NCBI RefSeq assembly: GCF_035594765.1
Contig: NC_085842.1
Location: 17,832,782 to 17,896,781 of the forward strand
Source of the DNA: Anolis carolinensis
Taxonomy: Eukaryota
Direction of reading: 5' to 3'
Length of the DNA stretch: 64,000 nucleotides
The notes under the pieces: generated by a model
Told to the model about the DNA's origin: nothing
The model's database searches: none
What the model saw: the letters and a program-made list of their open reading frames with translations, nothing else
In this document: piece after piece, positions 1 to 64,000 of the stretch
Position numbering within the stretch: position 1 is the first letter of the stretch
How the letters are laid out: every line of letters starts with the position of its first letter
Translations under genes and position numbers: made by a program

Positions 1-30
1 ACCAAAACTCCCAGAAGAGTTCCTTCTTAC

Positions 31-157
31 CCTGCAAGGCTGTAGCCCCATCTCCTTCTTGCTTGGTCTTCTTCTGCCTGAGACTCTGGGTGGCATTTGA
101 TGGAGATTCCTCTGATGAAGGGACATTAGACTGGACTTCTGTGCAGTTATTTTGGAC
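31..157 (-). CDS. Unit A, linker exon after SCAN (127 nt); gene continues beyond window start
   Basis: ttccag| acceptor at 158-160, |gtaag donor at 29-30; VQNNCTEVQSNVPSSEESPSNATQSLRQKK; paralogous exon in units B-E. Confidence 0.8.
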
Positions 158-517
158 CTGGAAGAGAACAGAGTATTCCAGAAGTAGTATGGAAAAGTTC
201 AAAAATATCACAGATCTATGTGCAGTAACTGTATGGGCTTTTTAAAAAGAATAACTCTGAGATGGCAACCTAACAAAGGCCATATCAACTCTCCCATCAT
301 TTTCATTGTAATATCTGGTGTCAACAAATTTGAGTAGACCAGCAACTGAGCTTACAGTGAATATGAAGAAGACAGCATAAGGGGCAGAGCAGTTGGGAAA
401 AGAGGCAGAGGGGGCTGGATTTGTCTCCTCCCCGACATCAGTGAAAGAATGGCACGATGTACCTTTAATCTATCCATCAGTCCCAAGATTAGTGAAACCA
501 AGAGGAAATGCTCTCAC

Positions 518-898
518 CTGTTCTTCCCGCCTCTTGTCCTCTGCCCGACTCAGGAGGAAGCCTTCCGCCAGGGCCACCGCCTGGGAAGAGGTCTCTGCCC
601 CACACTCTCGGACCCAGCTCCCCATCTCTGGGGGCAGGAGGCTCAGGAACTGCTCCAGGATCACCAGGTCCAGCATCTCTGCCTTGGTGTGTTGCTCTGG
701 CTTCAGCCACTGGCGGCAGAGATCGTGGAGGCGGCTGCAAACCTCTCTGGGTCCCTCGCCCTCTCGGTAGGAGGACTGCCTGAAGCGCTGGCACTGCATG
801 TGGGCATTCAGGAATGTCTGTGTAGTTGTCTCCCAGTATTCCCCACTGCTCCCAGTGACCCTGCCTGCTTCAGGTCCAGGTGAGTTGGGTCTCTCCAT
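518..898 (-). CDS. Unit A, SCAN-domain coding exon (exon acceptor at 1022, ATG 898)
   Basis: [62 protein letters not shown] is a SCAN domain; Kozak aacATGG; cag|gtgag donor. Confidence 0.9.
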
Positions 899-1660
899 GT
901 TGGAACCACTCTGATGAAGAACCAAACCGTATCCAAGATGCTTTTCCTCCCTCTTCTTTCAAAGGAAAGAAATCCCTGAACAGGCTCTACTCTGAAATTC
1001 TCAGCCAATAATCACATTTCCTCTGTGAAAGAAAGGCAAAATTAGACAGATGTTCGGGAGGCTTTTTCTTGGAGAGTTAAAAAACAAGTCCTTTATTTAT
1101 TTCAGAGCCAGGTAATGCTGGGCCCTCCTTCCTCTTGGGCCTCTGCTTCTCCAGCCTCCAGACCCACCTGGCCTCCCATTGAGCTCCCATTGAGCTCCCA
1201 TCCAGTCCCAACCCACATTATCCTCCCATGATTCCTTCAGCTGATGCTATATGAGCCATAGCCTTTTTTGTAAATAAGAACCAAGAGACAAAAATCAACA
1301 TAACAACTAAGGTAAAATATTTGGAAACACAGGTGACAAACAGAAACACTGAATTGTTTAAAAACTTATGGCGGGAAAAGAGGACACAACAGACAGGTGA
1401 GTGGGTTGGGAGGGGAAAGCCATTGGCCCTCTGCCTGCCTGCCTCTCTCCTCTGAAAGACTCACCTGATGGAGGAGTGGCAGCCTGGCTGACTGTTGTGA
1501 TGACCCCCAATCCCAGGTGAGTGCAGGCCTGGGCCAACTTCGTCCCTCCCTCCAGGTGTTGTGGGCCTCAGCCCCTCTTCGGCCCTTTGGAGAAGGTCTG
1601 GGAATAAGACTCACCAGAAGAAGGAGGAGAGGCCAAAGGGGAAAACTCTCAATCCCAGCC

Positions 1661-1786
1661 GGGCAAGGAAGGGTTAAGGGGAGGGAGGTTGGTTCCTAGA
1701 CAGTCAGGATAGCTTGGTCTAAGGAGGCCCACTTCCTTCCTGCCTCTCTGGGAACCAAACTCCCTCCCCTTAACCCGTCCTTGCCC
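1661..1786. promoter_or_regulatory. Unit A 5' block: ~40-bp inverted repeat flanking tandem GGAA (ETS-like) site, upstream of GTGAGTC donor at 1614
   Basis: arms 1661-1700 and 1747-1786 are reverse complements; CAGGAAGGAAGTG on minus strand in spacer; recurs at 5' end of all five units. Confidence 0.55.
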
Positions 1787-1842
1787 AGCATTACTCTATA
1801 AGGGGAAAGAGCATCTCTCAAAAGCCCTGGAACCAATGGACT

Positions 1843-1956
1843 AAAGGTAAAGGTTTCCCCTGACGTCAAGTCCAGTCGTGACCCACTCTGGGGGTTGGTG
1901 CTCATCTCCAAGTTCAGCAGCTCAGCGCCTTAACACACTTCGCCACCGGAGGCCCC
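1843..1956 (-). mobile_element. Sauria SINE, internally deleted
   Basis: tRNA-like head joined directly to (ACCTTT)n tail region; matches longer copies in window. Confidence 0.75.
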
Positions 1957-2039
1957 CACAAGCCTGTAACTTAATCACAAAAACTGGAAATAGTCACCTA
2001 CATGGATTCATAGAATGCCAAGGTTTGTCCTGTAATATA

Positions 2040-2362
2040 CAGTAGAGTCTCACTTATCCAACATAAACGGGCCAGCAGAACGTTGGATAAGCGAATCTGT
2101 TGGATAATAAGGAGGGATTAAGGAAAAGCCTATTAAACATCAAATTAGGTTATGATTTTACAAATTAAGCACCAAAACATCATGTTAGACAACAAATTTG
2201 ACAGAAAAAGTAGTTCAGTACGCAGTAATGCTATGTAGTAATTACTGAATTTATTAATCTAGCACCAAAATATCATGATGTATTGAAAACATTGACTACA
2301 AAAATGCGTTGGATAATCCTGAATGTTGGATAAGCGAATGTTGGATAAGTGAGATCCTACTG
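2040..2362. mobile_element. Tc1/mariner (Tigger/pogo-like) MITE, family 1
   Basis: TIR CAGTAGAGTCTCACTTATCCAA, TA flanks; about 11 copies in window. Confidence 0.85.
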
Positions 2363-2498
2363 TATGATTTTCAGAAATAAAACAATTAAAAATACGATTG
2401 TCATGCCACTTATTTTAAAAAGAAACCATATGTACTGTAATTCCATTACAGTAGAGTCTCACTTATACAACATTCTGGATTATCCAACACATTTTTGG

Positions 2499-2743
2499 AA
2501 TGAGCACCCACTGTTAGCCCCAGCTCCTGCCAACCTAGCAGTTTGAAAACATGCAAATGTGAGTAGATCAATAGGTACCGCCCCAGCAGGAAGGCAACGA
2601 CGCTCCATGCAGTCATGCCGGCCACATGACCTTGGAGGTGTCTACGGACAACGCCGGCTCTTCGCCTTAGAAATGGAGATGAGCACCAACCCCCAGAGTG
2701 GGTGACAAGTGGACTTAACATCAGGGGAAACTTTACCTTTACC
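2499..2743 (+). mobile_element. Sauria SINE, 5'-truncated
   Basis: body identical in plan to 41066-41420; ends ctttacctttacc. Confidence 0.8.
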
Positions 2744-2769
2744 GGCTTGTACTTCAATATAGATCAGTT

Positions 2770-4090
2770 AGTTTCCCCTTAAATCCCCCCATCTCCCCTC
2801 CCCTCTTCCCACCCCACATCTGGGTCAGTTTATCTCAATACATTGATTATTAGGATGGCCTGGTTCAAAAGTCTCAACCTATCATTCACTTCCGTTTTGT
2901 CGATTAAACATTACCATTTCCTATTTCAGTCTTTTTTGGAATAACTACTCAAATTAAAAATTCAGAGAGGTAAGACCACCAGGTTTCCAGATCCCACCTT
3001 GGTTTGTCTTTCCAACCTCGAGCAATTGTGGTGTGTATGGCAGGTATACATTTTAGTTTTTCTGTCCATTCATTCTTCCCTTCCTTTACCTCTATAGTGA
3101 GGGACAGAAATCGGGCTTTATTCCAATATAATTTTAGATTATTTCTTCTATTACTTCCCTGTGTTGTAATATTTCTGGATTTCAATGCAATCCCACCACA
3201 TATGAGAACATGTACCAATCTTCCCACACCTATGCCAGCATTTATTAGAAATCTTTTCCACAATGTGTGCCAGTTGTAAGGGGGTTCTATACCATTTTGA
3301 GATTATTTTTGTTGTGTTTCTTTTATCCTTAGATGTTAATTTTTTGGATTTTGTCAATTGTCAATCCAGGACCTGACTAAATTCGCGTTAATGTTTGTAT
3401 CTTGTTTCCAAGCCTCTACTAAGGTATCTTTTTTATTGTAGGATAAGGCTGTGAGTTCCTCTTATATTTTCCCAATAATTCCCTTCTCTCACCCACCCAT
3501 CTCTTGGGTTCCATAAAATATAAAGTTAGAGATTCTGTTTTTATTTCCTCCCGTTACCCATTTCTTGATGGAGCTGTCCCACTTCCGGAATAGTTTGGTG
3601 GGGATATTACCGGCAGAGTTTGAGATAAGTATATAAATTTGAGTATAATCTTCATCTTATAAATTTTTGTCTTGCAGTGATATCCTGAAATTTCTTCTCC
3701 CAGGTGTTGTGATTTGCTTGTGTTTTTCCATAATTGATTAAAATTCATTTGAATAGTGTGGTTTAATATTTTGGAATTTCTACTCTTAGATATTTTAGGT
3801 TCTTTTTCTCCAATTTCACACCTATACGGTTTTGGGTGGTTTCTCGTTCTTTCCATGTTAGATTCTTACGGAGAATTTCTGATTTCCCAAAGTTAAGTGT
3901 AAGCCCCAAAATTTCCCCGAAATCCTTAATTGTTTTGACTATTGACCTTAGCAAGTCCTTCACCTCACTTAAAATTAACATGGCGTCATTCACATAAAGA
4001 TTGATTTTGATTTCCTCTTTACCCGCCTTATATCCTTTGATGGTTATCTCCTCACTAATGACATTTGCTAATGGCTCGATGGCCAGCATG
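2770..4090 (-). mobile_element. Degenerate L1-clade LINE ORF2 fragment
   Basis: LAIEPLA...INLYVNDAML reverse-transcriptase motifs; KCWHRCGKIGTCSHMWWDC C-terminal knuckle; frameshifts. Confidence 0.75.
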
Positions 4091-4671
4091 ACAATCGTAT
4101 GTAACCCTCTGAAGGATTGTCACAGGAAGCTTGTTTTCTGCTACTCCAGAAAACAGGATTTCAGTTAGAGATTCAATTAACAAGAAATGGGATTCTGCCA
4201 AATCTTAGGCAGAACTTCTTAAACGGTCCTGTTTGAAATCAGACAATATGGGTGTTCAAAGAAGCAAAAGACTTCTTCAAAACCTGAACAGAGTTTGAAA
4301 GTAATAAGAGAATTGTCTTAGAAATGAGTCCAAAGTCAAGCCAAATGTTACTGGAAGCCAAGGAAATAACACGTGTTCATCTGCCATTTCCCTGTTGCAA
4401 CACATTTTATTAATTTTGTGCCAGATAATGTCTCTCCTGTATGTAGTTTATGATAGTTCAAAAGATATGAACCCCAAACAAAAATGTCCCAAAAGTCTGG
4501 CATTTGCATGTTATTAGTTTGTGGAAATTCTATGGTACTTGTTAAGGGATGAAGTCTGAGTAAAACACTTCCCATACTTCTGGCACTTTTACGTTTTCTT
4601 TCCTATGTGTAGTTTTTGTGGTTCTCGAAAGATGTGGGAAAAGCAAAACATTTTCCACACCCCTGGCATTT

Positions 4672-5948
4672 CTATGGCTTCTGTCCTTTGTGAAGACATT
4701 TGTGTTTCACCAAGTATGAACTGCGAGCAAAATATTTCCCACACTCCTGGCAATGGTATGGCTTCTCTCCTGTGTGGAGTCTTTTGTGCTTCACCAAGGA
4801 TGAACTGTGAGCAAAACATTTCCCACACTCCTGGCATTGGTAAGGCTTCTCTCCTGTGTGGAGTCTTTTGTGCTTCACCAAGGATGAACTGTGAGCAAAA
4901 CATTTCCCACACTCCTGGCATGAGTAAGGCTTCTCTCCTGTGTGGAGCCTTTTGTGGCTTATCAAGTTTGAACTATCCAGAAAACATTTCCCACACTCCT
5001 GGCATTGGTATGGCTTCTCTCCTGTGTGGAGTCTTTTGTGCTTCACCAAGGATGAACTGTCAGCAAAATATTTCCCACACTCCTGGCATTGGTAAGGCTT
5101 CTCTCCTGTGTGGAGTCTTTTGTGCTTCACCAAGGATGAACTGTGAGCAAAACATTTCCCACACTCCTGGCATGAGTAAGGCTTCTCTCCTGTGTGGAGC
5201 CTTTTGTGGCTTATCAAGTTTGAACTATCCAGAAAACATTTCCCACACTCCTGGCATTGGTATGGCTTCTCTCCTGTGTGGAGTCTTTTGTGGCTCACCA
5301 AGTTTGAATTGTCAGCAAAACATTTCCCACACTCCTGGCACTGGTATGGCTTCTCTCCTGTGTGGAATCGTTTGTGCTGCACCAAGTGAGAACTGCGAGC
5401 AAAACATTTTCCACACTTCTGGCATTGATATGGCTTCTCTCCTGTGTGGAGATTTTTGTGCCTCACCAAGTCTGAACTGCGAGCAAAACATTTTCCACAC
5501 TCCTGGCATTGGTATGGCTTCTCTCCTGTGTGGAGTATTTTGTGCCTCACCAAGTGTGAATTGCGAACAAAACATTTCCCACACTCCTGGCATTGGTATG
5601 GCTTCCCTCCTGTGTGGGATCTCCAGTGGTCTATAAGGTGTGTATTCTGAGTAAAACATTTCCCACACTTCTGGCACTTGTACCCTTTATTTCTTGTGTG
5701 AAGTTTTTTGTGCCTCATCAATTGTGATACTTTCCATTTAAGTTGGCTTTTCCCAGCATGGAGTGTCTTATGAACAACAAGTGCCATATTTTGAGTAAAA
5801 CACTGCCCACATACATTGCATTTGTAGGTCCTTTCTCTGATAGAACCTCCATCTTCTCTATGGGTTTGTTGGTGTTTCGGAAAGCCCCCACTGTGTCCAA
5901 ATTGCTTCTTGCGTTTGGTGCATACGTTGACCTTCTTCGAGTTATCTG
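4672..5948 (-). CDS. Unit B, C2H2 zinc-finger exon (13 intact fingers)
   Basis: CxxC-x12-HxxxH repeats with TGEKP linkers; cacag|cag acceptor in phase 1 matching KRAB exon. Confidence 0.93.
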
Positions 5949-7274
5949 CTGTGAAGAAGAAGGATGGAAACAATTATTCCTAAGCATGAGTGATAAGGAC
6001 TTTAAGGAAGTGGATTGAAACGATTCTTAAAAAAACATAGACATGGAGGAAAAGAAGATATAAATGCAGTCATTTCTTCACCCTTTGTGCACTAATGATT
6101 GACATTGTTTGACTCCTAAACCCTCTAAGGGAGAGATGAGTAACACATGATGCAGATGTTACCTGTTGCTCAGCCCAACCAGTTTTTTTGTTCTGTCTCT
6201 TCTCTATGAGGGAATGGATGCCTTTTCCCTTCACATTCAAATGCTTACCTTTTTCTCTAGATAAAACGTTGCACTGCTACCACCCATTTCACAATCAGTC
6301 CCGCCTTTTTATTTCTCTCCAACTCCCATTTCGCTCTTCCCATTTTCAGTTAAAGTTGGGCTTTTCAGCTCCAATGCAGAAGATCCTATACCTAATTTCG
6401 TAGTGCTGCAGAGACACTTTAACATCAACTAATAAATGGGACACTTATAGTTTTTAGAGGTTTGCTGTAAACGTGAGTTCCAAAGGGATTGATTTGCATG
6501 ACAAAGCAGGGAAGATACAAGATAGTGACTGTAAAGAAAAAGAGAACAATGATGAAGGCAGAGAAGAGAGAAAAAAGGAAGGTCTGCGGGATTCAGCCAG
6601 ATATAGTAGTAAACGTACCATTAGAAAGATAGGGGCATAGAGTTTGATTAATGCCATATGCCTCTCCCAGTGCACAAAACCCCCAAGACCCAATCATTCA
6701 CAGGCACAGAACATAGACCGCATTACATTACAAGTCACTATGTTGCGAATGACTGAGGCTAGGGGCTGTTTGTGTGCTGGGAGAGACTTGGTTGTGCGGC
6801 CTGGTTGGGAGGAAAAACTAAGTCGAATACCACACCGATAAAAAGATCAATAGCCGTGTCTCTGTATCTGAAGCCAGGGGAAGTCTGTTGTTTTTGATTA
6901 CTCATTCTCCAGCCCCACTCTCATGGCAATCTGCATCCTCTCTCTGCCAGACACACAACCAGAGAGAAGGAGTAGTGGGATAATTATTACTCTTGCTAGG
7001 TTTTCCAGGGAGCCTAGTTGTTGCGAGAGAATGTGGTACGCTTGGACTTGACTCCAGTTATGGAAGTCCAAACACTGGAGTCCGAATTGGTGCTAAGATT
7101 GCTGTTGCTCAGACACCAAGTCAATATTACTCTTATGTCATTTATTTCTAACATAAGCCCTGCCTTGAGAACTCTCAGAGGTTGTGATAATTTAGGATAT
7201 TGCTCCCACCAGAGAGCTGCTGATTGGGATACTGCATTTTGAAATGGAAATCCGCATTAATGAGGGAGCCTTAC

Positions 7275-7401
7275 CAAGAGACTCCACAATCCTATGAATT
7301 TCCTCCATGATCTGCAAGTGTAAGACTTTCTGATCAGGATTCAGAGTCACCCACTCCTCCGGGGAGAAATGGACAGTCACATCCTCATAAGCGATTGGGC
7401 C
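7275..7401 (-). CDS. Unit B, KRAB-A exon (127 nt)
   Basis: GPIAYEDVTVHFSPEEWVTLNPDQKVLH; canonical 127-nt phase 0/1 KRAB-A exon; AG/GT boundaries. Confidence 0.88.
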
Positions 7402-7609
7402 CTGGTGGAAAAAGAAAAAAAATCCTTCTCACATAAAGGCTATAAAGAAAAATAATTACAAGAACATCTTTATTTACATTCCTGTTGGCTGTTTGAAAGG
7501 GAAAGGGCTGTGACCTCCATGCCATAGTTTAAGCTTTGTAGAAATGTTTGACAGTCACCACCATTTCTTAATTGATAAGTAGAGTCAGAAATGGAATCTG
7601 GACATGTTA

Positions 7610-8330
7610 CAGCTTTCATTGTGCTGCCCTAAACTGGACACAATGTTATTCCAGGTGAGGCCTCACCAAAGCAGAAAGAAGGTCTCCATGACCTCCCTTA
7701 ATGTAGACACTCTATTCCTTTCGATGCAGCCAAGATTCCATAGGCTTTTAAGCTGGTGCATCACACTGTTGGCTCATGTTCAGCTTGTGGTCTACTAAGA
7801 CTCCAAGATCCCTTTTACATGAACTGTTGTCAAGCCAGGTGTTACCCATCCTGTATCTGTGCGTTGTGTATTTCCTGTCTTCATGTACCATCCTACATTT
7901 CTTCTTCTTGAAATTAATTAATTAGTTTTCATCCAGCCCTCTAGCATGTTAAGACCACTTTGAATTCTGATCCTGTCTTCTGGAGTATTAGCTTTCCATC
8001 CTAATTTGGTGTCATATGCAAACTTGATAAGCATGCCCTCTAAACCTTTAAGCAAGTCAGTAAGGAAGGAGTGGAACAGCCCTTGGCCTGGGATAGGACC
8101 CTGCGGCACCCCACTAGTCACTTCTTTCCAGGATGAAGAGGAACCACTGGTGGGTACCCTCAGCCCATTCCTAAAGATAGAGACAACCAGTCTGCCGGGA
8201 TTTCTCCCTTTCTCCAAGAATTCTCAAAGATTATTGCCAGTGGTTCTGAAAATTTTTCTGTTAGTTTTCAGTACTCTTGGTTGTAGTTCATGTAGCCCTG
8301 GAGACTTGAATTCATTTAGGGCTGGACTGT
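7610..8330 (-). mobile_element. Old CR1 LINE fragment (shared with paralogous introns at ~21530-22090, ~33050-33770, ~51500-52170)
   Basis: [11 protein letters not shown]...LIKFAYDTKLG CR1 RT motifs, degenerate. Confidence 0.8.
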
Positions 8331-8663
8331 AGCACAGCTGGGAAATCACCAGCTGTAATAAGATCTCCCAACCGAAAGGCGTCCAGTTCAAAGCCTGGTC
8401 GGGGTGAGCAGTCAACCGTCAAGCCCAGCTCACTGGGATAGAAATAATGGAAATAAATAAATAAATAAATAACAAAAAACTGGACTTCAAGACTACATAT
8501 CTCCTTCAGTCTGTCTTGTTCTATCCTGTCCTGTCTCCAAATGGCATTCAGTGTTTGCCATGTATGTCTAGTGTGAGCTGTCCTGAGTCCTTTGGGGAGA
8601 TAGGGCGGAATATAAATAAAGTGTTGTTCTTGTTGTTGTCCTTGTTGTTGTTATTATTATTAT

Positions 8664-9640
8664 GACACAGCAAACAAGATAGACATGCTGGACTTCATAT
8701 CACAAAATCACAAGTCGAACACTTCCCAAGTGTCTAGGACTGTGTGATGTATTTTTGGATGATGTGCGCAGATCCCAGCAGGGTGGCCTTTTGCAGTTGG
8801 CAGATTGTAATTTTGTCAATGTCTATTGTTTCCAAATGGCGGCTGAGATCTTTTGGCACAGCACCCAGTGTGCCCATCACCACCGGGACCACCTGCACTG
8901 GTTTCTGCCAGAGTCTTTGAAGTTCAGTCTTGAGGTCCTGATAGCGGCTGAGTTTTTCCTGTTGTTTTTCGTCAATGCGACTGTCACCTGGGATGGCAAC
9001 ATTAATGATCCAAACCTTTTTCTTTTCCACAACTGTGATGTCTGGTGTGTTGTGTTCCAGAACTTTGTCAGTCTAGATTCGGAAGTCCTACAGTATCTTT
9101 GCATGTTCATTTTCCAATACTTTTGCAGGTTTGTGATCCCACCTGTTCTTTGCTGCTGGAAGGTGGTACTTGAGGCATAAGTTCCAATGAATCATTTGGG
9201 CCACGTAGTTGTGCCTCTGTTTGTAGTCTGTCTGTGCAATTTTCTTACAGCAGCTGAGGATATGATCAATGGTTTCGTCGGTTTCCTTGCACAGTCTGCA
9301 TTTTGGGTCATCAGCTGATTTTTCGATCTTGGCCTTCATTGCATTTGTTCTGATGGCTTGCTCCTGGGCTGCAAGGATCAGGCCTTCTGTCTCCTTCTTC
9401 AGGGTCCCATTCGTGAGCCAGAGCCAGGTCTTCTCCTTATCAGCTTTTCCTTCAATTTTGTCAAGGAACTTTCCATGCAATGTTTTGTTGTGCCAGCTGT
9501 CAGCTCTAGTTTGTAGTGCGGTTTTCTTGTACTGGTTTTTGTCTGCTGTGCTTTGAGGAGTTTCTGATTTTTTACTTCAATCAAAGCAGGTTCTTCACTT
9601 TGCTTTACATATTCTGCCAGGGCATGTTCTTCTTCTTTGA
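8664..9640 (-). mobile_element. R4/Dong-clade non-LTR retrotransposon 3' fragment in (TAA)n
   Basis: CRLC...HILSCC zinc knuckle, RHN motif, PD...IIxVAIP restriction-like endonuclease; two stops; (TAA)n on both sides. Confidence 0.8.
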
Positions 9641-9660
9641 TATTATTATTATTATTATTA

Positions 9661-9983
9661 CAGTAGAGTCTCACTTATCCAACATAAACGGGCCAGCAGA
9701 ACGTTGGATAAGCGAATATGTTGGATAATAAGGAGAGATTAAGGAGAAGCCTATTAAACATCAAATTAGGTTATGATTTTACAAATTAAGCACCAAAACA
9801 TCATGTTATACAACAAATTTTACAGAAAAAGTAGTTCAATATGCAGTAATGTTATGTTGTAATTATTGTATTTACGAATTTAGCACCAAAATATCACAAT
9901 ACATTGAAAACATTGACTACAAAAATGCGTTGGATAATCCAGAACTTTGGATGAGTGAATGTTGTATAAGTGAGACTCCTCTG
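9661..9983. mobile_element. Tigger-like MITE family 1
   Basis: TIR CAGTAGAGTCTCACTTAT. Confidence 0.85.
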
Positions 9984-10584
9984 CATTATTATTATTATTA
10001 TTATTATTATTTGAGTGGTCAGGTATTCCTGAACTACCTCTTTACCTATTTTGGGTTGAATTTCCCCTATTACCTCATCTCCTCCATCTTGGTCAAGCAA
10101 GATCTTTTGGGAAAAGACTAAGGCAACGTTCTACCTTTTCCCTCTCCCCTGTTAGCATTTCACCACCTACTCCAGGTAGAGACCCTATCACTTCCTCGTT
10201 TTTCCTTCTTCTACTGACATAACCAAAGAACCGCTTTAATTGTTTTTAATCTCTCTGGCAAGCTTGAGCTCATTTTCTGCTTCAGCTTGTCAAACATTTT
10301 CCCTACTAATGCTGGTTATTTGTTTGAATTCTTTGGTGATTTTCCTCCTTTTCCATTTCTTGTCCATGTTCCTTTTAAATTTTACCTTAGTTGAAAGTTC
10401 TTTGGACATTTATTCTGGTTTCTTTAGATTTCTCTTATTTTTTCCTCCTTGTGCCTTCAGTATTTCACTTTTAAGAAACTCCCATTCAATCTTGTCTGTT
10501 TCAAGAGATGTTTGATGGTTAAGCCTGTAATATATGACACCCAGGCAGCTCCAGTCCTTCTCTCCCAGGAATCCTTCTGCTTAC

Positions 10585-10652
10585 CTGATTCAGTTTCACT
10601 CCATCACAAAGGGGAAGAAACAACTGAGGATTCGGCAACATCATTCCAGCTC
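10585..10652 (-). CDS. Unit B, second linker exon (68 nt)
   Basis: cccag| acceptor, cag|gtaag donor; phase 1 to 0; GAGMMLPNPQLFLPLCDGVKLNQ; conserved in C, D, E. Confidence 0.78.
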
Positions 10653-10734
10653 CTGGGGGAGAGAGCAAGGTGTGGAAAGCTGATCACATAAACATAACTC
10701 AGAGGTGACAATTGCAGCCCTATAAAGAAAGCTA

Positions 10735-11046
10735 TGAGGAAGTTATAGGGAGGAGGGAGCAAGCTTGTTTTCTGCTGCCCTGCAGACTGGGACGCAATGG
10801 ATCAATGGCTTCAAACTTCAGGAAAGGAGATTCCACCTGAACATTAGGAAGAACTTCCTCACTGTGAGAGCTTTCAGCTGTGGAACTCTCTGCCCCAGGG
10901 TGCAGTGCAGGCTCCTTCTTTGGAAGCTTTTAAGCAGAGGCTGGATGGCCATCTGTTGGGGGTGCTTTGAATGAGATTTTCCTGCTCCTTGCACGGGGTT
11001 GGACTGGATGGCCTGTGAGGTCTCTTCCAACTCTATGATTCTATGA
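10735..11046 (+). mobile_element. CR1 LINE 3' end
   Basis: [15 protein letters not shown]-terminus and ATTCTATG tail. Confidence 0.85.
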
Positions 11047-11824
11047 AATGACCCTATGAACACAGGAGCATTCTCCAGCTCAGGAATATGTAACATTTTT
11101 CAGTTTAGGACTTTTTATCTCAACCAGGGCTGTTAATAGGTTGGATTGAAACTGGTACTGGGCTTGGTATTTCAATTGACTATACTTATTATTTGTTGTC
11201 CGTTTGGCCTCCAGCTCCATTTCAGGGCTCATCTTAGTTTCAGGTCCCACCTGGGAAGATAGTGAAGGGCTGATTTTTCAGTCCTAACCACAGTATGCAA
11301 ATATAGAAGTATTGCCAGAAAGAAAACTACAAATCACACTGAAATTACACCTTGTGCAACTGAATGCATACCTACAGATTCATCTTTTAAAAGCCATTTA
11401 TTGTTATACTCATTATTATTTGTTATATGAGTAGATTTTGTACTTTTTTTTCCATACACGTCAGTTATCTATGACAACATTTCCCCACCCTCTTCCTATT
11501 TCTCACTCTTCCTACTTTCTAAATTATCCACTCATTTATCTAATATATCTTAGTTCTGTTCACTCTTTTCTTTTCTCCCCCAACCAATACCCATACCATA
11601 ATTTCCATTATAACTTTAACTTGATCCATGAGCTTTGTTTTACCCATCTCTGTACAATATTTACACTGGCCTAACCATGTTTTATCCATTCCATACCTAT
11701 ATACTCATCTCAATGCCAAATTATCATGCATATGCACCTTCTTGAGCTCAAACGGATTGTAGATATTCTACATTCAACCTGAAGGGGAAAAAACACCAAA
11801 ACTCCCAGAAGAGATCCTTCTTAC

Positions 11825-11948
11825 CCTGCAAGGCTGCAGCTCCAACTCCTTGCTTGATCTTCTTCTGCCTGAGACTCTGGGTGGTGTTTGATGGAGATTT
11901 CTCTGATGCAGGGACATTAGACTGGACTTCGAAGCAGTTATTTTGGGT
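11825..11948 (-). CDS. Unit B, first linker exon (124 nt)
   Basis: AG/GT boundaries, phase 0 to 1; TQNNCFEVQSNVPASEKSPSNTTQSLRQKK. Confidence 0.8.
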
Positions 11949-12322
11949 CTGGAAGAGCACAGAGTATTCCCAAAGTAGTATGGAGAAATTTCAAAAATAT
12001 CACAGCTCTATATGCAGAAACTGCATGGGCTTTTTGAAAAGAATAATTCTGAGATGGCAACTTAACAAAGGCCGTATCTCCCCCCCCCCCCATTATTTTC
12101 ATTGTAATATCTGGGGGTCAATATATTTGAGTAGACCAGCAGCCGAGCTTACAGTGGATATGGAGGTGACAGGAGGAAGGGCAGAGCAGGTGGGAAAAAA
12201 GGCAGAACGAGCAGAGTCCGGCTTCTCCCCCACATCGGTCCCATCTTGGAAGAAAGGCAGGGCATATGTTTAATCTATCCCTCAGTCCCAAGGTTAGTGG
12301 AACCAAGAGGAAATGCTCTCAC

Positions 12323-12703
12323 CTGTTCTTCCTGCCTCTTGTCCTCTGCCCAACTCAGGAGGAAGCCTTCCGCCAGGGCCACCGCCTGGGAACAGGTCTC
12401 TGCCCCACACTCTCGGACCCAGCTCCCCATCTCTGGGGGCAGGAGGCTCAGGAACTGCTCCAGGATCACCAGGTCCAGCATCTCAGCCTTGGTGTGTTGC
12501 TCTGGCTTCAGCCACTGGCGGCAGAGATCGTGGAGGCGGCTGCAAACCTCTCTGGGCCCCTCGCCCTCTCGGTAGGAGGACTGCCTGAAGCGCTGGTGCT
12601 GTATGTGCACATTCAAAAACGTCTGCATAGTTCTCTCCCAGTATTCCCCACTGCTCCCAGCGACCCTGCCTGCTTCAGGTCCAGGTGAGTTGGGTCTCTC
12701 CAT
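12323..12703 (-). CDS. Unit B, SCAN exon coding part (acceptor 12826)
   Basis: SCAN domain; 381 nt from ATG to cag|gtgag donor as in all units. Confidence 0.9.
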
Positions 12704-13488
12704 GTTGGAACCACCCTCACGAAGATCCAAACCGTATCCAAAATGCTTTCCCTCCCTCTTCTTTTAAGGGAAAGAAATCACTCAAGAGGCTCTACTCCAA
12801 ATTCTCAGCCAATAATCACATTTCATCTGTGAAAGAAAGACAGAATTAGACAGACGTGCGGGAGGCTTTTTCTTGGGAGTGTTAAAAAACAACCCCTTTA
12901 TTTATTTCAGGTAATGCTGGACATTCCTTCCTCTTGGGCCTCTGCTTCTCCAGCCTCCAGACCCACCTGGCCTCCCATTGAGCTCCCATTCAGTCCCAAC
13001 CCACACAATCCCCCCATGATTCCTTCAGCTGATGCTACATGATCCATAGCCTTTCTTGTAAAGAAGAACCAAGAGACTTTGAAACAAGAACCAAAAATCA
13101 ACATAACAACTAAGGTAAAATATTTGGAAACACAGATGACAAACAGAAACACTGAATTGTTTAAAAACTTATGGGGGGAAAAGAGGACACAGCAGACAGG
13201 TGAGTGGGTTGGAAGGGGAAAGCCATTGGCCCTCTGCCTGCCTGCCTCTCTCCTCTGAAAGACATCTGATGGAGGAGTGATAGTTTCACAGTCTGTTGTG
13301 ATGACCCCCAATCCCATGTGAGTGCAGGCCTGGGCCAACTTCGTCCCTCCCTCCAGGTGTTGTGGGCCTCAACCCCTCTTTGGCCCTTTGGAGAAGGTCT
13401 GGGAATAAGTAAGACTCGCCAGAAAGAGAGGAAGGAGGAGGAGGAGGAGGAGGGAGAGGCCAAATGGACAAACTCCCCTCTCTCAGCC

Positions 13489-13614
13489 AGGCAAGGAAGG
13501 ACTAAGGGGAGTAAGTTTGGTTCCTAGACAGTAAGGAAAGCTTGGTCTAAGGAAGCCCACTTCCTTCCAGCCTCTCTGGGAACCAAACTCCCTCCCCTTA
13601 ACCCTTCCTTGCCC
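13489..13614. promoter_or_regulatory. Unit B 5' inverted-repeat/ETS block
   Basis: paralog of 1661-1786. Confidence 0.5.
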
Positions 13615-13987
13615 AGCGTTACACTAAAAGGAGGGGGAAAGAGCATCTCCCAAAAGCCCTGGAACCAAAGGACTCAAGATGATGGCATACATATAGTCAT
13701 GGAAGAAACATTCAAATTCATAGGAAAAATAGTTAGATATATCCTCTCCCTGTCAAACCATTGTTGGGCAAGTGGGCTTAATAACAAAGACCCTCCTCAT
13801 AAATGTATAACAGAGCAACTCTTCAGCAGCGGCAGGATCCAGCACCAGGAGCCCAAAGTGATGAAAAGGGACAAAAACACGCAGACCAATGTTATATCTC
13901 CCAAAGGAGGCCTTTCTTTGTCGTAAAATAATATCATTGCACTATGTACAATAGCAAGGTTTCTATAATACAAATAAATACATAATA

Positions 13988-14327
13988 CAGTGTTCCCTCA
14001 CTTATTGCTGGGGTTAGGCTCCAGGACCACCCGCGATATTTGAAAATCCACTAAGTAGGGACACTATATTTATTTAATATTTATACATTATTTTGTAGTT
14101 GTACTATTTTAAGTCTTTATCGGCCAATCGTCTGTTGATAAATCGCCTCCTTCTCCTCCCGTTACCGCTTGGACTCCTTTTCTCTCCCTTTGGCTTCTCC
14201 GTCCTCCCTTTCTTTAGGCTGTAAATTGTAATTTTTTATGATTTATAATAGTCTTTTAGAGTTTATTCAAAAACCGTGAAACAGCGAATCCGCGAAAAGT
14301 GAACCGCAAAGTAGTGAGGGAACACTG
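13988..14327. mobile_element. Tigger-like MITE family 2
   Basis: TIR CAGTGTTCCCTCAC...GTGAGGGAACACTG. Confidence 0.75.
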
Positions 14328-14339
14328 CATCTTTAACAC

Positions 14340-14966
14340 GGAGCCCCCGATGGCGTGGTGGGTTAAACCGTTGAGCTGAAGCTCGAATCTGGGGAGCAGA
14401 GTGAGCTCCAACTGTTAACCCCAGCATCTGCCAACCCAGCAGTTCGAAAACATGCAAATGTGAATAGACCAATAGGTACTGCTACGGTGCAAAGGTAATG
14501 GCTCTCCATGCAGTCATGCCGGCCACATGACCTTGGAGGTGTCTACAGACAACGCCGGCTCTTCGGCATAGAAATGGAGATGAGCACCAACCCCCAGAGT
14601 CGGTCACGACTGGATTTAACGTCAGGGGAAAACCTTTACCTTTACCTATGATACTTTTTAGCTTTAGCACAAAGCCCCCGGTGGTGCAGTTGGTTTAACC
14701 GTTGAGCTGCAGCTCAAATCTGGGGAGCAGAATGAGCTCCCACTGTTAGTCCCAGCATCTGCCAACCCAGCAGTTCAAAAACATGCCAATGTGAATAGAC
14801 CAATAGATACTGCTCCGGCGCAAAGGTAATGGCTCTCCATGCCGGCCACATGACCTTGGAGGTGTCTATGGACAACGCTGGCTCTTCGGCTTAGAAATGG
14901 AGATGAGCACCAACCCCCAGAGTCAGTCATGACTGGACTTAACGTCAGGGGAAACTTTTACCTTTA
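14340..14966 (+). mobile_element. Two tandem Sauria SINEs (14340-14646, 14673-14966)
   Basis: tRNA-derived heads, (ACCTTT)n tails. Confidence 0.85.
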
Positions 14967-16385
14967 CTTAGCTTTAACATGAAGAACTTTCACACACAGG
15001 AGCTTTAAAACACGAGGCTTCTCTCAAACAGGTTTACCTCAGACTGACTGAGGAGTTCCCTCACTGAGGCAAAAACTACTACCAACAGGCTTCGGCCTAG
15101 TCACTCTCCTCAAGGCGACGCTAGCTTTGGCCCACTCACTCTGACAGGCTTCGGCCTACACTTCTGTAATCCAAAATACCCAGTTAATATTTAATATTTC
15201 TGACAACCATTGCTCCCCAACCTCACAGAACATTAAAGGTAACCTGTCAGTCCAGGCAACAGAGCAGAGCAGATCGGAGCAGGGCATTCATCCCCAACAG
15301 AAAGAGAATGTATCAACATCGGGTGAAGTCCCATGGCTCCCTTTTCCGAGAAGGAGGAACACAGACTTCGGAGGGAGATACAACAAAAGCACCCAACACA
15401 AGCAGGCTCTTCATTGAGAAATCCCCTGCTGCCATAGCTTCTCTCCAAAGCACCATTCAGCTAAGGAAGGGGAATCTGAATTCAGAGTTTTGTTAGAAGG
15501 GTGTCACTGATTTTCACATTTCAGTCTTGCACATGACTGCTACAAAGGAGGGGCTGTAGGTACCATAAGCCAGAAAAATAGTAAACTATTGCCTATGTAG
15601 CTTTGCCTGTGCATATGCCCCTCCCTTCTTGTGAGCTGGCGCCTTTCTCCAGAATGTTCCAAGACCCAAAATTAGCTTGAAATCAACAAGTTAGGTCATT
15701 GGTATCACTTGTGCCAAGTAGGTGTGGAAGGTGAGGAAGACCCTCAGCCATTGGTTAATTTTAGATAAGCCGAGATATAAAATTCTTTGTTTGCTACACA
15801 TATGTTGCGACGGCCATTTGCATGGTACGGACCCACAAAATGGGTACCTACGGCTGTTTTGCCTTTGTGATAATAATAAAAGGCTTGTTTTGTTGCTCTC
15901 CTGGAATTCTCTCCTTTACTTCCCCTCTGGGCTAGTCTCCAACAGGGCAAATATAATGGAATAATAAGGAGATATACCCACCCAGCCTTTCTCCAGTACA
16001 ACTGACTTAACTCTGTGGTGCAGATTTTCATCCACCTTGTTAGAATAAGTAGAACCAAAAAAAAAGAGCCCAAAATACATTTGGTATGCTTGAAATTTTG
16101 ATGGCGTACTTGATATCCAACTTATGCCTTTGCTCCTCAATCCATTTCCTTGGTAGATGATGGTAAATTGTATTACTGGTTCCTGCACACTGCACGAATA
16201 TATTGCACACCCCAATTTTGGCATGGTCATTTAGCCAAAAAAGGTGTACCTTAAAATCGCATAAATACAGTAATCTCTTTAGTGGTTATTAAATTTTCTC
16301 AAACAATTGGAAGTGACTAGTTGGGAAGCTTGTATTAATTGTACAAAGGCTGTTGTTGTTTTTATTCTACAGACAAACTTATTTA

Positions 16386-17064
16386 CTGTATATTCGGGGT
16401 GAGAAGGGCGGAATATAAATGCTGTAAATAAATAAATAAAATATACTCGAGTATAAGCCGACCTGAATATAAGCCACAGCACCTAATTTTACCACAAAAC
16501 AAACCTGGGAAAACATTGACTCAAGTATAAGCCGAGAGGTGGTAAATTTCAGAAATAAAAATAGATACCAATAAAATTACATTAATTGAGGCATCAGTAG
16601 GTTAAATATTTTTGAATATTTACATAAAGCTCAAATTTAAGATAAGATTGTCCAACTCTGATTAAATCATTATTCTCATCTTCTTCAATGTAAATGTGCT
16701 TATGTATCCATTTAATAATAATAGAGTAAAATAATACAGTAGAGTCTCACTTATCCAACATAAACGGGCTGGCAGAACTTTGGATAAGCAAATATGTTGG
16801 ATAACAAAGAGAGATTAAGGAAAAGCCTATTAAACATCAAATTAGGTTATGATTTTACAAATTAAGCACCAAAACATCATGCTATACAACAAATTTGACA
16901 GAAAAAGTAGTTCAATATGCAGTAATGCTATGTAGTAATTACTGTATTTAAGAATTTAGCACCAAAATATCACGATTTATTGAAAACATTGACTACAAAA
17001 ATGCGTTGGATAATCCAGAATGTTGGATAAGCGAGTGTTGAATAAGTGAGACTCTGCTGTACAT

Positions 17065-17128
<64 letters not shown>

Positions 17129-17446
17129 CAGGAAAATAATACATGTAATAATAGAGTAAAATAATAAATGTAATAATAATAATAAGATCAGAGTGAAATA
17201 ATAAATGTATTAATAATAATAAAAATAGAGTAAAATAAATATAATAGTAGCAACAATAGAGAAAAATAATAAATGTAATAATACCAATAATAATAGAGAA
17301 AAATAATAAATGTACCATATATTCTCGAGTATAAGCTGAACCAAATATAAACCAACCAGGACCCTCACCTGAGTATAAGCTGAGGGGCACTTTTTTAGTC
17401 TTAAAAAAAGGGTTGAAAAACTAGGCTTATACTCGAGTATATACAG
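16386..17446. mobile_element. Tc1/pogo-like non-autonomous element with nested family-1 MITE (16737-17059) and (AAT)n tract
   Basis: TATACTCGAGTATAAGCC ... GGCTTATACTCGAGTATATACAG inverted ends. Confidence 0.7.
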
Positions 17447-18398
17447 TAGTTCTTTGGGAAATTTCTATATCCATCTTTGTAGGACATTAAAACTATTAGT
17501 TACGTAAAATAGGTGAAAACAATCTAAAACTTCCCATATGGACATCAATACTATAAAGTGCAATATAGCCTAAGCTTCTGTGCAACTGAAAAAAAAGCTA
17601 TTTTTTCCTTAATGTAAGATCTAGGGACAAAAATTCTGCAAAACAAATCAAATTCTCCTACTCTATAACAAAATCAATGATATATAACATTGTTAATTCT
17701 AAAATAACAACAGGACTCGTGTTTGTCAATTTAATGTGGATTAAAAGTGTCTGTGCCAGCAGCAGGGAAACAGATAGTAAATGCTAGCCAGAGATACAAT
17801 TTGCACATTAAGGGAAAAAATAGTGCAAGCATCTTTTCCTTTGACTTGGCCACAACAGAAGCACTGTGAACAATTCTGGAATCCTAGAACTGAAAACAAC
17901 ATTCGCAAACTGGAAATTTGCAACCAAGGTGGTAAAGGAGTTGAAAGCTAAGCCCAGAGGAACAATTAATGGAATTACATATGGGCTTTTTCTCAAATAA
18001 GGGACATAATAATTATATTTAAACTTCTGAAGGATTGTCACAGAAAGCTTGATTTCTGCTGCTCCAGAGAAGAGGACCTCAATTTAGGGAATCAAATAAC
18101 AAGAAAGGAGACTCCACCAAATCTTAGGCAAAACTTCACAAATGGTTCTGCTAATATGGGTGCCCAGAGAAGAAAAAGAGTTCTCCAAAACAGTCCCAAG
18201 TAAAAAAAAAAAAAAAAAAGGTGAAAAACTGGAACAGAGTTCAAAACCATGAAGACAATTGTCTAAGAAATCAGTCCAAAGTCAAGCCATGTGTTGCTGG
18301 AAGCCACCGGAATCACACGTGTTCATCGAGAAATGTTGAATGTATCGTCTACAGCACCAAAATTTCCACAACCTGCAATTTCCCTGTTGAAATTCATT

Positions 18399-19792
18399 TT
18401 ATAACTTTTGTCTCAGCTCTTTGGGTGGTTTTTCTCCTCTATGAATTCTCTGGTGGCTCACGAGAGATGACCTCTGATTAAAACATTTCCCACACTCCTG
18501 GCATTGGTATGGTTTCTCTCCTGTGTGGAGTCTTTTGTGCCTCCCCAAGTTTGAACTGCGAGCAAAACATTTCCCACACTCTTGGCATTGGTATGGTTTC
18601 TCTCCTGTGTGGTGTCTTTTGTGCCTCACCAATTGTGAACTGCGAGCAAACCAATTCCCACACTCCTGGCATTGGTATGGTTTCTCTCCTGTGTGGAGTC
18701 TTTTGTGGCTCACCAAGGCTGAACTGTCAGCAAAACATTTCCCACACTCCTGGCATTGGTAAGGCTTCTCTCCCGTGTGGAGTCTTTTGTGTTTCACCAA
18801 GGCTGAACTGTCAGCAAAACATTTCCCACACTCCTGGCATTGGAATGGCTTCTCTCCTGTGTGGAGTCTTTTGTGGTTCACCAAGGCTGAACTGTTAGTA
18901 AAACATTTCCCACACTCCTGGCATTGGTATGGCTTCTCTCTTGTGTGGAGTCTTTTGTGGCTCACCAAGGCTGAACTGTCAGTAAAACATTTCCCACACT
19001 CCTGGCATTGGTATGGCTTCTCTCCTGTGTGAAGCCTTTTGTGGCTCACCATGTTTGAACTGGAAGTAAAACATTTCCCACACTCCTGGCATTGGTATGG
19101 CTTCTCTCCTGTGTGGATTCTTTTGTGCCTCACCAAGCCTGAACTGTCAGCAAAACATTTCTCACACTCTTGGCATTGATATGGTTTCTCTCCTGTGTGG
19201 AGTCTTTTGTGGCTCACCAAGGCTGAACTGTCAGAAAAACATTTCCCGCACTCCTGACATTGGTATGGCTTCTCCCCTGTGTGGAGTCGTTTGTGTTTCA
19301 CCAAATCTGAATTGGAAGCAAAACATTTCTCACACTCCTGGCATTGGTGTGGCTTCTCTCCTGTGCGGAGTTTTTTGTTGCTCACCAAGTTTGAACTGTG
19401 AGGAAAACATTTCCCAGACTCCTGGTCTCTGTATGATTCCTGTCCTGTGTTAAATTTCTCGTGTTTTCCCAAGTGTGAACTCTGGATAAAAGATTTCCCA
19501 TACTCCTGGCTTATGAAATCCTCGGTTCCTTCAAAGATTTCTTGTTGGCTCAGATGTGGCAATTTGTAATCAGCAACACATTTTGCTGATACCTTCCATT
19601 TGAGATGGCTTTTCCCAGCACGGAATATTTTAGTTTGGGTAAAATATTGCCCAGATACATTGCATTTGTAGAGCATTTCTCTGGCAGAACCTTCATCTTC
19701 TTGGTGGGTTTGCTGGTGTCTAGGAAGGCCCCCATTGTGCCCAAAAGGTTTACTGGATTCGGTGTATACATTGCTCTTCTTCCTGTTATCTG
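18399..19792 (-). CDS. Unit C, C2H2 zinc-finger exon (11 intact fingers plus degenerate N-terminal fingers)
   Basis: open frame; TGEKP linkers; cacag|cag acceptor. Confidence 0.93.
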
Positions 19793-20249
19793 CTGTGGAG
19801 AAGAAGGACAGAAACAATCATTCCTCAATGTGAGTGATAAGGACTCTAAGGTATAAATGCTGAACTCTCCCCACCCCTTGTTAAGTAAGGATTGACACTG
19901 TTTGACTGACTGGAGGCTCTAAGGGAGAACGGAGTAACAACTATGTTCCAGAGTATGCCTGTTGTTCAGCCCAGCCTGTTTTTTTTATTCTGCCTCCCTC
20001 TCCCTTTTCCCTTCACATTCAAATCCTTGCCTTTTTCTCTAGCTAAACTTTACTTTGCTACCACCCATTTCACAATCATTCCCTTCTTTTTATTTCTCTC
20101 CCCATGTGACTGTAAACAAAAAGTCCAAGCCCCAGTCATTCACAAGTACTGAACATAGAACACATTATGTTGCAGGTCACCATCTTGCAAATGACTAAGG
20201 TTAGAAATTATTTGTGTGCTGGGAGAGGTAGTGTAAAAAGAGAGCCTAA

Positions 20250-20418
20250 CTTCTGTTTTACATTTCTTTGAAGACCATGCATTATCATCGGGATTGTACT
20301 TTCTGTTTCACTTATTTATTTATTTATTTACAGTATCTTTATCTTTATTTTGGCTGAAGTAAAGCCTTTTTATTTACTTTCACTTGTGTCTAAGGCTGTT
20401 TCTGGCATAAAACCGGAC
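20250..20418 (+). mobile_element. 3' remnant of the LTR-like element seen complete at 49954-50407
   Basis: aagaccatgcattatcatc...aaaaccggac shared with unit E intron, absent from units B and D. Confidence 0.6.
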
Positions 20419-21169
20419 TGTTAGCCTGGTTGGCTGGAAGGAAAAACAAGGTTAAATTTCACCCCCAGAAAAACATGTATAGCTCCGTCTGCGTATCTGA
20501 TGCCAGGGGAGGTTTCTTCTTTTTGATGCTTCACTCTCCGGCCCCACTCTCCAGCCAATCAATCTGTGCAGTGACTCTTAATAGATTTCCAAGAAGCCCG
20601 AATTGCTGGGCAGAAGCATGTAAGCAGACATCAAGAGCAAATCGGCTTTTGCAAAACAACTCTTTTCAATCATTTTCCATACTCCTTTTGGCTTCAGGCA
20701 TGGCGTGGCTTTCCAAGCCGTCCAAGGGTACACAGGATGCAAAACCAGGTGGCTGTAAAAATGTGCCTGAAGTCAGGAGAGTTTTGCTGAGTTACCTTCT
20801 GAAATCTGCTCCCCCCTCCCCTGCCTCTCTCTCTCAAACACACTCACAGAGAGAGAGAGATAGTGTGACTGATCTGGGATGATCACTGGTGAGAGGTTTT
20901 CCAGGGAGCCCAGTTGCTGCGAGGAAGTGTGGTACTCTTGGACTAGACTCCAGTTATGGAAGTCTTCCCACTGGAGTCCGAATTGGTGCTAAGATTGCTG
21001 TTGCTCAGACACCAAGTCAATATTACTCTTATGTCATATATTTCTAACATAAGCCCTGCCTTGAGAACTTTCAGTGATTGTGATGATTTAGGATCCTGCT
21101 CCCACTAGGGAACTGCTGATTGGGATACTGCATTTCGAAATAGAAATCCCATCAGTGAGGAAGCCTTAC

Positions 21170-21296
21170 CAAGAGAGTCCACAATCCCACGAATCTCCTC
21201 CATGATCTGCATGTGCAATACTATCTGATCAGGATTCAGGAGAACCCACTCCTCCAGGGAGAAATGGACAGCCACGTCCTCAAAGGCGATTGGGCC
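21170..21296 (-). CDS. Unit C, KRAB-A exon (127 nt)
   Basis: GPIAFEDVAVHFSLEEWVLLNPDQ; AG/GT boundaries. Confidence 0.88.
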
Positions 21297-22365
21297 CTGG
21301 TGGAAAAAAAAATCCTTCTCACATAAGTGCTATCAAGAAAAATAATTACAAGAAAATCTTTAAAATAGATGTACATTCTTGTTGGGTTTTTGAAAGAGAA
21401 AGGGCTATGGCTTCCATGCCATAGTATAAGATTTGTAGAGACAACCGGTTTGCCACCGTAACAACAATTTCTTAATTGATATTTAGAATCAGAAATAGAA
21501 TGTGGATATGTTCCAACTTTTATTGTTGTGCCCAGAACTGGACACAGTGTTATTCCAGGTGAGGTCTCACCAAAGCAGAAAGGTAACCATGACTTCCCTT
21601 AATGTAGACACTACATTCCTTTGGATGCTCATGTTCAATTTCTGGTCCTCTAAAACTCCAAGATGACTTTCACATGAACTGTTGTCGAGCCACGTGTCAC
21701 CCATCCTGTATCTGTGCATTGCATATTTCCTGCCTTAGTGTACTATCCTACATTTCTCCTTCTTGAAATTAATTTTGTTCATTTTCACCCAGCTCTGTAA
21801 TCTGTTAAGGCCATTTTGAATTTTCATCCTGTCTCTGGAGCATTCGCTATTCATCTTAGTTTGGTGTCATCTGGAAATATGATACGCATGCCCTCTAAAC
21901 CTTCATCCAAGTCATTAAGAAAGATGCTGAACACTACTGAGCCCTGAAAAGAACCCTGCGGCACCAGGGATTCAGTCACTCAACCAATTACTAATTCACC
22001 TCACACTAGTGTCATCTAGCCCATTTTTACTAGTTTGTAAGATCATGGAAGGCCTTGCCAAAGGCCTTAAAGAAGTCTAGATGTGCTACTTCAACTAATA
22101 ATAGTCCCCTTCGAGGTGAGAAGGGCGGTATATAAATACTGTAAATAAATAAATAAATAAATAAATAAACTTTATTTATATCCCGCCACTATGTCCCCTA
22201 AGAGACTCGGGGGAGCTCACTTGTTGGCACTATTTACAATTGTGCCTTCAGTATCTCACTTTTAAGAAACTGTTTTCTGTTTCAATAGATGTTTGATGAT
22301 TGTGCTTGGAATAAATGATACCCAGGCAGTTCCAGTCCTCCTCTCCCAGGAATCCTTCTGCTTAC

Positions 22366-22436
22366 CTGATTCAGTTCCACTCCATCACAAAGGGGAAGAA
22401 ATGACTGAGGATTCAGCAACAACATCGTTCCAGCCC
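22366..22436 (-). CDS. Unit C, second linker exon (71 nt)
   Basis: AG/GT boundaries, phase 1 to 0. Confidence 0.78.
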
Positions 22437-23019
22437 CTGGAAGAGAGAGCAAGGTGTGGAAAGCTGGTCACATAAACATGTCTCAGGGTGACAATGATGA
22501 TCCTATAAAGAAACCCAGGAGGAAATGACCCTTAGAACACAGGGGGCATTCTCCAGCCCAGTATTTGTGGCACAAGTTCCAATGGATCATCTGATCATTG
22601 TTGTAGTCGTTGTTATTGTTGTATGAGTAGATTTTGTGCATTTATTCCATACACGTCATTTATCTATGACAACATTTTCCCATTTCTCAGTTTTCCTCCT
22701 TTCTAAATCATCCACTCATTTATCGAATATATTTTAGTTCTGTTCACTCTTTTCTTTTCTCCCCCCACTCCATACCCATACTCAATTTCCATTATAATTT
22801 TAACTTCATCCATGAGCTCTGCTTTTCCCACCTCAGTACAATATTTACATTGGCTTCTCTACTTTTATCCATTATATACCTGTATAATCATCTCATGGCC
22901 AAATGATCCTGCATGTGCACTGTCTCAAGCTCAAACTGATTGTGGATGTGCTACAATCCCCCCGAGGGGAATTTACACTGGCACAAAACACCAAAACTCC
23001 CTGAAGGGTTTGTTCCTAC

Positions 23020-23146
23020 CCTGCAATGCTGCAGCTCCATCTTCTTTCTGCTTCAGCTCTTTCTGCCTGAGACTCTGGATGGTGACCGATTGACATTTCT
23101 CTGATGCAGGGAAATTAGACTGGACTTCAATACAGTTGTTTTGGGC
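23020..23146 (-). CDS. Unit C, first linker exon (127 nt)
   Basis: AG/GT boundaries, open frame. Confidence 0.8.
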
Positions 23147-23479
23147 CTGAAAGAACACAGAGAAGTTCAGAGATAGTATGGAGAAAGATTAGAATTTTTT
23201 TTCCAAAGGTGCAGAAACTGCATTCTGAGATTGGCCATATTCCAACTTCCATCATTTTCAATGTAATATCTGGGGTCAATAATTTTGAGGTGAGCAGCAA
23301 CCAAGCTTACAGTGGATATGAAGAAGACAGCAGGAGGGGCAGAGCAGGTGGGAAAGAGGCAGAGGGAGCAGAGTCTGGCTTGCCCCCCACATCGGTCCCA
23401 TCTTGGAAGAAAGGCAGGACATACTTTTAATCTATCCATCAGTCGCAAAGTTAGTGAAACCAAGAGGAAATGCTCTCAC

Positions 23480-23860
23480 CTGTTCTTCCCGCCTCTTGTC
23501 CTCTGCCCGACTCAGGAGGAAGCCTTCTGCCAGGGCCACCGCCTGGGAACAGGTCTCTGCCCCACACTCTCGGACCCAGCTCCCCATCTCTGGGGGCAGG
23601 AGGCTCAGGAACTGCTCCAGGATCACCAGGTCCAGCATCTCAGCCTTGGTGTGTTGCTCTGGCTTCAGCCACTGGCGGCAGAGATCGTGGAAGTGGCTGC
23701 AAACCTCTCTGGGTCCCTCGCCCTCTTGGTAGGAGGACTGCCTGAAGCGCTTGTGGTGTGTGTGCATATTCATGAACGTCTGCGTAGTACTTTCCGCGGA
23801 TTCCCCACTGCTCTCAGGAGTCCTGCCTGCTTCAGGTCCAGGTGAGTTGGGTTTCTCCAT
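23480..23860 (-). CDS. Unit C, SCAN exon coding part (acceptor 23984)
   Basis: SCAN domain; 381 nt. Confidence 0.9.
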
Positions 23861-24646
23861 GTTGGAACCACTCTGATGAAGAACCAAACCGTATCCAAGA
23901 TGTCTTTCCTCCCTCTTCATTCAAGGGAAAGAAGTCCGTCAACAGGCTCTACTCCAAAATTCTCAGCCTATAATCACATTTCCTCTGTGAAAGGAAATCA
24001 GAATTAGACAGGAGGTTTCGGGAGACTTTTTCTTGGAGAGTAAAAAAAAAACTAGCCCTTTATTTATTTCAGAGCCAGGTAATGCTGAACCCTCCTTTCC
24101 CTTGGGCCTCTGCTTCTCCAGCCTCCAGACCCACCTGGCCTCCCATTGAGCTCCCATCCAGTCCCAACCCACACTATCCTCCCATGATTCCTTCAGCTGA
24201 TGCTATATGATCCATAGCCTTTCTTGTAAAGAAGAACCAAGAGACTTTGAAACAAGAGATAAAAATCAATATAACATCTTTTCCTTTGAAATGCACAATG
24301 AAGACTTATGGGGGGAAAAGAGGGCCCAGGCAGGCAGGTGAGGGGGTTGGCAGGGGAAGGCCATTGGCCCTCTGCCTGCCTGCCTCTCCTCCGAAGGATT
24401 TCCCTGATGGAGGATTGGATGATTCCAATCCCAGGTGAGTGCAGGCCTGGGCCAACTTCGTCCCTCCCTCCAGGTGTTGTGGGCCTCAGCCCCTCTTCGG
24501 CCCTTTGGAGAAGGAGGTCTGGGAACAAGACTCACCAGAAGGAGGAGGAGGAGGAAAAGGATGAGACAAGCTGCAAGGAGGAGGAGGAGGAGGAGGAGGA
24601 GGAGGAGGAGGAAGAAGCCAAAGGGACAAACTCCTCTCTCCCAGCC

Positions 24647-24772
24647 GGGCCAGGAAGGGTTAAGGAGAGAGAGTTTGATTCCTAGAGGGACATGAAACGC
24701 AGGTCTATGGGGGCCCACTTCCTTCCTGCCTCTCTGGGAACCAAACTCTCTCCCCTTAACCCTTCCTTGCCC
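24647..24772. promoter_or_regulatory. Unit C 5' inverted-repeat/ETS block, next to (GGA)n tract 24577-24611
   Basis: paralog of 1661-1786; GTGAGTC donor near 24534. Confidence 0.5.
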
Positions 24773-24840
24773 AGCATTACACTGGAAGGAGGGGAAAAGA
24801 GCATCTCTCAAAATCCCTGGAACCAAAGGACTAAAGATTA

Positions 24841-25028
24841 TTTCTTTTTCATGTTAGGAGTGACTTGAGAAACTGCAAGTCGCTTCTGGCGTGAGAGAAT
24901 TGGCCATCTCTCGTGTCCTCGCATAAGAAGCTAGAGCTCACCCCTCTCACTGGATTCAAATCTCCAGCCTTTCGGTCATCAGTCCTGCCTACACAAGAGA
25001 TTTAACCCACTGAGACACCGGGGGCTCT
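24841..25028 (-). mobile_element. Diverged tRNA-SINE (related to lizard SINE2 copies)
   Basis: tail resembles CTCCTGACACGAAAA; actaaagat direct repeats on both sides. Confidence 0.55.
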
Positions 25029-25380
25029 TACTAAAGATGATGGCATAGATATAGTGATGGAAGAAAAATCCCATATTCATAGGATATATATATTATTACC
25101 CTGTCAAACCATTGCTCCCAACCCCACTGAACATTAAAGGCAACCAATCAGTCCAGGGAGCAAAGCAGGGCAGGGCCTCCATCAGAAAGAGAATGTGTCA
25201 AGTCCCATAGCTCCCTTTTCCCAAGGAGACGGAACACAGACTTTGGTGGGAGACACAACAAAAGCACCCACCACAAGCAGGCTCTTCATTGCAGACGATC
25301 TTAGAGAAATCCCCTGCTGCAATAGCTTCTCTCCAAAGCATTCTGCTAAGGCAGGGGAATCCGAATTCAGAGTTTTGTTA

Positions 25381-26961
25381 GAATCATAGAGTTGGAAGAG
25401 ACCTCATGGGCCATCCAGTCCAACCCCATTCTGCCAAGAAGCAGGAAATCGTATTCAAAGCACCCCCGACAGATGGCCATCCAGCCTCTGCTTAAAAGCC
25501 TCCAAAGAAGGAGCCTCCACCACAGTCCGGGGGAGAGAGTTTCACTGCCAAACAGCCCTCACTGTGAGGAAGTTCTTCCTGATGTTCAGGTGGAATCTCC
25601 TTTCCTGTAGTTTGAAGCCACTGTTCTGTGTCCTAGTCTGCAGGGCAGCAGAAAACAAGCTTGCTCCCTCCTCCCTATGACTTCCCCTCACGTCTTGATC
25701 CATGGCCCTCATCATGTCTCCTCTCAGCCTTCTCTTTTGCAGGCTAAACATACCCATCTCTTTAAGCCGCTCCTCTTAGGGCTTGTTCTCCAGACCCTTG
25801 ATCATTTTAGTCGCCCTCCTCTAGACACATTCCAGCTTGTCAACATCTCCCTTCAACTGCGGTGTCCAGGACTGGACAGTGTGATTCCAGGTGTGGTCTG
25901 ACCAAGGCAGAATAGAGGGGTAGAATGACTTCCGTGGATCTAGACACTAAACTCCTATTTATGCAGGCCAAAATCCCATCGGCTTTTTAAGCAGCCGCAT
26001 CACATTGCTGGCTCATGTTCACCTTCCTCCCTATGAGAACTCCAAGATCTTTTTCTCACGTACTGCTGTCTAGCCAGGTGTCCCCCATTCTGTATCTTTG
26101 CATTTCATTTTTTCTGTCTAAGTGAAGTATCTTGCATTTGTCCCTGTTGAACTTCATTTTGTTAGTTTCGGCCCATCTCTCTAATCTGTCAAGATCGTTT
26201 TGAATTCTGTTCCTCCCAGTTTGGTGTCGTCTGCAAACTTGATGATCATGCCTTCTAACCCTTCGTCTAAGTCGTTAATAAAGATGTTGAACAGAACCGG
26301 GCCCAGGACGGAGCCCTGCGGCACTCCACTTGTCACTTCTTTCCATGATGAAGACGACGCATTGGTGAGCACCCTTTGGGTTCGTTCGCTTAGCCAGTTA
26401 CAGATCCACCTAACCGTAGTTTTGTCTAGCCCACATTTTACTAGTTTGTTTGCCAGAAGGTCGTGGGGGACTTTGTCGAAGGCCTTACTGAAATCCAGGT
26501 AGGCTACATCCACAGCATTCCCTGTATCGACCCAACTCGTAACTCTATCAAAAAAAGAGATCAGATTAGTCTGGCATGACTTGTTTTTGGTAAATCCGTG
26601 TTCACTATTAGCGATGACCGCATTTGTTTCTAAGTGTTTGCAGACCACTTCCTTAATGATCTTTTCCAGAATCTTGCCTGGTATCGACGTGAGGCTGACC
26701 GGACGGTAATTGTTTGGGTCGTTCTTTTTTCCCTTCTTGAAGATAGGGACCACATTTGCCCTCCTCCAATCTTCTGGGACTTCTCCCGTTCTCCAAGAAC
26801 TCTTAAAGATAATTGCCAGTGGTTCCGAAATAACCTCAGCTAGTTCCTTCAATACTCTTGGAAGTAGTTGATCTGGCCCTGGGGACTTGAATTCGTTTAG
26901 AGCGGCCAGGTGTTCTTGGATGACTTCTTTCCCTATTTGGGGTTGGATTTTCCCTAATCCT
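25381..26961 (-). mobile_element. Young CR1 LINE, 5'-truncated, with internal deletion near 26210
   Basis: [46 protein letters not shown]; CR1 3' tail. Confidence 0.92.
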
Positions 26962-27146
26962 GTGGACAAGTCTACATAGGGACCACCAAACGCACCAGCA
27001 TTGCCCAGACATGAATCAAGGAACGTGAAAGACACTGCAGACTAACTCAACCAGAGAAGTTAGCCGTAGCAGAGCACTTGATGAACCAACCTGGACACAG
27101 AATATTATTTGAGAACACAGAAATGCTGGATCACTCTAACAACTAA
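26962..27146 (+). mobile_element. Penelope-like GIY-YIG fragment
   Basis: similar to 32430-32610 (YIGTTK...AVAEH). Confidence 0.7.
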
Positions 27147-27149
27147 AAA

Positions 27150-27830
27150 ATCCCCCCACCTCCCCTCACTTCTTCCCAGTCTTAATTAAATTCCTAAATG
27201 TTTTTTCGCTTTGTTTTTCAGAGTTTCTAATGCAAAGGGATCGATTTTATTTATTTGTAATTTATTTTGCCATTTCTTACAAATGTACAGTGTTGAGGGG
27301 AGGGGGGCAACCCTTATCTTTTAAAGCTCTTTATTATCAATTTGTTCTCCCATAAATGACCCCTTCTTCCAGTCCTTTAGTTCTTTCTCTAATTTTACCC
27401 ATTTTTTGTCCCTTCCAACTCCATATTGATTAATCTAGCAAATTGACATGTCTCATAATATAACTCCAGCGAGTGGGTTCCCCACCCACCCATTTCTTGG
27501 GTGCCATAAAATATAAAGTTAGAGATTCTGTTTTATTTCCTCCCATTACCGAATTCTTGATGGAGCTGTCCCACTTCCTGAATAGTTTGGTGGGGATATT
27601 TACAGGTACTTTGAAATAAGTATAGAAATTTGGGTAGGATCTTCATCTTATAAATTTTATAAGATGAAGATCCTATAAATTTATCCTTATAAACACTTTA
27701 ACCTTGCTTAAAATTATCATGGTATCATCCGCATAAAGATTGATTTTGATTTCCTCTTAACCTGTCTTATATTTTTTGATGGTTTTCTCCTTTCTAATTA
27801 AATTTCCTAATGGATCGATGGACAGCATGA
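27150..27830 (-). mobile_element. L1 fragment, paralog of 2770-4090
   Basis: shared sequence and shared junction with 3' flank of unit B. Confidence 0.65.
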
Positions 27831-28431
27831 CAATTGTATTTAACCCTCTGAAGGATTATCACAGGGAACTTGCTTTCTGCTGCTCAAGAAAAGAGGACCT
27901 CAAATTAGGGATTCAAATTACAAGAAAGGGGAATCTATCAAATCTTAGGCTGAACTTCTCAAATCAGGTGATATGGGTGTCCTGAGAAGCAAAAGACTTC
28001 TCCAAAACATTCCCAAATCAAACAAAAGCTAAAAGCCTGGAACAGAGTTTGAAACTAAGAAGAGAATTGTCTGAGAAATGAGTCCAAAGTCAAGCCAAAT
28101 ATTACTGGAAGCCAATGGAATAACATGTTTATCTGCCATTTCCCTGTTGAAACACATTTTATTAATTTTGTCCCAGCTCTTTGGGTGATGTCTCTCCTGT
28201 ATGTATTCTGTGATAGTACAAAATATATGAAACATACAAAACATTTCCCACATGCCTGGCATCTGTATGGTTTTTAGCCTGTGTAAATTTCCGCTGACTG
28301 TTAAGGGATGAAGTCTGAGTAAAGCATTTCCCATACTGCTGGCACTTTTACCCTTTCTTTCCTGTATGTAGTTTTTTGTGGTTCTCTAAGCATGTGGGGA
28401 AAGCAAAAGATTTCCCAAACTTCTGGCATTT

Positions 28432-29549
28432 CTATGGCTTTTGTCTTGTGTGGAGTCTTTTGTGCCTCACTAAGGTTGAATTGCGACCAAAACATTCTCC
28501 ACACTCCTGGCATTGGTATGGCTTCTCTCCTGTGTGGACTCTTTTATGCCTCACCAAGGATGAACTGTCAGCAAAACATTTCCCACACTCCTGGCATTGG
28601 TATGGCTTCTCTCCTGTGTGGAGTCTTTTGTGTTTCACCAAGCCTGAACTGTCAGAAAAACACTTCCCACATTCCTGGCAGTGGTACGGCTTCTCTCCTG
28701 TGTGGAATCTTTTGTGGCTTGCCAAGTCTGAACTATCAGCAAAACATTTCCCACACTCATAGCATTGGTATGGCTTCTCTCCTGTGTGGAGTCTTTTGTG
28801 CCTCACCAAGGCTGAACTGTGAGCAAAACATTTCCCACAATCTTGGCATTTGTATGGCTTCTCTCCTGTGTGGAGTCTTTTGTGCCTCACCAAGTCTGAA
28901 TTGCGAGCAAAACATTTCCCACACTCCTGGCATTTGTATGGCTTCTCTCCTGTGTGGAGTATTTTGTGTCTCACCAAGTTTGAACGGTAAGGAAAATATT
29001 TCCCACACTCCTGGCATTGGTATGACTTCCCTCCTGTGTGGGATCTCCAGTGGTCTATAAGGTGTGTGTTCTGAGTAAAACATTTTCCACACTTCTGGCA
29101 CCTGTACTCTTTATTTCTTGTGTGAAGGTTTTTGTGCCTCATCGATTTTGAACTGTAAGCAAAACATTTCCCACACTCTTGGAACAGGTAAGATTCCTGT
29201 TCTGTGTGAAATCTCTCATGTTTCACCAAGTGTGAACACTGGGTAAAAGATTTCCCACACTCTTGGCTTATGAATTCCTCAGTTTCTTCAAAGATTTCTT
29301 GTTGGCTCAGATGTGGCAATTTGTATTCAACAACATGTTTTGCTGATACTTTCCTTTTAAGATGACTTTTCCCAGCACGGAGTATCTTAGTTTGGGTAAA
29401 ACATTGCCCAGATACATTGCATTTGTAGGGTCTTTCTCTGGAAGAATATCCATCTTTTCTATGGATTTGCGGTTGTCTACGAAGGCCCCCATTGTGTTCA
29501 AAATGCTTCCTGCTTTCGGTGAATACACTGCTATTCTTCCAGTTATCTG
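28432..29549 (-). CDS. Unit D, C2H2 zinc-finger exon (8 intact fingers)
   Basis: open frame; TGEKP linkers; cacag|cag acceptor. Confidence 0.92.
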
Positions 29550-29974
29550 CTGTGAAGAAGCAGGACAGAAACAATCATTCCTTGCCATGAGTAATAAGGA
29601 CTCTAATGAAGTGGGATAAGAAGTGGATTGAAAAGATTCAAAAACTGAAGACCTGGCTATATACGCAGGCATTTGAAGAATAAGCATGTGTTGGCTTCGA
29701 CACGGTCTGAATTACGGCTCTTGCATAAGGTCTGGTACATAAGGAATGGCATGGGCACTTTGCATTGTTTTAAACTTTGTATATTGTATTTTATGAATGT
29801 TTTAGTTCATTGTATATCAGTGTAACGGCATCAATTGCCAATTGTAAGCCGCCCTGAGTCCCCCCGGGTGAGAAGGGCGGGGTATAAATGATTGAAATAA
29901 AATAAATAAATGTAAATGCTGTCATTTCCTCACCCCTTGTTTAGCAATTATTAACACTGTTTGACTGCCTAGAC

Positions 29975-30108
29975 CAGGCATGGGCAAACTTTGACCCTCC
30001 AGGTGTTTTGGACTGCAACTCCCACAACTACTAACAGCCTACTGGCTGTTAGGAATTCTGGGAGTTGAAGTCCAAGACACCTGGAGGGTCAAAGTTTGCC
30101 CATGCCTG
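29975..30108. mobile_element. hAT-type MITE
   Basis: TIR CAGGCATGGGCAAACTT...AAGTTTGCCCATGCCTG. Confidence 0.8.
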
Positions 30109-31279
30109 GGAAAGACTCTCTAAGAGAGAGATGGGTAACATATGCTCCAGAGATTACCTGTTGCTCAGCCCAGCCTTTTTTTTTATTCTGTCTCTTTCTC
30201 TCTGGGATAATGGATGCCTTTTCCCTTCACATTCAAATGCTTGCCTTTTTTTCTAGAAAAATCTTTTTTATTTCTCTCCCCCAACCTCCAGTTCTCTCTT
30301 CCCATGTTCAGTTAAGTTTGGATTTTTCTGCTCCAACGTAGAAGGTCCCGTACGTAATTCCAGAGTGCCGCAGATATTGTTACACTTTTACCATCAACTA
30401 CCAAATGGGACTCTTACAGTTTTTGGAAATTTGCTGTAATTGTGAGTTCCAAAGAGATTGATTTGCCTGACAAAGCTGGGAAAATACAAGTTAGTGACTG
30501 TAAAGAAAAAGAGGAGAACAATGAAGAAAGCAGCAAAGGGAAAGAAAAAGGAAGGTCTGTAGGACTCAGCCAGATATAGTGGCAAACTTACCATTAGAAA
30601 GATCGGGGCATATTTTATTACTGCCATATGCCTCTTCCAGGGCACAAAAAAACCCGAACCCCAATTGTTCATAAGCACAGAACATAGACCGCATTATATA
30701 ACAAGTCACCATCTTGCAAATGACTGAGGCTAGGGGCTGTTTGTGTGCTGGGAGAGGCAGCGTAGAACAAGAGCTTAGCCTTCAGACATGCAAAGGCTAG
30801 CCTGCCTAATGGGGAGGAAAAACTAAGTTGAGTACCACACCAATAAAAAGATGTATAGCCATGTCTGCGTATTTGAGGCCATGGGAAGTTTGTTGTTTTT
30901 GATGATCCATTCTCCAGCCAATCTACTTCCTCCATCTCCCTGCCTCCCTTACACACACATATGCACACACACACAGTAGTATGACTGATCTGGGGAGATT
31001 ACTTTTGTTAGGTTATCCAGGGGGTCCTGTTGTTACAAGGGAGTGTGGTAATCCTGGACTTGACTCCAGTCACTGAAGTCTTCCCACTGAAGTTTGAATT
31101 GCTGCCAACATCACTGTTACTCAGGCACTAAGTCAAGGCACACTTATGTCATATATTTCTAAGATAAGCCCTGCCTTGAGAACTCTCAGAGATTGTGATG
31201 ATTTAGCATATTGTTCCCACCAGAGAATTGCTGAAAGGAATAATGCATTTTGAAATCCCTATTAATGAGGGAGCCTTAC

Positions 31280-31406
31280 CAAGAGACTCCATAATCCCAT
31301 GAATCTCCTCCATGATCTGCATGTGCAAGACTTTCTGATCAGGATTCAGAAGAACCCACTCGTCCAGGTAGAAATGGACAGCCACATCCTCAAAGGCGAT
31401 TGGACC
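31280..31406 (-). CDS. Unit D, KRAB-A exon (127 nt)
   Basis: GPIAFEDVAVHFYLDEWVLLNPDQ; AG/GT boundaries. Confidence 0.88.
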
Positions 31407-31479
31407 CTGATGGAAAAAGAAAAAAAGTCCTTATCACATAAGGGCTATCAAGAAAAATAGTTACAAGAAAATCTTTAAT

Positions 31480-32955
31480 CACTAGAATTTCCCAGAAGAC
31501 ATTCAGCCCTGTTTCACCATTGCCTCACCACAAGCTACTTTCAGTGGGAAAATGAATTCTATGAACAGAAAGATGGCATATGTGGATGACACCTTCACAA
31601 TTTGGAGCCATGGAGAAGAAGAACTCAACAAGTTCCTGGACCATCTCAACAGCATCCACCCAAACATGCAATTCTCCATGGAAAAAGAAAACAAAGGAAA
31701 ATTGCAATTTCTAGATGTTTTAGTCATTCGCAAACTAAATCAACAATTGGGCCACACAGTTTACACACACGGATAGATACCTTCATAAAAACACCAACCA
31801 TTACCCAATTAAAAAAAGAAGCACGTTGCAAAAAGAATCTGCGAAGCCCACCTCCTCCAAGGTGAACTAACCCAACTAAACTGGGCTCTACAGGCCGATG
31901 GATACTCCACCATGGACATCCGAAGAGCAGCATGGCCAAGGACAAACCATGAGAGTAAAGACAAAGATGAGTAGCAGCAAAAATGAGATATGAATATATG
32001 ACCTACTGACAGATCCCACCTGGACATGGAAAGCGCTTTAAATGTATATTTAAATGTATAATTATGTATATTTTTAATGTATATTCTTAATTTTATTGTA
32101 ATTTTTAATCTTGATGGATTTTTAAATTTGATGAAAACTGTTTTTTGATATGTATGCTTATATTGTAAGCCGCCCTGAGTCCCCTGATGGGTGAGAAGGG
32201 CTGGGTAGAAGTGATGTAATAAATAAAATAAATAAAGATCCACCCAGAGGAAAAGTGTTCTTACCATATATCAAGGGAACCACTGACTGCATAGGCAAGC
32301 TGATGAAGAAACACAACCTACAAACTATCTGCAGACCCACTAAGAAAAATCCAACAAATGCTATGTTCAGTGAAGTACAAGAGGGATCCTCTCACCTCTG
32401 CAGGAGTCTACCGTATGCATGCAGCTGTGGACAAATCTACATAGGGACCACCAAATGCAGCAGCATTGCCCAGGCACAGCTCAAGGAACATGAAAGGCAC
32501 AGCATACTGACTCAACCAAAGTAGCCAGCCACAGCAGAGCACTTGATGAACCAACCTGGACACAGCATATTATTTGAAAACACAGAAATGCTGGACCACT
32601 CCAACAACTATCATGTCAGACTACATAGAGAAGCCATGGAAATCCACAAACATGTGGACAATTTCAACAGAAAGGAGGAAACCATGAAAATGAACACAAT
32701 CTGGCTACCAGTAACTCTAAAATCAGGACAGTCCATAATGAACAACACTCTGAAAACAGATGAATTGCAGACATAAATCAATCAGGGGCAGCTAACATCT
32801 CAGAACAAAGGATTCCCCCAGGCAGGAATGAAGCTTGCAAGGCCATTAATGCTAATCAAGGTGATTAATTACAACATTCATGCTTCTGGAACATGGCTAT
32901 ACAGCCTGGAAAATGCACATTAACCCAGTGATTTCGGCCATGAAAACCTTCGACA
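31480..32955 (+). mobile_element. Degenerate Penelope-like element (RT end plus GIY-YIG endonuclease)
   Basis: YVDDTF...LNSIHPNMQFSME...FLDV; LPYIKG; CSCGQIYIGTTK. Confidence 0.85.
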
Positions 32956-33774
32956 ACACTTTGTAGAGATATTTGGATTGGTCACAGTCATATCCATTTC
33001 TTAATTGATATATTGAACCAGAAATGGAATCTGGACATGCTCCAGCTTTTATTGTGGTGCCCAGAACTGGACACACCTATTATTTCAGGCGAAGTCTCAC
33101 AAAAGCAGAAAGAAGTTCACCATGATTTCCCTTAATCTAGACACTATATTCCTTTGGATGCAGCCAAAAATCCCATAGACTTTTAAGCTGGTGCATCACA
33201 CTCTTGGCTCATGTTCAACTTGTGGTCTACTAACACTCCAAGATCCCTCTCAGGCCAGGTGTTATGCATCCTGTATCTCTGTGTTGCATATTTTGCGCCT
33301 TAATGTACATTGTATCCTACATTACTCCTTGTTGAAATTAATTTTGTTAGTTTTCACCCAGCTCTCTAACATGTTAAGGCCATTTTGAATTCTGATCCTG
33401 CCTTCTGGAGTATTAGCTATCCCTCCTAATTTGGCGTCATCTGCAATCTTGATAAGCATGCCCTCTAAACCTTCATCCAAGTCAGTAAGAAAGATGTAGA
33501 ACAGCACTGGGCCTAGGACAGAACCCTTCAGCATCCCACTAGTCACTTCTTTCCAGGATGAAGAGGAACCACTGGTGAGAATCCTTTGTCCATTCTTGAA
33601 GATAGTGACAACCTTTGCCTCCTCCAGTCTGTTCGGATTTTTCCCGTTCCCCAAGAATTCTCAAAAATTATTGCCAGTGGTTCTGACATTACTTCTGCTA
33701 GTTCCTTCAATACTCTTGGACGTAGTTCATGTGGCCCTGGAGACTTGAATTCATTTAGAGTGCCCAGGTATTCC

Positions 33775-34167
33775 TGTCAATGTGGGATTTGTGTATTGTT
33801 AGTGTTTAAATGCAATTTGTGCCATATTGGTATTGCAACTGATCGCATCATCTAAAATGTACCATAGTGTGGAAAGAGTTAATTGCCAAGAGCTATGATG
33901 ACCTTGATGTGTAGCTGGAACTAGGGAGTATCCACACACAAGTGTGTGTGCATATTGATTGCGTCAGTTCAGTCGAGTTCTGTCTGCCTAGAGTTCAAGT
34001 CAAGTCCTGTGTTCATCTGTCGTCTGCAAGTCTGTTTGTGTTGATACAGTAAAACTTTGTAAATAGTTTTACCAACATCTCTGAGTGTCTCTTCGTTCTG
34101 GGCTCCACTGCTTCCATCCAACTACTGCTGCGCTGCAAATATTCTGACAATTTGGTTATGGGCCCAG
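33775..34167 (+). mobile_element. LTR (TGTCA...TGACA, 33775-34149) followed by Copia-type PBS GGTTATGGGCCCAG
   Basis: short inverted termini; PBS motif at 34154-34167; interrupts the CR1 sequence that is contiguous in unit B near 10022. Confidence 0.65.
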
Positions 34168-34730
34168 ATCCTAGACTTCTTTACCTATTTTGGGTTGCAC
34201 TTCCCCTTTTACCTCATCTGCTCCATCTGGTTCAAGTAGAATACTGATTCCCTTTTGGAAGAAGACTGAGGCAACACCCTACCATTTCCCTCTCTCCTGT
34301 TTCACCACCTTATCCAGGCAGTGACCCTATCGTTTCCTCGTTTTTGCTTCTTCTACTGACACAACCAAAGAACCGCTTTTATTGTTTTTAATCTCTCTGT
34401 CAAGCCTGAGCTAATTTTCTGCTTTAGTTTGTCAGACCTTTTCCCTACTTATGCTGGTTAGTTGCTTGAATTCTTTGGGGATGACCCCCTTTTCCATTTT
34501 TGTACATGTTGCTTTTAAATCTTAGCTTAATTGAAACTTCTTTTAATGTCCACTCTTGTTTCTTTAGATTTTTTTTTCCTCCTTGTTGCCAGTGTTTGTA
34601 ATTGTACCTTCAGTATTTCACTTTTAAGAAACCAATCTTCTTTGTTTCAACAGATGCTTGATTATTAAACCTGGAACAAATGACACCCAGGCAGATCCAG
34701 TCCTCCTCTCCCAGGAATCCTTCTGCTTAC

Positions 34731-34801
34731 CTGATTCGGTTTCACTCTATCACAAAGGGGAAGAAACGACTGGGGATTTGTCGACAACATCATTCCAGCC
34801 C
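34731..34801 (-). CDS. Unit D, second linker exon (71 nt)
   Basis: AG/GT boundaries. Confidence 0.78.
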
Positions 34802-35169
34802 CTGGGAGAGAGAGCAAGGTGTGGAAAGCCGATCACATAAACATGCCTTAGAGGTTACAAGTATAGTCCTAAAAAGAAACACGTGAGAAAATGACCTTAT
34901 GAACAGAGGAGCATTCAATAGCCCAAGAATATGCAAAATTTAAGGGTTTAGAACTTTATCTCGCAAGCAGTGCTGTGTGTAGGCTGAACTGAAACTAGTA
35001 CTGGGCTTGATATTTCCATTGACTAAAGTTATTTTTTGTTTTATGTTTTTCTTCCAACTCAGTTTCAGGGTTCATATTAGGTTCGAGTCCCACCTTAGAT
35101 ACTGAAGAGCTGAATTTTCAGTCCTATTCATCTTTAGAATCATAGAATCATAGAACTAATGGAGAATCT

Positions 35170-36530
35170 TTGCATTACCATAAGCATTCTACTCCTGCTC
35201 AGACCCCTGGCCATTGACCTGTGGGGTCCCCCAGCTTCACCTCTTTCCTACAGAGCCACTGCAAAGCAGTACCCCCCAATACCCATTCCAGAGAGCTGAC
35301 TCAGAAGGATACCATGGTCGATGGTATCGAAAGCCGCTGAGATGTCCGAGAGAACCAACAGGGTCACACTCTCCCTGTTTAGTACCCTGAGGAGGTCATC
35401 CATCAAGGCAACCAACGCCTTCTCGGTACTGTAACCAGGCCTAAAACCCAACCCTGATGGGTCCAGATGATCTGTCTCAATCAGGAATCCCTGGAGCTGC
35501 GAGGCAACCACGTGCTCTAGAACCTTGCCCAAGAACGGGAGATTGGAAATCGGGCGGTAATTGTTCAACAACAACAGATCAAGGGACGCCTTTTTCAGGA
35601 GAGGTCTTACTACTCCCTGTTTAAAGTTAGATGGAAAATGCCCCTGATCCAACAAAGAATTCATAATCGAAGTCACAATTGGGGGACGCTAATCCTCCGC
35701 TGGCCAGTTTTATCAGCCATGAAGGGCAAGGGTCCAAAGCGCAAGTAGTTGCCCTCACAGCTCCAAGGATCCCCTCGACATCATCTGGGTGAACAATCTG
35801 AAACAAATCTGTTAAAGTCAGACAAGCAGATGCCTCAGTTACCTCCCCTGGAACTACTCTGTCTGGTGTCTAAGTCAGAATGTATCCAAGTGACTTTATC
35901 TGCAAAATGATGGGCGAACCTGCCACATCTGGCTGCCGGGGGGTCGGTGCCCCCCCCCATGTGGACGGAGAAGCTAACCAACCACCAGAAACAGCTCTGC
36001 CAGTCTATTAGTTGCAGACGCAATGCAAGCAGTTAAGAAAGTTTTCTGGCTGCCCCTAAAGCCACAGAATAGACCGTAAGTGAGGCTCTAGCCCGTGTTT
36101 CTGTCGGGCACGCTCTGAGTCCTCCACCAGCAACACTCTAGTCTCTGTCTTGCCCGCTTCATCTCTGCCAGCTCCTCAGTATACCAAGGAGCTGGGTTGA
36201 CTCTGTGTGACGATAAGAGACGCTCAGGGGCGATTGTATCTACGGCCCTGGTCACCTCGGTGTTATAGAGGTCGACCAAGGCCTCAACAGGATCATCTGC
36301 TTGCATGCCAGATAAATCCCCAAGAGACATCAGGAGTCCATTGGGATCCATAAGTCTCCTGGAGTGGACCATCTTAATTAGCCCTCCACCCTTGCGGAGG
36401 TTTATGGTCATGGTTAGTCTAAAAGTGATCAGGTGATGATAGGTCCATGATAATGGGAAAAAAATTTGCTCTTCCACTCCGATATTTACCCGGTACGCAA
36501 TAAAAACTAGGTTCAAAGTGTGTCCAAAGT
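35170..36530 (-). mobile_element. Degenerate L2 LINE fragment
   Basis: VVRPLLKK...NYRPISNLPFLGKVLE...GFRPGYSTE...SAAFDTIDH. Confidence 0.85.
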
Positions 36531-37077
36531 GTGTATTAAAAAAAAATTTCTCTTCTCTTCTTTCTTTCTAATCATCCTGTATACTCATTCTTTCTTAACA
36601 TACTATAATTGTTCACCCACTTTTTATGTATTTTGAAAATTATAAACATTTTAAAAAATTGCAAGAAAGAAAACTGCAAATCACACTGAAATTACACGTT
36701 TTGCAATCGAATACCTACTACTACTACTACTACTACTACTAATAATAATAATAATAATTTTAATAATAATTTTATTTCTTACCTGCCTCTCTGTGCAGCT
36801 CGAGATTATACACAATTTAAATAACATGAACATTGCAAAGTTCAACAGATAGACATATTTCTATAGATCTACATTAAATTTCTAGAAAATACATATTAAA
36901 CTATATAAAACGAACATCAAATAAAGGACATATGTTTAAGATATATACCCATCTCAAGGCCAAATGATCCTGCATATACACCATTTGAAGCTCAAACTGA
37001 CTGTGGATGTGCTATAATACAAAAGGGGATTTACACTGGCATAAAACATCAAAACTCCCAGAAGGGTTCCTTCTTAC

Positions 37078-37204
37078 CCTCCAAGGCTGCAGCCCCATCT
37101 CCTTCCTGCTTCAGCTTCTTCTGCCTGAGACTCTGGGTGGTGTTTGATGGAGATTTCTCTGATGCAGGGACATTAGATTGGACTTCCGTGCAGTTATTTT
37201 GGGC
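37078..37204 (-). CDS. Unit D, first linker exon (127 nt)
   Basis: AG/GT boundaries, open frame. Confidence 0.8.
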
Positions 37205-37550
37205 CTGGAAAAGATCAGAAGTACTATGGAGAAAGTTCAAATAGATTACAGATCTATGTGCAGAAACTGCATGAACTTTTTAAAAAGAATAATTCTGAGA
37301 TGGCAATCTAACAAAGGCCATATGCCCCTCCCATCGTTTTCAGTGTTATATCTGGGGGTCAACAAATCTGAGTAGAGCAGCAACCGAGCTTACATGGATG
37401 TGACAGCAGGAGGGGCAGAGCAGGTGAGAAACGAGGGAACAAAGTTCAGCTTCTGCCTCACATTGGTCACATCTTGGATGAAAGGCAGGATGTATGTTTA
37501 ATCTATCCATCAGTCCCAAGGTTAGTGAAACCAAGAGGAAATGCTCTCAC

Positions 37551-37931
37551 CTGTCCTTCCTGCCTCTTGTCCTCTGCCCGACTCAGGAGGAAGCCTTCCG
37601 CCAGGGCCACCGCCTGGGAACAGGTCTCTGCCCCACACTCTCGGACCCAGCTCCCCATCTCTGGGGGCAGGAGGCTCAGGAACTGCTCCAGGATCACCAG
37701 GTCCAGCATCTCAGCCTTGGTGTGTTGCTCTGGCTTCAGCCACTGGCGGCAGAGATCGTGGAGGCGACTGCAAACCTCCCTGGGTCCCTCGCCCTCTCGG
37801 TAGGAGGACTGCCTGAAGCGCTGGCACTGCATGTGGGCATTCAGGAATGTCTGCATAGTTCTTTCCCAGTATTCTCCACTGCTCCCAGCGACCCTGCCTG
37901 CTTCAGGTACAGGTGAGTTGGGTGTCTCCAT
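37551..37931 (-). CDS. Unit D, SCAN exon coding part (acceptor 38042)
   Basis: SCAN domain; 381 nt. Confidence 0.9.
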
Positions 37932-38283
37932 ATTGGAACCACCCTCACGAAGAACGAAACCGTGTGCAAAATGCTTTCCCTTCCTCTTCTTTCAAAGGAA
38001 TGAAATCTACTCCAAAATTCTCAGCCAACAATCACATTTCCTCTGTGAAATAAAGGCAGAATTAGACAGAAGGCTTCGAGAGGGTTTTGCTTGGAGAGTA
38101 AAAGAACAAGCCCTTTATATATTTCAGAGCCAGGTAATGCTGGGCCCTCCACTCACTTGAGCTTCTGCTTCTCCAGCCTCCAGACCCACCTGGCCTCACC
38201 TGGCCTCCCATTGAACTCCCATTCAGTCCCAACCCACACGATCCCCCCATGATTCCTTCAGATGACATTACATGATCCATAGC

Positions 38284-39670
38284 TGTTGTGACTGCGCCTT
38301 CAGGGACTATGGATGATGGTGGTGGGATTAGGAGAGGAAGGAAAAACCCTCGCGAGGAGGGCTCATTGGAGGAGTTGCGCAGGAAAAGGATTAGAGAGCT
38401 CAATGGGGAATCTTCTGAGGAAGATTCAGATGGGGAGTTTGGGGAAGAAATGGATGCTGGTGAACAGGTTGTGGCTGAAGAAGTGGGCACGGAATGGGCA
38501 CAGCCACCGGAGATGTCTGGGGAATTGGGGCCTATGGATACTACTGAACCTTGGGTATCTTCAGGAGCAGATCCCTCTTGGACTGCTTGGAGAAGGGAAG
38601 ATGGTTCTTTAAGTGTGCATGGGGTTGAGTGTGGGCAGGATGATCCACGAGCTCTAGCTGTGTGGAGTTCTGACTCTGAGTAAGATCTGGGACACCTGCT
38701 GTTTGGGTGTGGGTGTTTGGACACCCAAGAGGAAGGGGAATAAATTGGGAATGTTTGGTCACTTCACTTTGCGTGTGGCAAGGTGTTGCTGAAGCGCCAT
38801 TGGGATTTCTGTTCGTTCAAGAAGACTGGACTGGGACTTTGCTTCTGATGTAAGTTATCTGGGTTGCTCTGCTGGAACTGTGTGGGTTTCCCTGGACTGC
38901 ACTCTGATTACTATTTCTAGCTGCTGTTGCCTTCGTTGCCTTGGCTCTTTGTGCCATTTCGTGGACCTGGTTTTGATGACTGCACCCTTTTGGACCCTGG
39001 ACTGGAACTCGACCTTGCTTCTGCCTTCGCCCTTTGATTGATGTCTACCCACGGCTCTTGACTACTGGCCTGCCCTCCTGACCCTGCTGCTGTCTCCTGT
39101 CCTGACCCTGGATCACCCTGACAATGCCTCTTCACCTTTTCCTAGAAGCTCCTGGCATTATCTGCATCTTTGAAGCAGTTTGCTGCGGTTCCAGTTTATT
39201 TGTCCTCAGACCAGTTTGGTGATTCTTTTGAGAACTGTCCCTTTAAATCCACAGAGCCGACTGTTTGCAACAGAAAGGCCTTGAACCCACAGTGCCTTTT
39301 GCACCGGCTCTAAGTTTGTTTTCCTTGGCTTTGTTTTCCTGTTTGGAGTTCCGGGTTTAAGCTACTAATTGTAGCTCTTGGAAGGTTTTTTGGAAGGTTC
39401 CAAGTCCTTGTTTGTTTTGTCTATTTTTATAAGCCAACTCAATTTGTTTTAGAAGCTGAATTGAAGCACCTTTTTAGTTTTATCTGAATATTTGCGTGGA
39501 TAATCCGGTTGGCTTGCTAAAACATACTTTTGATATATATTTTTGTTTGGACTGCTTTTAAACACTGATAGTTAAGTGTTTAAAGCTATCTTCTGTGTTT
39601 ATGTTTACTTTTTGGCCTATCTTCTGAATAAACTCTGTTTTGTTCGTTAATTGGCGTCTGACTCTTGACA
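38284..39670 (+). mobile_element. Solo LTR-like insertion (1387 bp)
   Basis: TG...CA ends, 5-bp TSD ATAGC (38279-38283, 39671-39675), AATAAA near 3' end; empty site gatccatagcctttc in paralogs. Confidence 0.8.
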
Positions 39671-39779
39671 ATAGCCTTTCTTGTAAATAAAAACCAAGAG
39701 ATTTTGAAACAAGAGACAAAAATCAACATAAGAACTAAAGTAAAATATTTGGAAATCCAGATGACAAACAGAAAACTAA

Positions 39780-40520
39780 TAATTTAAAAACAACTATGAA
39801 AAAGTATGGAAAGAGATACAAGAAGACCCACAAAGGTGGAAGAATTTAGGCCTATATCTATTGGTATGCATTTCAACAATCAAAATGAATGTAATCTCAA
39901 AAATATTATATTTATTTCAGAGAATACCAATTTTGTTAGAAGAAGCACTCTTTAAAGCCTGGAATAAAGAACCAACAAAATCCATTTGGAAAAACCCAGA
40001 ATAAAAATGAAAACTTAATGAGATGCAAAAGATAAGAGGAGGAATGGCATTACCATATAAGAGACTATACTATGATTCAGCAACTTGGACATGAATAAAG
40101 AGAGAATTTTTCTAAAAAAAAAAAAAAAAAAGACTACTTCCAGTAGAAGAGAGTGATCTCAAATATGGATCGCATGCATATCTAATTTATGATAAAATGA
40201 AATTGGACCCCATTGTTAAGAAACATCAAATAAGGAAACCATTGATGAGACTATGGAATAAATACAAAAGAATGTTTTACAATAAAAGACCTGCATTAAT
40301 AAAACCACAAGGGGCGTTTCCACAACTAAGAAAACCTAGGCGAAAATATCTATCTTATATACAACGACTAGATAAGGAACTCCTCAGAAATTAAAAGCAC
40401 GACAAGAGCGACAAAAAGAAGACTCAACAGTGACATGTTTTCATTATAATCAACTCCAACAGAGACTTCGTCTAGACAAAAAAAGGGAGACAAGAATCGG
40501 AGAATCAGTGGAACCAACGA
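39780..40520 (+). mobile_element. Old L1-like fragment (related sequence at ~56810-57400)
   Basis: A-rich, degenerate ORF2-like text; shared cagtgacatg...ggag block with unit E intron 1. Confidence 0.5.
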
Positions 40521-40716
40521 CTACAGACAAACGTGTTCTTTTCTGCTGTCGAGGACATTTGGAACTTCCAAAACATTAGACGATGTGTATAATAGTGCTT
40601 CGGTTGAAGATATACATGTAATAACAACAATAATTATAAGGCTTCGCTTACCCGCTCCATCCCCTTCCTCTTCCTCAGAGACACAGAAGACATTTATATA
40701 GTTCTAACCTACTAAT

Positions 40717-40983
40717 GGGGCCTCCGGTGGCCTAGGGGATAAAAGCCTTGAAGGTTGGGTTGCTGACCTGAAGGCTGCCCAGTTCGAATCCCACCTGGGG
40801 AGAGTGCGGATGAGCTCCCTCTATCAGCTCCAGCTCCATGCGGGGACATGAGAGAAGCCTCCCACAAGGATGGTAAAAACATCAAAACATGCGGGCGTCC
40901 CCTGGGCAACATCCTTGCAGACGGCCAATTCTCTCACTCCAGAAGCAACTCCGGTTGCTCCTGACACGAAAAAACAAAACAAA
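40717..40983 (+). mobile_element. Lizard tRNA-SINE (SINE2-type)
   Basis: A/B box head, tail TTGCTCCTGACACGAAAA, TSD aacctactaat. Confidence 0.85.
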
Positions 40984-41065
40984 AACCTACTAATCGGGAA
41001 GAAAGAGAAAAGGGATGGAGGGGGAAAGAGAAGCCTTATATTTGTTGTAGTTATTATTTGTATTG

Positions 41066-41420
41066 AGGGGCCCCTGGTGGCAAACTGTGTTAAAGCACTG
41101 AGCTGCTGAACTTGCAGACTGAAAGGTTCCAGGTTCAAACCCCGGGAGCAGCATGAGCGCCCGCTGTTAGCTCCAGCTTCTGCCAACCTAGCAGTTCGAA
41201 AACATGCCAATGTGAGTAGATCAATAGGTACCGCTCTGGCGGGAAGGTAACGGTGCTCCATGCAGTCATGGCGGCCACATGACCTTGGAGGTGTGTACGG
41301 ACAACGCCGGCGGAGGTGTGTACGGACAACGCCGGCTCTTTGGGTTAGAAATGGAGATGAGCACCAACCCCCTGAGTGGGTCACGAGTGGACTTAACGTC
41401 AGGGGAAACCTTTACCTTTT
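41066..41420 (+). mobile_element. Full-length Sauria SINE with internal 25-bp duplication
   Basis: GGGGCCCCTGGTGGC head, ACCTTT tail; ggaggtgtgtacggacaacgccggc twice. Confidence 0.88.
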
Positions 41421-41910
41421 TTAACCTACTAATCAGAGCTCTGTAATCCTCGTCCCCTTCTTTGTTCTCCTTTTTTCCTTTGTAAGAAAAACATTTTTTT
41501 CCCTTTGAAATGCATAATAAAAACTTAAGGGGGGGGGGGGGGAGAGGACTCAGGCAGGCAGGGGAATGGATTGACAGGGGAAAGTGACAGAAGTGACAGC
41601 CTCTCAGTCAGTTGTGAGGACCCCCAATCCCACCTGCATCAGGCCCGCTTTTCTCCATGGCGAACGTGACTCCAGGCCATGCTCCATCTCCTTGGAAGGA
41701 GGAGAGCTTGAAGAGTTGTTGTTTCCTATGTTCTGGGTGAGTGTGTTAGAAGGCCTACCTGTGAGAGAAACAGGCCTGGTCCAACTTCGTCCCTCCCTCC
41801 CGGTGTTGTGGGCCTCAGCCCCTCTTCGGCCCTTTGGAGAAGAATGTCTGGGAACAAGACTCACCAGAAGGAGAGAGAGGCCAAAAGGAACAAATTCCCC
41901 TCACGCAGCC

Positions 41911-42036
41911 GGACAAGGAAGGGTTAAGGGGAGTGAGTTTGGTTCCTAGAGGGACAGAAAAAGCGGGTCTAAGGAGGCCCACTTCCTTCCTGCCTCTCTG
42001 GGAAGCAAACTCCCTCCCCTTAACCCTTCCTTGCCC
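41911..42036. promoter_or_regulatory. Unit D 5' inverted-repeat/ETS block
   Basis: paralog of 1661-1786; GTGAGTC donor near 41864. Confidence 0.5.
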
Positions 42037-42113
42037 AACGTTACTCTATAAGGAGGGGGAAAGAGCATCTCTCAAAAGCCCTGGAACCAAAGGACTCAGG
42101 ATAATGGCACAGG

Positions 42114-42888
42114 TCATAGAATCATAGAATCATAGAATAGTAGAGTTGGAAGAGACCTCAAGGGCCATCTAGTCCAACCCCCCGCTAAGAAGCAGGAAAT
42201 CGCATTCAAAGCACCCCCGACAGATGGCCATCCAGCCTCTGCTTAAAAGCCTCCAAAGAAGGAGCCTCCACCACGGCCCGGGGGAGAGAGTTCCACTGCC
42301 GAACAGCCCTCACAGTGAGGAAGTTCTTCCTGATGTTCAGGTGGAATCTCCTTTCCTGTAGTTTGAAGCCATTGTTCCGTGTCCTAGTCTGCAGGGCAGC
42401 AGAAAATAAGCTTGCTCCCTCCTCCCTATGACTTCCCCTCACATATTTGTACATGGCTATCATGTCTCCTCTCAGCCTTCTCTTCTGCAGGCTAAACATG
42501 CCCAGCTCTTTAAGCCTCTCCTCATAGGGCTTGTTCTCCAGACCCTTAATCATTTTAGTTGCCCTCCTCTGGACGCTTTCCAGCTTGTCAGCATCTCCCT
42601 TCATCTGCGGTGCCCAAAACTGGACACAGTATTCCAGGTGTGGTCTGACCAAGGCAGAATAGAGGGGGAGCATGACTTCCCTGGATCTAGACGTTATTCC
42701 CCTATTGATGCAGGCCAAAATCCCATTGGCTTTTTTAGCTGCCGCATCACATTGTAGGCTCATGTTTAACTTGTTGTCCACGAGGACTCCAAGATCTTTT
42801 TCGCACACACTGCTGTCAAGCCAGGCGTCCCCCATTCTGTATCTTTGATTTCCATTTTTTCTGCCGAAGTGAAGTATCTTGCATTTGT
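42114..42888 (-). mobile_element. Young CR1 LINE 3' fragment
   Basis: uninterrupted 209-aa ORF2 C-terminus ([17 protein letters not shown]); (ATTCTATG)n tail. Confidence 0.92.
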
Positions 42889-43164
42889 ATGGTCATGGTA
42901 TGGTCATGGAAGAAAGTTTCCGTATTCATAGGATGGTTAGTTAGATGTATTATCTCCCTGTCAAACCATTGCTCCCAACCCCACTGAACATTAAAGGGAA
43001 CCTTCTCTGTGGTGGCCCCCCAGCTCTGGAACTTGGCATTATTTAGCCTAAAAATTTGGCTCTTCCATCAGGCTTTTGGAGAGTGAATTACCCATCTCCA
43101 TGATAGGCCTTGTATCTACAACAATTTTCTCATTTGTTGTACTTTATCTTACCCTATCAGTGTA

Positions 43165-43307
43165 ACGGCGCTCCATGCAGTCATGCCAGCCACATTACCT
43201 TGGAGGTGTCTACGGCCGGCTCTTTGGCTTAGAAATGGAGATGAGCACCAACCCCCAGACTCAGACATGACTGGACTTAACGTCAGGGGAAAACCTTTAC
43301 CTTTACC
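43165..43307 (+). mobile_element. Truncated Sauria SINE
   Basis: direct repeat cctatcagtgta on both sides. Confidence 0.8.
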
Positions 43308-43500
43308 TATCAGTGTATTATAGTAACATCCCACCCCAAGTTGCTCCCCTTAATCATCTATCTTGTTTACAATATTCACTCACTGCACTTCACCCAGTTC
43401 GTTTTATTCTATCTACTTGGGTGCCAAATCCATGTTTTTAGTATGATTGTCTTATATATATATTCTGTATATATATTATTATGTTTAGATTATATATATA

Positions 43501-43823
43501 CAGTAGACTCTCACTTATCCAAGCTAAACGGGCCGGCAGAAGCTTGGATAAGCGAATATCTTGGATAATAAGGAGGAATTAAGAAAAAGCCTATTAAACA
43601 TCAAATTAGGTTATGATTTTACAAATAAAGCGCCAAAGCACCATGTTATACAACAAAATTGACAGAAAAAGTAGTTCAATACGCAGTAATGTTATGTTGT
43701 AATTACTGTATTTACGAATTTAGCACCAAAATATCATGTTATATTGAAAACATTGACTACAAAAATGGCTTGGATTATCCAGAAGCTTGGATAAGCGAGG
43801 CTTGGAAAAGTGAGACTCTACTG
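43501..43823. mobile_element. Tigger-like MITE family 1
   Basis: TIRs. Confidence 0.85.
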
Positions 43824-43894
43824 TGTGTATATATGTATGTATGCATGTATGTATGTGTATGTATATATATATATGAAGACAATTATGTTTAGAG

Positions 43895-44160
43895 GAGACT
43901 CTGGTGGCCTAGGGGATAAAAGCCTCGTGACTTGAAGGTTGGGTTGCTGACCTGAAGCCTGCCAGGTTTGAATCCCACCCGGGGAGAGCGCGGATGAGCT
44001 CCCTCTATCAGCTCCAGCTCCATGTGGGGACATGAGAGAAGCCTCTCACAAGGATGGTAAAAACATCAAAACATCCAGGTGTCCCCTGGGCAACGTCCTT
44101 GCAGACGGCCAATTCTCTCACTCCAGAAACAACTCCAGTTGCTCCTGACACGAAAAAAAA
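43895..44160 (+). mobile_element. Lizard tRNA-SINE (SINE2-type)
   Basis: TSD atgtttagag; A tail. Confidence 0.85.
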
Positions 44161-44311
44161 ATGTTTAGAGTGCTAATTTAATTTTGGTCTGTTTTTTCTG
44201 ATGTTATTTTATTTTGGTTTGCTGTTTTATCCTGGCTTGGTCCCATGTAAGCTGCCCCGAGTCACTTCGGGGAGAGAAGAGGCAGGGTATAAAAATAAAA
44301 TATTATTATTA

Positions 44312-44615
44312 CAGTAGAGTCTCACTTATCCAACATTCTGTATTATCCAACGCATTTTTGTAGTCAATGTTTTCAATGCATTGTGATATTTTGGTGCTAA
44401 ATTCGTAAATACAGTAATTACTACATAGCATTAATGTGTAACGAACTACTTTTTCTGTCAATTTTGTTGTCTAACATGATGTTTTGGTGCTTAATTTGTA
44501 AAATCATAACCTATTTTGATGTTTAATAGGCTTTTTCTTAATCTCTCCTTATTATCCAACATATTTGCTTATCCAACGTTCTGCTGGCCTGTTTATGTTG
44601 GATGAGACTCTACTG
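44312..44615. mobile_element. Tigger-like MITE family 1 (opposite orientation)
   Basis: TIRs, TA flanks. Confidence 0.85.
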
Positions 44616-44646
<31 letters not shown>

Positions 44647-45797
44647 CAGTCAGTCCAGGGAGCAGAGCAGAGCAGATCATCCATCTACAACAGAAAGAGA
44701 ACGTCTCACCCAGGGGCAATTCTGACTGCTCTCTTTTCCCAAGGAGGAGGAACACATACTTGGGTGGGGGATACAACAAAAGCACCCAACACAAGCAGGC
44801 TCTTCCTTGTCAACGGCCTTAGAGAAATCACCTGCTGCAATAGCTTTTCTCCAAAGCACCCTTCTGCTAAGGCAGGGGAATCTGAATTCAGTTTGGTTAG
44901 AAGGATTTCACTGATTTTCACATTTCAGTCTTGCAGATGACTACAAAGGAGGGGCAAATATAGTGGAGTAAGTAGATATACCCATCCAGGGCCGGCCCTA
45001 GGTAATTTTCAAGTGTAAGCAAACAGTATTTTGCCCCCTCCCAAAAAAAACAATCACTAAAAAATAAAAGGTAGGTGAACATAATAGACAAAAGAGTAAC
45101 CTTACAAACTAGAAATTTATTTACATCAGTATGTTCATATAGTTATATTACATAGAATTAACATAAATTAACCTTTTTTAGAATGCAAATATTTTATCAA
45201 ACTTATTTTATTTATTTATTTACAGCATTTTTACACCCCCCCTTCTCACCCGAGGAGACTCAAAGAGGCAAAAAAATCTGGCAAAATTCAATGCCAATAA
45301 CAAGTTCAAAAATAAAGCATAACACATTTAAAATAATGAAACATTACTTAATAGAACAGTATACAAAACTTAAAACATAAATATTTAAATCCATTCATCC
45401 ATGGACCTTGCATGTAAACTTTAATTCAGGCCGTGTCGAGTCACAGAACTCATTCATTAAATGCTTTAAAATATGGAACGCTTCACGAATTAGCAACAAT
45501 TTTAAGTTCCTGGTCATGCTGTCTCGTCAGATTTCTCAGACTTTGGGCTTACTAATAACAGACAACTAAATTGCATGCTTGTTGCGTCTGTCAATCAGTT
45601 TTGTTTTAGAGAATGCAGCCCCATGAGAATAGACACCTTCTTTGTAAGGAAGCAAACTCTTGTCCTTCAGAAGTGCCATGCCAGCCTGGCCCATGGCAAT
45701 AGGTGTGGCAACATAGCTAGCCTCTGGCCTCTTCACTTGAGTGGATATTTTAACATCCCGTGTGTCTTAACACAAATTAACTTGAACACCTTTAAAA

Positions 45798-48125
45798 TTA
45801 AAAAAAGATTTTTCTAGCTTTCCGTTTTGAAAACTCGCGCACTAGTAAGTCTGTTTCCATTTCATCCAACAAGTCTTTTTCAATGGCCAAGGTTGCTAGT
45901 TCACTCACGCGCTCTTGGCCCGAAGATGATCTTAAGTAGTTCCTTATACATTTTAATTTTGAAAAACTCATTTCATCGCTGGCCATTGATACTGGAAGCG
46001 TTAACAGAATTCTCAATGCAATATAAACATTTGGGAAAGTATCTACATAACCACGTTTGGTTAGGAAAGACAAGGCTTCAGCTGGGTTGCTTCCAGGGGG
46101 CAGCATAGGTGCAAATATTTGTAGCTCATCAAACAGATCATCACCGTTCACATCGCAGTCTTCTCCATCGCTCAAAACGGTTTGAAGATGTTGACAGTCA
46201 TTCTTCAATTCTGTTTCATTCAAACTTTTCCCAAGCTTTGAAATATCATACAGAAATTTGAAACTTTCGCTATGGTTTTCCATTAGCTCACATCTCTCCT
46301 TTAATGAGGATATTGCTGTGTCAAGCACAACAAAGAAGAAGTTGACTTTAAAAGATTCTTTATCAGAATGTACAGCTTCATCTTCACTCTCACTGGAATG
46401 TGCAGCATCACCTTCACTCTCATTGGAATGTGCAGCTTCATCTTCACTCTCACTTGAATGTGCAGCTTCATCTTCACTCTCATTGTTTACTTCTCTTGGT
46501 CGAACTAGCGTTTCTTTTTCAAAGTCAGCAGCAACATCAATTTTTTCTGCAAGTTCCTTTGCATCCTTAATGACGCTATTTAGACCTTCATCAGATCTCA
46601 TCTTTTCTAGAAATGATTGTACACTCTTAATAAGATTCATAGAACTTTGAAGATTATTTGTGACTTTTTGCAACCGTTTACTCACCATATTTATCTTATG
46701 CAGGATCTCATGCCATGTCACTAAACAGCATAGAAACTTGAAGCTTTTCAGTTTCTTTAGAAGCGTGATAGCAGTGTTCCTACCAAATGCACCAAATTTC
46801 TGCTCTTGAGAAGCTTCATATAAGGCATCATATACTTCTTCAATGTGGAACCTCAAAGGCAACAATGCCTCGATTTTACTTTCCCACCTAATAATGCAGA
46901 GTGGTCTGACTTTGAGAACTGAAACATGCTTTGACAAAATACTCCATCTTTCAGTAGAACTTGAAAAAAAGTTAAAGATTTCTTGTATGGTGCTGAAACA
47001 GTCTACTGCAACGCTGCAAGACAGAGCTGCATCATTTAAGACCAAGTTCAGGGAGTGGTTTCCACATGGTACATAAAAGGCTCTCGGATTTAACTCAAGG
47101 ATCCTCTTCTGAACTCCAGAATGCTTTCCCTTCATTGCAGAAGCATTGTCATAGCCCTGGCCTCTCATGGTTTTTAAAGGAATGCCTCGTGTTTCTAACT
47201 CTTTGAGTAAAATTTCTGTGAGGCCTTCACCTGAAGAATGGGTAACAGGAACAAAGCCTAAAAAATGTTCCTTAACTGAGACATCTTCATTTGCTTCAAT
47301 TTTTACGAATTTTACCACCAACGTCATTTGTTCGGTGTGGCTAACATCGGGAATGCAGTCTAATCTAATCGAATAATATTTTGCCTGGTGTAGTTGTTGT
47401 AAAATATTACCCTGGATCTTGGCCGACAAGAAACTAACAAACTCGTTCTGGACATTTTTGCTCAAATAGTGAACGTGTGTTTCTTTGGAAGCGATTCTTC
47501 TCAGATGTTCGGCCATAAAAGCATCAAACTTTGCTATATGTTCTACCATTTTTAAAAAGTTGCCATTATTACGTTCAAATAGAGCCTCTTTATTCCCTCG
47601 AAATGCCAATCCTTGAGTCCCCAAAAACTGTACTACACATAGTAAGCGTTTCAGAACTTGATGCCAATGTCCAGATTCAGCATGAACAAGCCTTTCATGT
47701 TCTGCATCAATAGTTTTGTTTAAACATAAACGTGCAGAGAGTTCATGCCAAGATGTACAGTTTGTAATATGAGTATGGGATTTCTCATGACTGGTCAAAA
47801 CCTTGCCCAAGTTCTGCCAGTCAGAATACCCTTTGCTACTAGCAAGAAGAGAATTAGCATTTCCAAAAACTTTGCAAGCAAAACAAAAAACTGCATTTTT
47901 CAATTTAGAATATAGTAGCCAAATCCTGTCGACTTGCTCTCCGTTGCGCAGTTTCCTTGTATAGTGTTTTGAGGTAAATCTCCTACCCCTACTGTCCCGA
48001 GGAAAATCTTTGTCAGTGACTTGCTGAGGTCCTCGTTTCACAAGTATTTTCCGTACCTCATCATTTATTTTAGATGGCCACTCTCCACAATCATCTGAAA
48101 TCGATAATGGGTCTCTGCTTAGTTC
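45798..48125 (-). CDS. hAT transposase main exon (TTF-type zinc finger, DUF4371-like region, DDE core, hAT dimerisation region); last exon of predicted SCAN-KRAB-transposase fusion
   Basis: 775 open codons from tttttttttcag| acceptor; WLLYS..NAVFCFACKVF, LAFRG, NGNFL, SIRLDCIPDVSHTEQ, GQGYDNASAM, CGNHSLNL, RWE, PVSMASDEMSFSKLK. Confidence 0.92.
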   Translation of the reverse strand, partial: ELSRDPLSISDDCGEWPSKINDEVRKILVKRGPQQVTDKDFPRDSRGRRFTSKHYTRKLRNGEQVDRIWLLYSKLKNAVFCFACKVFGNANSLLASSKGYSDWQNLGKVLTSHEKSHTHITNCTSWHELSARLCLNKTIDAEHERLVHAESGHWHQVLKRLLCVVQFLGTQGLAFRGNKEALFERNNGNFLKMVEHIAKFDAFMAEHLRRIASKETHVHYLSKNVQNEFVSFLSAKIQGNILQQLHQAKYYSIRLDCIPDVSHTEQMTLVVKFVKIEANEDVSVKEHFLGFVPVTHSSGEGLTEILLKELETRGIPLKTMRGQGYDNASAMKGKHSGVQKRILELNPRAFYVPCGNHSLNLVLNDAALSCSVAVDCFSTIQEIFNFFSSSTERWSILSKHVSVLKVRPLCIIRWESKIEALLPLRFHIEEVYDALYEASQEQKFGAFGRNTAITLLKKLKSFKFLCCLVTWHEILHKINMVSKRLQKVTNNLQSSMNLIKSVQSFLEKMRSDEGLNSVIKDAKELAEKIDVAADFEKETLVRPREVNNESEDEAAHSSESEDEAAHSNESEGDAAHSSESEDEAVHSDKESFKVNFFFVVLDTAISSLKERCELMENHSESFKFLYDISKLGKSLNETELKNDCQHLQTVLSDGEDCDVNGDDLFDELQIFAPMLPPGSNPAEALSFLTKRGYVDTFPNVYIALRILLTLPVSMASDEMSFSKLKCIRNYLRSSSGQERVSELATLAIEKDLLDEMETDLLVREFSKRKARKIFF
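46366..46485 (-). repeat. 30-bp coding tandem repeat x4 (ESEDEAAHSS)
   Basis: gaatgtgcagcttcatcttcactctca units, frame preserved. Confidence 0.9.
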
Positions 48126-48562
48126 CTGAAAAAAAAATAATATGTAGTGTATGTTAACTTTTAAAAGATTTCAAAGGTTTAATGCAGTGCAGTATCAATA
48201 CCTATAATACCTTATTATGAAATCTTTAATTAAAAATGGAAATAAAATAAACCTTGTGACAGTGGCCAATCGGAAAGGTAGATTTTGCATATTAATTATA
48301 AATGTAAACCATGATAAACACAAATTATTTTATAAAATTATGGTGGCAGTTCTGAACAGATTTACTGAATGTATATGTTAATAAAATCTACCTAAAAATA
48401 GCTCTGAGATATTTTATAATAAAGAATTCTGGAAAAGTGCCCTTTTCATCCTCCACCTCCATTCCTCCCTCCTCTCAACAAGAGCTAAACAAACTGGACA
48501 GGCCTAGGCCAATTATATTTTCCTAATATGTGTACTAATAAGATAAAATTAAATCTACTTAC

Positions 48563-48912
48563 AGTTTCAATGGTTTGCGGACTAGATGGCAGGACTGCAT
48601 CTCCTAATAAATCATCATCCACATCTTCGGTATCGGTCCCAGTTAGGTCAATAATGGAAGGTGCTAATGGTGTTGCTGTGGTCACTGTAAGATGGTCTTG
48701 ACTTGCTGGTGGTCCAGGTGGAAGATCAGATATTGGTATCTTGTCGTTATCGTCATGAGCTGATTCAGTCAATTTAGTTGGCTCTGTGTTTCTTGTTGCA
48801 CATGATGGTGAGGTGGTTTGCAATGCTTTAGATTGATTCTCATCTTCTTTGCAATGCTGCAACTTCCTTTTACGATGAAATGCTCCTGATGGCTTTCCTT
48901 GCTGGACATTTT
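48563..48912 (-). CDS. hAT transposase N-terminal exon (350 nt, phase 1 to 0)
   Basis: tttttttaacag| acceptor, act|gtaagt donor; KPSGAFHRKRK basic motif typical of N-termini of this transposase group; in frame with 48125 exon. Confidence 0.75.
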
Positions 48913-49476
48913 CTGTTAAAAAAACCCAACTCATCATATAAGGAAGGGAGATGCCACAGAACAGCTTTCAGCTTACAACAACACAGCAGAGATACAGCCT
49001 GCAGCTCCATCCAAGTACTAACTATGGCTGATTCTGCGTAGCTTCCAAAATCAGATGGGAGTTGGTACTTTTAGGGTATTTAGGTCCCAAGATGTATATA
49101 TCAGCCCTCTTTTACCAAGAGTAAAAGAAATACAAATTAAAACTTTGGAAAACAAGAGTGAATACAAAGAAACACTAATTAGCGGGGGGGGGGGACAATT
49201 AACATTAATAATAATGATACCCCCAGCTGTCCATCATTCAGGCAGCTCCGCCCCCTTCCCTTCCCAGCTGAGCGCTCTTGAGCCCAGTGGCGATGGCCAG
49301 GCCTCAGTGCTGAACGAGAATGGCTCTCTCTACCTGGGCCAGCTGAGCACCCCCCCCCCCCCCCCAAGTTGCTGGAAGCCAAAGGAATCACACGTGTTCA
49401 TTGAGAAATGTTAAATGTATCATCTATAGCACCAACATGTCCACAACCTGCAATTCCTCTGTTGTAATTTATTTTA

Positions 49477-50407
<931 letters not shown>

Positions 50408-51142
50408 GTTAGCCTGGTTGGCTGGAAGGAAAAACAAGGTTAAATATCACCCACATAAAAACATGTATAGCTCCGTCTGCAGATCTGAAGCCAGGGGAAG
50501 TTTGTTCTTTTTTATGCTTCACTCTCCGGCCCCACTCTCCAGCCAATCAATCTGCGCAATGACTCTTAATAGATTTCCAAGAAGCCCGAGTTACTGGGCA
50601 GAAGCATGTAAGCAGACATCAGGAGCAAGTCAGCTTTTGCAAAAAAAACTCTTTTCAATCATTTTCTGTACTCCTTTTGGCTTCAGAGATGGCATGGCTT
50701 TCCAAGCCATCCAAGAGTACACAGGATGCAAAACCAGCTTGCTGAAAAAGTGTGCCTGCAGTCAGGAGAGGTTTGCTGAGTTACCTTTTGAAATCTAGTC
50801 CCCTTGCCTCCCCTGCCTCTCTTTCTTTCTCAAACACACTCGGAGAGAGAGAGTGAGATAGTGTGACTGATCTGGGGTGATCACTCTTGAGAGGTTTTCC
50901 AAGGAGCCCAGTTGCTGCAAGGGACTCCAGTTATGGAAGTCTTCCCACTGGAGACCAAATTGGTGCTAACATTGCTGCTGCTCAGACACCAAGTCAATAT
51001 TACTCTTAAGTCATATATTTCTAACATAATCCCTGCCTTGAGAACTCTCAGTGATTGTGATGATTTAGGATCCTGCTCCCACCAGGGAACTGCTGATTAG
51101 GATACTGCAAAATAGAAATCTCCATCAAGGAGGGAGCCATAC

Positions 51143-51269
51143 CAAGACAGTCCAAAATCCCACGAATCTCTTCCATGATCTGCATATGCAAGACTTTCTG
51201 ATCAGGATTCAGGAGAACCCACTCCTCCAGGGAGAAATTGACAGCCACATCCTTAAAGGCGATTGGGCC
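51143..51269 (-). CDS. Unit E, KRAB-A exon (127 nt)
   Basis: GPIAFKDVAVNFSLEEWVLLNPDQKVLHMQIMEEI; ccag| acceptor, |gtatg donor, open. Confidence 0.85.
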
Positions 51270-52178
51270 CTGGTGGAAAAAGAAAAATAATCCTTCTCAC
51301 ATAAGGGCTATCAAGAAAAATAATAACAAGAAAATCTTTAAAGTAGATTTTCATTTCCTGTTGTTTGAAAGAGAAAGGGCTATCTTCCATGCCATAGTTT
51401 AAACTTTGTAGAGACAACCAGTTTGCCACCATAACATCCATTTCTTAATTGATATTTAGAATCAGAAATGGAATCTGATTCTTAAAATATACAACTTTTA
51501 TTGTGGTGCCCAGAACTGGACACAGTGTTATTCCAGGTGAGGTCTCACCAAAGCAAAAAGAAGGTCATCATGACTTCCCTGAATGTAGACACTACATTCC
51601 TTTGGATGCAGCCCAAAATCCCATAGGCTTTTAAGCCGCTGCATCAAACTGTTGGCTCATGATCAACTTGTGGTCTACTAACACTTCAAGATGCCTTTCA
51701 TATTAATTGTTGTCAAGCCAGGTGTCACCCATCCTGTATCTGTGCATTGTGTATTTCCTGCCTTAGTGTACTATCCTACATTTCCCCTTGTTAGAAATTA
51801 ATTTCGTTAATTTTCACCCAGCTCTGTTATCTGATAAGACCGTTTTGAATTCTGATTCTGTGTTCTGGAGTATTAGCTATTCCTCCTAGTTTGGTGTCAT
51901 CTGGAAATATGATCCGCATGCCCTGTAAACCTTCATCCAAGTCATTAAGAAAGATGTTGAACAGTACTGAGCCAGGACAGAACCCTGCAGCACCAAGTAG
52001 TCATTTCTTTCAAGGGTGAAGAGGAACCATTGGTGAGTACCCTTTGGATTCAGTTACTCAACCAATTACAAATCCACCTCACACTTGTATCATCAAGGCC
52101 ATTTTTACTAGTTGTTTGTAAGACCATGGGAGGCCTTGCCAAAGGCCTTAAAGAAGTCAAGATGTGCTACATCCACTA

Positions 52179-52179
<1 letters not shown>

Positions 52180-52232
<53 letters not shown>
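52180..52232. repeat. (AAT)n microsatellite
   Basis: direct reading. Confidence 0.95.
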
Positions 52233-52237
<5 letters not shown>

Positions 52238-53039
52238 AGGGACTTGGGGTGGCTCACAAAAAGCACTCCAAAGTGCAGCACACATAAAATACACACTACA
52301 TAAGCATATAAAACAATGACAACATAAATTTACACAACACTTTCACCTACAAACGTCACATAAATTCCATAAAATGCAGCAGTACCTCAAGATAAAAATG
52401 ATTGTCTTCCAGTATCAATCTAAACTGCTGGAGTGAAGCAATCACTAAGTTCTCAAGTCTACATTCCCTTCCTCTACTAAGCTTGTAACAAGGTACAGGA
52501 AAAACCATAATCAGAACATGGGAATCCAAACATGAACATGAATCCAAAACCAAGACCGTAGAAATGTCTTAAAAGCATGAATCCAAACTCCCAAGATCTT
52601 AGACTAAAACATGAACTTGAAGCAAAACTCAAGATCCTCACTGCTATGCAGTGTTGCCTGATTTGAATTCTAAAGGAAACAATTCCCTGATTTAAGGTCT
52701 GCAAGCCATGAAGTCATACCTGTGACCTTGACTCCCTTGCCTGTGATATTTTTCACACTGTTGTTTCTCACGGTGTCTTTGTGACTTCCTTATTTTGTTT
52801 GCTTCTTCCCTAATATGAAGCCTAAGATTCCTGCTGACTGCAGGTGTATTTTCATGAGAACTTTCTCGCCCATCCTTATCTGGGGTTGCTATGAGACAAC
52901 CAGACGAAAAGCTTTTGCCAGTCACTGCATCTCCCTCGTTGCTGGCCTCTGACGCAGTTTTACTTTCAAGCCCATTCTCAGAGACAGGATCTATACTCCC
53001 CTCATTTCCCACATTGAAAAATCCATCCAGTCATCTTCA

Positions 53040-54290
53040 TCATCTGGAGCTGCTGCAACAGGGGGATTGTCCGCTCCTTGTCTCCAGCCCCAGTGAGCAA
53101 CCTGGGAGAAGCTCTTTGGACCAGCTGAAGTTTCTGAGCACTCTTCAGAGGCAGTCCCACATAGAGTGCATTACAGTAATCCAGATGTGATGTAACTAAG
53201 GCACATACCACCATTGCCAGATCTGGCTTCTCAAGGAAAGGGCGCAGTTGGCGCATAAGTGTACAAAGGCCCTCCTGGCCACCTTCAACACCTGGAACTC
53301 CAGGTTCAGCGCCAAGTCCAGGAGAACCCCCAAACTGAACCTGTGTCTTCAGGAGGGAATGTGACTCCATACAGCACAGGCTGGATTCCTATTTGCTAAT
53401 CTGCCTTTTGATTGACCAGGAGTACCAGTGTCATATCTGGAATAGGTTTCAAATTGTTTTCCTTCATCCAGTAAATTACTGATGGCAGCCAACTGGTTTA
53501 GGGTCAGGATAGCTTCCTTGGCTTTAGGTGGAAAAGAGTTAGAGTTGGGTATCATCTGAATATAGGTGACACTGCACGCCAAAACTCTGGATGACTGTTC
53601 CCAGTGGTTTCATGTATATGTTGAACAGCATGGGGGACAAAACCGAGCCTGTGGAACCCCACAAATTAACAGCCAGGGGTTCGAAAAGGAGTCCCGCAGC
53701 ACCACCTTCTGGGTATGGCCCTCCAGAAAGGACTGGAGCCCATCCTAATAAGACAACCCAAAAGGAGTCCATGGTCAATAGTATCGAAAGCTGCTGAGAA
53801 ATCCAGGAGAAGCAACAGAGAAACACACCCCACCCCCCTCTAGCTCTCTGCAGAGGTCATCCACCAAGGAGACCAAAGCTGTCTCTGTTCCATGGCCAGG
53901 CCTAAAACCAGACTAAACCTCTTGAGATGGACCATCTTAATTGGTCCCCCACCCCTGCAGAGGTTTGGATTCCCAGAGAGTCTAAACCTGACCATGTAGT
54001 GATGAGTCCACAACAATGGAACTATAATCATGTTCCTCCACACTATCATCACCACCAATCCATTCTGCACAGAAAACAAGGTCCAAAGTGTCTCCAGCAG
54101 CATGGATAGGGCAAGACACCACCTGGGACAGACCCATGGTTGTCATGGAGGCCATGAAGTCATGAGCCATTCCTGAAAGGGCGGTCTCTGCATGGACATT
54201 GAAGTCTCCCAGCACGATTTGCCACTGAGACCCCAACTCCAATCCCGAGACCATCCCGGCTAACTCAGGAAGGGACACTGTTGAGCAAAC
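53040..54290 (-). mobile_element. Degenerate L2 LINE fragments
   Basis: VLGDFNVH endonuclease motif, GSVLSPMLFNIYM, YSDDTQL, LDYCNALYVGLP. Confidence 0.85.
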
Positions 54291-54721
54291 CCTACTGTTT
54301 GCTCTTTTTTTCTCCTTCTACTGACACAACCAAAGAACCCCCTTTTACTGTTTTTAATTTCTCTGGAAAGCCTGGGCTCATTTTCTGCTTTGGCTTGTGA
54401 GACCTTTTCCCTATTTATGCTAGTTAGTCATTTGAATTCTTTTTTGGTAATTCCTACCCCCCCCCCACCCTTTTCAATTTCTTCTACACCTCTCTTTTAA
54501 GTCTTAGCTCAGCTGAAAGATCTTTGGACATTTATTCTGGTTTCTTTAGATATCTCTTATTTTTCCCCTCTTGTTGGCGCTATTTACAATTGTGTCTTCC
54601 GTATCTCACTTTTAAGAAACTCCCATTCTATCTTTTCTGTTGCAAGAGATGTTCGATGACTGTGCCTGGAATCAATGACAGGCCGCTCCAGTCCTTCTCT
54701 CCCAGGAATCCCTCCGCTTAC

Positions 54722-54765
54722 CTGATTCAGTTCCACTCCATTTGTTGACAACATCATTCCAGTCC
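54722..54765 (-). CDS. Unit E, second linker exon (44 nt; in-frame 27-nt shorter than C/D)
   Basis: ttccag| and cag|gtaag; GTGMMLSTNGVELNQ. Confidence 0.75.
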
Positions 54766-55321
54766 CTGGAAGAGAGAGCAAGGTATGGAAAGCTGATCAG
54801 GGATGACAATGATGGTCTATAAAGAAACCTATGAGAAAATGACCCTAAGAACACAGGGCATTCTCCAGCCCAGTATTTGTGGCCCATGTTCCAATTGATC
54901 ATCTGATCATTAATTTTGTTGTTGTTGTTGTTGTATCAGTAGATTTTGTACATTTATTTCATACATTTCCCCACCCCCTTCCTATTTGTCACTCTTTCTT
55001 CTTTCTATATTATCCACTTATTTTTCTAATATATCTTAGTTCTATTCATTCTTTTCTTTCTCCCCCATCCCATAACCATATCACAATTTCCATTATAACT
55101 TTTCCTTCATCCATGAGCTCAGCTTTTCCCTTCTCTATATAATATTTGCATTGGCTTCTCTACTTTTATCCATTCCGTACCTGTATAATCATCTCATGGA
55201 CAAATGATCCTGCACGTGCACCTTCTCAAGCTCAAACTGATTGTGTATGTGCTACAATCCCCGCAAAGGGGAATTTACACTAGCATAAAACACCAAAACT
55301 CCCAGAAGAGTTCCTTCTTGC

Positions 55322-55448
55322 CTTGCAAAGTTGCCGCTCCATCCCCTTTCTGCTTGAGGTCTTTCAGCTGGAGCCTCTGGGTGGTGTCTGAAGGAGATTT
55401 CTCTGATGTAGGGACATCACGCTGGACTTCAATACAGTTATTTTGGGC
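55322..55448 (-). CDS. Unit E, first linker exon (127 nt, GC donor)
   Basis: open frame; donor aag|gcaaga at the position of paralogous agg|gtaaga. Confidence 0.7.
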
Positions 55449-55787
55449 CTGAAAGAAAACAGAGAAATTCAGAAGTAGTGTGGAGAAAGATTAGAAAAGG
55501 ATTTTTTTCCAAATGTGAAGAAACTGCATTCTGAGACTAGTTGTATTCCAAATCCCATCATTTTCAATGTAATGTGTGAGGTCAACAATTCTGAGTTGTG
55601 CAGCAACTGAGCTGACAGTGGATATGGAGGTGACAGCAGGAGGGGCAGAGCAGGTGGGAAAAGAGGAAGAGGGAACAAGCTTTTGGCTTATTCCCCATTT
55701 TGGTCGGATCTTGGAAGAAAAGCAAGATTTAGGTTTAATCTATCCATCAGTCCCAAGGTTAGTGGAACCAACAGAAAATGCTCTCAC

Positions 55788-56420
55788 CTGTTCTTCCCGC
55801 CTCTTGTCCTCTGTCTGACTCAGGAGGAAGCCTTCCGCCAGGGCCACCGCCTGGGAAGAGGTCTCTGCCCCACACTCTCGGACCCAGCTCCCCATCTCTG
55901 GGGGCAGGATGCTCAGGAACTGCTCCAGGATCACCAGGTCCAGCATCTCAGCCTTGGTGTGTTGCTCTGGCTTCAGCCACTGGCGGCAGAGATCGTGGAG
56001 GTGGCTGCAAACCTCTCTGGGTCCCTCACCCTCTTGGTAGAAGGACTGTCTGAAGAGCTGGCGCTGTATGTGCGCATTTAGCAATGTCTGCGTAGTTCTT
56101 TCCCCGGATTCCCCACTGCTCTCGTGGGCCCTGCCTGCTTCAGGTCCAGGTGAGTTGGGTCTCTCCATGTTGGAACCACCCTCAGGTCCAGGTGAATTGG
56201 ATCTCTCCATGTTGGAACCACCCTCAAGTCCAGGCGAATTGGGTTTCTCCATGTTGGAACCACCCTCAAGTCCAGGTGAATTGGATCTCTCCATGTTGGA
56301 ACCACCCTCAAGTCCAGGCGAATTGGGTTTCTCCATGTTGGAACCACCCTCAGGTCCAGGTGAGTTGGGTCTCTCCATGTTGGAACCACCCTCAGGTCCA
56401 GGTGAATTGAGTCTCTCCAT
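55788..56420 (-). CDS. Unit E, SCAN exon coding part with 7x14-aa N-terminal repeat (acceptor 56545)
   Basis: SCAN domain intact; first ATG 56420. Confidence 0.88.
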
Positions 56421-56432
56421 GTTGGAACCACT
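56139..56432 (-). repeat. 42-bp coding tandem repeat x7 ([14 protein letters not shown])
   Basis: ATGs at 42-nt spacing from 56420 to 56168; single copy in units A-D. Confidence 0.93.
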
Positions 56433-57414
56433 TTTGATGAAGAACTGAACCTTATCCAAGATACTTTTCCTCCCTCTTCATTCAAGGAAAAGAAACCCCT
56501 GAGCAGGCTCTACTCCAAAATTCTCAGCCAATAATCACATTTCCTCTGTGAAAGAAAGCTAGAATTAGGCAACAGGCTTCAGGAGGTTATTTCTTGGAGA
56601 GTAAAAAAAAGCCCTTTATTTATTTCAGAATAAACTAATACTGGGCCCTCTTTTCACTCCAGCTTCCAGACCCACTTGGTTTCACTTGGCCTTTCATTAA
56701 ACTTCCATTCAGTCCCTATCCACACTATCCCCCCATGATTCCTTCAGCTGATGCCACATGATCTTTAGCCTTTCTTGTAAAGAAAACTAACTTAACACTC
56801 GATTAAATGATATTTCCAGTAGACTACAAGACAGACAAAAACAAAAAGACTTCAACAGTGACATGATTTCATTATAATCAACTTCAGACAACAAAAGGGG
56901 GAGAAAAGAATCGGGAGAATCAATGGATCCAGTTGCTATGGACAAAAAACAAACCAATTGGGAAGCTGCATCAATTTCTTCTGAAATATTTTACGATTAG
57001 TGAAGAAATAAAAGAACCCATGATTCAGTTGGTGAAAAATGTAGGCCGTGCAAAAAGTCTAGGAGAATGGAAAGAACTCTGGAAAGAATGACTACAATTT
57101 ACAAGGAGTTAAACCATCAAATAAAATTTTAACAAAATGATATATAGATGGTACAGAACTCCAGAAAAACCCTCAAAGATATAGAAAAGATCCAACATAT
57201 GTTGGGAATGCAAACAAATAACTGGAACTTTCTATCATTTGTGGTGGACTTGTCCAAAAACTAAAGAATTCTGGATAAAAATCCATAAAGACATGGAAAC
57301 TACACTAGAGCACAAAATCCTATTAAAACTAGAACTTTTTCTACTGGGATTATTAGACAAACAGACATTGAAACATCAAGAAAGTCTTTCTTTATATGAC
57401 TACAGAAACAATAA

Positions 57415-57910
57415 CAGATGTGGACCAAACTTGGCACACAGACCTAACACTGCCAACTTTGCATAGTGATAACTTTGGGGTGATTGACCTTGGCATCAGA
57501 ATTATAGTTCACCAATATTCAGAGAACACTGAACCCACCAAGTGACGGATCTAGACCACACTTGGCACACAGACCCAATATGGCTAACTGTGAATAGTGC
57601 CAGGGTTTGCTGGTGATTTACCTTGGCATCAGAGACTTATAGTTCACCCGTATTCAGAGAAGACTAAATCCAGCAGATGAGGGATCTCGACCAAGCTAGG
57701 CACACAGACCCAACATGGCCAAGTGTGAATACTGTCTGGGTTTGGGGATGATTGCCCTGGGAATCTGGGAGTTGTAGCTCACCCTTATTCAGAGAGCACT
57801 GAACCCAGCTGATGATGGATCTGGACCAAACTTAAATGGTACTACCCAACATGCCAAAACAATAAATGCCTTCTTCTAATAACCTGGGCACCACCGGGTC
57901 CCCAAGCTAG
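57415..57910 (+). mobile_element. Probable non-autonomous Helitron 3' part with internal ~140-bp repeats
   Basis: gacca(a/c)acttggcacacag units; subterminal GC hairpin then CTAG|T at 57907-57911. Confidence 0.55.
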
Positions 57911-57980
57911 TTAGAATATAAAAAGGTGGCAAGCCTTGTTATTTAGCTATTTTAGAACGATGCACATATATATACAAATA

Positions 57981-59200
57981 CAGTAGTGTCTCACTTATCC
58001 AACATAAACGGGCCGGCAGAATGTTGGATAAGTGAATATGTTGGGTAATAAGGAGGCATTAAGGAAAAGCCTATTAAATATCAAATTAGGTTATGATTTT
58101 ACAAATGAAGCATCAAAACATCATGTTAGACAACAAATTTGGCAGAAAAAGTAGTTCAATACGCAGTAATGCTATGTAGTAATTACTGTATTTATGAATT
58201 TAGCACCAAAGTATCACGATATATTGAAAACATTGATTACAAAAATGCGTTGGATAATCCAGAACATTGGATAAGCGAGTGTTGGATAAGTGAGACTCTA
58301 CTGTACATGTTTATGTAGTGTTTAAATACAAGAAGAAAAGATGACAATGCAACATAGTTAATTCTCAACCACACAATGCTCATTTACTAACAAATGGAAC
58401 TGATTTTAAATCTATATGGCAATACAATAGAGTCTCACTTATCAGACATTCGCTTATTCAACGTTCTGGATTATCCAACGCAGTCTGCCTTTCAGTAGTC
58501 AATGTTTTTGTAGTCAATGTTTTCAATACATTGTGATGTTTTGGTACTAAATTCGTAAATACAGTAATTACTACATAACATTACTGCATATTGAACTACT
58601 TTTTCTGTCAAATGTTGTATAACATGATGTTTTGGTGCTAAATTTGTAATATCACAACCTAATTTGATGTTTAATAGGCTTTTCCTTAATCCCTCCTTAT
58701 TATCCAAGATATTTGCTTGTCCAAGGTTCTGCTGGCCCGTTTAGCTTGGATAAGTGAGACTCTACTGTATTGAAAACATTGACTATAAAAATATTGACTA
58801 CTAACAAACTGACTACAAATAAAGATAGAATTGCATAAAATGAATTTACAGTAGCAACATTGTCGGAAATTAAATCCCATCACTTATCTAACATAAACGG
58901 GCTGGCAAAACATTGGATAAGCGAGAATGTTGAATAAGGAGGGATTAAGAAAAAAGCCTATTCAACATCAAATTACATTATGATTTTACAAATTAAGCAC
59001 CAAAAACATCATCTTTTACATCAAATTGACAGAAAAAGCAGTTCAGTACACAGTAATGTTATGTAGTAATTACTGTATTTACGAATTTAGCACCAAAACA
59101 TTGCAACATTGACTCCAAAACATTGACTACTAAAAGGCAGACTGCCTTGGATAATACAGAACATTGGATAAGTGATGCTTGGATAAGTGAGACTCTACTG
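57981..59200. mobile_element. Cluster of three Tigger-like family-1 MITEs (57981-58303, 58425-58767, ~58880-59200)
   Basis: TIRs CAGTAGAGTCTCACTTATCC. Confidence 0.8.
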
Positions 59201-59207
59201 CAGCAAA

Positions 59208-59529
59208 TGGCACAGTGTGTTAAAGCGCTGAGCTGCTGAACTTGCGGACCAAAAGGTCCTAGGTTCAAATCCCAGGAACAGAATGAGCACCCACTATTAG
59301 CCCCAGTTCCTGCCAACCTAGCAGTTCGAAAACATGCAAATGTGTGTAGATCAATAGGTACTGCTCCGGCGGGAAGGTAACGGCGCTCCATGCAGTCATG
59401 CCGGCCACATGACCTTGGAGGTGTCTATGGACAACGCCGCTCTTTGGCTTAGAAATGGAGATGAGCACCAACCACCAGAGTCAGGTCACGACTGGACTTA
59501 ATATCAGGGGGAAACCTTTACCTTTACCT
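59208..59529 (+). mobile_element. Sauria SINE
   Basis: body and ACCTTT tail. Confidence 0.85.
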
Positions 59530-59561
59530 ACTGTAGCGAACTTAATAAACATGATTTAGAC

Positions 59562-60293
59562 CAGGGATCCCCAAACTAAGGCCTGGGGGCCGGATGCAGC
59601 CCTCCAAGGTCATTTACCTAGCCCCTGCCCTCAGTTTTATAATATAATATTTTTATATCAGTTTTAATAATATAATATTGTATATACATATAATATTGAT
59701 AGAAATATTATAATGTAATACAATGTAATACTAATAATAATACTATATAATATTATTAATTATATATTATATATTACATGTAATATTACTAATAATATTA
59801 CAATATAGTGGTATAATTCAATATAGTAATATATAATGCTAATATTGTTCTATGCTAATAATATAATATATTGAATATAGATATAAATTGTAAGCCGCTC
59901 TGAGTCCCCTTCGGGGTGAGAAAGACAGAATATAAATGTAGTAAATAAATAAATAATAAATAAATAAATTTTTGACTTAGGCTTGCCCAAAATCTGAAAT
60001 GACTTGAAGGCACACAACAACAATAATCCTAATTAACTTGACTATCTCATTGGCCAGAAGCAGGTCCACACTTCTCATTGAAATCCTGATCGGTTTGAGT
60101 TGGTTTAAATTGTTTTTATTTTTAAATATTGTATTTTTCTTTCATCGTTGTTGTAGCTTTTGCACTACAAATAAGACATATGCAGTGTGAATAGGAATTT
60201 GTTCATTTTTTCTTCTTCAAATGATCATTCGGCCCTTCAACAATCTGAAGGATTGTGGACCGGCCCTCTGCTTTAAAAGTTTGGGGACCCCTG
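59562..60293. mobile_element. Non-autonomous hAT element
   Basis: TIR CAGGGATCCCCAAACT/AGTTTGGGGACCCCTG, perfect 8-bp TSD ATTTAGAC. Confidence 0.9.
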
Positions 60294-60656
60294 ATTTAGA
60301 CACTGAAAGGATTATAAAAATAGACTGGGTCAAGTGCACCATGTGAATTTTGTAAACGAGAGGGAGCTGATAAAGTGCTGCAAATTCGTGAGGGAGCAAC
60401 TTGGGATGGGATTAGGCCCTGTGTCTATATCAAATTAACAAGACAAGAAAAGTGCAACCGGTGAGGAAATGGTCAGACACAGGATTCATCATGGAGATGG
60501 GCAATCCTGAACCAAAGGCCTGTGTGAAGAGCCAGGTTTTCAAGCTCTTCCTAAATGCGACCAGTTGTGATGACCCCCCCAATCCATTTTGCATCCATGG
60601 CACACGTGGCTCGAGGCCATGCTCCATCTCCTTGGAAGGAGGAGAGCTTAAAACAA

Positions 60657-60776
60657 GCAGGGGCAAACTGCGGCCCTCCCTTCAGGTGTTTTGGGACTTC
60701 AACTCCCAGAATTCCTGGCCTCAGGCCCCTTAGTCCAAAACACCTGAAGGGAGGGCCGCAGTTTGCCCATGCCTGG
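60657..60776. mobile_element. hAT-type MITE
   Basis: GGGCAAACTGCGGCCCTCC palindromic ends; gcttaaa repeats on both sides. Confidence 0.7.
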
Positions 60777-60901
60777 CTTAAAGAGTTGTTGTTGTTTTCT
60801 ATGTTCTCGGTGAGTGTGTTAGAAAAGCCAACCTGTGAGGGAAACAGGCCTGGTCCAACTTCGGCCCTCCCTCCAGGTGATGTGGGCCTGAGCCCCTCTT
60901 C

Positions 60902-61017
60902 GGTTAAGGGGAGGGAGTCTGCTTCCTAGAGGGGACAGGAAAGGTTTGTATAAGCAGGCCCAGTTGCTTCCTGCCTCTCTGGGAACCAAACTCTCTCCCT
61001 TTAACCCTTCCTTGCCC
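60902..61017. promoter_or_regulatory. Unit E 5' inverted-repeat block, partly deleted
   Basis: paralog of 1661-1786; one arm shortened and the adjacent GTGAGTC donor segment missing. Confidence 0.45.
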
Positions 61018-61064
61018 AGCATTACACTGGAAGGAGGGGAAAAGAGCCTCTCCCAAAAGCCCTG

Positions 61065-61383
61065 GAGTCTCACTTATCCATGACTCGCATATCCAAGGTT
61101 CTGGATTATCCAATGCATTTTTGTAGTCAAGGTTTTCAATATATCGTGATACTTTGGTGCTAAATTCGTAAATACAGTAATTACAACATAACATTACTGT
61201 GTATTGGACTGCTTTTTCTGTCAAATGTGTTGTATAACATTATGTTTTGGTGCTTAATTTGTAAAATCATAACCTAATTTGATGTTTTAATAGGTTTTTC
61301 CTTAATCCCTTCTTATTATCCAAGATATTCACTTATCCAAGGTTCTGCAGGCCCGTTTAGCTTGGATAAGTGAGACTCTACTG
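61065..61383. mobile_element. Tigger-like MITE family 1
   Basis: TIRs. Confidence 0.8.
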
Positions 61384-61426
61384 TATGGGCATTCCCAGGC
61401 CTACCTCCTTCTCACCATCCTATCGT

Positions 61427-61698
61427 GGAGCCTCCAGTGGCCTAGAGGATAAAAGCCTTGTGACTTGAAGGTTGGGTTGCTGACCTGAAGGCTGCCAGGT
61501 TCGAATCCAACCCGGGGAGAGCATGGATGAGCTCCCTCTGTCAGCTCCAGCTCCATGCAGGGACATGAGAGAAGCCTCCCACAGGGATGGTAAAAACATC
61601 AAAACATCTGGGCGTCCCCTGGGCAACTTCCTTGCAGATGGCCAATTCTCTCACTCCAGAAGCAACTCTGGTTGCTCCTGACATGAAAAAAAAAAAAA
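61427..61698 (+). mobile_element. Lizard tRNA-SINE (SINE2-type)
   Basis: TSD caccatcctatc; A tail. Confidence 0.87.
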
Positions 61699-61713
61699 CA
61701 CCATCCTATCCTC

Positions 61714-62384
61714 GGTTGTATGTTTTCCGGGCTGTATGGCCATGTTCAAGAAGCATTCTCTCCTGACGTTTCGCCCACAACTATGGCACCTGCAATATAC
61801 CTCACAACCTCTGAGGATGCCTGCCATAGATGTGGGCGAAACGTCAGGAGAGAATGCTTCTGGAACATGGCCATACAGCCCGGAAAACATACAGCAACCC
61901 TGTGATCCTGGCCATGAAAGCCTTCGACATATCCTATCTTCTTTCTCCTTCCCTCCACCCTTCCATTCTTCCTTCCTTCCTTCTGCCCTCCCTCTTTCAC
62001 CCTCTCTCTTTCTTCTCCCTCCCTCCCTTCTCTTTTTCCTTCCTCCATTCCTCCTGGGGGATGCTGAGCTGGGAGAAGAGACAGTTGAGAGGGAACATGA
62101 CAACCATGGGGTTGTATGTTTTCCAGGCTGTATGGCCATGTTCCAGAAGCATTCTCTCCTGACCTTTCACCCACATCTCTGGCAGGCATCCTCAGAGGTT
62201 GTGAGGTATATGGAGAAACTAAGCAAGGGAGGTTTATATAGTTTCTCCATATACCTCACAACTTCTGAGGATGCTGCCTGAGATGTGGGTGAAACGTCAG
62301 GAGAGAATGCTTCTGGGACATGGCCATACAGCCCGGAAAACATACAACAACCCTGTGATCCCGGCCATGAAAGCCTTTGACAAC
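61714..62384. mobile_element. Two Penelope-derived inverted terminal-repeat palindromes (61714-61928, 62109-62384) carrying minimal hammerhead motifs
   Basis: ~75-bp and ~110-bp arms; match to 3' end of Penelope copy at 32880-32955; CTGAGGA...GAAACGTC cores. Confidence 0.75.
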
Positions 62385-62982
62385 TCATGAGAACCATGTT
62401 TCCAGATTTACAAGGGTTTCGCATTGAGAAGGAGGGGGAAAATGACTTTCTGCTGCTCTAGAGACCAGGGCATAAAGAAGCCATCATTTCAAATGGCAGG
62501 AAACTGAAAAGATTAGGAAGAACTTCCTGAGATTGAGAGCTGTTTGAGAGTGGCATATTCTGCTGGGGAGTGTGGTGGAGTCTCCTTCTCTGGAGGTTTT
62601 TCCACAGAGGCTGTCTATTGGGAGTGCTTTGATTGTGCCTTCTTGCAGGGCAGGGGGTTGAACTGGATGGCCTTTGAGGGTTTTTTCTAGCTCTAGGAGT
62701 CTAGGATTATATATCACGAGTAGGCAATATGGTGTCGAATGGATACACTTTCTCTCTCTCACCCACCATCTCATCCTGACGAAGTCTAACCCTTTTGGGA
62801 TCCAAACAATTCCCGTCTTTCCTTCACTTTCTGCCTCTGAAAGAGAAGAGGAAAGACAGGAAAGGGCAGGGAGGGAACTTGGGGAGAATAATAATAATAA
62901 TACTTTATTTTTGTATCCAGCCACCATCTCCCCGAAGGGACTCGGGGCAGCTAATATGGGGCCAAGCCCAAAAAACAAGGTA

Positions 62983-63298
62983 CAGTAGAGTCTCACTTAT
63001 CCAAGCTAAACGGGCCAGCAGAAGCTTGGATAAGTGAATATCTTGCATAATAAGGAGGGATTAAGGAAAAGCCTATTCAACATCAAATTAGGTTATGATT
63101 TTACAAATTTAGCACCAAAACATCATATTTTACAACAAATTTGACAGAAAAGTAGTTCAATACACAGCAATGTTGTAATTACTGTATTTACAAATTAGCA
63201 CCAAAATATCATGATATATTGAAAACATTGACTACAAAAATGCCTTGGATAATCCAGAAACTTGGATAAGCGAGTCTTGGATAAGTGAGAATCTACTG
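62983..63298. mobile_element. Tigger-like MITE family 1
   Basis: TIRs, TA flanks. Confidence 0.85.
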
Positions 63299-64000
63299 TA
63301 TAAACAAGTTAAAATATAAAACAAAACAAGGAAATAACAATAACAATATAATAATCAGATAAAACAAATTCAAGCACAATTGTACAAATAAAACCATAGA
63401 AGCAAGGAAAAATCATATAAACAATTTCACCACCAAGGATAAAATTGGGGGGGGGGGGGGGGAGACCAGGACAAAGTGCATAATAACTAGACTATTTAAT
63501 ATAAAGTTCCTGGACAAGAGTCCCAAGTTTTCCTGGAGTAGAGTTAGGGATAGGATGGGGTGGGACAAGGGATAAAGTGCAAAATAACAGCATGTCAATC
63601 AAGAGGTCTGGATGTCTTTGGTTTACTCAAAAGTACACTGGAAGAACCACGTTTTGAGCTGTTCGATAAAGGCAGACAGGGTTGGGACGAGAACAGCCCC
63701 CAAGGTAGAAAGTTTGCCCATGCCTGCCCTAGAACCAAAGAACTACAGATGATGGCAGGGATATGGTGGTGGAAGAAAAATCCCATATTCATAGTTTTGT
63801 AGAGCAATTTAGAGCAGCATTGGATAGTGAGATCCAAGCTGGTGAGAATAGAAGGCAATAATTTCCAGAATATAACTCACCAAGTCAAAGCAGAAAGCCA
63901 CAGGAGTTCCCCAAAAATAGACTTGGATACACAACATAGCAAAGCATGCACTTTAATACAGTTTTCAGGTTCAAAATTCCCACCGACCCAGCTGGACCCA

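What the first reader, a model, noticed from the sequence alone, without database searches (positions are those of the whole stretch)
45798..56420. Predicted SCAN-KRAB-hAT transposase fusion gene: a zinc-finger array replaced by a captured transposase
Seen in sequence: six minus-strand exons, 56420-55788 (SCAN, 633 nt), 55448-55322 (127), 54765-54722 (44), 51269-51143 (KRAB-A, 127), 48912-48563 (350) and 48125-45798 (2328), join to 3609 nt, one open frame of 1202 aa plus stop. The KRAB exon ends in phase 1 and the transposase acceptor at 48912 starts in phase 1 (G|AA = Glu). The zinc-finger exon that B, C and D use at this position is acceptor-less and frameshifted in E, yet the other E exons and ~2.7 kb of transposase are stop-free. 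Established: KRAB/SCAN-transposase fusions made by exon capture exist in vertebrates (ZNF862 KRAB-hAT, PGBD1 SCAN-piggyBac, POGK, SCAND3/ZBED9). Inference: this is a lineage-specific fusion born inside a KRAB-ZNF cluster, with its unfused sister paralog (unit C) still alongside. It could act as a transcription factor or transposon repressor directed to hAT ends. I cannot tell whether it has already been annotated.
Basis: partly seen in the sequence, partly recalled or inferred. Interest (0 to 1): 0.96.

Follow-up and report, generated by a model that had tools for sequence, protein, structure and literature searches.

The report
Lizard SCAN-KRAB-hAT transposase fusion gene
In the green anole, a zinc-finger gene swapped its DNA-binding exon for a captured hAT transposase; the fusion is real, spliced and under selection in three copies, but it is already annotated and belongs to a published fusion family (KHATD2).

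Summary
Confirmed. The window is Anolis carolinensis (CM069368.1), and the six-exon, 1202-aa model equals RefSeq XP_062829388.1. The fusion family is published as KHATD2 (Cosby et al.; KRAB-TTF-hAT, one gene, selection untested). This gene is one of three open-frame copies; the other two lie 13 kb and about 120 kb away. New here is the birth route. The hAT inserted about 2.4 kb downstream of the zinc-finger exon of a unit-C-like gene (empty site and 8-bp duplication recovered). The zinc-finger acceptor was lost, and KRAB splices to the element's own acceptor. A 1-nt deletion, shared by all three copies and absent from seven free elements, joins the frames and kills the native start. One probable RNA run shows the KRAB-hAT junction with this copy's diagnostic base. 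After duplication the transposase has dN/dS 0.42-0.65, no stops and no frameshifts. The catalytic triad survives, but about 15 conserved residues changed. Most likely it is a regulator aimed at hAT ends. Binding, repression and SCAN inclusion were not shown. The scan's earlier notes concern this same DNA.

The parts
55788..56420 (-). Exon 1: start codon, 42-nt tandem repeat (56140-56431) and SCAN domain
   Evidence: open in both paralogues
55322..55448 (-). Exon 2, linker; GC donor (GT in all paralogues)
54722..54765 (-). Exon 3 (44 nt); carries the Met at which RefSeq starts the two paralogues
51143..51269 (-). Exon 4, KRAB-A box, ends in phase 1; constrained among copies (omega about 0.16, P 0.006)
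49509..49952 (-). Broken remnant of the C2H2 zinc-finger terminal exon: no acceptor, stops and frameshifts
48913..49365 (-). Truncated left part of the hAT. Left TIR and the element's putative first exon are deleted in this copy; its intron end supplies the acceptor
48563..48912 (-). Exon 5: hAT N-terminal exon. Native ATG at 48909-48907 is out of frame (46-aa dead end) because of a 1-nt deletion near 48896
   Evidence: spliced to KRAB in run X2
48126..48562 (-). The element's own phase-0 intron, also present in free copies
45798..48125 (-). Exon 6: TTF-type zinc finger, DUF4371, RNase H-like core and C-terminal dimerisation region. D256, D326 and E718 kept (exon numbering); Hermes fold
46366..46482 (-). 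30-nt acidic repeat expansion, found only in the fusion copies
44987..44998 (+). Intact right terminal inverted repeat, CAGGGCCGGCCC
44979..44986 (-). Right copy of the 8-bp target-site duplication
15975..15982 (-). Empty insertion site downstream of unit C, about 2.4 kb past its zinc-finger stop
18399..23860 (-). Unit C: intact SCAN-KRAB-C2H2 gene, the unfused sister lineage

Best explanation
A real, young host-transposase fusion gene of the KHATD2 family, one of three clustered copies. Birth (steps shown, order partly inferred): a hAT inserted in sense orientation about 2.4 kb downstream of a unit-C-like SCAN-KRAB-ZNF gene. The zinc-finger exon lost its acceptor, so the KRAB donor splices to the element's own acceptor 3 nt before its ATG. 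A 1-nt deletion puts the phase-1 KRAB exon in frame and kills the native start. The gene then triplicated and has been kept by purifying selection. Function (inferred): the transposase half replaces the zinc fingers as the DNA-targeting and multimerising module and is probably no longer an efficient nuclease. It brings KRAB (and SCAN) to the ends of cognate hAT elements and MITEs, repressing them or nearby promoters. Odds: real selected fusion about 0.9; regulator aimed at hAT ends, given that, about 0.65.
For: Model identical to RefSeq. Three open copies of 1202, 1201 and 1205 aa. KRAB-hAT joint 51143>48912 with GT-AG ends in run X2, contig depth 29.8, carrying this copy's base at 48897. The 1-nt deletion is in 3/3 fusions and 0/7 free elements. 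A free-element transcript uses the same acceptor in phase 0 (loose end in X1; matching donor in L010). Empty site and 8-bp TSD recovered. KRAB omega about 0.16. About 15 substitutions at near-invariant columns are shared by all copies, including T258I, F612C and R719M. Cognate elements with the same TIR are recently mobile: five copies 99.7-99.9% identical on four chromosomes. Four other KRAB-transposase fusions repress reporters through their cognate TIR (bioRxiv 10.1101/2020.05.07.082677).
Against: No binding or repression data exist for this protein; the four fusions tested by Cosby et al. are all Tc1/mariner type. The KRAB has no B box and a diverged C-terminal motif (MEEIR where the usual consensus is MLENY, from my own knowledge); B-box-less KRABs are split between strong and weak KAP1 binders (PMC6745500). 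Constraint is strongest in the catalytic/C-terminal half (omega 0.29) and not significant in the N-terminal DNA-binding part (0.67, p 0.2). The junction is listed in one of four runs only, on assembled contigs of a run guessed to be RNA, and intron 4 pieces at depth 11-17 point to retention or read-through. The omega values come from paralogues in one genome with signs of gene conversion and from my own codon-model script.
Confidence: 0.6

Rival explanations
1. Real selected protein, but it acts mainly by protein contact: a poison subunit that co-assembles with active transposase multimers, or a scaffold through SCAN, with little KAP1-type silencing.
For: The strongest constraint is on the core and C-terminal dimerisation half (omega 0.29). 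The whole fold is kept (pLDDT 88, Hermes match E 7e-10). The KRAB is diverged and lacks a B box.
Against: The KRAB exon is itself constrained (7 synonymous to 3 non-synonymous changes). The active subfamily sampled is only 69% identical in protein.
Confidence: 0.18
2. The fusion keeps nuclease or transposase activity and serves as a domesticated DNA-cutting or mobilising enzyme.
For: D256, D326, E718, the CxxH motif and the RW motif are intact in all three copies. The catalytic half is the most constrained part.
Against: 19-20 departures from 169 near-invariant columns against 3 in the two best-conserved free copies, several beside the catalytic residues (I254R, T258I, G328A, R719M).
Confidence: 0.08
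3. The working product is the shorter KRAB-hAT protein (about 946 aa, starting in exon 3), and the SCAN exons are a relaxed or minor 5' part. This is compatible with the best explanation for the rest of the gene.
For: RefSeq starts both paralogues in exon 3. KHATD2 is listed without SCAN. GC donor in exon 2. SCAN omega about 1 on 15 changes. SCAN-side junctions not seen.
Against: Exons 1-3 are open in all three copies with only in-frame indels (42, 3, 3 nt). RefSeq includes SCAN for this copy.
Confidence: 0.25
4. Neutral by-product: a recent insertion whose frame has not yet decayed.
For: The parent family is recently active. The stem branch has omega about 1.0.
Against: The insertion predates three duplicates that differ by roughly 5-10% in non-coding DNA but 2-4% in hAT exons. 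No stops where 6-9 are expected and no frameshifts. The hAT exon is 14-19% diverged from the free copies sampled.
Confidence: 0.05

Closest known systems
KHATD2 (Cosby et al., bioRxiv 10.1101/2020.05.07.082677, Table S3; A. carolinensis GeneID 100558310)
   Same: Same species, same hAT family and same KRAB + TTF + DUF4371 + Dimer_Tnp_hAT make-up. Their consensus starts at the acceptor equivalent to 48125 and contains part of the acidic repeat that I find only in the fusion copies.
   Different: Listed as one gene, without SCAN, dN/dS not tested, splice site marked at the element's internal intron. Here there are three copies, with SCAN, capture at the upstream acceptor (48912), a 1-nt deletion and a downstream insertion. 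The older RefSeq KRAB-hAT protein XP_008120491.1 is 98.3% identical to the neighbouring copy and 95.3% to this one, so KHATD2 is probably the neighbour; the GeneID could not be mapped.
RefSeq XP_062829388.1 ('zinc finger MYM-type protein 1', A. carolinensis)
   Same: Identical 1202-aa protein at the identical locus.
   Different: The name hides the fusion; no function is given.
KRABINER (vesper bats)
   Same: Transposon-supplied acceptor just before the ORF, plus a single-nucleotide deletion that opens the fused frame.
   Different: Mariner, not hAT; inserted in the last intron with the parent transcript kept. Here the element lies downstream of the terminal exon, which was then broken or deleted.
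ZNF862 and KHATD1 (KRAB-hAT); PGBD1, KMUTD1, KMARD3 (KRAB + SCAN + other transposases)
   Same: KRAB, with or without SCAN, fused to a transposase.
   Different: Independent origins, mostly much older. No SCAN + KRAB + hAT row appears in parts 1-2 of Table S3 (part 3 not read).
Hermes transposase (PDB 4D1Q)
   Same: Best structural match of exon 6 (E 7e-10).
   Different: TTF-type rather than BED finger, 16% identity, altered residues around the triad.

Membership tests
Host-transposase fusion (Cosby et al.) | Host and transposase domains in one open frame on separate exons | tested here: met
Host-transposase fusion (Cosby et al.) | Transcript evidence for the fusion junction | tested here: met
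   Joint 51143>48912 in run X2 with a copy-specific base; one run, contigs only
Host-transposase fusion (Cosby et al.) | Splice acceptor supplied by the ancestral transposon | tested here: met
   Same AG 3 nt before the ATG in 7 free copies; used by a free-element transcript
Host-transposase fusion (Cosby et al.) | Purifying selection on the transposase part | tested here: met
   omega 0.42-0.65 among paralogues; cross-species test not possible
KHATD2 family | A. carolinensis KRAB + TTF + DUF4371 + Dimer_Tnp_hAT from this hAT family | tested here: met
KHATD2 gene itself | GeneID 100558310 is this copy | tested here: inconclusive
   The older model is closer to the neighbour copy but mosaic; no GeneID look-up available
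hAT superfamily | Short TIR and 8-bp target-site duplication | tested here: met
hAT superfamily | RNase H-like DDE core, CxxH and RW motifs, C-terminal dimerisation region | tested here: met
   the catalytic role of D256/D326/E718 is inferred from conservation and motif analogy
Autonomous mobile hAT | Two intact ends and own in-frame start | tested here: not met
   Left TIR deleted and native ATG out of frame
KRAB-transposase repressor | Binds the cognate TIR and represses through KRAB/KAP1 | not testable with these tools
   needs reporter, ChIP and co-IP
SCAN-containing fusion | SCAN exons spliced into the same transcript | tested here: inconclusive
   Open frames and the RefSeq model support it; exon 1-2 junctions lay outside the read test and the exon 3-4 joint was not listed
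hobo_AC (Novick et al., PMC3014272) | TIR TAGGCTTGMTC | tested here: not met

The most novel reading that the evidence does not exclude
A young three-gene host defence family against a hAT that is still jumping. It was born by terminal-exon replacement from an element lying downstream of the gene, remodelled its DNA-binding region before duplicating (stem omega well above 1 there, p 0.014 uncorrected), and now silences or poisons the cognate elements and the roughly 3,000 young orphan MITEs (hAT-N6/7/8_AC) whose ends differ from this TIR by about one base.
Probability: 0.25. Interest if true: 0.7.

Novelty: new member of a known kind. Interest (0 to 1): 0.42.

Why it matters
KRAB-transposase fusions are a known route to new transcription factors, but most cases are old or single-copy. 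Here every step can still be read in one cluster: the unfused sister gene with the empty site, the target-site duplication, the element's own acceptor, the frame-fixing deletion (the same device as in KRABINER), three descendants under selection, and a cognate element family that is still recently mobile. That makes it a tractable test of whether such fusions start as repressors of their own parent element, and it supplies the selection evidence missing for KHATD2. It does not reveal a new kind of system.

Tried and rejected
A sequence search of solved structures found no hAT match; the fold search did. The left TIR and left TSD are not recoverable from the window copy and came from paralogue L003. 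hobo_AC was rejected as parent by its TIR. 'Orthologue in another anole at 94%' was my first reading of P0001; it is a paralogue in the same assembly. No A. sagrei transposase appears among the top 120 hits (down to 40% identity), although A. sagrei proteomes are in the database; this is absence from annotation only, within 426-1356 aa. A paper search for the Hermes residue matching R719 gave nothing usable, so the effect of R719M is inferred from 109/110 conservation. Runs X3 and X15 cover all bins and look like DNA, so they say nothing on splicing. A words search of the scan's notes found no other report of this fusion. Left ends of the free A. carolinensis copies lay beyond the 3-kb flanks fetched.
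Full report
Observation. They sum to 3609 nt and give one open frame of 1202 aa with the stated phases. Pfam finds SCAN in exon 1, KRAB in exon 4, and DUF4371 and the hAT dimerisation domain in exon 6. All splice sites are canonical except the exon 2 donor, which is GC; all six paralogues examined have GT. The window has no N.

Identity and prior knowledge. Searching exon 6 returned Anolis carolinensis proteins first. A cluster member, RefSeq XP_062829388.1, is identical to the model, and its locus on CM069368.1 (GCA_035594765.1) equals the window over the 14 kb compared. Cosby et al. (bioRxiv 10.1101/2020.05.07.082677) list KHATD2, an A. carolinensis fusion with KRAB, TTF finger, DUF4371 and Dimer_Tnp_hAT, dN/dS not tested. 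Their consensus is this hAT family and carries part of an acidic repeat that I find only in the fusion copies. No other paper in the library names KHATD2. The older RefSeq KRAB-hAT model is 98.3% identical to the neighbouring copy and 95.3% to this one, with a central stretch matching this one. So KHATD2 is most likely the neighbour, or a collapsed mosaic; I could not map the GeneID.

Three copies. Two more copies lie 13 kb upstream (L001, just past the window edge) and about 120 kb away on the other strand (L003). RefSeq starts both in exon 3, but both have open SCAN, linker, KRAB and hAT exons giving 1201 and 1205 aa. Unit C is sister to the three (100/100 on SCAN-intron-exon 2; 98/96 on KRAB and flanks) and is itself an intact SCAN-KRAB-ZNF gene. 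A. sagrei proteins are in the database but none is among the transposase hits, which suggests an origin after that split; this rests on annotation only.

How it was born. (1) Insertion site. L003 keeps the left flank and a decayed left TIR; the window keeps an intact right TIR at 44987-44998. The 8-mers outside them match each other and a single 8-mer at 15982-15975, about 2.4 kb downstream of unit C's stop, with both flanks aligning. The element therefore landed behind the gene, not in its last intron as in KRABINER. (2) Loss of the zinc-finger exon. The window copy lacks the stretch holding C's acceptor and keeps a broken remnant; L003 and L001 lack the whole exon through other breakpoints. 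These deletions may be nested, so one ancestral loss suffices. (3) Acceptor. The AG at 48913 sits 3 nt before the native ATG in all seven free copies, and a contig in run X1 shows a free element's own first exon spliced to it in phase 0. (4) Frame. KRAB ends in phase 1, so the splice alone would be out of frame. All three fusions share a 1-nt deletion just after the ATG, absent from the seven free copies, which opens the fused frame and leaves the native start a 46-aa dead end. The order of steps 2 and 4 is not known. Cosby et al. marked the internal acceptor (48125) instead; that intron is the element's own.

Expression. The best runs hold about half of the sampled words of 45798-51300, the share that exons make up. 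Laid on 48785-54780, run X2 shows the joint 51143>48912 with GT-AG ends at contig depth 29.8, with this copy's base at 48897. Limits: contigs only, RNA status guessed, one run of four; X3 and X15 look like DNA; intron 4 pieces at depth 11-17 suggest retention or read-through. The exon 3-4 joint was not listed and exons 1-2 lay outside the stretch, so SCAN inclusion rests on RefSeq and open frames.

Selection. Non-coding DNA differs by roughly 5-10% between copies, hAT exons by 2-4%. A codon model I scripted gives omega 0.42 after duplication (p 3e-6 against 1, all topologies), 0.29 for the catalytic and C-terminal half, 0.67 (not significant) for the N-terminal DNA-binding part, and about 1.0 on the stem. 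On the stem the DNA-binding part shows an excess of amino-acid changes (p 0.014, uncorrected, few synonymous changes). KRAB is constrained (omega about 0.16); SCAN shows no signal on 15 changes. Host exons and a shared deletion at the right end group L001 with L003, while the hAT codons group this copy with L001, so gene conversion is likely and the omega values are approximate.

Protein. Exon 6 folds confidently (mean pLDDT 87.8) and matches Hermes transposase best (E 7e-10). D256, D326, E718, CxxH and RW are kept. The fusions depart from 19-20 of 169 near-invariant columns, against 3 in two free copies; about 15 departures are shared by all three, several beside the acidic residues. I infer impaired catalysis; it was not tested.

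Mechanism. Shown: architecture, junction, birth steps, constraint. Inferred: the transposase half targets and multimerises, and KRAB silences. Targets exist: five near-identical free copies with the same TIR on four chromosomes, and three young orphan MITE families of about 1,000 copies or more each with TIR CAGAGSCGGYCC (PMC3014272). Four mariner-type KRAB fusions repress through their TIR, but no hAT-type one was tested, and this KRAB lacks a B box. Rivals are poison subunit or scaffold (0.18), retained nuclease (0.08) and neutral by-product (0.05); a SCAN-less main isoform (0.25) is compatible with any of them.

Handling. Homology and family searches were run exon by exon, by reference; the joined model was not sent to any search, and that step is left out. 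Exons were joined only inside local scripts to check frames and compare with tool-returned proteins. The public protein P0121, which equals the model, was used once by id to fetch its locus.

Verdict. A real, spliced, selected fusion; already in RefSeq and a member of the published KHATD2 family, probably a sister copy of the listed gene. The added value is the triplication, the birth route and the selection evidence. New member of a known kind; interest 0.42.

Noticed in passing
L011:1878-5712 (Homalodisca vitripennis) and L012:1-4301: A full-length 3.8-kb leafhopper hAT with the same terminal repeat is 77-83% identical in DNA to the anole family over 2.2 kb: a lead for insect-lizard horizontal transfer.
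   Followed up: partly
L004-L008: Five copies 99.7-99.9% identical over more than 6.2 kb on four chromosomes, with an intact 869-aa transposase and right TIR. This autonomous family is not among the five of Novick et al. (PMC3014272), and its TIR is one base from that of their orphan MITEs hAT-N6/7/8_AC, so it may be their missing mobiliser.
   Followed up: partly
L010:2470-13462: A solitary related hAT gene on the same chromosome, spliced from its own far-upstream first exon, seen in run X1, with an open frame but 28 departures from conserved columns: possibly a second, unfused domesticate.
   Followed up: partly
window 49953-50407: LTR-like stretch abutting the zinc-finger remnant; its first part is shared with unit C up to C position 20249. 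Element identity not tested.
   Followed up: no
window 56140-56431: 42-nt coding tandem repeat (7 copies) at the start of exon 1, also in both fusion paralogues; units A-D align only to the last ~395 nt of the exon.
   Followed up: partly
window 15554-15975: Unit C carries its own ~400-nt insertion about 30 nt from the empty hAT site.
   Followed up: no
window 26181-27035: Reverse transcriptase fragment (RVT_1) between units C and D.
   Followed up: no
same genome, another piece (note s1-528577): The scan lists another candidate hAT-type fusion, onto DCTPP1; not examined.
   Followed up: no

Follow-up and report, generated by a model that had tools for sequence, protein, structure and literature searches.

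A one-base loss in the native frame of a hAT transposase probably joined KRAB exons to the transposase in Anolis carolinensis

The loss of a single base from the native frame of a hAT transposase very probably fused the reading frame entered from an upstream KRAB exon to the transposase frame in a gene of Anolis carolinensis. This gene is encoded on the minus strand of the window, that is, the whole 64,000-nucleotide stretch of chromosome CM069368.1 (GCA_035594765.1) that was analyzed here; positions are those of the window unless another locus is named. The proposed scenario involves a hAT element that would have settled in a zinc-finger gene, downstream of its SCAN and KRAB exons, with the ATG at 48909 being, most likely, the codon at which translation of the ZMYM1-like hAT transposase originally began. 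The 5' leader of the element would already have contained a usable cag splice acceptor three bases before this ATG. At some stage, one base would have been lost from the A/G run AAGAAGAAG in codons 4-6, and this loss would have moved the native ATG out of frame and, by the same stroke, merged the phase-1 frame entered from the KRAB exon with the transposase frame. Owing to the deletion, the first coding exon of the transposon (hereafter exon A) would be entered in phase 1 and left in phase 0, matching the downstream intron of the transposon. The same birth route is known from KRABINER (ZNF112-Mlmar1) of vespertilionid bats, where the acceptor is likewise located just upstream of the transposon ORF. 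As described by Cosby et al. (bioRxiv 10.1101/2020.05.07.082677), KRABINER arose by an insertion downstream of KRAB exons, with a pre-existing transposon acceptor and a unique 1-nt deletion.

The window gene corresponds to RefSeq XP_062829388.1 (P0123), a predicted SCAN-KRAB-hAT protein of 1202 amino acids that includes exon A and the second transposon exon (exon B) of the window exactly and whose locus (L008) is a substring of the window. A Pfam search started with P0123 identifies SCAN, KRAB, DUF4371 and Dimer_Tnp_hAT domains; the scores for PF05699 and PF14291 exceed the cut-offs, as befits a member of the hAT superfamily. A protein search with exon B matched A. carolinensis proteins annotated as "zinc finger MYM-type protein 1-like". 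The SCAN and KRAB exons, exon A and exon B were all mapped (Table 1), and their phases fit a KRAB-transposase fusion architecture; exon A opens with two bases of a split codon and closes on a full codon. In the RefSeq model, the KRAB exon (51269-51143) is joined to position 48912, which yields the junction ...EEIRGILDCL/ENVQQGKPSGA (here and below, a slash marks the splice site). Thus, RefSeq already models both the splice and the frame that were predicted in a preliminary description of this DNA, namely, a KRAB exon spliced in frame at the acceptor of exon A; the junction peptide would read ILDCL/ENVQQGKPSGAFHR. The evidence for the predicted use of this acceptor consists of the Gnomon models of RefSeq and of a table entry ("100% cov", Table S3 of Cosby et al.) on KHATD2, a related gene considered below. 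A junction-spanning protein search (P0123:255-430) matched only KRAB proteins and no transcript-derived fragment.

Table 1. Features of the SCAN-KRAB-hAT gene and of the hAT element in the window
Feature	Position	Strand	Basis
First coding exon with the SCAN domain (approximate 3' boundary)	55782..56420	-	Pfam and tblastn of P0123
Linker coding exon (approximate boundaries)	55320..55451	-	tblastn of P0123, 100% identity
Small coding exon (GTGMMLSTNGVELNQ) between the SCAN and KRAB exons	54722..54765	-	
KRAB-A exon, phase 1 end (...CTT G/gt)	51143..51269	-	Pfam KRAB at P0123 residues 270-303
Transposon-derived 5' leader upstream of the acceptor	48913..49205	-	shared with L002 and L005
Pair of ATGs upstream of the acceptor, located in the transposon 5' leader and read in the fused frame	48932..48937	-	in frame in the window, L004 and L007
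Predicted splice acceptor cag joining the KRAB exon to the first coding exon of the transposon	48913..48915 (AG 48914-48913)	-	sequence and P0123
Exon A, first coding exon of the transposon, 350 nt, phase 1 in, phase 0 out	48563..48912	-	exact substring of P0123
Probable native start codon of the hAT transposase, shifted by one base from the open frame	48907..48909	-	aligned with the ATG of L002/L003 and L006
Probable site of the 1-nt deletion, within GGAAAG (exact place in the A/G run arbitrary)	48893..48898	-	alignments and motif listing
Short out-of-frame ORF from the native ATG, 46 codons and TGA	48769..48909	-	
Transposon-inherited intron GT...AG, 437 nt (donor GT 48562-48561, acceptor 48127-48126)	48126..48562	-	
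Exon B, 775 codons and stop, DUF4371 and hAT dimerisation domain	45798..48125	-	exact substring of P0123
3' terminal inverted-repeat-like hAT end (CAGGGCCGGCCCTAGG)	44987..45002	+	L002/L003 homology ends here

On the minus strand, a T-rich tract is followed by the aacag acceptor, the triplet AAA and the ATG (48909-48907), so that the acceptor region reads ...tttttttaacag/aaaatgtccagcaaggaaagccatcaggagca. The preliminary description had placed this ATG just inside the acceptor and out of frame, and the sequence bears this out: the frame of the ATG begins with MSSKESHQEHF... and terminates after 46 codons. The open frame is one base off this ATG (...YMMSWVFLTENVQQGKPSGAFHRKRKLQHC...) and reaches the GT donor of the intron.

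The case for the missing base comes from a direct copy-by-copy alignment, in which four fusion copies (the window, L001, L004 and L007) were compared with the non-fusion copies L002/L003 and L006. The non-fusion sample is small and consists of two near-identical A. carolinensis loci taken as DNA (L002 and L003, which encode P0007), one contig from another sequencing run (L006) and three predicted proteins; P0004, P0005 and P0028 were compared as proteins only. The distance from the ATG to the GCA codon is 29 nt in all four fusion paralogs vs 30 nt in L002, L003 and L006, and the missing base falls within the run AAGAAGAAG. The L002/L003 copies, whose identity to the window over the length of the element is 81%, read gcag/AAA ATG TCA AGC AAG AAG AAG CCA TCG GGA GCA, that is, MSSKKKPSGA; the L006 contig reads ATG TCG AGC AAG AAA AAA ACA TCT GGA GCA; and all four fusion copies read aacag/AAA ATGTCCAGCAAG(A/G)AAAGCCATCAGGAGCA. 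Within the stretch that determines the spacing, L002/L003 have AAGAAGAAGCC and L006 has AAGAAAAAAAC, compared with AAGAA-AAGCC or AAGGA-AAGCC in the fusion copies. Removal of one base from AAGAAGAAGCC produces exactly the AAGAAAAGCC of three paralogs, and the G at 48897, which is unique to the window paralog, arose later. Thus, a single-base deletion, as in a KRABINER-type birth, is present in the four fusion copies and absent from L002/L003 and L006.

The predicted proteins P0005, P0007 and P0028 begin with MSSKKKPSGA, and P0004 contains MSSRKRPSGA (among the older predicted proteins, P0005 and P0028 start with MSSKKKPSGAFHRKRRLQHCKEDENQ, and MSSRKRPSGAFHHKRKLQHC lies inside P0004). Together with the copy alignments, the N-termini of P0005, P0028 and P0004 indicate that the native N-terminus is MSSKKKPSGA. 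The window ATG at 48909 is not a chance ATG, given that each of its bases aligns with the start codon in the non-fusion copies. The preliminary description had proposed to align hAT copies over the start of the exon and had named three outcomes that would speak against a deletion; the alignment reveals neither the same spacing in the non-fusion copies, nor a different start codon, nor an upstream coding exon of their own. The same description had suggested that one added base would restore MSSK(R/G)KPSGA. The spacing and the near-identical N-terminus agree with this suggestion, but the lost codon is K rather than R or G. In the Logan contigs L009-L013 (P0006, P0008), exon A is absent from the ~700-880 nt of upstream sequence inspected.

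The comparison with the undeleted copy also clarifies why the loss of one base would suffice. In the KRAB phase, L002 reads NVKQEEAIGSISS and then runs into a stop after 13 codons, so that the frame is closed without the deletion, as in a KRABINER-type birth, and one deletion does both jobs. This finding supports the suggestion of the preliminary description that a 1-nt deletion may have put the acceptor in frame with the phase-1 KRAB exon; a KRAB-spliced message from an undeleted copy would be truncated inside exon A. The deletion shifts the length of exon A from 3n to 3n+2, that is, to phase 1 in and phase 0 out, as the downstream intron of the transposon needs, and a direct splice from the KRAB exon to exon B is out of frame, as derived by hand from the splice phases. 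In the neighbouring intact KZNF gene, the KRAB donor is also in phase 1 and the finger exon is entered in phase 1, which suggests that exon A stepped into the slot of the finger exon. The parental finger exon itself is represented by a remnant alone (49509-49952). Comparison of this remnant with the neighbour (18293-19510) indicates that the last few C2H2 fingers and the 3' flank are left, with the 5' part that includes the acceptor missing.

The consequences of the deletion for translation from within the element are mixed. The preliminary description suggested that the deletion may have disabled autonomous translation; this is correct for the native ATG, the frame of which is closed, but not for the two in-frame ATGs further upstream, at 48937 and 48934, which are preceded by a TGA at 48970-48968. 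Three of the four paralogs, namely, the window, L004 and L007, have these ATGs in the fused frame, and in L001 they are out of frame, so that a caveat already attached to them in that description, on account of their location upstream of the acceptor, was justified. Translation from such starts might also yield a protein that lacks KRAB. The counterpart ATG in L002 begins a uORF of 6 codons that ends with TAG.

The homology to the transposon extends 105-290 nt upstream of the acceptor, with the leader shared with L002 from 49018 and with the non-fusion locus L005 from Anolis sagrei from ~49157-49205. A CAG is found at the homologous place in the non-fusion copies L002/L003 and L005, as expected of a splice site of transposon origin. 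The context of the acceptor in L005 (...TTTTTAACAG AAAATGT) is the same as in the fusion copies; the corresponding sequences are TTAGCAG in L002 and AACAC in L006. With CAC instead of CAG in L006, the acceptor is not universal in the family. The L002 copy, the exon A of which is 81% identical to that of the window, contains a 181-nt GT-AG intron at the same place, and L006 contains two ORFs ~780 nt apart; judging from these copies, the layout of exon A, intron and exon B is ancestral. The A. sagrei locus is internally deleted and lacks SCAN and KRAB upstream, and given that a 14-nt deletion in this locus spans the key site, L005 cannot date the 1-nt loss. At the opposite side of the element, the hAT 3' end is recognizable (CAGGGCCGGCCC at 44987). 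A pattern search detected no matching 5' terminal repeat in the window, L001 or L002, and a proposed 5' end at 49365 was not confirmed.

The L002 and L003 loci are located on different chromosomes, and a block of 6.7 kb that surrounds the non-fusion hAT gene is 99.8% identical between them (L002 2537-9213 and L003 2535-9208). The shared block includes 3.4 kb upstream of the gene, with SINE copies and a long palindrome; its left limit coincides with this palindrome and shows no hAT end. This sharing reflects either very recent transposition of a composite element or segmental duplication.

Three further fusion genes are present on CM069368.1, namely, P0001 (L001), P0121 (L004) and P0126 (L007), and all share the deletion, which, being common to the four paralogs, is older than their duplication. 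The L001 locus was considered as an ortholog in another species, but this is ruled out because it overlaps the last 4.8 kb of the window at 100% identity; hence, it holds the next paralog along the same chromosome. Each of the four paralogs retains the AG acceptor and the T-run along with the deletion. The fusion family has expanded by segmental duplication, with dS around 0.07-0.09. The four SCAN/KRAB-hAT genes are located within ~140 kb (window 45798-56420, L001 10001-17770, L004 3001-12460, L007 3001-12551), one being oriented opposite to the others; the entry published for KHATD2 refers to a single gene id.

For exon B, comparison of the four paralogs, rather than of orthologs, gives dS values of 0.066-0.089 and dN values of 0.027-0.040; the resulting dN/dS is 0.36-0.50, and every bootstrap interval stays below 1. 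Exon A (dN/dS 0.36-1.7, intervals including 1) is too short to decide. The coding alignment of 2763 columns contains only two indels, of 33 and 90 nt, both of which are multiples of three and fall in the acidic SESEDEAAH repeat. The copy number of this repeat varies among the paralogs (window 46350-46480; exon B columns 1642-1731). The intron alignment of 439 columns contains 57 variable columns and five non-triplet indels (1, 1, 1, 4 and 2 nt). The dN/dS of exon B and the triplet-only indels are those of a captured transposase under purifying selection and, at the level of paralog comparison, show that the reading frame has been kept open by selection.

Most of the positions that are conserved in the transposase family are retained as well: in a comparison with 111 non-fusion relatives, at least 93% of which agree in 142 columns, every fusion copy retains 123 of these columns; 19 differ in at least one copy, and eight differ in all four, with the same residue. 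The common substitutions include R to M in the ERSFS motif, LDCTPD to LDCIPD, and YDNGSN to YDNASA; the latter two adjoin conserved acidic residues, the conserved D and E themselves being kept. This pattern suggests retention of DNA binding and dimerisation and relaxation of catalysis. A PDB sequence search found no hAT structure. Substitutions common to all fusion copies map to exon B residues 258, 328, 330, 417, 714, 719 and 740, and the motif DEMSFSKLK is encoded at 45930-45960.

The difference in spacing between the fusion and non-fusion copies could, in principle, be due to a 1-nt insertion in the non-fusion lineage, with no deletion in the fusion lineage, and the non-fusion copies compared are only a handful. 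Nevertheless, the 30-nt spacing keeps the ATG in the transposase frame in two separate lineages, L002/L003 and L006, as well as in three other predicted proteins, whereas the 29-nt spacing leaves the ATG off the transposase frame, which makes such an insertion exceedingly improbable. A different objection is that the gene is a decaying transposon copy, in which case the fusion model would be an annotation artefact and the shifted ATG one random lesion among many. The RefSeq proteins are indeed predictions, the dN/dS of exon A is near 1 in some pairs, and no 5' terminal repeat was found. Decay is nonetheless hard to reconcile with four paralogs each of which keeps ~2.7 kb open, with coding indels that are exclusively multiples of three vs the five non-triplet indels in the intron, with the exon B dN/dS of 0.36-0.50, and with the 123 of 142 conserved columns that are intact in all four paralogs; we regard this interpretation as very unlikely.

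Another alternative concerns the product rather than the event. The main product could be a transposase-derived protein without KRAB, translated from the ATGs at 48937/48934 of a leader-start or intron-retaining transcript, so that the deletion would matter as the link between the upstream ATGs and the transposase frame and not for KRAB. The frame is open from 48937, an upstream ATG is in frame in L004 and L007 as well, and an Ensembl model, P0127, is built from the upstream start. In L001, however, these ATGs are out of frame, and yet this paralog has an intact ORF under the same constraint; furthermore, all current RefSeq models splice KRAB in, and the AG acceptor with its T-run is kept in 4 of the 4 paralogs. 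A main product of this kind therefore appears unlikely.

Under the favored interpretation, in which the one-base loss joined the KRAB-entered frame to the transposase, the protein would be predicted to use its transposase part to tether SCAN and KRAB to the DNA sites that this part recognises and to repress nearby genes; alternatively, the fusion might serve as a DNA-tethered scaffold. In reporter assays described by Cosby et al. (bioRxiv 10.1101/2020.05.07.082677), four other KRAB-transposase fusions repress; KHATD2 is not among them. A more speculative possibility, which we consider doubtful, is that of a two-output gene that would yield a SCAN-KRAB-transposase repressor from the host promoter and, in three of the four paralogs, a protein without KRAB started at the leader ATGs that the one-base loss brought into frame; the two products could pair via the hAT dimerisation domain and modulate each other. 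In broader terms, the combination of a pre-existing acceptor with a one-base deletion would be a repeatable recipe for host-transposase fusion genes and not peculiar to KRABINER.

The fusion gene family is already catalogued: the A. carolinensis gene LOC100558310, which encodes P0121, appears under the name KHATD2 among the KRAB-hAT fusions of Cosby et al. (bioRxiv 10.1101/2020.05.07.082677, Table S3). The KHATD2 gene has the same SCAN-KRAB-exon A-exon B layout, acceptor and 1-nt deletion as the window gene and is located on the same chromosome, ~55 kb apart. The window gene is a separate gene, with ~96% nucleotide identity to L004 in exon B and fewer N-terminal and acidic repeats. The consensus in Data S1 of the same preprint starts at the exon B acceptor, which is marked as the captured splice site of KHATD2. 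In the portions of the preprint text and supplements that were available, neither exon A nor its acceptor nor the deletion is described for KHATD2, and KHATD2 is not mentioned in the accessible portions of the other papers searched. The details of the acceptor and the deletion thus seem to be undescribed because Data S1 marks the next acceptor downstream. With exon A included, the host/transposon junction of the KHATD2 family moves one exon upstream, to a point three bases before the native start codon. Given that the gene family and the principle are already known, the gain is a refinement and not a surprise.

Compared with KRABINER, the anole fusion differs in several respects. KRABINER is derived from a mariner element, is reported from one locus only and is found alongside the transcript of the parental gene ZNF112. 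The anole fusion, in contrast, involves a hAT element with its own intron, includes a SCAN domain, is accompanied by a decayed finger exon and is present in four copies. The anole family would thus represent a second, independent case in which the loss of a single base joins host exons to a transposase, in a different transposon superfamily and a different vertebrate class, and would support the generality of this route. The closest counterparts without host exons are the ZMYM1-like hAT transposases of the DUF4371 type (P0007 and P0005), which have the same domain set, 67-73% amino-acid identity and the same exon-intron-exon plan. These transposases have their own ATG and no host exons, whereas the fusion copies have lost that frame and differ at conserved positions.

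Several additional features of these loci deserve mention. In A. sagrei, the model P0122 (L005 4001-16226, CM073871.1) starts in the internally deleted hAT element, including exon A and the start of exon B, and extends from there into a Myb_DNA-bind_4 protein, which may represent another, unrelated exonisation of this same element. The segment 49003-49100 of the window and the corresponding L005 3795-3909 resemble the 3' half of 5S rRNA or the head of a 5S-derived SINE, although the Rfam match in L005 is weak (17.5 bits, E 0.36); L002 and L004 contain a different SINE-like sequence at this spot. The N-terminal stretch that precedes the SCAN domain is encoded by a 42-nt tandem repeat (window 56140-56431, L004 2990-3700), with ~7 units in the window gene and many more in P0121. 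Finally, this KHATD2 paralog lacks the usual stop (L004 ~12430-12460), so that its protein ends with ...KARKIMGLRSPKQN vs ...KARKIFF.
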